Below the pieces are notes generated by a model. The model was not told the origin of the DNA. It saw nothing but the letters and a program-made list of their open reading frames with translations, and did no database searches. The translations under genes were made by a program, and so were the position numbers. Of a DNA stretch of 64,000 bases, positions 1 through 64,000 are shown one piece after another (the first letter of the stretch is position 1; every line of letters begins with the position of its first letter). The DNA lies in assembly GCA_951406725.2 (NCBI GenBank), contig OX597825.1:61504001-61568000 (forward strand), given 5' to 3'. The DNA is from Octopus vulgaris. Lineage: Eukaryota.

Positions 1-847
1 TCATAGAAAGCCTCATCTCACTACCAGGCATAAACCAAGTTGCCTTTCTTTTTCTTTTTTTTTATGTGATTAAAATCAACTTGTTTGGTGTCAGATGGTA
101 TTAAATGAGTATGGTGACAACCATGTGCAGATAATAGACAGATGCACCGTGCCTACCGTGAAATATGGCAGCAGAAGTGTTATACTTTGGGAATGCATGT
201 GTATGGCTGGTGTGGGAGGACTCACATTTATTGAGAGAACAATAGATTCAAGGCTTTATTGTAACATATTGCAGAAAGCAATGTTGAAAAGCATTAAGGA
301 ACTAGGAAGACATTCCATGTTCCAATATGATAATGACCCTAGACACACAATGACAGCTAAGTTTTTATCAGATAAAAAGGTAAAGTTATTACCTTGGCCT
401 ACCATGTCACCTGATTTAAACCCAAGAGAACATCTGTGGGGATTTTTGGAAAGGAAGGTTGAAGAGAAAAAAACCCTGCAATGTAACATAGTTGAAAGAC
501 ATCATTCAAGATGACTGGAGGTCGATTTCATCGGTTATATGTAGAAATTTTGTCGACTCTATGCCCAGAAGATGTAACGCAGTCATTGAAAGCAAAGGCA
601 GTCACACCAAATATTGAATATAGCAAATAATCCTTTAGGGTGTATTTATTTTTGTATCATTTGAAAATTAATATTTCCTTCATATCTTTGAAAATGTTTA
701 TTGTTTGGTGATTCAAATTTGTATAATGTTTGCATGTATAACATATTTTATTCATTATAAATTTCATTTGATTTCCTTTGATATTATCAGAGCAATGGCA
801 ATTTTAATGAAATTGTTTAGGGGTGTACATACTTCTGTGAGATACTA
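1..847 (+). mobile_element. Tc1-family (DD34E) transposon remnant: 3' part of transposase plus right IR/DR end
   Basis: ORF 95..514 has PTVKYG..SV..W, FQYDNDPRH and WPTMSPDLNPREHLW motifs. A frameshifted C-terminus runs to ~617. Tc1-type terminal repeat GGGTGTACATACTTCTGTGAGATACT at ~820-847 with an inner direct-repeat copy at ~637-658. Confidence 0.9.
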
Positions 848-1104
848 TGTGTATGTATGTATGTATGTATGTATGTATGTATGTATGTATGTGTACATGC
901 CTCTTTATGTGTGTGTCTTAGCATTTGTTTATATTTGTACTCTAGAAAGGTTCTAAGCAATGGGTAATTTAGTCGTTGCCACACTTTCAAAAAATCATCT
1001 ACTTACTTTACTATTTCAAGGTCACGTGATACTTTACTTGCCAAACAGGTAAGGGATAGCAACAAGAAGGGCATCCAACTGTAAAAAAATGTTTCGATAA
1101 TACA

Positions 1105-1668
1105 CTGGGTTGTCTGGAAAGTTTGTGCCAATTTTTAAAGGAAAGAAAAAGGTCAATAAATACTTGCCATTACATTTTTAATCAACCAAATATGAACCAT
1201 TTTGTTGCACAATGCGTCTCCATCTTTCCTTTAACTTGAAAATATCCTCTTCCCAGAATTGAAGTGGTTTCATCGCAAAGAATTCATCAAGGTATCTTTT
1301 TACGTCATCCAAGGAATTGAAATCTTTACCATTAAGATTATTCTGCAGAGACCTGAATAAGGGGAAATCCAAAGAAGCAATATCTGGTGAATATGGTGGG
1401 TGGGGTAACACATCCCATCCAAGCTGCAGCAATTTTTGTCTGGTTCCCAAAGCATCAAGTGACGAAAATGAACTTTCTTTTCTCCATTTTAAAGGGTTAC
1501 AGAATTAACACATGTTATAGGAACATAAACCTTCTTCCACGAAAAGATAGCTTAAACTGTACTCTAAATGGAGGTGTAGTCAAATTCTATTTTATGGACC
1601 CAACCATGTTCTAAAATAAGCTGAACGGTAAGCTACTATAAACGGCACAAACTTTCCGGACAACCCAA
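1105..1668 (-). mobile_element. Internally deleted mariner (DD34D) element, copy 1
   Basis: TIRs (T/C)TGGGTTGTC(C/T)GGAAAGTTTGTGCC at both ends, TA at right flank. ORF 1178..1450 encodes GWDVLPHPPYSPDIA.LDF.LFRSLQN; a short N-terminal stub KVHFRHLML is fused upstream. Confidence 0.93.
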
Positions 1669-4320
1669 TATTTTCCAAACTCATGCTAGCATGGAAAAAT
1701 GAATGTAAAAGTGAATGAACAAATGAAATTAGTCAGTCAAAGCTGAGAGTCAAATTGTAAGTTTAGATAAATTCTTCCCATTATGCAAGTTTCTAAAAAA
1801 ATAAAGAAAGAGAACGTTTATTGAATTTCTATGATTGGATTAAGAATGATTGATTGAGAGTTCTGAGATCTGAGGTGACTGCATGCTAAAAGATTTTATC
1901 GAAAGAACAAGAACTATTCAAGATTCATTATACATGATATTTCTTTTGCTTGTTTCAATCATTGGATAGCAGCCATGCAGACAACCAATCTACTTCTGTA
2001 CTTATTTTTCAGCCTGGTGCCTATTCTGTTGGTCTCTTTTGCTGAACTGCTAAGCTGCAGAGATATAAATAACATTAATAGAAAAACCTTCTTGTCAAGG
2101 GTTCCAGATGAGCCTATCTCACAGCATGAAACACAGATGAGAGCAGCAGCATCAAACTCCCTCGTTCACCAAATGCTGCATATCAGAGAAAGTTTCAAAT
2201 AATGATGGTGTAGCACAAGAAATGGTTGTGCCCCAACATGACTGCAGCTTTAAAGTTGAAACAACTTAAAGTGATAAAAGAGAAAATCAGCAGAAGATAT
2301 GAGGGAAAATGGACAGAAAAAAATATTGTAGTCTAAAGTACAGGGAGATCTTGAGAAAGTCATTGAAGGAAAGAGAGGTGCGGAAGGTGGAGGAGGAAAA
2401 AAATTTTAGGAGAGAAAAACAATCAAGACCTGAGGGGTAAGATGAAGATACTGGGAGATATCAGAGAGATAGGGGAAGGAGAAAGAGTAGTGTGTGAAGG
2501 CCAAGACATCTGAGATGGAACGAAGACAATGGTATGTAAGTAGGTTGGTAGGTAGGTAGGTAAGTAGGTAGGAAGATAGGTAAGTAGAGAGGGAGGTAGG
2601 TAGGTAGGTTTAGAGTTGGGGTAAAGCAACAAAGTTGCTGTTGTGATGAAGAAATAGGCTAGCTGGCATCCTAAATGTGTAAGAGTGAGCAATGAGATAA
2701 AGACAAGAAGTGTTGCTGGTAGCTAAATTACGTCCCTTTGCTGACAAAATGCCATCAGATGGCATGGAAGTTGACACCTATATATTCTGTTTTTGGGGGC
2801 ACTCTACCTCTCTTGCCATTTGGGACACTGAGGAGCACAAATTTCTGTTCTGCCTAAGGCACAAACCACATGTGGTTACAGTCTTTCTAATGATGCCTGC
2901 CTAGCCAACTTTTTATCACCATCGTTATAATGATGCCTACTTAATAAATATCAGACCACTGTCATTCTCCTGCTTTATCATAACAATTTGTTTAGCAACT
3001 AATCTTATCACCACAGCCTATGAGAAAATCAACTGTTATGTTACCAACCTTGCTGACACCTGTTATGAATTTGTTACAGTAAGTCCAAGCCATGAACTGA
3101 ATATGTTTTGTGACTAAAATCTCACACACAACACTGCACACATATTTCTGTTACCTTCACAATTTTTGTCTCATAACTAGTTAGCTCTTGCTTGTTATTC
3201 AAAAGGACCCTAGACATTTGGATACTGAATTTCTTACATCATGTAAAAGCTGTGTTTGTACTTTCTATTCTAAATAAATCTTATTTATTATGGTAAACAG
3301 TTTTCACTTTCTTATACACACACAACACACTAAAAGAGTAAGCCATGATAATATGTGCTGTGAGTGATCACGAGATGGGAGATCAGGAAAGAAAATGTCA
3401 GGTGATGAGATGGTTCTCTGGAATTATAATACCATTGTTGCTGATGCTGTCAATATTCTTAGCATTTGGATTTTATCATAATCATCTTAGCTGTGTTCGT
3501 ATCTGTTCATTTATGTTATAGCAATATTTCATTGTTTGTATAACTTTAGGTAAAATACCGAAGCAATAGAAATAATCATTTTAGATTTCTGTTTTATTAA
3601 AAATATTTATCAATATGATCTCTCTTGTTAAAATAATGTGTTTGATCTGAATTGCTGTTGTAATTACACTTCCTTTATCTAATTAATCTTAATGAGTCAG
3701 TGTGAATTGTTTTTTTTCAAAAAACATATTTTCAATCTATGTTTTCATCAGTAAGTCTGTCACCAGAAGATGGTGTTTAGTCACAAAGACTCTGTGAGGT
3801 TATACAGAATCTTCTTCCTATCTCATGGACAAGATTCTTTTAAGGAAGAACGAATAGAAAAAAAGAGAGACGTGGGGGAAGGGAGAGTGAGTGAAGCTAA
3901 TAATAAAGAAAAATTTCATTTTTCAAAGAAATTTATTGCTGTAACTACCTTTAGCACTGATGTTAGTCTCTTTGGCATTTTGCTATAAATCAAATCTTGG
4001 TTGTTTTGATGTTAACGTTCCTTCTGATTAAAACTTTGGTAAACTTCTACCAAATCTACCAAACAGATGTTATGAACTTTTTCATTAATATTTATATAGA
4101 AATTCTTTGATTTATGATTTATCCCTTCCATAAATACAGTTAGTGCTATTTTGGTGGAGCATTAATGGAGGAACAAAGATATCCATTCTCCCCATTCAAA
4201 GCCCAACTTATTCCAATCATTAATAGAAATATTGAATAAAAGGTCTTTTCAACAATAACTCTTTTATTCTCTTGCTCTGCTGATTAATCAACTTGAGTAT
4301 GGATATCCCAACACACACAT

Positions 4321-4354
4321 ATTATTATTATTATTATTTTTATTATTATTACTA

Positions 4355-4407
<53 letters not shown>

Positions 4408-4512
4408 GTTATTATTAACATCATCATCATCACCATTATCATCGTCATCATTCCCATCATCATCATTACTACCATCACCACCACCATCCATAATCATCAT
4501 CACTGTCATCAT
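4321..4512. repeat. (ATT)n/(ATC)n microsatellite
   Basis: Directly visible trinucleotide runs. Confidence 0.95.
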
Positions 4513-4832
4513 GAACAATTTACTGTTGTATGAGCAGGGAGACTCAGTGGTAAATATGCACCGATTCTTACCTAGCCCAATCAGCTGAACATGCCTTCTG
4601 CAACTACATTTGTACTTCCCTGATGGTAGCCTTTTATAGCTCAGTAAACTGGGTTATCATGAAATGTAATATCTTGCTCAAAAGTATGATATACTGCCTG
4701 CTCTGGGAATTGAAACCATGACCTTGCAATCAGGAGTCTAACATTCACCATTAGGTAAGCTTTATATCCAACTAAACATGAATGCCTTATTAGAACATTG
4801 AATATTGTATTATTAACCTTGGGAGGGTTTCT

Positions 4833-5150
4833 TATTTCTTTACTGCCCAGAATTTGAACTCAGAAGGTAGCGGCAGACGAAATACCTTTAAGCATTTCAC
4901 CCGGTGTGCTAACGTTTCTTATTTCTTTACTGCCCACAAGGGGCTACACAAAGGGGACAAACAAGGACAGACAAACGGATTAAGTCAATTATATCGACCC
5001 CAGTACGTAACTGGTACTTATTTAATCGAACCCGAAAGGATGAAAGACAAAGTCAACCTCAGTGGAATTTGAACTCAGAATGTAGCAGCTGACGAAATAC
5101 CACTAAGCATTTCACCCAGCATGCTAACGTTTCTGCCAGTTCACTGCCTT
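4833..5150 (-). mobile_element. tRNA-derived SINE family C (central CCTTTCATCCTTTCGGGGTCGAT domain), composite copy
   Basis: Head GGCAGAAACGTTAGC, B-box GAGTTCAAATTCC and tail GTAAAGAAATA. TSD CCTTGGGAG(G/A)GTTTCT at 4817-4832 and 5151-5166. Confidence 0.88.
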
Positions 5151-5242
5151 CCTTGGGAGAGTTTCTCATATGGGTGGTTGTGTGCACATAAATGCACACA
5201 TAGATCATTGTAGACAACATTCATCTGTCACACAAGCCAGAA

Positions 5243-5288
5243 TTCCCATAGCACATGCTTTTGGCCTTTTAGACTTCATCAGTGGAAA
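5243..5288 (-). ncRNA. Decayed type I hammerhead ribozyme motif
   Basis: Minus strand reads TTTCCA CTGATGA AGTCT AAA AGGCC (A)AAA GCA TG TGC TA TGGGAA. Stems I, II and III can form; G12 is replaced by A. Confidence 0.65.
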
Positions 5289-6015
5289 GCACCATCAGTC
5301 AACACATATTAGTCAAATTTCAGCCTTTTTAAGATGTTGATGTCACAAATAACCAGTAGGCTTATTAAAAATTAATTATTAGTGATGGAAGCTGTATTAA
5401 TACCAAAAGCTAATCTTTATATCCAACTAAGCTTGGCTGCCTTGTTTATATGTATATGCAGTTATATTTAACATGTCCCTGTACACTTGGATATAGAACG
5501 ACCTGCATTGTGGAAAATGTCTAGGGAGAAAAATGCTTCTTATAGACTATGTATGTTGAAACACAGAGAATAATGACACTGGATGATAGATTAGATGTGT
5601 TTCTGCATCATTATCCTTAGTCAGGTACAGACACCTAATCCATCTTTCGCAACCCATTAACAAACAGCCATTCTTATATCTAAAAAGCAAATAATACATT
5701 TGCTGATATGCACAAAGCTTGGTCAAGCTGGAATTTATAAACTAGATATGCATGAAGCAGTGATGATTGAATAGACATGGTTACAATTATATTTATCATG
5801 TTCATATTCACTTGGATATAGAAAGATCTTTGCTATAAAAACTTTTCTCAGGAGAAAAATTCTCCTTATAGGTAATGTGTGAAAACACATCACTGCACCA
5901 TAAATGATATCATCAGACTGCAGAATTCATGCGTTTCTATTTTGGTATGTTTCATTTTCTATGAACAATGAATCCATCGTCCATAGCCCGCAAAGAAACA
6001 ACCATTTTTATATTC

Positions 6016-6596
6016 TTTTCTAATCTAGGCACAAGGCCCGAAATTTTGAGGGATGGGGTTAGTCGATTAGATCAACCCCAGTACACAACTGGTACTTAAT
6101 TTATCGACCCCGAAAGGAGGAAAGGCTTAGTTGACCTTGGCAGAATTTGAACTCAGAATGTAAAGACAGATGAAATACCTATTTCTTTACTACCCACAAG
6201 GGGCTAAACACAGAGAGGCCAAACAAAGACAGACAAATGGATTAAGTCGATTATATCGACCCCAGTGCATAACTGGTACTTATTTAATCGACCACGAAAG
6301 GATGAAAGACAAAGTCGACCTTGGCAGAATTTGAACTCAGAACATAGTGGCAAATGAAATACCTATTTCTTTGCTACACACAAGGGGCTAAACACAGAGA
6401 GGACAAACAAGGACAGACAAATGGATTAAGTCGATTACATCGACCCCAGTGCGTAATTGGTACTTAATTTATCGACTCCGAAAGGATGAAAGGCAAAGTC
6501 AACCTTGGCAGAATTTGAACTCAGAACATAGTGGTAGATGAAATACTGCTAAGCATTTCGCCTGGCAAGCTAACGTTTCTGCCAGCTCGCCACCTT
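6016..6596 (-). mobile_element. SINE family C trimer (one head, three bodies)
   Basis: Three ~180-bp bodies head-to-tail, joined at GAAATA|GGTATTTC. TSD AACCATT(T/C)TTATATTC at 6000-6015 and 6597-6612. Confidence 0.9.
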
Positions 6597-6830
6597 AACC
6601 ATTCTTATATTCAAATAACAAATAGTGCTTTTGATGACATGAACAAAGCTTGCTCAAGCTGGAATAAATTAACTAGAGGCATGCAAAACAGTGTTGAGGC
6701 TTATATCTATTTGTTTATTTATTTGATGTCCCTTTTTCCAGTTCTTCCATGGGTGGACAATGTATTTGAGGAATAACTAATTAATCTTTTATTTAAAATT
6801 GGTCAAAGAAGCTTTGAAATTTATTTTATT

Positions 6831-7045
6831 CATCATCATCATCATCATCGTTTAGCGTCCGTTTTCCATGCTAGCATGGGTTGGACAGTTCTACTGGGGT
6901 CTGTGAAGCCAGAAGGCTTCATCAGGCCCAGTCAAATCTGGCAGTGTTTCTATGGCTGGATGCCCTTCCTAACGCCAACCACTCCATGAGTGTAGTGGGT
7001 GCTTTTTACGTGCCACCCGCACAGGTGCCAGACAGAGCTGGCATT
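6831..7045 (-). mobile_element. SINE-like family A with (ATG)n tail
   Basis: GTTAGGAAGGGCATCCAGC...CCAACCCATGCTAGCATGGAAAACGGACGCTAAACGATGATG. The family recurs at 8105-8435(+), 28872-29300(-), 30597-30843(-), 31117-31365(-), 33858-34064(-), 53650-53820(+) and 58043-58353(-). Confidence 0.88.
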
Positions 7046-8104
7046 CTATATAGAAATTTTTTGGGGTTTTGAAAATATTTGAGCACTGAAATAGCACAAT
7101 CTGTGAATTTCAACCCATAGCCTAAAAGACATCGAAAGATGTTGAACCACCAACGAGTATGTTTGTGACATCTTTAGCATCTCACCTCATGAATAGACGA
7201 TGATTTGGAAAGAGATAATATCTGTCCCAGTGCCTCAGCCTTGAAATAATTTATATTAATACTCTGTTTCAGAGATATCTCAAATTTTTTGAGGGAAACA
7301 TCACTATCTCCTTGTATGATGTATAATTCTATGGTGAGTATATGAATCTATTTTGATTATTCAGTGACTGATTTGTTCTTTCTTTACTTCTTTCCTTCAT
7401 TTTTTTATTTACTGTTGTAAATGAAATGAAATATGTTCCTTTACACTTTAGTTTGAGAATAAAAGAACTGCGCTAAATTTAGCCAAGAATTTAAATATTT
7501 TAGCTTGTTTTGTTTTCTCGTTCTCTTTCATTCTTTTCTTTCTCTTTTTTTCTTTCCTAAGAATGAACACCGAGTTTGTCTAAAAGAAGGTTTTTCAAAC
7601 AAAAATGGAGAATTTTGTAAATAGAGAGAAAAAAGTATTGCTTGTAATTTTTCATTTCTTTGATTTAGTCTCAATGGAAATTACTGACATTGAGAAAGTA
7701 TCTTCCTTTAAATTTTCATCAAAATAATTAGATTGCAAGCTGAAGGAACATTATTGCAGGTAGAGATCTAAATTATCTAAACCTAATCTTATGACGGAAC
7801 TCATGCATAATTATATTTATTTCCTCAATAATTACTTTATAAAGTTAACAGATGATCAAGTAAAGGGGTTTTTTTTTTTGTGTGTGTGAAGGGAGTATGG
7901 AATGAAAGAAATGGCATAAAATAAAATGAAATGAAATAAAACAAAATTTTATACTTTAAGATTTTTGTTTTATTTATTTTTTTTATTTTGCAGTTATTTA
8001 TTGGTTCAATGATTATTGGGTAACATAGAAATGGGGCTCAACTAGATACAGACCCAATTCAAAAACTAGCTGCACACCTGTGAATTATACCACATATTAT
8101 AGTT

Positions 8105-8435
8105 AAGATACCTGTGCCAGTGACACGTAAAAAGCACCATCCAAACATGGCAGATGCCAGCGCCACCTGACTGATATCCGTGTCGGTGACACGTAAAAGC
8201 ACCAACCAATCATGGCTGTTTGCCAGCCTCCTCTAGCCCCTGTGCCAGTGACACGTAAAAAAACACCCACTACATTCACGGAGTGATTGATGTTAGGAAG
8301 AGCATCAAGCTGTAGAAACACTGCCAGATCAGATTGGAGCCTGGTGCAGCCTCCTGGCCTCCCAGACCCCGGGTGAACCATCCAACCCATGCTAGCATGG
8401 AAAGCGGACGTTAAACGATGATGATGATGATGATA
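8105..8435 (+). mobile_element. SINE-like family A
   Basis: Same 3' end and (ATG)n tail; three internal GTG(A/G)CACGTAAAA modules. Confidence 0.88.
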
Positions 8436-8747
8436 GTATATTGTTTTTGAAAATGCTAGAATATTTAGCAAAGCTGAATGTCTTTGGAGCTTAAAAATCT
8501 ATAGTGCTTTCTCTTTAGAAACCAATTCTGTTATTAATTAAGGACTTTGAGAAAAAGCAGTTTATCCAGTGTAAAATCTCAAAAATATAACTGTTGCACA
8601 GTTGGATGGAATTTGTTGATATGACATAATTGTCTTTATATTCTTCGTGTGTTGTTGTTTTTTACCTGTTATGATGTCCTTTCACCTGAAAATATAAGCT
8701 AAGTACAGTTAAGGTGGTTACACATTAATGTTTTTGTATATATGTAC

Positions 8748-9150
8748 AGGCACAGGAGTGGCTGTGTGGTAAGTAGCTTGCTTACTAACCACATGGTTCT
8801 GGGTATAGTTCCACTGAAGTCTCTTCTACTATAGCCTCAGGCTGACCAAGGCCTTGTGAGTGGATTTTGGTAGAAAGAAACTGAAAGAAGCCTGTCGTAT
8901 ATATGTATATATATATATGTATGTATGTGTGTGTATATGTTTGTGTGTCTGTGTTTGTCCCCCCAACATCGCTTGACAACAGATGCTGGTGTGTTTATGT
9001 CCCTGTAACTTAGTGGTTTGGCAAAAGAGACTGACAGAATAAGTACTAGGCTACCAAAGAATAAGTCCTGGGGCCAATTTGCTCGACTAAAGGTGGTGCT
9101 CCAGCATGGCTGCAGTCAAATGACTGAAACAAGTAAAAGAATAAAAGAAT
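8748..9150 (+). mobile_element. tRNA-derived SINE family B (~400-450 bp, internal TA/TG microsatellite)
   Basis: Head GGAGTGGCTGTGTGGTAAGTAGC..GGTT; tail CAGTCAAATGACTGAAACAAGTAAAAGA. Other copies at 12180-12475(-), 12535-12990(-), 14790-15233(-), 41765-42250(+), 46845-47157(-) and 62945-63342(-), plus fragments. Confidence 0.9.
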
Positions 9151-9862
9151 GTACGTGATATCAATCCCTAGGCACTGACTTCATGATTAAATCATTAATA
9201 GATCAATAATAATAATAATAAATAAATCATTAATAAATACTATAAACATATTCTCACTCACTGCTTGAGATATTAAGCACCATTAAGCTCAAAAATTGAA
9301 GAAAAAATCTGGAAAAATTTACTGGATTAAAAAAATAAATATATATATGGTACAACAGAAAATTTCTTGATAGAAAATTCTTTCTAAAATGAAACTAAAC
9401 TTTATTTCAAGGACAGAAGAGAAAATCTATTAACTTTATAAAATAATTGTTGATGAATAAATAAAATACCGTACCACCTTTATCATACGATTAGCTTTTG
9501 TCAGCATAGATATATTTAGATCCCTGCATGTAATAATGTTCCTTCAGCTTGCAATCTAATTACTTTGATGAAAATCTGAAGGAATATAATTTCTCAATGT
9601 TGGTAATTTTCCACGAAACTAAATCAAAGAAATGAAAAAATTAATAGCAATATATCTTTCTTTTATGTAAGTCTGACATGATACAATGATTAAAAATATC
9701 TGCTATACATGTTTTCTTAGGACACAATAAACTTTTACTCAACACACACCATCCATTTGCATCTTTTGTTTATATTTGTGCATTCATCTCTCTCTCTCTG
9801 GTGTACTTCGTCTGAATGCAAGTGAGCTATCAATCCTTTATATAGTTCACTTGTATTTTTTA

Positions 9863-10254
9863 CTAGCCGTATGGCCCGGCGTTGCTTGGGTTTGTTTCAA
9901 CCCTTTAGAATTGAAATTTTTGAAAAGTAAACATTTTGCATTATGTACCTTGTTATTATCTTTAAGGAAACATTTTCTGGTTGAAATACACCGAAAAATG
10001 GCGACACAATAGTAAAAAAATCGTTAAAAAATAGTGATTTTCATAGAAAATAAGCACCTTTTTGATGTAAATAATTTTTGGTGTTAACATGGTCCGATTT
10101 GAATTTTTTCTTCTACAGAAGAAAGAAGAAGCCTTCTTCCATCATACTCTCAATTTTGGTGAACTTGTGCCACAGGGTCTCGGAGGAGATAGTGTTAGTT
10201 GAAGGCTACCAAACCTGCCATGCACAGACAACTTCAGCTTTATATAGAGAGAGA
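9863..10254 (-). mobile_element. Non-autonomous Helitron
   Basis: Minus strand: 5' TC(TC)nTATATAAAG start; 3' CCCAAGCAACGCCGGG hairpin followed by CTAG; inserted between A and T. Confidence 0.85.
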
Positions 10255-10649
10255 TTTATCATGAAGGTTAACATTAGAAAAAAATGAGGTAAACATGGCC
10301 TTGATCTAATTGATCGATCTCGTCTCAGCTCTGTTTAACTTCCACAGATCAAGTTCATTCAACCCACTCAATAAGATTCCTCTAGAAAGCTTACATAAGA
10401 CTCACATTAAATGTTTACTTTGATAGCTGGAATGACAGGGTCGCTGTTATAAACATGCACGTACACAAACATCAAACACTATCTGAACCCATTTCCAAGA
10501 GAAAAGCAGGAATTTAAACTAATAATAAAAGAATAACTCAATAACAAACATCAGCCTCTGGCTCACATACACTTATTCTTCTCTCTCTCTTTTTACCATT
10601 CCTACCATAGCCTTCTATACTCTCAAATAAATAACTACATATATCATCC

Positions 10650-11504
10650 CCATGCGTACCTACTGGTTTCTTGACTAGCCTTCCTGCTGATTCTGTAACA
10701 GTTTTTGATACACCAAATTAAGTAACTACATATATTTACTTTTATAGGTCCATTCAACTCATCTGTCTTTCCTCCTGCCACCTTCCTTATTCCGAATTTA
10801 GCTTCGGTTTGGTTTGATCCTCTCCTTAAACTGGATGGCATGTGCTAGGTGTTTCCTCTTGACATGCAACTTCAAAGTGGAGAGGCTTGCTGCTTGTCCC
10901 TGATGGCGTTCTCCTTGGGCTGGTACATTACGCACCAGAAGTACCAAATTTTGGCGTTCTTCTTTGGTGTAAAGACAGAGTTGTCCTCCAGGTGGGGCCA
11001 CGGATTCTGAGGCTTCTGGCTTTCAACCTGACTGGCCACTGCCTCACCCACAGCTATTGTAGACTCTTCAACCGGCCCTTCATCCTTAGGCCAAGCAAAA
11101 GCATCTTCACCTTCCATAATAATAACTTGATTAGCTGATAATGTACACTGCTATCGCCGACACTGTAAGACTGTCTGTAATGTGACAACATCGTAAGGGA
11201 ACACAACTCAAAACTGCAGAATTACACAATACCGCTCAGCTAAGTGTTGTATTGACCAATTATGTCTTGTCACATGTACACAGGGTCAGCTGATGGACTC
11301 TTTGAGGCATGGCCCCTACAGACAGAACAAATGTATGAATTTTGTTATCGGACTTAAAGTTGGTGGGACTAAATTAACTGGAAGCTAATTGGTTTGCCAA
11401 TGGTTTCCAAAGTTAGCAAAAAAGCTAATCTGCTAAGCAAAAAGTTAGCTTTGCTAAGAAGCTGTTAGCGGATTAATGGATTAGCAGAACCATGTCCACC
11501 ACTA
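10650..11504 (-). mobile_element. 5' part of a hAT-like DNA transposon with a decayed BED zinc-finger
   Basis: Joined frames give NPWPHL..VF....IWYFWCVMYQPK....ASLSTLKLHVKRKH (BED-like). Terminus TAGTGGTGGACATGG followed by clustered GCTAA subterminal repeats at 11380-11490. Left boundary approximate. Confidence 0.7.
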
Positions 11505-11531
11505 CATATACATGGACTCCCTCCCTCATTT

Positions 11532-11585
11532 TATCTATCTATCTATCTATCTATCTGTCTATCTATCTATCTATCTATCTATCTG

Positions 11586-11631
<46 letters not shown>

Positions 11632-11760
11632 CATCCATCCATCCATCCATCCATCCATCCATCCATCCATACATACATACATCCATCCATACATCCATCC
11701 ATCCATCCATCCATACATACATACATACATACATACATACATACATACATACATTCATTC
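11532..11760. repeat. Compound (ATCT)n(ATCC)n(ATAC)n tetranucleotide array
   Basis: Directly visible. Confidence 0.95.
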
Positions 11761-12534
11761 ATAAGGGTGGAGCGAAAAGGTACTTTTTACAAAGATTTTC
11801 AAAATATGTTTTCAAGAAATCCTTTAAAAACCACTGTGTTAAATTCTGAAGTTATAAAATTTACATCTTCAGGCTCTGCAGCCCACTTTGGATTTTGAAT
11901 ACTGAGCGAAAAATCAATTTATAACACGTTTGCCATTCCTCATGTCATTTTTTTACATTCACTGTTACGACCTAATTTTCTTTTGCAAAATTCTTCATAA
12001 GAAAATGTGTTAAAATTCTAAAATTTATATCTTTATGTTCTGCAACGGACTTATAAACTTGAAATTATGTGAAACAAACAAATTTCGTTTTCTTTATTAT
12101 TTTTAATACTAGGTCACCAAATATATGTGTTACATGGGGCCTAAATTACACAAACAAAAAGATTAAACCTGGGAATTTTTTATAGTACTTATTCTATCAG
12201 TCTCTTTTGCTGAACTGCTAAGTTATGGGGACGTAAACACACAAGCATCGGTTGTCAAGCGATGTTGGGGGACAAACACAGACACAAACACACACATATA
12301 TATATGTATATACGACAAGTTTATTTCAGTTTCCATCTACCAAATCCACTCACAAGGCTTTGGTCAGCCTGAGGCTATAGTTAAAGACACTTGCCCAAGA
12401 TGTCATGCAGTGGGACTGAACCCGGGACCATGTGGTTCATAAGCAAGCTACTTACCACACAGCCACTCCTACGCCTATGCTGGTTAAAATTTGTATAGAA
12501 TATCTGTAGAGATAACCTTAACAAGTGATATATA

Positions 12535-12761
12535 TACTCTTTTACTCTTTTACTTGTTTCAGCCATTTGACTGCGGCCATGCTGGAGCACCGCCTTTAGT
12601 TGAGCAAGTCGACCCCGGGACTTATTCTTTGTAAGCCCAGTACTTATTCTATCGGTTCTTTGACCGAACCGCTAAGTGACAGACGTAAACACACCAGCAT
12701 CAGTTGTCAAGCAATGCTAGGGGGACAAACACAGACACACAAACACATACACACACACACT

Positions 12762-12827
<66 letters not shown>

Positions 12828-12990
12828 CAACAGGCTTCTTTCAGTTTCCGTCTACCAAATCCACTCACAAGGCATTGGTTGGCCCGGGGCTATAGCAGAA
12901 GACACTTGCCCAAAATGCCACGCAGTGAGACTGAACCCGGAACCATGTGGTTGGTTAGCAAACTACTTACCACACAGCCACTCCTGCGCC
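12535..12990 (-). mobile_element. SINE family B, full length
   Basis: Complete head-to-tail match to the 8748 copy; an adjacent partial copy lies at 12180-12475. Confidence 0.9.
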
Positions 12991-13327
12991 TATATATAAA
13001 TTATTTTTTGAATGATTTAACTCAAAGCAGATAAAGCTATAAATAATAATGTGTAAATAATACACTAAAAAGCCCCATGGACAGAAAATTTTGGAGGTTG
13101 CTCATGGCACTTGAACCCACATCCACATCTCCTGTAGTAACCTGTCAAGCTCACAGGATATGTGGATTTGATTCTCACCAGCAACCTTCAGAATTTTCTA
13201 TGCAAAGGTCTTTTTTTAAATCTATTAATTACATACTAACATTTAAAGCTTTATCCGCTTTGAGGTAAACCTTCCAAAAGAAGAGATATTTCATGTTCTC
13301 TGGCAGTTTCTAAATATTTGTTGTGAC

Positions 13328-13354
<27 letters not shown>

Positions 13355-13358
<4 letters not shown>

Positions 13359-13760
13359 CAAATATAGGATAAAATTTTTCCAAAAAAATTCTATCAATGG
13401 CCAGCATATCAAAAAATACCTTTAAAGGTTAAATTTATAAACAACTTATAAACAAGGGCAAAAAAAATTCTAGTGCCAAATATGCCGAAAATAGACAAAT
13501 AGTCAATAACCATATAATTCATCACTCTCTTGGGAGAGTCATTTTCTTTTTGTGCCTTATAATTTAACACAACCACCAGTAAAATTTCCACTTATTACTT
13601 ATTTTTATTTTCCTAAAATTTTTCTTGCAACCTTTTCAATAGACTTGACTCTTAATTTATAAGGCACAAAAAGAAAATGACTCTCCTAAGACACAACAGA
13701 ATATGCTTCAACACACGAACTCACACAAAGAGTCTTGCAAACCAAATCCAAAAACGAAAA
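13355..13760. mobile_element. (TA)n-embedded repeat with partial inverted duplication (PLE-terminus-like)
   Basis: 13529-13565 is inverted at 13654-13691. A non-inverted homologue lies at 48256-48400. Confidence 0.6.
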
Positions 13761-13907
13761 ATATATATATATATAGAGAGAGAGAGAGATATATATAGAT
13801 ATATAGACACAAACATACATTCACACACACACACACACACATATATATAGGGAGAGAGAGAGAGAGAGAGAGAGCTGAAGCTAGCTAACTAGTGAGGGAG
13901 ATAGTTA

Positions 13908-13987
<80 letters not shown>

Positions 13988-14028
13988 TATAAATAAATAA
14001 TAAATCTCTGAGCGAGATATACTTCAGG

Positions 14029-14059
<31 letters not shown>

Positions 14060-14789
14060 AATGCCATGATATTTTCTTAACTTCAATACTTTCTTCTCAT
14101 TCTATATACTGTATTTTTCAACAAATATGTTAACTCTGATGGTGTTTTCATTTTATTCATTTAAACTAAATGAAACATAAAACTTCCTAACATCAATGAA
14201 AATATCTAAAACTTTTTTTATTCATTTTATTTTATAGTTTATTTCTGGAAAATATTGTTTCAATAATAGCTCATTTGATTTTGAATTTGATAAAAATGAA
14301 AAGGTTTAACACAGATGCAAATGGAGTATATGAAAATCAGAGCCCACCTCTAAGGGAAATATTTATAAAAAAAAAATAGTCAAAAAGTTGAAATAAAATA
14401 AACAAAAAACCCCAGCAGATTTTGATGCAAAACAATATGTCCATTGATTAAGCTGTTAAACAACAAGGTTCATATTGATTAATTGGAAATCAATAATGTT
14501 CTTATTGACTTTATACTAAACAATAATTCTAATGTTGATATTGACTAAAGAGTAAACAATAAAAAGTATTTTATCAAATTGTAGAGTAAATATTTGGTTT
14601 GCAAATATATCAATCTGTATGTATAGCTTTAAATTGCAATGTCCTCAGTCAATTTAATTTTGGCTGAATGGTATTAACAATGCTCTACAATATCCTAGTT
14701 TAATGGTTCAAATTCTACCTCTCTTTAAGTATCTGCTTCGCTTTAGTTTACTTTCCACAGATGGACATTATGCACTACTTCAACTTTTT

Positions 14790-15017
14790 TACTCATTTAC
14801 TCTTTTACTTGTTTCAGTCATTTGACTGCGGCCATGCTGGAGCAACGCTTTTAGTCGAGCAAATCGACCCCAGGACTTATTCTTTGTAAGCCTAGTACTT
14901 ATTCTATCGGCCTCTTTTGCCAAACCGCTAAGTTACAGGGACGTAAACACACCACCTTCGGTTGTCAAGCGATGTTGGGGAGACAAACACAGACACACAA
15001 AAATATACACACACATG

Positions 15018-15067
<50 letters not shown>

Positions 15068-15233
15068 TACGATGGGCTTTTCTCAGTTTCCGTCTACCAA
15101 ATCCACCCACAAGGCTTCGGTTGGCCTGAGGCTATAGTAGAAGACACTTGCCAAAGGTGCCACGCAGTGGAACTGAACCCGGAACCATGTGGTTCGTAAG
15201 CAAGCTACTTACCACACAGCCACTCCTACGCCT
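14790..15233 (-). mobile_element. SINE family B, full length
   Basis: Complete match to the family, with CpGs largely retained. Confidence 0.9.
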
Positions 15234-15949
15234 ATTTGTTAACAATAGTTTCTGATGCAGGAACATTGCCAGCAATTTTAAGACTGGTACTATGTTTTAT
15301 TGAGCAACAGGATTGAGTCAATCTTGAACATCAGCTTTGGCATGGTTTCTATAGCTGAATGCTCTTCCATTATGCCAACCAATTTACAGAGAGTACTGAG
15401 TGTTTTGCTTGAGGCAGTGATACTAGCGAGGTTGCTATGTAACTTGCAAGACAACCTCTACACATGTTTCTTTGATGAAGCCCAGACCTGTATTCAAGCA
15501 TCATTCTGCTGACCTTACTAATCATCTCTTTTCAAAGAGAACCATTTAGATATTTTCTCAGTAGTCTATGCATTGTTCTTGATAGCATTTCTGCTCATTC
15601 TTGTAATGACCACTGTTCTATATGCTTTGCTCGGAGTATGACCTGCAAACTCTTGACTGAAAACTCCATTGACAAACACCTTATATTCAATCTTTCCTGG
15701 TGGCAATTCTTCACCAGAATATGCCCCAGTGTATATGCCCCAGTCTTACTCAGATAAGCAATCATAAACATAAACTTAAATTAATATGTTTTAAAAACAT
15801 ATTAATATATCTAGTAAATTGGAGCCCATGTGTTTAAAATGTGAGTCTACACTGCATCATAGATCTATAAGTGCATGCCTTGACAAAATAGTTCTTTTGC
15901 ATTTTTAGGTTAGCCATACATCCATGCATCTTCTCTGCTGTCTGTTGCT

Positions 15950-16300
15950 GGGAGAGTCAAGGGGATAGACTCCACAGGCACTGCCTCCTTATGGCCCCAT
16001 CAGAATCAGCCATCATCAGACTTTCCAACCAGGTTCCCAAGTGGGACCAACTGTGTTTGGATATTATCCAATTATCCAATTCTTGGCCTACCATTAGGTC
16101 TCCTGCGGATTGACTCAGCTTGGAGAATCCTTCTTGTGATTCTTTCCTGTGACATTCCATATAGTACCAGAACTATGATCTTGCAATTCAGAGAAGTAGT
16201 GACCCAACCCAAAGAGGCTGCCTGATCTCTGAGTTATGCCCCCTATTGAATAACATCACACTAGAAATCGTTCACAATTCTATTCCCATTCTGTGATTGT
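15950..16300 (-). pseudogene. Decayed RTE-type LINE C-terminal fragment
   Basis: Minus frame HNSEIRQPLWVGSLLL resembles HSSEIRVSFQVKSLFL in the fragment at 51660-52060. Confidence 0.5.
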
Positions 16301-16334
16301 ACTCTTTTGTCATTACTCAACATTCATGACCCTC

Positions 16335-16745
16335 AGTGCTATTATACGGCAGTGGAACATCGATGCTGACAAAGAAATTATCAAACAGGCTAGATGGCTG
16401 CTATACAAGGATGCCATGAATGGCTCTAAATGTAAAATGGCAGAAACATATGACAGATGAATACCTTGATGGAGATCTACCAAAAGTAACTGAAAAGATC
16501 AGGCAGACATCTGCAACTATCTGATCTGGTCACCACATGCGATATCCTGAACTGGAAGAATTGAAATTAATCTTATGGAACCCACTTCATGATGATGTAA
16601 GTAAAGGAAATCTTTGTCACACTTACAGTGACAATTTGATCTCAGACACTGGCCTGAAATGTATCCAAGATCTTGAGACAGTGATGTGGACTGAGAAGTG
16701 TGGTGGGTGGAATTTGTTGCTGTGGCCTGAGTTGGAACCCAGCCA
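16335..16745 (+). pseudogene. Decayed RTE/RTE-X-like LINE 3' end
   Basis: LLYGSGT..LTKKLSNRLDGCYTRM..MALNVKWQKHMTDEYL.GDLPKVTEKIRQ; same family at 61990-62500. Confidence 0.75.
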
Positions 16746-18037
16746 TAAAAAGAAGAAAAAATTCCCATTGGTGAGATAAGGTCCAAAAACTGAATTGAAG
16801 GTAGCAAGTTTGGCATTTTTAACAAACTCTCAGCTTTCTGGGTTAACTCATCTATAAATTGGTACTAATTTATTGCCAGTTAAAATCGTCAGATTATGAA
16901 ATGCTTGCATCAATAACTAATGCAAAATGAACATTTTGAAAACCATCAAATCTCACATTTTTTATTTTATTTTTAATGTTTTAGATCAATGTTTTTCTTT
17001 AACATTGGCACTGGTGAAGTGGTTTTGCAAATTTACATATTATTGGAACAAACAATTTTAAAGTTGGATAACCTTCTACCACTAATCATTCAACCACAAA
17101 ACCAAGACAGGAAACCTATGTTTAGCTATGCAGATTGTGTTGTGCTAGGCTGATCAACTTGTCCAGTAAAATTTCACAGCCTCTGTTTCTTTTAACATGT
17201 AACAATACATTAGACAGTCAGAATAGATCAGTGCCAACAACATTTAACAATTCAAATTAGATTAGAATAGTTGATTGTTATATTATTGAATACCTAATGT
17301 AACCAAGTAATATTAAGCTGAATACAATTTGAATAGCTTTATTGAGAACACCTGTTAAATATTTCTCATAGTTCATAGGTTGACTGACCTATTGATTAAC
17401 CACTGTATGCAAGGGAAGGAAAATTGATGTAATTGATGACAAAATAAAATGATTTAAAAGTGTTAGTAATAGCACAAATCTCTCCCCCCCCCCCACCAAA
17501 ACAAGCAGTTTTTCGTTTGAAATTTTTGCATGAACATGTAAATAATTATTTAAATTGATTGCAGGAAAGGGTATACCAACTAAAAATGACTGTGATTGAT
17601 AACTTGGAAGCTGACACGAAGATATAATAGATAGCATGTTATAACATAATGTATTATACTAAAATGTCATTTTGCTCCACTATAATAAATAATCACAAAA
17701 TAAATAGCTCTTCATACAATGCGGTCTATTTGTAACTAGATGTAAAACATGTAATTTTTGGCTGTTACTGCTGACCATTAAAACCTTTTAGAAAGAAATC
17801 CTTGAAGTTTGTAATTTCAATTATAAGATCTGGAAATTGCAAAGAGTTAAGTTTCATTTTGGCGCAACAATAATAAATCTATATTTATGATTTTATCTAT
17901 TTTGCATCTATTACCAAGTAAGGTATATTTCCAAAGACTATTTGTATAATAGCTTCAGCTGTGAAACCATAGAAATATTTATTGATTCACGCACACACAC
18001 ACACACACAATACATATATACATACATATATATGTAT

Positions 18038-18070
<33 letters not shown>

Positions 18071-18107
18071 AATATATATACATGTATATATATACACACA
18101 CACACAG

Positions 18108-18158
<51 letters not shown>

Positions 18159-18199
18159 CACATGCGCACACACATGCACGCATGCACACACACACAAAC

Positions 18200-19960
18200 A
18201 ACAGCTATAGCTCTAGAAGTGAGGTGGGAACGAAGCTGCTGGAGTTTTGTAATGCACATAGTTTTCTGGTCTTCCACACCATCTTCAAGAAATCTGCTAG
18301 CCATCTGGTCACTTATCACTCTGGTGGGCACACTAGGCCAGATTGACTACATTCTCACCAGAAATAGGGGCAGGCATATGCTTGGGAATGCAAAATCCTT
18401 CCCTAGTGAAGAATGTACAACTCAACATAAGCTAGTGGTTAGCAACTTCAGATGCGTGAAGGATCCAGATATGGAAAAGGGGGTTATGGAAGCTCAAGGA
18501 TCTCGCAAATGGGTAGAGATTTAGAGATGTTCTTAAAGAAGCCTTTGATGAGAAGGAGGAATAGATAGGCACAATACATAGAAGACAGTTCTTATGGGAC
18601 TATCTATTGAGAGTGACAGACTAAATCTGTGGTGGGAATGAAACCCCTACCAGACCAAGGTTGATACGATGGTGAAACAGTGAGATTGATAGGGCCATAA
18701 AAGAGAAGTGATGGGTTTGGAAAGAGTGTAAAAGTAAGGGTAGCAAAGACTCATATCAGATAGCTAAAAGGGAAGCTAAGTGCAGGTTTATCTAGGTAGG
18801 GCAGAAACAGAAAAGAAGAGATTTGTCAATGTCCTATAACATGGAGATCAAAGACTTGAGGTGTTCCAGGTTGCTAGACAGTATGTCAGAGAGAATCAAG
18901 ATGTTGTGGAAGAGAAGTGGTGTACAACAAAGTAATAATGGTATATTTGCCATTAGTGTTTCTGAAATGAAAACAGCATAGTAGAGGTACTATGTAAGGC
19001 TGTCAAATGTAGAGAATGAATAAGAGAAATGGAATCACCCTCAGGTGAACCAAGCAAAAGGACCAGTTATCCTGGTCGACAACAGTATGATAGATAAGGC
19101 AATTAAAGATATGAAGACACAGAAAGCCCCTGGTCTATCAGGAGTCACTGCTGAGATGCTTAAAATACCTGGTAAAGTAGATTACAGTCTAGTTACCCAC
19201 ATAGTTAATCAGGTTATTCAGGAAGGCACAATCCACAGTGACTAGTGTATCAGCAACAGAGTCAGCTGCTACAAGGAGGCATCTTAAATTTATATAATTA
19301 TAGAGGCATCAAATTGTTGGTCCAGGTGTTGAAAGTTACAGAGAGAGATGCAACTCAATTTATTAGGAACAGAATTAAACTGGATGAAATGCAGTATGGC
19401 TTTATCCTTGGGGGTAGCACTACCAAAGCTATAGTCAGGCAACTTCAAGACAAGTATTTTGCCAAGAATAAGCCATTATACTTGTCATTTGTTGGTTTAG
19501 AAAAGCCTATGATAGAGTACCCTGATGTGTGATATGGTGGTTTCTGAGGACACCAGGAGTAGACAAATGGTTTGTGAAAGCAGTAAAGGCCATGTATAAA
19601 GTCTCTGTCAATTAGGTGAGAGTTAACCATGAGTACAGTGATGAATTTGGTGTACAGGTAGGCGTCCATTAGGGCTAGGTCCACAGTCCCCGCCTCTTCA
19701 TCATTGTCTTGCAGGCCATAACAGAAGAATTCAAGATCAGCTGCTCCTAGGTTCTGTTATATGCTAATGGCCTTGCTCTCATGACAGATCCTGTGACAGA
19801 ATTAGAAAAGAAATTCCACATGTGAAAGTGGAATTGAAGTGTCATAAAGTTAGTTTAGCAAAGACTAAGGTTTTAGTAAGCAAGAAAACACACAGGACCA
19901 TCACCTGATGGCCATGCTTGATATGTAGGAAAGGTGCTAGTATGATCCACTGGATGTACA
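18200..19960 (+). pseudogene. Decayed RTE-clade LINE ORF (AP endonuclease C-terminus plus reverse transcriptase)
   Basis: LLEFCNAH, LVTYHSGGH.QIDYIL, QHKLVV, KAPGLSGVTAEMLK, NYRGIKLL, DEMQYGF, and LLYANG (decayed YADD), with many stops and frameshifts. Confidence 0.9.
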
Positions 19961-20091
19961 ATGTAAGTTTACATGTGTGGAGGCTCTGTGTACTGAGAGA
20001 AAAGTTAAGCATAAGAGGAATTAGATGTAGTGTACAAATATTAAATCGATATTGAAGATGATGATAATGATGATACATTTATACACATATC

Positions 20092-20313
20092 TATGAGGTG
20101 AGGCTGAAAAGTTCCTGGTTTTGGGTAAAAAAAAAATACAGGAGGATCGGTTAATTATGAGTTTATGCAACATATTCCCCTCTCAGATTCCCATATTTAT
20201 TGCCGTGGTCTTTCAGTTTTTCTAAGCCCTGTAAAAGAACTTGGAAGGTTGGGCCTCCAACCAGACCTCTTGTGATACCCTTAAAGTCAGGAACTTTTCA
20301 GCACACCTTCATA
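20092..20313. mobile_element. mariner-derived MITE
   Basis: TIRs TATGAGGTGAGGCTGAAAAGTTCCTG / CAGGAACTTTTCAGCACACCTTCATA with TA ends. Confidence 0.8.
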
Positions 20314-20429
20314 TTTTTCTCTCTCTCTTTATATGCACCCCCACACACTCACATACACACATACACAAACACAGGGACAAAATTATTGAAAGAGATTGCT
20401 AGATAAGGTTTTTTATTATTTAATTGGTT

Positions 20430-20960
20430 CACTTTTAACATCTATGTCAACTTCAGTACACCAAGAAGCTGACTTGCTAAAATTCTGTATCAATGTTAGA
20501 GGAAGTAAAACCTGCTTCAGCCCTTTCAGTGATGATGGAGTGAAGCAAAGGCACCATAACTTTGATTATATTGAGATCTGGTGATTGTTGGAGCCTAGCC
20601 AAGTGGTCTGCTTCGCTATTGTGCTCCTTGTACCAATTTTGAATTACACTAGCTGCGTGAATTGATGCACTATTCTGAAAGATTGTGCTACAATTATTTC
20701 ATGATTATTTCATGTGAAGGACATGATCAGCCAAGATACTCAGATAAGCCTTGACATTAACTCTGCTATGTAGAATAGCTGAATGCCTAAGAGAATGCAG
20801 TGATATGGCCACAAAAATCATCACCGAGTCATCTCCATGCTTCACAACTGGAACCAAATAGTTTTGGTTGAAAGCTTTACTATATGCATACTCTCACTTC
20901 AAAGGGAAAAAGTGTGAAAGAGGATTCATCAGAGAAGATGACATTGTTTTACTAAGCCAT
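20430..20960 (-). pseudogene. Decayed Tc1 transposase fragment
   Basis: Minus frames give VIFSDESSF, PVVKHGDDSVMI, YLSILADHV and QSPDLNII. Confidence 0.8.
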
Positions 20961-21030
20961 TAATGAAGGACAGATGAAATTAAGCCAATGCAGCCAATGT
21001 AAATCTTATAACATTTGAAGCATGTTACAT

Positions 21031-21190
21031 CACCTGATGAAGCTCCTTGCACAGTGCATTGCATCTGATGTCATTATATCATCCTACACCCACTAGGGGA
21101 GCAGTGCAGAACAAAGCCGAAATGATTGTTGTGCTAATAAAGCTTCTAGTTACATTCTGTCTTCTGTATCAAAGATTTAAAGCATACATA
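21031..21190 (+). ncRNA. Decayed HHR with long stem II, followed by AATAAA and (TA)n (PLE pseudo-LTR-like end)
   Basis: CAC CTGATGA AGCT...AGCC GAAA TGATTGTT GTG. Stem III ATGATTGT equals a CpG-decayed palindrome ACGATCGT. Confidence 0.55.
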
Positions 21191-21204
21191 TATATATATA
21201 TATT

Positions 21205-21545
21205 TATAAGACCACCAGCCCTCTTTCACACACACATACATACTCTCTTATACACACACACACCTTCGTGTTGGGGGTCATCTTTACTTTGCTATCTCCC
21301 CTACTTCTTCGCTCTCCTGTGTGACCCTTCTGTCCAGTAGTCGCCATGATAGATCTGTAGCCACTACACGCATTTATTTTCTCTCCTTGTTTCTCTCCTT
21401 GTTTTTTTCTGCGTCCCTTTTGTAGAAGAGCATAGGCTCAAAATGTAAAATACTTTTTCAATTTCCTGAGCATTATACTAATACATCTGTTTGTATTATA
21501 CACCACTCGTCTTCGTCTTTTGTTTTTTTCATGAACTTTCCCCTA
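21205..21545 (+). mobile_element. (TA)n-flanked repeat family with a non-canonical HHR-like motif
   Basis: Homologous to 26275-26375(+) and 40719-40885(-). Motif (C)TGTAGAA GAGC GTAG GCTC GAAA CGT(A/T) AAA. Confidence 0.65.
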
Positions 21546-21596
21546 TATATATAAATATAAAGTAAAAATATTAGGTTTTTTTTCTCTAATTTATAT

Positions 21597-21644
<48 letters not shown>

Positions 21645-21755
21645 CTGCTCACTTAGCCAGCGGGGTGGCATCATTCGAAGGCTAAAACAATGTGAACGCA
21701 TTGTGACCAGCGATGTGTAACAACATCTGATGGTCTGGTCGGTCACGTGATCACA

Positions 21756-21792
<37 letters not shown>

Positions 21793-23250
21793 TTGGATGA
21801 TCAGTATTTATTCTATATAAATGTGAATAATATCTATGTTTAACATGTTAAACTGCCAAAGTTGATTTTCCTTATTTTCTTCTTCTCCTTCAGTTTTATC
21901 AACACTTATATGATATCCCATAAATAATAATAGGTCTTCAAATGGAGTTGTATATGACATATCAGCGATTGTGTGAGATGTATTGTTCCAGCTTCCTTTA
22001 CCACCACCAAAGTGTTCTAACAGTAAGTATTTGATGAATAGGCAAACCAATATCTTCATATCTCTAGCTCTGCTAATTCTATTCATTTGGGAAATATATA
22101 ATTATCAATCAATATATTTAAGCATTGTTATGAAGGTGTGTTTATGATAACATTTATCGACATGTAGAAATACTTGAAAGTTCTAAATTAAAATCATTAA
22201 ATATGCATTCATTTGGGATTATCTATTATGCATTATTTAAGGAATGCATATGAAAAATATTTTTCTCTCCTTAAATTGAATGAACGATAGTGTCATACAT
22301 TCTATTAAATTTGCCTTTTAATCAAATCAATTTAATTATAATGCTGTTACATATTAATTAGTATATGTTTCATAATTTTTCTTTCATTCATCATCTTTAT
22401 TACTAAATACAAAGCATCATTAGCTTGCTAATTGAAGATGTATAGTACCATCTTCAGATTCTAATTTCAAGTATTTGATAAACATTTACTAATTCTATAC
22501 CATCAGGAGTGCACCATTTAACTACCATTTTCGGTTAGAACAACTTTTAGCCACAATATATTACAAGGAGCAAAGATATTGTTATTGTTGTTGTTGTCAT
22601 CATCGTCATCATCATCATCATCCTCATCATCATTCCCTCCATCTTCCTTTTTTCTCCTCCTCTCTTCTTTCCCCTCCTGCTCTACTTCCTATTTTCTTTC
22701 CTCACCCCTCATCCCACTTCCCCTCCTCTCTCTCTCCCTCTCACCCCTCCTATTTTTGACCTCCACCTCTCTTCTTCCCTCTCCTCTCCTCCTCTCCACC
22801 TCTCTTCTGTAAATGTTCATCTTCCATGCTGCCACTGGTTGAACAAGTTGACAGTCTCTGATGGTTCTGAAAAATGCATTGTACTCCAATGTCTCCTTTG
22901 GCATGATTTCCTTTTGTAACCAGATGCACTTTCTAATACCAAAAACCTTATCGAGTGAATAGGAAACTGATTAACATTATATAATGCAAAGGGCAGAAAA
23001 CTGACAGAATCATACACGCCCGCGCATACACACTGGGCATAATACTTTGTGGCATTTCAACCATCTTAATGTTCCGAGTTTAAATTCCACCGAGGTTGAC
23101 TTTGCCTTACATCGTTTCAAGGGTCGGTAAAATAAGTACCAGCTGAACAGTGGGGTCGATGTAATTGATTAATCATCAACCAATATATTTAAATATCGAA
23201 ATATCATTATTTCTAATTCTCTCTAAAGGAGACTACAGCAGCGGTACTGG

Positions 23251-23618
23251 ATATTAATAGTTATCGCCAAGCTAATATGGCAGTCCAGAAAAATAGGATG
23301 AATGCTGCCGTTGATTAGCTCCAAGAAGGCATCGCCTCTAGCTAGCTATGTGACACACAAACCTGTGTCCATTATAACCTTCGAACAGGGGAGGTCAGCA
23401 GCTTTCCCTTGCAGGTCTGGCCCCCACAGACTAATTTCGAGGTGGTTGCCTCTTATCAATGTGGAGTAGCCGAACCTCCCCTGTTTGAAGGTTATAATGG
23501 ACACAGGTTTGTATGTCACATAGCTAGCTAGAGGCGATGGCCTCTTGGAGCTAATCAACAGCAGCATTTGTCCTATTTTTCTGGACTGCCATGTTAGCTT
23601 GGCGATAACTATTAATAT
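23251..23618. mobile_element. Palindromic MITE with ~145-bp arms
   Basis: Arms 23251-23395 and 23474-23618 are near-perfect reverse complements; ends TTAA-TAGTT...AACTA-TTAA. Confidence 0.9.
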
Positions 23619-23780
23619 ATTCAAATATCGTTATGAAGATGTGTTTATGATAACAATTATCAACATATAGAAATACTTAAAAGTACTAAATTAAAATTAT
23701 TATATATGTATACATCTGGGAGTATCTATAATGCATTATTTAAGGAATGCATATGAAAAATATTTTTCTCTCCTTAAATT

Positions 23781-24191
23781 TATTTCTTTATTGCCCACAA
23801 AGGTCTAAACATAGAGGGGACAAACAAGGACAGACAAAGGTATTAAGTTGATTACATCGACCCAGTGCATAACTGGTACTTATTTAATCGACCCCAAAAG
23901 AATGAAAGGCAAAGTTGACCTCAGCTGAATTTGAACTCAAAACATAATGGCAGATGAAATGCCTATTTTATTACTACCCACAAGGGGCTAAACACAGAGG
24001 GGACAAACACGGACAGACAAACGGAGTAAGTTGATTATATCGACCCCAGTGTGTAACTGGTACTTAATTTATCGACCTTGAAAGGATGAAAGGCAAAGTC
24101 AACCTCAGCAGAATTTGAACTCAGAACGTAATGGCAGACGAAATACCACTAAGCATTTCGCTCAGCATCCTAATGATTCAGCTAGCTCGCC
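23781..24191 (-). mobile_element. SINE family C dimer
   Basis: One head and two bodies, junction at ~23963. Interrupts a copy of the segment 22110-22410. Confidence 0.88.
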
Positions 24192-24702
24192 AAATGAATG
24201 ATAGTGTCATGCATTCTATTAAATTTGCCTTTTAATCAAATCAATTTAATTATAATGCTGTTACATATTAAATATGTATGCTTCCTAATTGTTTTTTCAT
24301 TCATCATCTTATTACTAAAGGCATTTATTCCCCCTCCTCTAAAATTGCTGGCCTTGTGCCAAAATTTGAAACCATTATTACTTATTATTAAGGCGACAAA
24401 CTGGCAGAATCGTTAGCCTTTCATCTTTTTGAGGTTGGTTGATGAAATAAGTATCAATTAAGTATCGGGGTTAATGTATTTGACTTGCACCTTCCTTCAC
24501 GATGCTGACTGAAATTTGAAATCAATATTATATAAAGCATTTAATATTCCTGCTTATTTCAACTATGGTATATGTTGTCTCATTTTAGTCTTCCTGGTTT
24601 GCTTTTTTCTAACAGCTAAAACAATACCACAAAAGCCATAGGCACACACATGCTCTTATGCATATGTGTATATTCAGCAAAACCATTCAAGATTGTGCTT
24701 GA

Positions 24703-24909
24703 ACGGCGAGCTGGCAGAAACGTTAGTGCATCGGGCGAAATGCTCAGCGGTATTTCGTCTGTCGATACGTTCTGAGTTCAAATTCCGTCGAGGTCGACTT
24801 TGCCTTTCATCCTTTCGGGGTCGATTAAATAAGTACCAGTTACGCACTGGGATCGATTTAATCTGTTTGTCTGTCCTTGTTTGTCCCCTCTGTGGGTAGT
24901 AAAGAAATA
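24703..24909 (+). mobile_element. SINE family C monomer
   Basis: TSD AAGATTGTGCTTGA. Other monomers at 36453-36680(-), 46519-46746(-), 54680-54880(+) and 61103-61313(-). Confidence 0.9.
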
Positions 24910-25234
24910 AGATTGTGCTTGAGCATGGGTGTAGTTCAATTAGTGGAACAAGTAAAAGATAAAAGATATATATATATAAATATGTGTGTGTGTATGTATT
25001 TATGTGTGTGTGCCTGTGCTTGTCAATGCTGCCATTGTTTGACAACCAATGCCAGTTTGCAGCTTTGTTATGTTGTGGCTTGGCAAAAGAGAGTAATAGG
25101 ATAAGTACTAGGATAAAAAAGAATGAGTCCTGGGATTGATTTCTTATATTAAAAACCCTTTAAGATGATGTTCCAGCATGGCTGCAGTTAAAATGTGTGT
25201 GTGTGTGAATATATATATATATATATATACGAGG

Positions 25235-25533
25235 AAGTTGAAATTGCACAAGGATTTGTTTAGATCTTTTATTTAAAAATTTTTAAAGACCTAACCGGTT
25301 TCAGTGATTTCTCTGATTTTCAAAAGTTGAGAGAGAAAGACATGAAGCTATAGACCAATTTCTTATTCCAATCAGACAAATTTCTAATTCCAATCAGAAG
25401 GAAGGCAGCTGCAGCATAGCTCCACATTTTCTCTCTCTACTTTTGAAAATCAAAGATAATCAGGGAAACTGGTTAAGATTTGTTTAAATTTTTTAATAAA
25501 AAATTTAAATGAATCCCAGTTAACTTTAAACTT
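25235..25533. mobile_element. Diverged inverted-repeat element in (TA)n
   Basis: ~115-bp arms (25235-25351 / 25416-25533), each containing GAAAC(C/T)GGTTA. Confidence 0.7.
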
Positions 25534-25554
25534 ATATATATATATATATATATA

Positions 25555-25785
25555 CCGGAGTAAACACATAAATGTGAAACAAGGTGGAAAAAAGAGTACT
25601 CAAATACCAGTGGTAGAGTAATATGCTTTATTTTAAGCAGCAGAAAATTCAACAAAATCTGTTACTCTGAGTTTCTCGTTGCCGTTCATCAGACAGTTTT
25701 TGCTGAGCGAAAAACTGTCTGATGAACGGCAACGAGAAACTCAGAGTAACAGATTTTGTTGAATTTTCTGCTGCTTAAAATAAAG
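25555..25785. mobile_element. PLE-terminus-like element: perfect 76-bp inverted repeat with a hammerhead on each strand
   Basis: 25626-25701 is the exact reverse complement of 25710-25785. Plus-strand HHR: ACTGT CTGATGA ACG GCAA CGA GAAA CTCAGA GTA ACAG, then AATAAA. Flanked by (TA)n. Confidence 0.85.
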
Positions 25786-26173
25786 TATATATATATATAT
25801 ATATATATATAACCTTGTGGAATAATATAACTTTCTTTTATATGTATGTGTGTGTATGTTTGTGTGTATGTTTGTGTGTGTATGTGTGTGTCTGTCTGTG
25901 TGTATAAAACTTTGTAAGATGTTTTAAAAATTACACTTGTAATGCTCAAGCACAATTTGAATCCCATATATACAACATAGAGATATACTTACCAGATAAT
26001 TGACCCAATGGTTCAATATCTAGAAGGCAAAAATAGGCAAAATCAAAAATATAATTCTAGACCAAATTACTTACATTTAATAAACAGAAGGTAGTACACT
26101 ACGACTGTGTATATATATATATACATATATATGTAGGTCCTGGGTTGAGTCGGGGTTAACCACAGTAAATAAG

Positions 26174-26225
26174 GTACTCCTGATGATTTCTTTTGAATGA
26201 AACAGTTCTAGTCCTGTAGAAGCTC
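26174..26225 (+). ncRNA. Type I hammerhead motif with closed stem III
   Basis: CTGATGA (26180-86) TTTC TTTT GAAT GAAA CAG TTCTAGTC CTG TA. Stem I is weak. Lies within a ~110-bp insert between TA runs. Confidence 0.65.
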
Positions 26226-26432
26226 CTTCTATAAAATAAATATATACATATATATATATATATAAACAGTCTTTAGAGCGTAGGCTCGAAACGTTAAAGA
26301 CTTTTTCACTTCCCAAGTGTTAAACTAATACATCTGTTGTCTACACCACCTGTCTTTGCATTTTGTTTTTTTTTTGTAACCCATGCTAGCATGGAAAGCG
26401 GACGTTAAACAATGATGATGATGATGATGATG

Positions 26433-26485
<53 letters not shown>

Positions 26486-26488
<3 letters not shown>

Positions 26489-26854
26489 ATATATATAAAC
26501 GGCAGTTTGTCTGTGTGTGTTTCTGTGTGTCTGTTAGGTGGTACCCTCACCCTGACCACGGCTTTCAACTGATTCTGGTGAAACTTGACACACACATAGC
26601 CCAATGTCATAATTCAAAACTAACGCAGCAAAAATTTTGAAAAGTTCCCCCAGTTCTGAAAAAAATCGATAAATTCGACATGGGGTCGAGAATCAGAAAC
26701 ACAAACCACAGACTGTCTAGGGGACGCAACTCGACCTTTTTAACTAAAAAAAAATTTACCATAATTTTTTTTCCATTTTTTGGCTATAACTCTCTAAAAA
26801 TGCTTTATAGTTATTTCCCTTACAAACCCGAGCAACGCCGGGCGATACTGCTAG
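26486..26854 (+). mobile_element. Non-autonomous Helitron
   Basis: 5' TCTATATATATAAAC; 3' CCCGAGCAACGCCGGG hairpin plus CTAG|T. Confidence 0.88.
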
Positions 26855-27089
26855 TATAATATAGTTTTGTGATAGAAAATTTAACAAAAAGTGTATTCCA
26901 TCTGATGAGAGATAAATATTATGTTTTTAAAGGGGACAATACATGTATTTAAGCACTACCAATAGTTTTATATGCTAATAAAAGAATCTTATATATATTT
27001 TTTATGGTATGTGAGTGTGTTTTCCCCCTCACTTGATTCGTATGCATTAATTGTAAACCAATTTTTAGCCATAGAACTGTTTATATTCT

Positions 27090-27370
27090 GTTCTGAGGCA
27101 CGAGTCTGGGCAAGGTTGTTTATGGAAGACTAGCAGTTGCCCATGCATACCAACCTCCCCTCTCCATGTCACCAATATTATCGAAGAGAAAAACAAAAGC
27201 CAATAGAGCTTGGCACCAGTGACATCACAACCTAATTCTATTGCTGAATGGACTGGAACAATGTGAAATAAAGTGTCTTGCTCAAGAGCATAACACACAG
27301 CCTTGTGTGGAATTGAACTCACTATCTCATCCTTGTGAGCCTGATACTCTAACCCCTGAGCGATGCACCT
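27090..27370 (-). mobile_element. tRNA-derived SINE family E
   Basis: Homologous to 47235-47570(+): TGTGTTCTTGAGCAAGACACTTTATTTC core and CCATAAACAACCTTGCCCAGAC 3' part. Confidence 0.75.
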
Positions 27371-28341
27371 TCACTTTGTTCAAAGGCCTAAGGCAAATAT
27401 TACATCATTACCTTACTTGTAAAACAGGTGTGGGTTGACAACAGGAAGAGCATGCAATAGCTACAGAAAAATTTGCCTAATAAAATTTCCTCTGACCCAT
27501 GCAAGCATAGGAAAATGAACGTCAAAACAATAGTAATGGTCATATAGAGACAAAAAAAGTGGGCTTAATGTGTGCGTATTGTGTAGTGTATGTTTATCAT
27601 ATAGTAATAGGTAGTTCATTCATTTCATAGTCTGTAGTCTCACATATAGTTTTTTCTTATACATGTGTGTTCTTTTTGTATACCCCAGTAAAACAGATGT
27701 CTTCTCTATCATTAATTGATGGTACAGTGAGTAACTACAAAACTATTTAATCTTAAACTAGTCGGTCAAAAGAAACTATTGTACGTACGAATATTTATAA
27801 TCTCTGAATATAATTTTTTACAAGAAGCTACTTCTTATTTCAGACTTTCTTTATCCAAGAGTAACATTTGATAGTAATTAGGATTTGAAAAAGCAATGGA
27901 CTAGATTTTTCACTGGGTGAACAATTATATAAGAATCTTGGATAACGTTTCTGTTAGTGGCTGATTGGAGAAGAACTTTATGTGTTCGGCAATTTTATGC
28001 CTATATAAACATGTTTAAAACAACAAAACAGACAGAATTCAAATCAATAATTGATTCTTCACCCCACACCAACCAAAATGCAATAAATTAAGATGAAGCA
28101 TTTAAAAAAAACATAAACGTATTTACTATCTTCAAGTAAGAAATTGCGATTCCTCTCGTTAGATTAACCTTATTCTTGACCATATATCATTAGGTACAGG
28201 CATGACTGTTTGAATATATAAAAATGTGGTTTCGAGTTCTATTTCATAGAGTAACATGAACTCAGTGACATCTACTGTAACTTTAGCACGATCTGTGTCT
28301 TTGAGTGGAGCAGCTATATGTAATATATGTATGTATTTAGT

Positions 28342-28600
28342 GGAGGTGCGTGGCTTAGTGGTTAGGGTGTCGGTATCATGATCGTAAAAAATGGGGTTTC
28401 GATTCCTGGACCAGGCAATGCATTGTGTTCTTGAGCAAAACACTCCATTTTATGTTGCTCCAGTTCACTCAGCTGGCAAAAATGAGTACCGCTGTGATGG
28501 ACTGGCGTCCCGTCCACTTGGGAACACATATGCCATTGAAACAAGGAAACCGGGCCCATGAGCCTGGCTAGGCTTTAAAAAGGGCGCATTTATTTATTTA
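28342..28600 (+). mobile_element. tRNA-derived SINE family D
   Basis: A-box TGGCTTAGTGG, B-box GTTTCGATTCC, GATGGACTGGCGTCCCGTCC, (TTTA)n tail. Copies at 37235-37488(-) with TSD CTGTGCAAACTTA and 49430-49688(-) with TSD AGAAGATGACTT. Confidence 0.85.
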
Positions 28601-30502
28601 TGTATGTATGTAATTATTCAGTTTAATTCCAGATTTCTTCCCAATAGAGAAAGAGTCAGATTCTAACCCATAAACAATATCAACAGGGTATTTTTTCATG
28701 TATGTGTGAGTGTATGTGCAGAATTTTGAGTCAGTGCATATGCAGATGTGTATGTTTCGTTTTATGTATGTATCTTCATGCATATAGTGGCATACTGAGA
28801 CATGCACATATATAGTTAAATGATAAACTTCTGGAAAGTATGTATGAATGTATCTATCTATGCATATTGTCTTCATCATCATCATTATTTAACGTCCGCT
28901 TTCCATGCTAGCATGGGTTGGACGATTTGATTGAGGCCTGGTGAACCAGATGGCTGCACCAGACTCCAATCTGATCTGGCAGAGTTTCTACAGCTGGATT
29001 CCCTTCCTCATGCCAACCACTCCAAGTGTGTAGTGGGTGCTTTTATGTGCCACTGGCACGAGGGCCAGTTGGGCAGTACTGGCAATGGTCATGCTCAAAT
29101 GGTGTTTTTTACATGCCACCTTCACAGGCACCAGTCCAGTGGCACTAGCAATGACCTCGCTTGAATGTTGTTTTTCACATACCACCGGCACAAGTGCCAG
29201 TAAGGCAATGCTGGTAATGAGCCTGCACCAAACTTCTGTAACTGTTTCGGCAGAGTTTTGCAGCTAGATGCCCTTCCTATCATCAACCACTCAGCAGAGT
29301 GTGTTCATGCGTGTGTGTGTGTGTGAATTATACATGTATATTCTTCAGGATTCAAAAGAATCAAGATATTTAAATAACAATGATACCAAGGTAGAGTTAG
29401 TGATAGTGCACCTGTTCACTAAAAGAGTGTACATGAAACCAAAACATAAGGGTCAATACACATTATATGCTACTTGTGTGAAGAATTCTAAATGTTAAAT
29501 TTTACTCATTACTCATCTGAAGGAAACGATTCTTTTATATGAATTAATTGTTTTGTTCATCAATAAAGAACATGTCTGAAACAGTTGTAGGGAACCCATC
29601 TATTTTATATATATATGTATTTGTGTGTGTATGTGCGAATTATATATATTGATTTACTACCTGAAGAAAAAGTGCTGTACACAATAACACATATAGTAGA
29701 ATTTATTTGTTTGTAGTTGATGTCTAAATCTGTTGCTAATCCAATATTTTGCTATGAATGAAACTTTACATGACAGAAGGAATACACCTATCAAGAAGCA
29801 CTAATTTGTAGCTAAACATAAAAATCTCCTCTTCTTTTCATCTCTGCAGTTCTAATAAAATAATTAACTGTAAAGCAATTGTTGATGATATTTTCATTAC
29901 GGAAATTATGTCAATGTACCCAATCAAATAATGAAATCAATATGGTTATCTCCAATAACTTACATCAAGTTTGAATGTTGATTACTGATATAAAACTACG
30001 GTTACTCAACGATTAGTAGTTGGGCAAATATTCAGATGAACATTACCATTCTATTTGAAACCAAATTTTAGCAGTTATACATTCCTACATATATCTTTGA
30101 TCATTTGATACTTCAGGTTGGTAGTAAAAATATATAAACCATATAAACTATTAGAATTATATGTTTGTAGTATTTTTGTTCAGCCATTAATTCTGTTATC
30201 ATTCGTACTGTGACTGAGCTGAGCATTATCTAATACGTTATTATATAGGTCATTAATATCATGATACCTGATTCTATTTTATTTTACCTGTGATTTATAA
30301 TATACATTATCTATTGAACTTATTACATCTCATCAGATTAAAAGAAAAATTAGGGAATATTGGTCATGATAGCTATAGAATCATATGATAGGTGGTTCCA
30401 TCATATGAGTGAAAGCTGTTAGCTTGTATTACATACTATAGACATGGAACCACCAATAGCTAGTTGACAGTGAAACTGGTAGATAGAAATTTGAAGAAGC
30501 TT

Positions 30503-30549
<47 letters not shown>

Positions 30550-33272
30550 TCTCTCACACACACACGTACATATATACGTATATTTACATATATATACATC
30601 ATCATCATCGTTTAACGTCCGTTCTCCATGCTAGCATGGGTTGGACGGTTCGACTGGGGATCTGGGAAGCCAGAAGGCTGCACCAGGCTCCAGTCTGATC
30701 TGGCAGTGTTTCTACAGCTGGATGCCCTTCCTAACGCCAACCACTCCGTGAGTGTGGTGGGTGCTTTTTACGTGCCATTGGCACAGGGGCCAGGCGAGGC
30801 TGGCAACGGCCACGATCGGATTGGTGCTTTTTACGTGCCACCGTCGGGCTTCTTTCAGTTCTGTCTATCAAATCTACTCACAAGGGTTTGGTCAGCCTGA
30901 GGCCATCATAGAATGCACTTGCCCAAGTCGCCATGCAGTGGGACCAAATCCAAAACTATATGGTTGGGAAGCAAGCTTCTTCCCACACAGCCACACACAA
31001 TTTTTTTATAAAATACATTTGATCTTTACTTGATTGGTGTTGCTTAATTAAAATATCAAATATGTCCTCAAATACTTCTTGTACCCTATATATAGACACA
31101 CACACATATATATGTATATCATCATCATCATCGTCGTCGTCGTTTAGTGTCTGCTTTCCATGCTGGTATGGGTTGGACGATTTGACTGACGACTGGCAAG
31201 CCCGGAGGCTGCACCAGGCTCCAATCTGACTTGGCAAGGTTTCTACAGCTGGATGCCCTTCCTAACGCCAACCACATCGAGAACGTAGTGGGTATTTTTT
31301 CATGTGCCACTGGTATGGGAGCCAGTCAGGAAGCATTAGCATCGACCATGCTTGAATGGTGGTTTTTATGCATATATATATATATGTGTGTATATACATG
31401 TGTGCGTGTTTGAGTTTATTTGTATGAGTGACTTTATATTTCCCTTATCTTCATGTGTATTTTCTGACTATAAACAACTACTTTGCTATCCATTCTGGCA
31501 ATGTCTTCTGGTTGTATTTGATCAAAGCATTTCCAGGATTCTTGAAATGCCTTGATGTGTTTCACAATCTTTGTAAACAAAATGCTTTTTCAAAAGTTGT
31601 TTGTTTCCAGTTCTCTGCATAAACATGTGTGGGTTTTTCATTGTTCAATAGACTAGAGGGTTATCGACTTTCTTGGAAATAGGTGGGTATCAGTATCAGT
31701 GAAGACATCCAGTCATTGAAACTCTACCCCAATATACTTTCATCCAACCAATACAACCATGGAAAGTATGCATTAAACCAATAATGACAAGCTACTATAG
31801 TACATAAGATCTAAATTTTGTTGGCAGAATCATTAGACTTTCAGAATAAATATCTTGTGTCATTTGTTCTGAGCCTTAACATTCTGTGTTCAAATCCTTT
31901 TGGGATCACATTTATCTGTCATTCATCCAGGATTGATAAGATAAGACAGTTGTCAAATATTGGGGATTAATAATATCAACTAACCCCTTAAACACAAAAC
32001 TGAAGGTATTGTTTCCAAATCAGAAAAAGGAGTCATACATTAGCAGAATCTGTTACCCAGTTCAATACTTCCGACTGAATCATTGAGAGCCTTTAACAGT
32101 GATTCCTCTGTTACGAGCATTTGGATAAGGTTTCTGTTTCAAGGGTACTTTGCTTTTTCTAGGATTTAAAACCCTATATTATGTCATGGGTGCTGCCTCT
32201 CCTCTTTAGTAAATAATAAAAGAAACAAAACAATAAAAGAACCAAGTCATTTAGTATTATTATTTCTTCATTTACATGTTTTATCTGTAATTGTTGGATT
32301 ATGTCATTAATACAGTTGCATCCATATCAATTTATTCAAAAATATGCTTTTAATGTTGCAACAAATGAGAAAACTATATGGTACAACATGCTCTCTAATA
32401 TTCTTCCTTTCTATAACAATTTCTTTCTGTCTTGGATAATTACGACTAAATAATATGATAAACTGTCATAAATATTTCTTAATACCATTACCAATTTGTA
32501 TTATTATTGTCAAAACAATGACCACTCGAATGAAATAATGGGTAGAAATGTGCTGGTTAAAATGGGAAAGTCGTGGCTAATGGCTATTAACAATTAAGAT
32601 AAAAATTGCAAAAGTTGGGTTAATTATTGCCAAATGCTAATTTAATTTTGCTGCATGATGGAAAATATTCCAATACATCGGAATAATGATTCCCAATAGT
32701 GTTTGTTAGTTAGAATAATTATTGCTTAATGTTGTGGAAAGCTGGAATGATTAAAGGTTTTGCTGAATTTTGTGGTAAATTGAAAGACAAGTGAAGTGTA
32801 TTGTGATGCTTTATTTCAAAACAATTTCCAGTTGCTTTGAGCAATTTTTCCTTCTTATTAAGTTTATTTTTTCTGATGATTTCTATCACTTCATTTTATT
32901 TAAACTGTTGTTAAGATGTTCTTCATGCTTGTTTAATCATCAGTAAATAAGAAAAAACAAGAAAATGAAAATTTGATATATTAGTTACTTCATATTTATA
33001 TTACTTTTATAACTCTTTCAAAAACTATATAGTTCATATCAAACTACAAGTAGATTTTTAAAAATTTCCCTAATTCATTTCACAAAATTTTCAGTGATAT
33101 CAAACAATTACCTGAATCTGCCTCTAGCCATATGATAGAAAATGTGAGTGTATTTTAAAACCCTTTTCTTACAAACCCATCTAAGACCACCCTTTGATTC
33201 TTTGATATAAACTTAATATTTTAAAGGAATCTAAATAATCAAAATCTTCCATCAAAATTTCATGTTAATATA

Positions 33273-33858
33273 CAGGGAGATTGAGAAGTAACTCCCTATT
33301 TTAAAATACTTATGATTTATTTATTAACTATAATTTTTAGAAAAAATGAATATGTAAAGAAAGTGTATAGCATGGAATTTTATTTAAAATTTGATATAGG
33401 CATCAGCATTCACCACCAGCTTCTGAAGCCACCTGGGAACCACATCAACTGGTTTCATCAGGAAGTCTTGTGGTATGCAAGACATAACTTCTCGTATTCA
33501 CCCTTCAAGTTCTTCCAAAGTCATTGGTTTGGTAGAGAAGACTTCCTCCTTTAACCAACCCCAAAGAAAACAGCTGCAGGGTGTTAAATCAGGGCTTCTG
33601 GCCAGCCAGTCATGCAGACCTTGATGAATTGGAAGGACGACCACTTCAAGTATAGGCTACAAATCCTGTAGACGTGAATTTTGCATGGCAATTCTTGATT
33701 ATCAATTTAAGCATGTCTTCCTCTAATGGCCCTCCACCATCTTTGCACTTGAACAACTGATCTCTAAACTTCGTTATGTCCAGCTAGCTGGGCATGCTCC
33801 TGCACAGTAAAATATCCAGCCATGTTTGTAGGGCTTCTAAATTTCAAACAAAATAATC

Positions 33859-33901
<43 letters not shown>

Positions 33902-34195
33902 GTTTAACGTCCGCTTTCCATGCTAGCATGGGTTGGACGGTTCAACTGGGGTCTGTGAAGCCAGAAGGCTGCACCAGGCCCAGTCTGATCTGGCAGTGTT
34001 TCTACGGCTGGATGCCCTTCCTAATGCCAACCACTCCGTGAGTGTAGTGGGTGCTTTTTACGTGAGACAAAAAACAACATGGAATCAATTCCCATACATT
34101 AAAGAACATACACAACAAATTTGAGAAAAAGAAATTATAGTTAATAAATAAATTATAAGCATTTTAAAATAGGGAGTTACTTTCCAATCACCCTG
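33273..34195 (-). mobile_element. Internally deleted Tc1/mariner element of rosa/DD41D-like type, with a nested family-A insertion
   Basis: ~40-bp TIRs CAGGG(A/T)GATTG..AAGTAACTCCCTATTTTAAAAT, TA-flanked. Minus frames: N-terminal MAGYFTVQEHAQ..SVVQVQRWW..SGRPS and C-terminal ARSPDLTPC..FLWGWLKEEVFSTKPMTLEELE. Confidence 0.85.
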
Positions 34196-35080
34196 TATGT
34201 TCCAAACACCAGTTTTATAATGACAAAATTAATTTATAATTCTTACTTATTTTCAACACTAATTTAATATGAAGATAGTGTATTTCTATAGAAATATGGT
34301 AAGAAATGTGTAAATGTATAATCTGATTTTAATTCAAGAATCTTTTGTTAAGTTATACTCTAAATACCAGCTTAATAGAAAAAAAGCCAATTATTTTGCT
34401 AAATCCTTACAAATTCTTGATTATTTTCAAAATTAATTAAAATACATGTTTTATTATAAACACAGTTATGAAAGAATGAGACATGTATCTTATGTGATGG
34501 TATATAAAATGTCTGCAGGAATAAATTGTCTACTATTATCTATTCTGAATAGTGCCTTAGTATGTCAACTTTAAACTTGTTCAGCAGTCCTTTCATTGAA
34601 CGGTATTTTACAAACGTCCCTTTCCATGTACTGAATTGATCACTATATAAAAAAGCAGGTTATCATATTTTAACGTGTGTAAGGAACCCTTTTTTGTCAA
34701 AAATTAGGTTAAAAAAATATGGGAGTTTCTTATACATGAATAGTATAATAACCCCTTACAAAACCTTTTATCCAAATTTTAAGCCCCCAAAATTAGAAGG
34801 TTCCTTAAACACATTAAAATACAGTAATTTAATAAAAAACAAGCTAATTTTCTTCATTTATTTATTATCCATATCTCTTTCTATTATCCCTACCAGAATG
34901 TGCCTTCTTTAAATAAATATTTATATGGACTAATACCTACTATGTTAAATTTTTATGGAAATCCATAACGAAGGCAATAATCTTTTCTACTATAGGTAGA
35001 AAGCCAGAAATATCAGAGGTAGGAAATAATACATCCATGACTGAAGGAATTCTTTACCTTTCTCTCTCTCTCTCCATATA

Positions 35081-35590
35081 TCTATATATATAAAACTGTA
35101 GTTGTGTGAGTGTCTGTCCCCTTTGATTTAGATTCCTAACTACTCCCACATTTTGCGGTGCAGTTTAACAAAATTCGGGTATCTTATAGTCGTGATTCAT
35201 ATCGAGCCCGTCTGAGTATTAGCACGCGTCTACGATGAGTCTACGATTTTAAAATAATTTAACAATTTTTTATTCCATTTTAATGCATAATTTTTCGTGT
35301 GTCGATGGCGGCGGAGTTGGCCGTCCATGGTCACACCTGCACCTGTTTGCTTCTCCCATTTCTTCCCTCCCTCGTGAAGCTGTGGGGAAGGGAGTGTAAG
35401 GAAATCAACGTCATAAAGCGTTGTCAGGGAGACCAGCGTTCTTTTAGAACAACGACTTCATGGCTTGAAGACACCAAAACAGAAATGGCTAAGAAAGCCC
35501 GAATTGGCATCTATAAGGGAAGTAACTCTCTAAAAATGCTTATATAGTTATTTCCCTTACAAACCCTAGCAACGCCGGGCGATACTGCTA

Positions 35591-35591
<1 letters not shown>
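35081..35591 (+). mobile_element. Non-autonomous Helitron
   Basis: 5' TCTATATATATAAAAC; 3' hairpin plus CTAG|T. The last ~68 bp are nearly identical to 26786-26854. Confidence 0.88.
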
Positions 35592-35635
<44 letters not shown>

Positions 35636-38578
35636 TTACTTGGTTTAAATATTTTATTGATAAGGAAAAGCACAGTCCCTCTAAATATCCACTATCTTCT
35701 AAAGTACTTCCTTAATACAGTGAAGTCACAATATCTTGAAGTGTGGACTGTGGCCTATATTGAGAACTATTACTTATCCTTACTAATATCAATAAAAGAC
35801 TTGCTTAGTTCAACTAAATTTGGCTGATTTACATGTGAATTATTAAATTAATGTTAAGTGAAGGCAACCGACACTTAAGAATAAGGAACTAATTAGATTC
35901 TAGTAATTTAGCTTAATCTTTCTTAATTCTGAATTTCACATTAGTTGAAGTCAACTGTAATATTTCTTTATCGCAAATCAATTTATGAATAATGAAGGCC
36001 AGTAAACAGAAATGTTGAGATAAGATTTTACAATTAATGATTTTAAAATTCCAGGTTGCACTTGGAACATTTTTGGTAATAATAATGAATGTTCTAATTG
36101 ATAGTCAATGGACCCATGTGTTCATGAAATTAATGTGCAAGTGGCTGAGTACTCCACAGACATGTGTACCCTTAATGTCATTCTCAGGGAGATTCAGCAT
36201 CACATTATGCAACAAAGATAGCCCCTTTGAAATACAAGTACAACTCGTTTTTACAAGTTGAGTGGACTGGAAGAACAGAAATAAGTGTCTCCTACAGGCT
36301 GCTAGGAATTGAACTCATGACCTTATATTCTTCAGTTGAATAATTTAACCACTAAGCTACCTGCCTTCATGTGCCTACAGTCTGTAATCTATGTTTTCAC
36401 AGATTCGTTTTCCTGTCAGTTTAAAGTGTTGTATTCCAGCATAGTATATATATATTTCTTTACTACCCACAAGAGGCTAAACATAAAGGGGATAAACAAG
36501 GACAGACAAACGGATTAAGTCGATTACATCGACCTCAGTACGAAACTGGTACTTTATTTATCGACCCCAAAAGGATGAAAGGCAAAATATACCTCGGCGG
36601 AATTTGAACTCAGAACGTAACGTCAGACGAAATACCGCTAAGCATTTCGCCCGGCGCGATAATGTTTCTGCCACCTCACCAGCATAGTATATATAAGCGT
36701 GTATATGCATGTAATCGTGTATATATGATTATATATATGCATGCACATTATATCATCGCCATTGTCATCACCATCATTAAAGTCCATTTTCCATCCTAGT
36801 GTGGGTTGACTTGGCTTGGTTTTATTGATAGATGTCCCTTCTAATACCAACCACTTTACGGCATGTGCTAACTGCTTTTCCCAAGGAACTGGGAAGCAAT
36901 TTGTAAGACCCCACACATTCCTAGGTTAATTTTGAAGTTAAATATCAATTTCTTTAGCTCATAAGCTATGGTATATTTGGACTTGGTATAATAATGACAA
37001 CCATTGATGTGATTAACCATCTTACCCATGAACAATAACTATTCTCAGCCATTATTCACAAGCCAATTCAGAAGCTGTTTTCTAGTTTCTCAACCTGCTA
37101 GAAATACGTACCCACATTTTACAATCTTTGAAAGAAGTTCACACTGAACAGTGCAATTTCTTAGTGCATTACACCTGATCATCATAACTGGAATGTCTTT
37201 TCTCATAGCTATTCTCAATCTGTGCAAACTTAAAAATAAAATAAATAAATGTGCCATTTTAAAGCCTAGCCAGGCTCATGGGCCCAGTTTCCCGGTTTCT
37301 ATGTTAGCCAGTTAGATGGGAAGCCAGTCCATCGCAGCGTTACTCATTTTTGCCAGCTGAGTGGACTGGAGCAATGAGAAATGAAGTGTTTTGTTCAAGA
37401 CACAATGCGCTGTCCGGTCCAGGAATCAAGACCACAATCTTACAATCATGATGCTGACACCCTAACCACTAAGCCACGTGCCTCCACCTGTGCAAACTTA
37501 GGATTAAAATAAACAATAAATATTTACATGATGTTGTGACAAAACCAAATTCTACTGGAACTTTGTTGTATGTGTCTAGATGAGAAGACATTAAAAATAT
37601 CCCAAGACAATATGGCATGAAAAGTAGATAGAGGAGAAACTCTATATCAGGTAGATTTCTCTATGTTCTTGATAAAATTCTTCTTGAATTTGGAAAACAC
37701 AAAAGGATTACGTTTTTAATATTGCCTTATAGCTTATACATTTTTTGAAATGGGTGAAATGAAGGATAAGTTGATCTTTTAAGATCTAAATAGAATCAAA
37801 GTTAAAGAAGAAGCTAAACATTGATGTTAGGGCTGTGGTTCAGTGTTAAGCTATTGAAAGTTTAGATTTGAAATAAAGATTCCAGGTTCAAAATCTGCTT
37901 AGAAATATATTTAATTTTTTAACATTCCATATTAGCCTCTTTATCTTCTAATAGTCTTTCAAGGAAGAAATGACCTCATTTTTAATGATCTGAATCGAAT
38001 TAAAGAGAAGTTGTTCAGTTAAAGAAGAAACATCAAGTTTAGGATTGTGGTACTGAGTTTAAAAGAGCTGAAAGTCTAAATTTGAAATGAAATTCCCAGT
38101 TTCAAATCCTGGTTAGAAATTCATTTCATCTTAGGAGACTGGAGTACTGGAAGATAAATGGAATATAAACTAACAGAAACAGAATAAAGGAGAGAAACAA
38201 AGGAAATGAAGTAGTTTAAAAATTTCAAATTATTCTGGTTTTACAAGACACAAACATAGACCAAGTGGTTCAGAAGTTTGATTCATAACCAAAAGTTTCT
38301 GGGTTTAATTTGTGTTGTACATTGGGTGAGGGTCTCCTGTTATAGTATGGGTGGACTAATGTTTTCTGAGCAAAACTGTGTAAGTGGAAAGTGTATGGAA
38401 GCCTGTTGCATATGTATGCATATAACACAGGTGTAGGGTCGGTCATGTGCTTAAGAAGTATGCTTCACAACTGCTTTGTTAAAGGTTCAATTTCTGACAG
38501 AATCTTGGATCAAGTAAAGCATTGTAACTGAATTTAGCCAATGAAAACTAAAAGAAGCCCATCATATATATGTGTATT

Positions 38579-38609
<31 letters not shown>

Positions 38610-39134
38610 TCCCATCTTGACACCATGTGGAAAATTCTACGCAAGAGTCACCATCACACAAGCTGTGTCATTTCTTTCCAATCTTTCCTAAAAACGTCTT
38701 GTCATGGGCAAATATTGCCTTACATGGCATCAAGTAAGAGTTGGCATCTGGTTATAAAAAGTCTGCCTCAACGAACTTCCTTTGTTTCACAAAAACATGG
38801 AAGAGTGGACATTAAAACGACGACGACGACAATCATGAGAATGATAATGACAATGATGATGATGATGAAGATGGTAGTGATGATGATGATTTATTTGTGC
38901 ATATACATTTTACGTCTTTATCAATGTCAGGGATTATCCTTATTGGTGTAAAGTGAAACTAGTGTTGCTTCCCTTTATGTAAAGAAAAACTATTAACCTC
39001 TTAATAAACATCGATCAATAGATATGTACTGGAGCTAATATAATAGACTCAACCCATGAAGGTAGTGACCTAGCATAGTAGCAGTTTAATGAACGAATAT
39101 ATAGTCCATTGCAGAGAAGGAAGTTTAAAATCTA

Positions 39135-39671
39135 TCGGGTTGTCTGGAAAGTTCATGCCGATTTATAGTAGCTTACATTTCGACTTATTTTAGAACATGG
39201 CTGAGTCCATAAAATAGGATTTGACTACACCTCCATTTAGAGCACACTTTAAGCTATAACCTGTGTTAATTCTGTAACCCTTTAAAATGGAAGATAAGAA
39301 AGTTCATTTTCGGCACTTGATGCTTTGAGAGCCAGACAAAAAATTGCTGCACCTCGGCTGGGATGTGTTACCCCACCCTCCATATTCACCAGATATTGCT
39401 CCTTTGGATTTCCACTTATTCAGGTCTCTGCAGAGTAGTCTTAATGGTAAAAATTTCAATTCCTTGGATGACGTAAAAAGATACGTTGATGAATTCTTTG
39501 CCATGAAACCACCTCAGTTCTGGGAAGTGGGTATTTTCAAGTTAAAGGAAAGATGGAGACGCATTGTGCAACAAAATGGTTTGTATTTGGTTGATTAAAA
39601 ATGTAATGACAAGTATTTATTGACCTTTTTCTTTCCTTTAAAAATCGGCATGAACTTTCCGGACAACCCAA
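39135..39671 (+). mobile_element. Internally deleted mariner, copy 2
   Basis: Both TIRs and TA flanks present. MEDKKVHFRHLML is fused to ORF 39344..39598. Confidence 0.93.
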
Positions 39672-40358
39672 TATTTAAGCACAGACAGAAACAGAAGGTT
39701 TTAATATTCTATGTTCTTTTAGGTTTCCTGTATCATTGTAATTTCAACTGTATTTGTGTTGCAAAATTCATGAAATCATTATAATTGGCTTTAGTTAACA
39801 ACATTTGTTGCTGGTTTATAAAAGATAAAATTTGTCTAGACATCTTAGTAAATAAATGAATACACAATATTTGTTTTAAATTCCAGGTGATACAAGGAAT
39901 AAAGTGATAAATGAGAAATGGCAAATTAGCAGAATCATATTAGTGTTGTTTTGGTGGTTTCGGAGATACAGAGAACTCTATAAATATATGTCCTAATGGA
40001 ATAACTAAAAATTAATTGGCTAACCAAATGTCAGATTCATTTCTGTTCTATCAGAAAATAATTTTATATCCCAATTACATAAGTTTTATATTTTCCTCCT
40101 GTCAAATTGTATAATTCTAATTCCCCATATGTTTCCTTCTTTCTTTTTTTCTAAAACTTAAAACATCTTGAAACATGTTTGCAGATAGATTCCAGATTAA
40201 TTTTATTTTATGCCTATCAAGCAGCACAAGAAATTAAAAGAGATTCAGCACATCTTTCATTACATTGAATGCGTACTGTAATGATTAATTACTTTAAAAC
40301 TTACAGAAATATAAAAAAGAAATATGATAAAACAAATCTGCATATTTCTGAAATAATA

Positions 40359-40431
<73 letters not shown>

Positions 40432-40623
40432 TGTTGTTGTTTTTGTTCTTGCTTGTGGGTATTGGTGAAATTATTTTTAGATAAGTCTGGTAAAGTAGCT
40501 TATATATTCAATGGTGTTATATCCATGACCTTTACCAGTTGTGTTCCATCCATGACCCTTACCACCCCAGCAGAGGGTGGTGGCTAGGCTTGAAAAGGGC
40601 GTATCAAAAAAATATATATGTAT

Positions 40624-40658
<35 letters not shown>

Positions 40659-40663
40659 AATAA

Positions 40664-40711
<48 letters not shown>

Positions 40712-40718
40712 ATGATAT

Positions 40719-40885
40719 AGGGAAAGTTTACGAAAAAAACAAAAGACGAAGATAGGTGGTGTACAAAACAAACAGATGTATTAGTATAATGCTTAGGAAT
40801 AGAAAAAGTATTTTATGTTTCGAGCCTACGCTCTTCTACAGAAAGGGACACAGAAAAAACAAGGAGAGAAATAAGGAGAGAAAAA
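40719..40885 (-). mobile_element. Copy of the non-canonical-HHR repeat family
   Basis: Minus strand reads TGTCCCTTT CTGTAGAA GAGC GTAG GCTC GAAA CATA AAA at 40808-40850; adjacent to a TA tract. Confidence 0.7.
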
Positions 40886-43109
40886 TATGTGTGTAGTGGC
40901 TAACGTATATACACATACATACATATGCTAGTACCAGGTTAAAAGTACCTACCATGCACTGGAAATTTGTTGACATTAGAAAGGGCATCCAGATGTAGAG
41001 ACCAAGTTAAATCAGACTGGAACCTAGTGCAACTCTTCTGCTTGGCATCTCTGGTCAAATCGTCCAAGCCATGCCCTCGTAAAAAATAGATGTTAAAGGA
41101 AGATGATGATGATTATGATGAAAGATGATAATACAACAAGAGGATTCACTTTGATGCCATCCCCCACACCACTTTGCAGAATTCTTCCAGAAGATTACAA
41201 TATTGGTGAAATGTTTCCCATATAAAAGTGAAATGAAGTTCCAAAATTTCCTCTGAAACCAAAGTCTTTTATATTTTGAATGGTCAGTGTATTGAATTTA
41301 GATGATGTATCTAAACTGATGCTGCTATATTATGGAAGAACCATTTTCCCCATCTAAGAATACACATAAATTCTTCTCTTCACTTTTCATTTAGTTTGTG
41401 AGGTGACAAAATTTTTATCGCACCACTACTCTAACCTGGTCATTCACACAATTCCCTTTTGACATCTTATGAAATAAATGTAAAGTGAATATATATCAGG
41501 TTTTGTGTGCTTTTAGGTAGCTAAAATGTCTCTTCTATGATGTAATTGCTATTTTATATAAATTTTGTAGCCATGTGAAAAACGGCTAATAAAACATATT
41601 GACACTTAGTTATAGTGAAAGCTTCCTAATATGTATAGAATATAACACTAATTGAAATGGAAGAGAAATTGAATATCTCAGGTTTGGTTGCCATTGTCTC
41701 TACATATATAAATATATATAATGATGGAAGACAAAATCAGGAGAATGTTGAATAAATATCTTGTAGGTGCAGGAGTTGCTGTGTGGTAAGTAGCCTGCTT
41801 ATCAACCACATGGTTCTGGATTCAGTCCCACTGCATGGCACATGGGGCAAGTGTCTTCTACTATAGTCTCAGTCCGACCAAAGCCATTTGAGTGGATTTG
41901 GTAGACAGAAAGGGAAAGAAGCCTGTCGTATATATGTATATATATATGTGTGTGTGTATATATTTGTGTGTCTGTGCTTGTCCCCCCACCCTCAACATCA
42001 CTTGACAACTGATGCTGGTGTGTTTATGTCACCATAACTTAGCGGTTCGGCAAAAGGGACTGATAGAATAAGAAGTAGGCTTTCAAAGAATAAGTCCTGG
42101 GGTCGATTTGCTCGACTAAAGGGACTGATAGAATAAGAACTAGGCTTACAAAGAATAAGTCCTGGGGGTCGATTTGCTCGACTAAAGCAAATCGACCCCC
42201 AGCATGGCTGCAGTCAAATGACTGAAACAAGTAAAAGAGTAAATGAGTATTTGGTTGTGCTCTTTTGTATTCTCATTTAAAACACTATATCATAGTTCAG
42301 TCCCACTGAGTGACACCTAGAGCATTTATTTTCTAGGATATGCTTGAGTTGATTGCAAATTATGATAGAAATCAGGTTGACCAAAGCTGTAAATGCCTCC
42401 TTAAATGGCATACAGCTGCAATTCTGGAAGTCATTGTATGAAGTTCATTCCACAAGTCTTGAGACCCTTTGAGGAGAGGCATATATAATTGTCCTGGGTT
42501 ATTATAATTGTCTTATATTATTTCTTTACATCTAATAAGCTGACCTGCGATCTATTGTTTTTTTGTTTTGTTTTTTTTTGCTATTCCAGATTGAAGTAGA
42601 TAGCTGTAACAGCACTTCGAACATACTCTGCTAAGTAGTGCTTGCCACAGATTACTAGTTTGCTGAATGCAATCAGAATATGAAGAGAAAAAGAAGATAT
42701 AATGTAAAATGAATTGATGAACAAACAAGTTTTTAAAATGTTACTTCTTTGTTGAAAAAAAAAGGACACATATGAACGTTCAATTTAAAGGCAGGAAACA
42801 AAAGGAAAGGTCACGGTTTCACATTGTAGCAAAACTAGAGGTGGTTTTAAGTTTAACTGTATAGTCTATTTGTAAAGTTAATTGTTAAGTTTAATCATAA
42901 AGTGTATTTGTAAAGTTTAATTGTAAAGTTTAATTGTAAAGGTATTCACGGTTTGTCTCGCAGCGGGGGCGAGATGGCCGTCTCATTTGCATCATAATTA
43001 TGTTCATAATATTATCATTTTCCATTTGTCTTTATGTCCCTGCATGTCAGTTGTATGTCCCTCTGTATTCAGGCCTTGTGCCTATGATAAAGAGAATATG
43101 AAAAGACAA

Positions 43110-43632
43110 TTTGGAAGTTAGGTATGCAAGAAAGTTTTGTAACAGTAAATGTTATAGAAACTTATGAAATGCTCAAGACTGCTTATAAATTAACTTGTAT
43201 GAGCTGAGCATCCGTTTTTCACTGGCACAAGATGACAGGCAAACCAAGTCCACTGGGACGTATATGATTATCCTCTTTTCTGACAGCAAAGGTATCATCT
43301 ACATCCACTGGATTCCCTTTGGCCAGACAGACAATAGAAAGTACTTTGTGGAGGTTTTGAGGGAGTTCAGGAAGAGATTTCCTCAGAAAAGTCCAGAGGG
43401 CATCTGCACAAGTCCACAATTCCATCCTGATAGCTATTTGACAGAGATGGTTATCAAAACTGTCCTTCATTCTCCCTACAGTTCAGACCTTGCTCCCTGT
43501 GACTTCTGGTTGTTCCCCAAGCTGAAGAAGATGAAAGAAGTTGTGACAATTGTTCTGGAGACCTTCCCTTTCGGAGACTTCCATGGAGACTTCACGAAGT
43601 GGTTGGAGCACTACAAGAAGTGCATTGAAATC
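43110..43632 (+). pseudogene. Decayed mariner transposase (distinct, irritans-like family)
   Basis: HWIPFGQT...YFVEVLREFRKR and HSPYSSDLAPCDFWLFPKLK motifs with internal deletions. Confidence 0.85.
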
Positions 43633-45001
43633 TATTGTGGTTAGAGCATGATACCCTCTGATGTGAATAGACATGACCACTACATATAAATAGTAGCAGT
43701 GGGATGTAGTTGGCAGCTCGTAGTTTGGTTTTCGAAGTTCAGGTACAGTTTATAATTACAAACAGATCATCAACCATTGCTATCAATTTATGGATCAAAG
43801 AAAGAGTTACCTACCCATACAACAAACCAACTACAATGTTGGGGTATAATATTACTAAATTACAATTTCAAAAGGCAGATTATTCCATCAAAAATATTGG
43901 TCATGCAGAATGTCTATTGAGACTAATTCCCCAAAATATTGAACCACCAGAAGATATCGTGATATCTGCACTGCATGCAGAAAATGAGATAAAAAGTTTT
44001 ATGACTAATGTTATCCAAGAACCACCAGTGGCTGCACAGGATATAAGAATGAAATCTGTAGGTGATACAAAAAGGAAAGCAGCTTTAATAAAAGCAGCTT
44101 TATTTTGCTTACAAAATAAAAATACAAATTTGAGTAGTTTCTCAACATGCGGTGATATTCTCATGTATGCACAAAGAATTGTAGTGTGCATTTTAAAACC
44201 TTTAAAGAATGGTTGGGTGCATTTTAAAACCTACAGAAATGGTAAAGAAGGCTTGGAGAATGGCCTTGTAACCAAAATAGGAAGTATGATGTACCAAATT
44301 AAAAGACCACACTGGGAACATAGGAGAGACATAGACAAGCTAAAGAAGATACATACTGAAGAATGGAGAGAAATTCCTATGGAAATATTTTTTGATGTAT
44401 TTGATGTCCCAGCAGAGCAAGTAATGGAGTCCTGAAGAATCAGTATGAGAAAATGGAAGCAGACCGAACACCTTGAGATAAGGCCCAAGCAAAAAAGTTA
44501 CTAAAAAATGATAATAACAAACAAAATTTCTTTATTTGAAACTTCAAAAAGGGCATGGCTGTGTGGTTAGGGAGCTTGCTTCCTAGCTACATGGTTTCGG
44601 GTTCAGTCCCACTGCGTGGCACTTTGGGTAGGTGTCTTCTACTATAGCCCCGAGCCGACTGGAGCTTTGTGATTGAATTCGGTAGGCAGGAGTTACTGCC
44701 GTGTGTGTATGTGTGCGTATAGCTGCTCAGTGCCTCTCCGAAAGAGAGAGAGGGGAGATGTTGTAATGAGAGTACAACACCCTCTGACAAGAATAGACAG
44801 GACCACTACATATAAATGGTAGCAGTCTGATGTAGTTGGCAGTTCATAGTTTGGTCTTTGAAGTCCAGGTACAGTTTACAGGTTGAGTTAGTGTGTTGGA
44901 AATATTGATTGTTGGTTCGGTACGTGTTTGTTACTGCCAGTGTATCTATTATGTATAGTTGTGTATTCTTCATCGTCGACAATATCGGCTGTTCTACAAT
45001 A
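43633..45001 (+). mobile_element. Heavily deleted Gypsy-like LTR retrotransposon
   Basis: Direct repeats 43633-43752 and 44759-44878. PPT AAAGAGAGAGAGGGGAGA precedes TGTTGTA; 3' LTR ends TACAATA. Internal TDHQPLLSIYGSKK..LQCWGIILLNYNF and GHAECLLRL (RNase H C-terminus). SINE B fragment at 44550-44715. Confidence 0.8.
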
Positions 45002-45802
45002 CTGAAGATGTAAGGATGTAATAAAATCAGAGAAGCCTACTTTGAATGAGATTAGAGATTTGTACTTCTTTGAAATTAATACCTCTTCTGAAAAACTTCA
45101 AGATTTCTGGAATGCATCTTGTTTTAACACACAGTAGTCACATTGAATCTGATTGTGGATTATGTTAAAGGAACAAGTAGAATTAAAAAAGATTATAACA
45201 AATATTTTTCTTGCATTGTATAGCAATGATATTCCTTGTAGATTCCCATAAGATTTTTAAACTCCTATCTTGGAGATGGTAATAATAACTGTATTTTAAA
45301 ATTCCTTTGGGATTTGGCTTTGTGCTGATATTTTCAGGATCAGAGTGTGAAATCAAAAGAAAATAAAAATGTTGGAGAAAAATGCTAAGAAAGCAAGATA
45401 AAATAATAACAACAATAACCGTTTTCTCTATTATCTTTTCATTGTACATTTCTATTATTGCTGGTGGTGGTAAAAATCTATGATAATTTCATGCTAATCC
45501 TCACAAGATTTTCAATCTCCTTTCTTAAAAATGGTGATAATAACTTCAGTTTTAAATTCTTTTGGGACTTGGTGGTGGTCCTATATATATATATATTTAG
45601 GATCAGAGTGTGAAGTTAAAAGAAAAAATGAAATAAAAAAAGCATAAAATTCATCAACAACCACACACGCTTCCATCTCGTTCTTGCATGTTGCACTTAT
45701 TGTTGTTGTTGTTGTTGTTCTTGCATGTTGCACCTATTGTTGTGTTAGTGGTGGTGGTTGTAATGGTGGAGGACCATGACTCCTGGTGCCTTTTATAGCA
45801 TA

Positions 45803-46064
45803 AGAAGAAGAGGAAGAAGAAGAAGAAGGAGAAGAAGGGGAAGAAGGAGAAGAAGAAGAAGAGGAAGGAGAGGAAGAAGAAGAAGAAGAAGAAGAAGAAG
45901 AAGGAGAAGAAGAAGGAGAAGAAGAAGGAGAAGAAGAAGAAGAAGAAGAAGAAGGAGAAGAAGAAAAAGGAGAAGAAGAAAAAGGAGAAGTAGAAGGAGA
46001 AGAAGAAGAAGAAGAAGAAGAAGAAGAAGAAGAAGAAGAAGAAGGAAAAGAAGAAGAAGAAGAA
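45803..46064. repeat. (GAA)n/(GGA) polypurine tract
   Basis: About 260 bp of almost pure purine sequence. Confidence 0.95.
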
Positions 46065-48039
46065 AACGAATGACAAATAATGCAAATATTGACAAGTTCA
46101 ATCTTCCCTGCTCTCACCAAAACTTGTATCATTAAACGTTAGATACCCCTTATTATACTTGTAAAATTGTACTGCTTGATATATAATTAATTAACCTCAT
46201 AATTTTTTTTTCAAGCAGTCTTTATTAGAGGAGACTATAATTGTAATTTTTCAAAGCTTGTAGTAGCTACGTCATCGTCATCATTGTCCTCCTCCTCCTT
46301 ATCCTCATCATCATCACCATCACCCCCCATTACTACCACCACCACCATCGTCGTCATTTTACTGTTTTCCATTTTTGCATGAGTTATATGAAATTTGTTG
46401 AGGCAGATTTTCTATGCTTGGATGCCTTTCTCGTTGCCAAACCAAACCTGTTTCTGAGTAATTTTGTATTCTTTCCTGGCCAGACATGTTTTCACAGACG
46501 TCTGGAAATATATATATCTATTTCTTTATTACCCCCAAGGGGCTAAACACAGAGGGGACAAACAAGGACAGACATAGGTATTAAGTCGATTACATCGACC
46601 CCAGTGCGTAACTGGTACTTAATTTATCGACCCCGAAAGGATGAAAGGCAAAGTCAACCTCGGCGGAATTTGAACTCAGAACGTAACGCAGACGAAATAC
46701 CGCTAAGCATTTCGCCCGGCGTGCTAACGTTTCTGCCAGCTCGCCATCATATATATGGAAATATATATATCACTTCTTGAATGGCAGTAATACTTACATC
46801 TATCACACAATATCAAGACCAAGGAGATAAAAACAACAAACACACACTCTTTTACTCTTTTACTTGTTTCAGTCATTTGACTGTGGCCATGCTGGAGCAC
46901 TGCCTTTTAGTTGAGCAAATTGACCACACGACTTATTCTTTTGTAAGCCTAGTACTTATTCTATCAGTCTCTTTTGCCGAACTGCTAAGTTACAGGGATG
47001 TAAACACACAGGCATCGGTTGTTAAGTGATATTGGGGGGAACAAACACAGACACACAAACACATATATATATACATATATATGACGGGCTTCTTTCAGTT
47101 TCCATCTACCATATCCACTCACAAGGCTTTGGTCGGCCTGAGGCTATAGTAGAAGACTTTTGGACACAACTGTAGAACTCAATCAGAAGAAGTAAAAAAA
47201 TATATTCCAACTATAGATGAAGTGGTAAAAATTGCACATGGCTCAGTGGTTAGAGCTTTGGGCTCACTATTATGAGGTAGTGAGTTTGGTTCCTGGACTG
47301 GGCTGTGTGTTGTGTTCTTGAGCAAGACACTTTATTTCATGTTGTTCCTGTTCACTCAGCTGTAGAAACGAGCTGTGGCATCACTGGTGCCATGCAGTAT
47401 CTTCCTTTGCCCTTTCCCTTTGGTTAACATCAGTGGCATGGAGAGGGGAGACTGGTATGCATGGGTGACTTCTGGTCTTCCATAAACAACCTTGCCCAGA
47501 CTTGTGTCTCAGCGGGTAGCTTTCTGGGTGCAATCTCATGGTCATTCATAACTAAAGGGATCTTTACCCTTTCACATTTTGAAAAATTCTTCCTTCGCAA
47601 CATCATGGATGATGCAGTTGGCACACAAATATCCCAGAGCAAGAGTCAGAAAAATGGTCAGTATTGTTCCCTATGGGTCAATGTGCGTGTCTGAAAGATT
47701 AAAAAACATTTGAAACGATTTTGAACATTAAGGGTATTAAAATATTGGCAAACTAATTTTTTTTTTTTAACATCAATAAGATTTGATTTAAAAAGGTCCT
47801 TCTGAAGTACAATATTGAAATTCCTAATGCTTTTGCAGATTTATTATTGTTAGCAGACACCTGCTGATCAATTAGAAAGACAATTAACAAGAAGTTCACT
47901 CTTTTCATAAGACATCATAACAGACACACTCAATAGTGGTGTGCACTTATTTCCCATTTACTTTAGAGTAATCTCAGTGGCCAGACAATTTTGAATTTAC
48001 ACGACGTAGTTTTAAAATTTTGCATTCATCATGACAATC

Positions 48040-48740
48040 CCCAATAGTAAAAAGAGCCATTAGTATTTGCAAAGTAATTAAAATTTAGATTATGCCATCA
48101 TTTGCCAACAAAACTATACCTATGTGTCATGTGAAACAAATTTTCAGTAATGATGTCATCAAGCTTGCAAAGTTGAAAGACTATTTTGAGAGGGTTCAAT
48201 CTGATAAAATGAAAAGAAAAAAAATACGAATAAAAATAAAAATAAAACAAATATCTTCATTCTGTTGTGTCTGGAGAGTGTCATTTTCTTTTTGTGCCTT
48301 ATAATCTAACACACTCACCGGTAAAATTTCCACTTATTTCTTATTTTTATTTTCCTAAAATTTTCGTTGCCTCTTGCAACCTTATCAATAGTCTTGACTC
48401 TGTCCGTTATTTATACTATTTTTAGGGTACTTATAGAAAAGATTATAAAGCTTAACAACATTTTTAAAAACATCTACCAGTGGTGATTACGAAGGTGGGA
48501 TGATCGTATCATCCACCATCTCTCATGATATAAGAAAAAAAAAAGGAAAACCCCATAGCCTTGACAAGGATATTATTCCACCAGTTGTAAGAGATGTCAC
48601 TGAAACTTATAATGAAAGACTCTTGGCCAATTCCAAAATGCAAGCTTTTAAGTGCTAAGAAAGTGATTTGATGCATTGATGAAATGACCATCGATGTGGG
48701 AAAATTTGGCAGGGTCAGAACTGCAGTACTACAAGTTTTC
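48040..48740 (+). pseudogene. Decayed hAT (Charlie/Buster-like) transposase N-terminus
   Basis: C.....FSND.IKLAKLKDY, KGKPHSLDKDIIPPVVRDV and LS.KKVI*CIDEM match the known pattern SNEAMKPSRLKEH / KSGKPHTIGEELI / LSNNTV.RRIDEM. Interrupted at 48256-48400. Confidence 0.65.
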
Positions 48741-50141
48741 TCTCCAGCCCCATGAATCACCATTTACTCTTTTACTCTTCAACTTGTTTCAGTCATTCGA
48801 CTGCAGCCATGCTGGAGCACCACCTTGATGGTGATTCAAATATTTTCAGGGACTATCTTAAAGTGCATTTTTGATGAATTTTCATTTTCTAATTATCTTA
48901 AAACAGATGCAAAAGAGAAAACAATATTTTGATGCTTTGAGGATTATTTGAAAAAAAAAAAAAAAAAATTAATGCCGTACTTCAGAAGATGAATACAGTG
49001 GCTATACTTAACTTTTCAATTTTATTTTAAACATACACACAATGCAGGTCGATAAGTCATCAATGATTCCAAGAAAGAATCAATAACATAGGAAGTTTAC
49101 TGACCCCTGTCTTAGAACAGCTCAAGAAAGTAAGCCTACAGGTAGGCAAAGACTTACTTAGCAACATAACAATGTCATACATGAAAATATGTTGTCTCCT
49201 CTCTGCCTATTCTATTATTTTTTCCCAATATGAAAAATTCTCTGCTCCTTACCTTCAGCAAAGTCTCCCTTATACATCTATCTCTCCTGTTTCTGCCACT
49301 CCCTACTGCACCTAACCTCTTTACCCGGGTTCTTCTCTAACCATTCTTACCACTCTTTTCTCCCCAGCACAAAAACTGGTCTGGAATTCCCACAAGATTA
49401 ATATATTTTCTGCAGAAGATGACTTTAAAAAAAATAATAAATGTTTCTTCTTGAGCCATGCCAGGCTCATAAGGGCCAGTTTCCCAGTTTCAGTGGCGTA
49501 GAAATTCCCCACCTGGATGGGACACCGGTCCGTTGCAGGATGACTCATTTTTGCCAACTGAGTGGACTGGAGCAACATGAAAATGAAGTGTTTTGCTCAA
49601 GAACATGATACATCGTCCGGTCCAGGAATCGAAACCACAACCTTACGATCATGAGTTCAATGCCCTAACCACTAACCCACGTGCCTCCAAAGAAGATGAC
49701 TTAGAGTTGTTAAAACTGAGTGGAAATTGTTCTAATATAAACAGTCACGGAGTGCCATGACTGCAAAGGTAATGGATACAATTCCTTCCTTCCTTCCTTC
49801 CTTTCTTTAATCTTTATTCCTGCCTGCTCCTTGGTAAACTTTTCCTTTCAACATAATAAGAAGAGATGGACATCAATGATAATGAGTGCTTAAAATACAG
49901 TATGACAGCAGCAAGATCAGATTAGATATGCAATAATACACTGAAGAATTCCAGATTGTTGAAGATATGTAATCTCTCTTGTGACATTCCTTAACATACA
50001 TCACAAAGTCAAGTTGCGAGAGAAACGTGAAGGAATTTGGCTTTCCAACCAGGATATTATAAGAGATTAGATAACACTAGAAGCAGAACTGATGAAAACT
50101 AAGTGGATCACTTGGGTATTTTATTTATTTATTTATTTATT

Positions 50142-50179
<38 letters not shown>

Positions 50180-50473
50180 TCATCAACATCATCATTCACC
50201 ATTATTGCTATTACTATTATATTTTTTTCACAGGTACATATTTAAATATATCTGATTCTGTAAGAGTAGAAACAAATTCTTACTTTTATAGTTATTTTTT
50301 CTTCTTTTTTTCGTAATTTCGCATTTAATTGAAAAATCCAATCTACAGCAACTCACGTCACTATGTGACAGATTCTAAATGTCACATATCTTAGCATGTC
50401 ACATAGCTTAGCATTGTAGGAAATTAGTTTCCTACAATCAATCGCAATGTAACAATAGTAATATTCATAGTTA

Positions 50474-50508
<35 letters not shown>

Positions 50509-50511
50509 TAT

Positions 50512-50862
50512 ATAAATAAATAACAACAGACGGATAATGTGCCAATCCACTACAGCTGTTTCCAATGAATTTTTAATTGATTAATGGAGACATTACATCA
50601 TTAGAAAAATCCGTTTTCATCAGGTGAATACATGAATCAAAACTTTCAAAAACAATCAAAAGTCAATGGGATGAGTACCCCCATGAATCTGTGACCCTTC
50701 CTGAAACTGAACTAACAAATTCAGTCTATAACCAGAATCATAGAGGTGTGCATCCCGTTGAACAGTTTTTTTAATGATGTAATGCCACCCTTAATCAATT
50801 AAAAATTCGTCGGAAATAGCTATAGTGAATTGCCACATTATCATCTGATGTTATTTATTTAT
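50512..50862. mobile_element. Diverged inverted-repeat element with an HHR-like motif
   Basis: ~100-bp arms. Minus strand: ATTCAC CTGATGA ...long stem II... GAAA CAGCTG TA GTGGAT (50545-50629). Confidence 0.7.
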
Positions 50863-50906
50863 TATTCACCTCTCACAGAATCTGCTCCTTCCATAGATCC
50901 AAAGTA

Positions 50907-51248
50907 TTGGGTTGTCCGTAAAGTTCATGCCGATTTTTAAAGGAAAGAAAAAGGTCAATAAATACTTGCCATTACATTTATAATCAACTAAATATGAATC
51001 AATTTGTTGCACAATGCATCTCCATCGTTCCTTTAGCTTGAAAATACCCTCTTCCCAGAACTGAGGTGGTTTCATGGCAAAGAATTCATCAAGGTATCTT
51101 TTTACGTCATCCAAAGAATTGAAATTTTTACTATTAAGACTATTCTGCTGAGATCTGAATAAGTGGAAATCCAAAGGAGCAATATCTGGTGAATATGGAG
51201 TGTGGGGTAACACATCCCAGCCAAGCTGCAGCAATTTTTGTCTGGTTC
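50907..51248 (-). mobile_element. Mariner derivative, copy 3 (truncated)
   Basis: One TIR plus the C-terminal ORF; fused to a SINE B tail at 51248. Confidence 0.9.
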
Positions 51249-51659
51249 AAATGACTGAAACAAGTAAAAGATAAAAGAAGATACATATACAGATGTGGCC
51301 AAATGTTTAGAACATAGGTCTGAAAATTAAAGAATGCAAAACATCCGGACAGCTAGGTGATACAAAAAGGGACACACACACACACATACACAGGCATAGG
51401 CATGGCTGTTTAGTAAGAAGCATGATTCTCAACGACATGGTGTTAGCTACAGCCCACTGTGTGGCACCTTAAGCAAGTATTTTCTTGTACAGCCTTGAGC
51501 TGACCAAAGACTTGTGAGCTAGAACATTAAATGAATGAGTTTGCTGCTGAGCACTGCGAGGTAGAGATGAAAATTAATGTTGCAAAGACTGAGACATCAG
51601 TCCTCTCAAGAAAGTCTTTCCCGTAAACTCTGCATATTAGTGAAGCATCACCAAGACAA

Positions 51660-52060
51660 GTGGAGTTTCAGCATTTCAGGACCATATTCCCAAATGATGA
51701 GAATTGGAAGGGTGAATACGAAACAAGAACTGCAGCTGTTGGCATAGCAATGTATCAACTCCAGCAATCAACTCTCAAAAGAGGTGAGGTTGGTAAATAA
51801 AGCCAAATTTGCTATCTTCAGTTTGATTTTTATGCCTGTCTTCACCTATGGTCATAAATGCTGGGTAATGATTAAGAGTAAGCTGGTGAATACAAGCTGC
51901 CAAAATGGGGTCTGAAGAGCCTTTGGAGAATAATTACTCAACAGGGTGCATAGCTCAGAGATCAGGGTATCTTTTCAGGTCAAGTCACTATTTCTCAGCA
52001 TTAAACGGTTTCAATATCAATACATCAGGCATGTGATGAGAATATCACAGAAAAGAATTG
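51660..52060 (+). pseudogene. Decayed RTE (Rex3/Expander-like) LINE C-terminal fragment
   Basis: AKFAIFSLIFMPVFTYGHKCWVM, IQAAKMG and HSSEIR...YIRHVMRI motifs. Confidence 0.7.
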
Positions 52061-55000
52061 GATAATAATATCCTTCGTTTCTGAAGTGTAGTATAAATTT
52101 ATGTAATGTTATTTTAGTAATGTTGATTATTATTGACATTCTAAGAAGAAGCTGTTCATGAAGAATTTATGACACAATATTTCAGTACTAAAATATGCAG
52201 CCTATTTATTTCTAGTGTTAAAAGTAATTTTCTCTTGTTCAACTGTGAAATATCCTTCATCCAAAATAAATATGTTTATAAATTATCATGCACAAAAATA
52301 TACCCGTGTGTATAAATATTTTCTTAATTTTTTTTAGATTACTAATATTAGATTAATAAATCAAATGACTAATGGAAGGGATCACTTACTGATTTATAAG
52401 GCAATTTAATCTTGAGGCTGTCAGTCTTTAAGCCAACCAACCGTCTTTTGCTGATTTCATAAGAACTAGCTTCCTTTTATTTTATTTTCCGAAGATATTC
52501 TGAAAGTATAAGAATTCCCTTCAATTTCTCACATTACCTCAATTTCACAATTAATCATAACTTGGCGAGAAGTGAGATAGAATTATTATAATTACTAGAA
52601 CCATATCAAATTCAGAGAATTTGGCCATGTTATGAATTATACATATTTGTACATATGTATGTGTATGTACAAATGTGTGTGTGTGTGTGTGCGTATGTAC
52701 ACACACATGCATGCTGGCAAGGAAAAGTGGATGTTAAACAATGATGATGTTGATGATTATGACAATAATGAGGGTGATAATAATGATGATGAAGAGGAGA
52801 ATGAGGATGGTTAAAATGATGATGATGATGATGATACACACACACACAGACAATGACAGACACACATACACACATATATATGTCTTTATGTGCCTAGATA
52901 AATTATATTATCTTCAGATTTTAGTCATCCTCTTTGATCTATTGTATAATCATTGGGCATAAGTTTAGACCCAAATATCTTAAAGTCATTAATTAAAGCT
53001 AATAAACATCTTTAATAATATAAAGATCACATTTAGAATGCTTGTATCTACTATATCAGAGGTTGACATGTGTTAGAGTTGGTAAGGTTAAACCACGTTA
53101 ATTATTTAAAGATGGATTCGATAAAATGTTTGCTAATTTAGTTTTCTTTTGATACATGATGCATTAAAAGGATATCTTTGCAATGGAATGGTTCATTAGA
53201 ATACCTTATTGATTAGTTCAACAAAAGTACTGGAGCTTGTTAAGAGTTGATGAAAGGAAATTCTCATATAACAAGCATTCTACAATTCCAAAGTTTTAAC
53301 ATTTATTAATATTGAAATATTTCCTAGTTAAATCATTAAATGTTATCAAACTACTATTAACTGAAATAGATATTTAAGTTCATAATAATGTGCCAAGGTG
53401 ACTCTACTAATTACATGAGTTCAAATCATGTTGTATCATTACCTAAAAGACACCCTCTACTTATCTCCAAATATCTAACATAAAAATCTGTTCCATGCCT
53501 ATTTCTTCAGTCAGTGGCTCTTGGCTTAAATTTCATATACATATATGCAAAATCTGCATCATCTATGTAAGTTCTTTGAGCAGTAACTTAACTATTCAAT
53601 AATCTATAAATGATCTTGAATTTTTGAGAAGGCTCCACATGAAAGCACACAGCACACTTTGTAAAGCGGTTGGTGTTAGGAAGGGCATCCAGCTGTAGAA
53701 ACCATGCCAAATAAGACTGGAGTCTTGTGCAGCTTCCCAGCTTGCCAGCTCTGGTCAAACCGTCTAACCCATGCCAGCATGGACAACAGAGGTTAAATAA
53801 TGATGCTGATGCTGATGATGATTTAGCCTGATGAACACTCTCTGCCAGTCACCAGATCTTGAATGTGTTGCTTCTCAGGACATCAACGCAATAAAATTTC
53901 AATGTCAACCAGCTGACTTGGTAGACGCTCTCAAAATTACCCATGATCTTTTCAACGATAGTGACTTTGATCACCTTTTTGAATTCATTATCTCTACTTA
54001 TCTGGAGCTGATACCACCCATTGTCAGCGTAACCCTAACCATAAACACCAGGAGTGCATATTCTTGACCTTCACCCATAAATACATATGCATACATCTTT
54101 TTTGTGCGTGAGAGAGAGAGAAATAGAAGCTGTATTTCCATATGAAATATAGAAAAATAGATGTCTTTTAATGCAATGTTTTTGGTTGAGACTTATTTTA
54201 ATACAATATTTATGTGTACGTTTTCGTAAATTTTTGTCTCCGTAGAATTCTAAACACGTATGAAACATTGCACGAAAGTGATACATTAGAAGCAAATCAA
54301 AATATTGTCCAAAAATGAGCTCAAAATTGTGCAACCCGCCATAGTTACCGAGTTTATTTTAGCTGTATAAAAGAGTTGTTGAGTCAAAAATATAGTTCGT
54401 TTGGTAGATAGATAATAAGCAGCTTTCTTTATTATAATACACATGTGACTAATTCGGAGAAACATTACTTTCATTATTCACACATTGTCATTCTCGTAAT
54501 GCAACACTTTGTAATTTTGGTTCAAATTAAAAGTGTGAAACTATTTTCATTTTGTAATGAAACCTGTACCTTGTAGAGAAGTGTATTTGAAATGACTATA
54601 ACTGGTTGAGATAACGTATAAAATATGTAAATGAAAATAAAGTTTATTTGACATGTGTAATTGATTTGATTGCTCTGGAAGGCAGCAAGCTGGCAGAAGT
54701 GTTAGCATGCAGTGCAAAATGCTTGAGCTGTATTTTGCCTGTTCAAATGCCGCTGGGGTCAGCTTTGCCTTTCATTCTTTCGGGGTCGATAAATTAAGTA
54801 CTTGTGAGACACTGGGGTTGATGTAATCGACTGGTCCCCTCCCCCGAAATTTCAGGCCTTGTGCCTATAGTAGAAAGGATTTGATTGTTCTGGTCTTAAC
54901 ATCCGTTGGTAAGAATCGAAGTCATTTAACGATGGCTATCGTGTTGTAAGTTCAATCCAAGGAATATTGAAATAATACCCATCTTGTCCATTCCACAGAA

Positions 55001-56422
55001 TAAGATTATACAGGAGCATCATAAGAGGGATGAGTCTGTGAAACACGTTTAAGGTTGTTACCTTGAACACGAATGAGACTATCATAATTTTCAATGGGAC
55101 CACCAATCATAAGGATGGCTACTTCATTAGATGTGGGCTCATTAAAACAGCGTAAAATATTCTTTACCATAGTTTACTATAGACGTAACGAATGCAGAAA
55201 CACACACGCACACACACTCATAGTATTGATAATACTGAAAACAGCAAAACGTATACACATTAAGTTCAAGCGAAACGAACTGTAGTCAATATAGGTTCAA
55301 AATATATTTTCTGCAGTATAGTTATGCTATAAAAAATGAAAGCCACCAATTTAGCAAAAGTTAGTATGCATCACCAATGTAAGAAAGTACCTAAAGTCAA
55401 CATTTATTTGGAACATGTACTAAATGTTATCAAATTCACGATTGATTGAATGTCGCGGTGAAGAAAGTGAAAGTCCAAGATAACTCAGAAGGCATAATTC
55501 AATTTTTCATACAAAAATAATTTATTTTACAATTTTGAAACAAATGCTGAACCAAGTGTATAAAATGGAAAATGCTGTTTTTGAACTGTGTACCATTATA
55601 AGCTGTAGAATAAATACTGAATAACACAGTAAAAAGGTTGTGCGGCGTTGATACTAAGAGTGGTGAAGAATATAAGGATTGTTAAAAAAATATTATCTTG
55701 AAACTGGTTTGAAGGAGTGGAATAACATTTCTGTAATTATATTGAAAGAGCCACTGAGGTTTTCTACTTCGACAAGCTTCCGAATTTGTTATAATAACCA
55801 GAATAATATTTCTTTTTTCCAGATATATTTGCGAGTATTTTGAGTGATGTTAAATCAACCAAATCTTCATGTTGGTAGTACTTCAAAGTGAACGTTGTTG
55901 TTTGTTTGAAGTCCAGGCAGTAAGTAAAATTTTGATATCGACGTGTTGCGCTGTTAGTGGGGGAATTACATACATAAAGTAACGCACATATATTAACGCA
56001 TACGTGGAGCTTATCTCTGTCCCCGTGTGTGCCTATCTCTGTCTTTAGATATGTGTGTGTGTGTTTGTGTCAGTCGTCACAAAAATTGTATGTATACTGA
56101 CAGACAGAATCACTGTCACACATGATTCTCAGTCATCGGCCTAACATACGTAATGAAAGCGCAAACACATATGCAAAATGTGACGTCATTGTCATTGTGG
56201 TGGTAATAGTAAAACATGTTTACAATAGGTGACTAAAAGAAAAATGATAATCTTAAATTCTTGTAATGCAAACAATTGAATGAAAATATAGTTTAGTTGG
56301 TAGCCAAAAGCGTAAATGAGTCTTTTGATACCCCAAACGTCAAAAACAGCAACTCAGTTGTGGAATGCATAAGGAACATACGCACACACATACAAACTCT
56401 CATTTATCTATCGATATATATA

Positions 56423-58954
<2,532 letters not shown>

Positions 58955-58957
<3 letters not shown>

Positions 58958-59873
58958 AAACAATACTGGGAGGATAAGAGACGGAACGAAGCGAAAATTC
59001 GAACGAACCCGACGCGAAGCGCTGTCAGACAATAGTGTAATAAATAAAATATATGCATACATACAAACATATATGTACGTACCGACATCTACATGTATAT
59101 ATACATGCATATATAAATATATATACGGACAGGACACCACAAAAAGACGTAAAACTCAACACAAACGAAAACGGAAAAGCCATTTTGTTACAACAGAAAG
59201 ACAGAGACGTGGAACAGGACGAGAACGAAAACAGGAAAAACATTATTTACAACAGAAAAACAAGGTACAGGACATGCTACACAAGAAAAAATCCCCTTCA
59301 TCAGCTGTCACTAGTAGACTTAGCGTGTTTCGAAGGCAAGACAGGACACGACTCGTCAATACTAGGCCTTCCTGCGAGAGAATTAAAATAAAATAACCTC
59401 GCAGAGGGGTAAAGCAAGCACGAAAAAAATGTAACACAAACGGGACGTAACAATAGAACTGCACAATAAAATACAAGATAAAAATACAAAATTAAAAATA
59501 CATGTACAAGAAAATACAAAACGAGAAATAAAATACAATACGAGAAATCAAAATAAACAAGAAAACAAACGAAAAAAACAAACGAAAGGCCTTTGTTCTG
59601 GCTGGGACGGAAGAGGTACTGGCGAGCGCAGGGAAACAGGACCTTACGGCCTGAAAGCAACGTGCAAAAGGATTAGCAGTGACGAAAGTGAGGAGGAGTG
59701 AGAGAGAGAGGGATAGAGGAAGACACGCGGCTGAGAGAAGGATGAGGAAGAGGGAGAGAGAGAGGAAGGTAAAGCAAAGGGAGAGAATTTCGCGTCATAA
59801 TTATATTATAAAACAATACTTGGAGGATAAGAGACGGAACGAAGCGAAAATTCGAAAATTCGAACGAACCCGA
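58955..59873. mobile_element. CpG-rich element bounded by ~58-bp direct repeats, embedded in TA tracts
   Basis: ATAAAACAATACT(G/T)GGAGGATAAGAGACGGAACGAAGCGAAAATTCGAACGAACCCGA at 58955-59012 and 59808-59873. Confidence 0.7.
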
Positions 59874-59918
59874 TACATACATATACATACATATATATAC
59901 ATACATATATGTACATAC

Positions 59919-59995
<77 letters not shown>

Positions 59996-60611
59996 CTTTT
60001 TTAAAACCAAAACAATGTTTAAAAGTTTAAAAAATTAAAAATACAGTCGATCGTTAGTACTATAACCTCTGTAGATTGATGGATATTCAATGCATTATAC
60101 TATTTATACATAGTATATTCTGGTTATTATTTTAATTCTAAAGGAAGATAGAGTAACGAAAGAGGAAAGACAAAGTGAATAAGAAATAATGAGAGATTAG
60201 TTCTCTCCATGTTTTTTCATCTGTCAATGACAAGCCAGTCTTTTGAAGTTTAAAATCAGGTGGTATTATTCTGTTTTTCAAACTTTTCTTCATTGAATTA
60301 GTTATATGTTGAGTGTTTGTGTGCGCTAAAATGTGTTATAGAAGGAAAGGAGATGTAAAATATTAAACAAATTTAGATTTAATTGTGTAAACATAATGCT
60401 TTGAAAAGAAAAATTGTTTTTACTATTTCCATACATGAAAACAAGTATAACCAAGTAACTTAGTGCTCTTATGAGAAATTAAAGCAGTAAGAGCTAACAA
60501 GGGAAATTGAAAGGCAGGATAATGATCATGGGATGTACATTTAAATGACAAATTACTGTCGTGAATCTACGTTAAGATGCCATCATGCATGTGTGGTTCA
60601 ATGTTGTTGTT

Positions 60612-61535
60612 TTTTTAGAGCACATAAGCTCAAAAATATCAGATAACTAGGAAAAGATAAGAAATGAGTAAGAACTTACATACCACCTGTGTGTTCATGT
60701 GTGTATTAAAATGTGTGTGTGTGTGCCATTGAAGTTGGTCCCTGAATAAACCACTCTAAGACTGACCACAATAACTAATTTTTAGAGCACCCAAACTCAA
60801 AAATATCACACACATAGGAAAGGATAAGAGATGAGTAAGAACTTACATACTACCTGTGTGTGCATGTGTATATTAAAATGTGTGTGTGTGTGTGTGTGTG
60901 CCATTGAAGTTGGTCCCTGAATAAACCACTCTAAGACTGACCACAATAACTAATTTTTAGAGCACCCAAACTCAAAAATATCACACACATAAGAAAGGAT
61001 AAGAGATGAGTAAGAACTTACATACTACCTGTGTGTGCATGTGTATATTAAAATGTGTGTGTGTGTGTGTGTGTGCCATTGAAGTTGGTCCCTGAATAAA
61101 CCTATTTCTTTACTACCCACAAGGGGCTAAACACAGAGTAGACAAACAAGGACAGACAAACGGATTAAGTCCATTATATCGACCCCAGTGCTTAACTGGT
61201 ACTTATTTGATCGACCCCGAAAAGATGAAAGGCAAGTCGACCTCGGCGGAATTTGAACTCAGAACGTAGCGGCAGACGAAATTTCGCCCAGCTTGCTAAC
61301 GTTTCTGCCAGCTCTGAATAAACCACTCTAAGACTGACCACAATAACTAATTTTTAGAGCACCCAAACTCAAAAATATCACACACCTAGGAAAGGTTAAG
61401 AGATGAGTAAGAACTTACATACTGCCTGTGTGTGCATGTGTATATTAAAGTGTATGTATGTGTATATTAAAGTGTGTGTGTGTGCCATTGATGTTGGTCT
61501 CTGAATAAACCACTTTAAGACAAAGACCACAATCA
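60612..61535. repeat. ~170-bp tandem repeat, 4 copies, third copy interrupted by a SINE C
   Basis: Unit TTTTTAGAGCAC...(TG)n CCATTGAAGTTGGTCCCTGAATAAACCACTCTAAGACTGACCACAATAAC. TSD CTGAATAAACC at 61092-61102 and 61314-61324. Confidence 0.92.
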
Positions 61536-61989
61536 CTATAAAAAATTCTGCTGTGGTTGTCTTACACTTTCTCAAGACCCACTGTGACAGTTGCTTATTT
61601 CTGCTACTTGGGTTCCCATATTTCCTCTAGAAGCACAAATTAACATTTGTAATGCGATAATACAGCCAGCATCCAACTAGGTATGGAAAATTTGAAATGC
61701 ACTACAGTTGTCTCATGACCTAAAGCAACACCTCTTTCATGCTACAGTAGAATCTGCTTTGCTCTAAGTCTCTGGATGTTGTTTCTTTACAGTAGCCCCA
61801 AGGCAATCACTAGACAGAACATACACATGACTTCTGTGTAAAGACTTTAACACTTCTAATGCCTGCCACATATGAAACAAGTCTGTATATGGATCTTTAC
61901 CACTCATCTGTTGGACAATTAAACAAAGATACCGTTTTCATCAAACAAATCAACTTGTCAGAACAATTATTTTCTATAATCCCATGGGG

Positions 61990-62500
61990 ATTTTGAGTGA
62001 GCAGTTCAGAGGTAGACATCAAGATCAGAAAGGCATAATCACAGAGAGTCTGTCACAAAGTTTTTAAAATGTCTGGAATTCCAAATTGCCCAGACAAATC
62101 AAAATCAAGCTGTTTATTGTAACAGTGAAAATCAGTCATAAAATGCCATCCGTTATATGAGCTAAATTGGTGCTGCATAAGGATGCTACGAATGACCCTA
62201 AATATGAATTGGCAGCAACATATAGCAAATGAATGCCTTTATGGAGACCTGCTGAAGGTTACTGAGGAGATAATGCAACGATGGCTGAAACTATCCGGTC
62301 GCTGCATGCATCCTCGTGAACTGGAAGCATTCAAATTGTCTTGCGGAACCCGGTTCATGGCGATCTAAGAAGAGGAAAACGTCATCACACATCGACAACT
62401 TGATTGCAGACAGTGGCTTGGAATGTATCCAGGATTTGATGATGGACCAAGAAGTGTGGTGGGTGGAATTTGTTGCTCGGGTGAGAACTCGGCCACAATA
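61990..62500 (+). pseudogene. Decayed RTE/RTE-X-like LINE 3' end
   Basis: MLRMTLNMNWQQHIANECLYGDLLKVTEEIMQRWLKLSGRC; homologous to 16335-16745. An older related fragment lies at 61730-61935. Confidence 0.75.
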
Positions 62501-62944
62501 ATAGAATAATAGCGATTTTGAAGCCTGGTGGCTAAGTGTTCTTGACATATGTTTGTGAACTTATATAGAACACAGGACTGTGCACAGTCTCAGAATTTCC
62601 ATGTGCAATATCATCTTGTACAGCTTGGAGGAAATTTACTCTCGAGTTGGAGTCCATCCAAGACTGATGTGGCATATACTAAGAAGTGTGTAGTTATGTA
62701 AAGTAAGATGAAGGATTCTTGGCAGTAATTCAGGTTTCATGTTTGGACAAACGACCTTAATTCATCTAAATTAAACAAAGCTTATTGTACATAGTCATTC
62801 ATCATGTTGCATTGGGAAATAGTTCAGAACACAGTAGTTCCAAGCAAAGTAAATCATTTCACCTGAACATGAAATATCAATAGATAGCACATACATATAC
62901 ATGTATATGCGCGTGTGTGTGTACACACATACACACACACACAC

Positions 62945-63342
62945 ATACTCTTTTACTTGTTTCAGTCATTTGACTGAGGCCATGCTGGAGCACCACATTT
63001 AGTCGAGCAAATCGACCCCAGGACGTATTCTTTGTAAGCCTAGTACTTATTCTATCGGTCTCTTTTGCTGAACTGCTAAGTTACGGGGACGTAAACACAC
63101 CAGCAGTAGTTGTCAAATGATGTTGGGGGGACAAACAGACACACACAAACATACACACACAGAAACACACACATATATATATATACATATATACAACAGG
63201 CTTCTTTCAGTTTCCGTCAACCAAATCCACTCACAAGGCCGAGGCTATAGTAGAAGACACTTGCTCAAGGTGCCACGCAGTGGGACTGAACCCGGGCCAT
63301 GTGGTTAGTAAGGAAGCTACTTACCACACAGCCACTCCTACG
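62945..63342 (-). mobile_element. SINE family B
   Basis: Full family match with a small internal deletion. Confidence 0.9.
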
Positions 63343-64000
63343 TACAACACACACACGTATATGCATATGAATGCATACGTAATTATTGTAATGTAGTAAC
63401 TCGCTGCCAATTATTGTAGTATCTCCACTGTTAATGACGATACTTGTATACACTATAACTGTGTAGTAACAATAAACATATAACAGAGCAGGGTAACAAC
63501 AGCGTTACAATCCAGCAAAATCTCCATGAACTATACACGAACCACCAAACGATATTCCGACAAACTACTAAAACAACACCTTACCACTTCTTGCAATTAA
63601 CGCTTCTCTCTCTTTCTCTCACCCAGACCGTTACTAATCATAGTCATTCAGTCAAATCTATTATCACAGAGGGTGTCGTAACTCTCGCCACAACCTGTCC
63701 CTTTTGAGATTTGACTTTCGTAGGAAACGAAATTTCATTATTATTATTTCTTTCTTTCCGACACCTCTCCCTTTTTGAAATTTGGTTTCCCTTGGGAATT
63801 ATTTCTAAACGTTCAGTCTGCTTATTTTTCTGTTACTGCTCCTTCTAGGCTCAGTCTCTTTCGGTGCTAGCACATCGAACATGTCATAAAACACTTCCAT
63901 TGGGATATCCTTCCTTTCTTCTGTATGTTTGATCTTAATTGATTTACGTGTCATTTATGCTCGCATCGTTGACCTTTCATTGAGTACATCAAGTTTCCAA

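Follow-up and report, generated by a model that had tools for sequence, protein, structure and literature searches.

Within about 5 kb of a 64-kb stretch of the Octopus vulgaris genome (the whole stretch analysed here, referred to as the window), a sequence-only reading had noticed at least five short elements with hammerhead-like motifs, some of them mirrored, with further ones at 5.2, 40.8, 50.5 and possibly 59.3 kb. The locus thus raises two questions: whether these repeats form a new class of non-autonomous elements or derive from larger ones, and how the mirrored forms arose.

Hammerhead-type repeats in the window

Between 21.0 and 26.4 kb of the window we found six hammerhead-type repeat families and one truncated second E2-type copy, bearing out the count of at least five, and all four outlying positions hold repeat ends with hammerhead-type features. 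The mirrored forms correspond to head-to-head pairs (E4, E5, E7). The features are:

5206..5310, minus strand: type-I hammerhead remnant (core 5282, G12 changed to A; 0 matches in 800 kb)
20996..21185, plus strand: E1, type-I hammerhead (core 21034) in the 3' terminus of an older family of repeats
21209..21545, plus strand: E2, 5'-truncated 3' UTR of a putative Neptune-type PLE (core ~21420); this copy is the family's decayed form
21641..21758, plus strand: E3, 3' half of a tRNA-headed SINE between TA tracts (2988 candidates; no hammerhead)
23195..23620, no single strand: E7, head-to-head pair of a retrozyme-like repeat, U3-A8 hammerhead (core 23459, minus)
25233..25535, no single strand: E4, decayed head-to-head pair between TA tracts, U3-A8 core (UUGAAAA) and ACCGGU stem III (cores 25323 minus, 25443 plus)
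25555..25787, no single strand: E5, head-to-head pair of probable Hydra-type PLE ends, both cores intact (25692 minus, 25719 plus)
26134..26243, plus strand: E6, internally deleted mirror of a second probable Hydra-type family (core 26180)
26262..26380, plus strand: E2b, E2-related end truncated inside the core, from family comparison
40712..40905, minus strand: second E2-family copy, 88.5% identity to E2
50513..50861, no single strand: head-to-head pair with long-stem-II hammerhead (core 50623 on the minus strand, plus arm decayed)
59251..59400, minus strand: repeat end whose hammerhead blocks follow the S-G-C order, permuted non-circularly (core 59304, cut predicted after 59345)

These hammerhead assignments rest on our own descriptors and on family comparisons; an Rfam scan of the window at E ≤ 5 brought up miRNA models driven by repeats, and no ribozyme of the hammerhead or any other type. 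A loose type-I descriptor matched the window five times (30 shuffles: mean 0.53, maximum 2) and a stricter one with core variants three times (shuffles: mean 0.27, maximum 1), while evenly spaced genome samples totalling 800 kb held 29 motifs as compared to 0–1 in shuffles. Observed frequencies hence exceeded those of shuffled controls, a comparison set beforehand as a possible refutation. The anticipated enrichment beside (TA)n was likewise seen, with (TA)4 lying within 130 nt downstream of 16 of the 29 descriptor matches in the 800 kb against a background of 0.146. Scaled up from the 800 kb, the genome would hold some 10^5 motifs of hammerhead type, and perfect hairpins in the thousands. Three intact motifs in its 64 kb, set beside the 29 in 800 kb of samples, show no enrichment of the window: contrary to the impression of a special cluster, the cluster itself is ordinary. 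Folding of single motifs gave no significant z apart from E7 (−2.27), as expected of dimer-type hammerheads.

Further proposals of the sequence-only reading did not hold. A common layout of TA tract, hammerhead, AATAAA and TA tract is contradicted by the absence of AATAAA—present in E1, E4, E5 and E6—from E2, E2b, E7 and the copies at 5.2 and 40.8 kb, and a 5' TA tract is missing in E1 and E7. The repeat at 21641–21758 has no hammerhead and is the 3' end of a SINE, whose upstream head at one locus (L113) we take to be of the A/B-box tRNA type; an HDV-like ribozyme suspected there by eye was dropped. As to the presumed location in introns, no host exon was found within the window.

PLE parents and other repeat families

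The analysis supports the proposed origin from PLEs, the targeting of microsatellites and the diversity of families; the expected connection to GIY-YIG RT ORFs was found for E2, E5 and E6 and not for E1, E4 or E7. Features of EN+ PLEs are present in the form of inverted 5'-truncated copies with a one-sided tail, a hammerhead in the terminal repeat (by descriptor and family tallies) and, for E2, E5 and E6, a terminus-linked ORF that combines RT with GIY-YIG. Within the window no RT ORF is attached, as had been noted: seven PLE protein pieces gave 0 tblastn matches, and 93 frames contained 0 RT or GIY-YIG domains.

The E2 motif sits 0.3–1.0 kb behind a PLE ORF at 23 of 30 loci. Its 974-aa parent ORF matched Pfam RVT_1 (E 3.8e-8) and GIY-YIG (E 0.0055, below the cut-off) only at full length, three short ORF pieces yielding nothing, and contains a CxxxxCxxC linker (CSRPRCRTC) ahead of YCISC..YIGQT. 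A CX2-5CxxC linker before a C-terminal GIY-YIG is a Neptune feature, the linker being common to Nematis too. Based on these motifs, the parent appears to be a Neptune-type PLE, sharing RT, linker, GIY-YIG with CCHH-type residues and TA targeting with that clade (Arkhipova 2006, as excerpted from PMC8557442). What differs is the E2 core, CUGU-N-GA with an extra A—an A6U variant—combined with a palindromic ACGU stem III and kept in 85 of 86 copies of E2's Neptune family; the window copy is decayed, having lost C3 and changed G12 to A. The portions of the literature consulted contained A6C, but not A6U, as a natural hammerhead variant; the variants of Lunse 2017 lie outside this comparison and may include A6U.

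Upstream of E5, the sequence leads to an ORF with a CxCx5C linker at 8 of 20 loci by printed frames (L308–L310 piece, L312, L314, L316, L319, L320, L322), and upstream of E6 to an RT+EN ORF (L378–L380, L383); both parent ORFs are partial. The linker, a Hydra feature, reads CNCQNESSC in the E5 parent, whereas the E6 parent copy L380 has only its second and third C. Read by eye, CxxC and CxH surround conserved E and N residues with no CCHH (CKLC..CRH in E5, CDLC..CMH in E6). These sequence features suggest both parents to be Hydra-type PLEs, whose description in excerpts of PMC8557442 includes the same C-terminal GIY-YIG-type EN lacking CCHH, CxxC and CxH next to E and N, the CxCx5C linker (as in the E5 parent), a hammerhead near the 3' end and (TA)n targets. 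An ORF search upstream of L025/L026 gave host-like exons only, the parent ORF being reached via a 130-nt upstream flank, and tblastn matches of 'HydE6b' residues 1–27 to E6 loci were rejected as an artefact of an inverted arm at the frame start. E5 copies are near-identical (99–100%). In the window, the minus arm of E5 has a ~70-nt tail and its plus arm ends at AATAAAG-(TA)n, while in the E6 copy an inverted tail piece is joined to one arm and the 5' strand of stem I is mostly lost.

The idea of a non-autonomous radiation mostly does not apply, since E2, E5 and E6 arose by truncation of Neptune- or Hydra-type elements that bear ORFs; the elements are real, yet mostly PLE 3' ends rather than a new non-autonomous class. 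Their supposed novelty in cephalopods stands in part: Craig et al. 2021 (PMC8557442) list Hydra-1_Obim from octopus with (TA)n preference and a hammerhead, whereas the E5 and E6 hammerheads are not among the entries in the consulted part of that supplement.

E7 is the only family of the cluster that appears non-coding, with no PLE ORF in 20 loci. Its long arm, on the minus strand, carries the hammerhead and a tail; the short arm (plus strand, 23474–23618) has no core. Across the family, UUGAUAA was kept in 19 of 20, CUAG in 18 of 20 and GUC in 20 of 20 copies, and tail-to-head joins occur at several of the 20 loci, making E7 a non-coding head-to-tail repeat with a type-I hammerhead, a feature of non-LTR retrozymes. 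Metazoan non-LTR retrozymes, as excerpted from PMC7229834 and bioRxiv 10.64898/2026.07.22.740005, are likewise non-coding, head-to-tail repeats of a few hundred nt with a type-I hammerhead and palindromic stem III; E7 differs from them in its minimal-type U3-A8 core and, at the 20 loci, in being arranged largely as partial tandems and inversions instead of long arrays. It is likely moved by the same PLE machinery. The element was not noticed in the sequence-only reading, and an interpretation of 23251–23618 as a MITE was rejected once the U3-A8 core and tandem joins were found.

Among the remaining families, the E1 hammerhead has a stem II region of ~78 nt followed by AATAAA and then TA; its 384 family candidates show 82–89% identity, with CUGAUGA in 14 of 26 and GAAA in 23 of 26 copies and no parent ORF linked in 25 loci. 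For E4, an anchored tally of nine rows, superseding an unspecific first one of 239, found UUGAAAA in 9 of 9 scorable copies; no parent ORF was linked, and two E4 loci have Hydra-like remnants downstream. The motif at 59.3 kb fits a non-circularly permuted (SGC) hammerhead with stems I/II/III of 5/4/5 bp; stems I–III co-vary among three copies, whose paired sequences differ in stem I. An SGC descriptor matched the window once and the 800 kb three times (twice in the 59.3-kb family, once in a T-rich, likely chance hit), as compared to 0, 0, 0, 0 and 2 in shuffles. Type-SGC hammerheads (Eckert et al. 2023, PMC10085705) have the same order of cleavage site, GAAA and CUGAnGA with stems I–III, and according to the excerpted text were found in metatranscriptomes and, apart from one GCS candidate, in no genome of a known organism. 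The 59.3-kb motif, in contrast, is a dispersed genomic repeat end, a candidate ribozyme judged from its sequence.

Mirror pairs and their possible origin

Head-to-head pairs span 0.1–7 kb and carry a 65–70-nt tail on one arm. In 108 of 110 pairs—loci picked by search, and no census—one tailed (long) arm faced one untailed (short) arm, comprising 33/33 E5 and 75/77 E6 pairs; the E6 exceptions were one long+long pair (L378, 4.2 kb apart) and one unclassified. Short/short pairs numbered 0 of 110, and the two mirrors that turned up in the unselected 800 kb follow the rule as well. Much of this architecture has precedent: excerpts of PMC3846280, PMC8557442, PMC4209133 and PMC11167929 describe head-to-head 5'-truncated EN+ PLE copies with palindromic junctions, opposite-strand hammerhead pairs and U3-A8 cores, and opposite-strand pairs as well as inverted pLTRs with a one-sided tail are published for animals other than cephalopods (PMC4209133, PMC3846280), so that the mirrored form was not undescribed as such. 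Known tails, however, measure 30–40 bp and are called 'optional' or 'often at one end' in those excerpts, as opposed to 65–70 nt and near-strictly one arm here.

The commonest junction lies at the 5' edge of hammerhead stem I. A hand count on contig C1 gave 15 perfect AGCT centres and 7 asymmetric ones versus 12 wider-spaced pairs; the junction pattern search demands AGCTTC, and arms stopping further 3' escape it. At asymmetric junctions, the loop lay either way relative to the tail, 16:12 in E6 (both ends could be scored at 28 of the 30 loci picked by pattern; p 0.57) and 9:7 in E5. This independence argues for two separately primed cDNAs. We consider it probable that 3' ends (pseudo-LTR remnants) belonging to several PLE families have accumulated here in TA-rich DNA, and that the mirrors stem from two reverse transcripts primed separately at the same cut target.

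In such a process, the PLE protein would cut both strands of a (TA)n target; one target end would prime cDNA at an inner start site, after AATAAA, and the other at an outer site, the end of the tail. Inner and outer priming is predicted by the two RT start sites that define the tail of an anole PLE in vitro, where both strands are cut and extended on an uncleaved RNA template (PMC11167929, as excerpted), a result obtained with a Poseidon-clade, not a Hydra, protein. Both cDNAs would then run 5'-ward through the uncleaved hammerhead and be joined via short self-complementary ends, AGCT in E6 and CTAG with TT/AA in E5.

Alternatively, the ~200-nt mirrors might be fixed non-autonomous palindromic elements copied as a unit, as first supposed. 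Near-identical copies (99–100%), an asymmetric E6 centre recurring exactly 129 times and an E5 centre shared by 15 of 27 mirrors would suit such copying, which we nonetheless regard as quite improbable: the loop takes both orientations with respect to the tail, many other junctions and 0.3–7 kb pairs with ORF pieces obey the same rule, the arms match their parents' 3' ends, and two priming sites should yield short/short copies too. A single cDNA, or antisense RNA, could also fold back at a palindrome and copy itself, followed by loop inversion or trimming of one arm. Junction palindromes in rotifer PLEs were interpreted as self-priming (PMC3846280, as excerpted), and both asymmetric centres are 5-nt loops, as fold-back would give; yet fold-back from a short cDNA offers no way for the second arm to gain a tail, the native loop lies on the short arm in 7/16 E5 and 16/28 E6 copies, and frequent later flipping would be needed in very young copies, leaving fold-back unlikely. 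Arms at a single locus often share variants (for example at L367 and L398).

More weakly inferred is the last step of two-cDNA joining, in which the junction hot spot would be the RNA 5' end, that is, a transcription start in the upstream pseudo-LTR—as known from a transcript starting in the upstream pLTR (PMC2377424)—and minimal mirrors would be run-off products of reverse transcription. Five arms stop at AGCTTC despite non-palindromic partners (L405, L406, L408, L409, L411), and TATAAAT begins 29 nt upstream of that point at 4 of 4 E6 parent loci displayed. The same hot spot may, with a probability not far short of even, instead reflect a stall of the RT, or annealing, at the short palindromes adjoining stem I: two same-sense cDNAs pair only at self-complementary words, AGCT and CTAG are located there, and no conserved TATA box is seen at the corresponding distance in E5. 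Moreover, 0 of 61 E6 and 0 of 39 E5 tail ends, at loci not selected for full-length copies, ran on into an ORF start, so that the tandem template required by run-off was not found. Arms stopping beside non-palindromic partners and the TATA spacing in E6 speak against stalling, which concerns this one step and is compatible with two-cDNA joining.

Host effects and meaning

Could the host retain these elements for cleavage sites, poly(A) signals or editing substrates? AATAAA occurs in four families, and mirrors would form long perfect dsRNA if transcribed; dsRNA from mirrors is plausible only if the region is transcribed. Mirrored E5 folds as one ~85-bp hairpin (−152.7 kcal/mol, z −23.9) hiding both ribozymes, and most window copies have damaged cores or stems, which leaves little of the envisaged seeding of cleavage sites. 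Given further that the window's density equals the genome background, that most copies are decayed or truncated, that no host gene was found in the window and that minimal PLE hammerheads cleave weakly in vitro (PMC4209133, as excerpted), a host benefit is very improbable, and host function is unneeded to explain any observation.

Inverted ends, tails, (TA)n targeting and an octopus Hydra element with a hammerhead are already published, as the cited excerpts attest. Less expected are the long/short rule, the junction pile-up at the 5' edge of stem I and the tail-independent loop; the consulted part of the Hydra account of Craig et al. 2021 mentions neither that rule nor minimal mirrors as the most frequent kind of junction. 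We tentatively suggest that the mirrors may form a genome-wide record of in-vivo PLE integration, wherein one protein dimer primes two cDNAs, one per RT start site, at the two ends of a broken TA target. Both would run off where transcription starts, at the first base of stem I, and would leave thousands of fixed palindromes of ~200 nt in a genome that would also harbor A6U hammerheads in a very high-copy Neptune family and SGC-wired hammerheads in another repeat end.

The formation of PLE inverted ends is an open point in the excerpted text of PMC8557442 and PMC11167929. Together, the long/short rule, fixed junction and tail-independent loop can be turned into countable predictions by which two-cDNA joining and fold-back priming are told apart, and the families on which to test them are young, with intact parents. 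Genome-wide, the thousands of perfect hairpins would be a possible bulk source of dsRNA.

Hammerhead motifs and their genomic density

The window, drawn from a 2.8-Gb assembly of about 30 large contigs, is AT-rich with plentiful microsatellites. It revealed neither a host exon nor an ORF of a Penelope-like retrotransposon (PLE; 93 frames examined; tblastn), and an Rfam scan of it returned no ribozyme match. A type-I hammerhead descriptor gave five window matches as compared to 0.53 in shuffles, and a stricter descriptor allowing core variants gave three as compared to 0.27. Across 80 evenly spaced 10-kb genome samples, the strict descriptor returned 29 matches against 0, 0 and 1 in three shuffles, with 16 of the 29 having (TA)4 within 130 nt (background 0.146). 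Given this excess over shuffles in both window and samples, together with the (TA)4 excess, the ribozyme-like motifs and TA association proposed by the sequence-only reading are genuine. All three intact window motifs sit inside a 5.3-kb stretch, a local pile-up, but the window density (47 per Mb) matches that of the genome (36 per Mb), and multiple motifs, as separate or paired copies, also occur in 4 of the 80 samples. The window elements are ordinary PLE debris at ordinary density.

Repeat families and their parents

Features of the window
74-511 and 43189-43641, plus strand: Tc1/mariner-type transposase remnants (DDE_3, Transposase_1)
6061-6546, 23070-23165, 23794-24191 and 24705-24910: very abundant SINE-like repeat, partly 184-bp tandems
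21209-21545: E2, relatives of which run upstream into a PLE ORF
23195-23620: E7, a retrozyme-like repeat absent from the sequence-only list
25555-25787: E5, a young family whose native upstream flank leads to a Hydra-featured ORF
26134-26243: E6, internally deleted form of a mirrored family
59251-59400, minus strand: SGC motif, hammerhead blocks in non-circular S-G-C order

The Neptune-type parent of E2 (16,485 candidates in a protein search) includes a 974-aa ORF copy that matches RVT_1 (E 3.8e-8) and, weakly, GIY-YIG, and that carries a CxxxxCxxC linker. The E2 motif lies behind the parent ORF in 23/30 loci. The E2 end has 17 matches per 800 kb; window copies are decayed or truncated. Over 86 copies, the core reads C3 (82), U4 (85), G5 (82), U6 (85), G8 (81), A9 (83), an extra A (84) and GAAA (78), with N7 unconstrained (A35, U23, G17, C11); because N7 is free, the register is fixed and A6U evident.

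The E5 parent ORF carries a CxCx5C linker, CxxC and CxH but not CCHH, the linker and cysteine features described for the Hydra clade (Craig 2021, PMC8557442). An E5-related subfamily (L002, L069, L282) has the core CCGACGA (U4C) instead of CUGAUGA. Near-identical words to window 25553-25790 occur in sequencing runs of seven organisms, and the family is either common to relatives or has moved between them. Folding predicts a single ~85-bp hairpin for any RNA spanning E5 (z -23.9), which would mask both ribozymes and yield dsRNA; minimal PLE hammerheads are described as cleaving weakly in vitro (PMC4209133). E6, with a Hydra-like parent, has 1,578 plus 129 exact pattern matches in the genome. 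At one locus (L381, ~700-5000, minus strand), another PLE ORF (CxxxxCxxC linker, GIY-YIG) is nested between two E6 arms.

E7 combines a U3-A8 core, palindromic stem III and tail-to-head joins, and no ORF was found in 20 loci. E4, old and mirrored in variable fashion, also has a U3-A8 core. In L085, L095, L099 and L101, the sequence upstream of E4 may hold the family's promoter, with a TATAAAA box some 80 nt before the core accompanied by CCAAT-like words. E1 is an old family with a long stem II, for which no parent was found. E3 (21641-21758) is a SINE 3' end lacking a hammerhead. Nearby, 24033-24191 and 24705-24863 form an inverted SINE-like pair (83%), and by eye an AT-rich stretch is locally duplicated (22090-22400 and 23620-23790/24195-24320), the second copy being interrupted by SINEs.

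In the 59.3-kb motif a GUC site is enclosed by predicted stems 5, 4 and 5 bp long. Stem I is retained, with different, co-varying sequence, in two relatives from the 800 kb (L206, L244); the S-G-C descriptor gave 0, 0, 0, 0 and 2 matches in shuffles. A direct repeat flanks the 59.3-kb motif near 58960-59010 and 59810-59870. Judged by its sequence, it fits the type-SGC hammerhead of Eckert 2023, reported from metatranscriptomes, whereas ours are genomic copies. A6U core and SGC order are two unusual candidate hammerhead forms in this genome.

Mirrored pairs and a proposed integration route

Among search-picked loci, after duplicate removal, one arm carried the 65-70-nt tail and the other did not in 33/33 E5 and 75/77 E6 head-to-head pairs, one E6 pattern being blind to arms ending 3' of AGCTTC; the remaining E6 pairs were one long/long and one unclassified. 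This long/short rule covers pair sizes from 0.1 to 7 kb, and is obeyed by the two E5 mirrors that the 800-kb samples happened to contain and by window E5 and E7. The commonest junction lies immediately 5' of hammerhead stem I, centred on a perfect AGCT or 5-nt loop in E6 and on a 5-nt loop in E5. Mirrors copied as whole units would hold loop orientation constant, yet loops face both ways relative to the tail (16:12 in E6, 28/30 loci, centre-only pattern; 9:7 in E5), and fold-back of one short cDNA could not add a tail. We therefore favour two separately primed cDNAs, which account for both the rule and the either-way loops.

In an anole PLE, the protein cleaves both target strands and extends them, with two RT start sites bounding the tail and uncleaved RNA as template (PMC11167929). 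In the route proposed here, each target end would use one of two start sites, and the two cDNAs would then join at short self-complementary words. More tentatively, the junction hot spot may equal the RNA 5' end; Penelope transcription begins in the upstream pseudo-LTR (PMC2377424). Counting for this are arms ending at AGCTTC even opposite non-palindromic partners and a TATAAAT 29 nt upstream of that junction point in E6 parents; counting against it, E5 has no TATA-type box at the matching place and no tandem template was observed among 100 tail ends.

Already published are inverted 5'-truncated PLE copies, tails at one end and a preference for (TA)n (PMC8557442), opposite-strand hammerhead pairs and U3-A8 cores (PMC4209133), palindromes at PLE junctions (PMC3846280) and retrozymes as PLE derivatives (PMC7229834; bioRxiv 2026). 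The suggested novelty in cephalopods holds in part: PMC8557442 already catalogues a hammerhead-bearing Hydra element from octopus, while we found no published report of the strict long/short rule, the stem-I junction or a natural A6U (Lunse 2017 lying outside the comparison); Perreault 2011 shows A6C as a natural variant. The mirrors offer a useful mechanistic regularity amid ordinary PLE debris.
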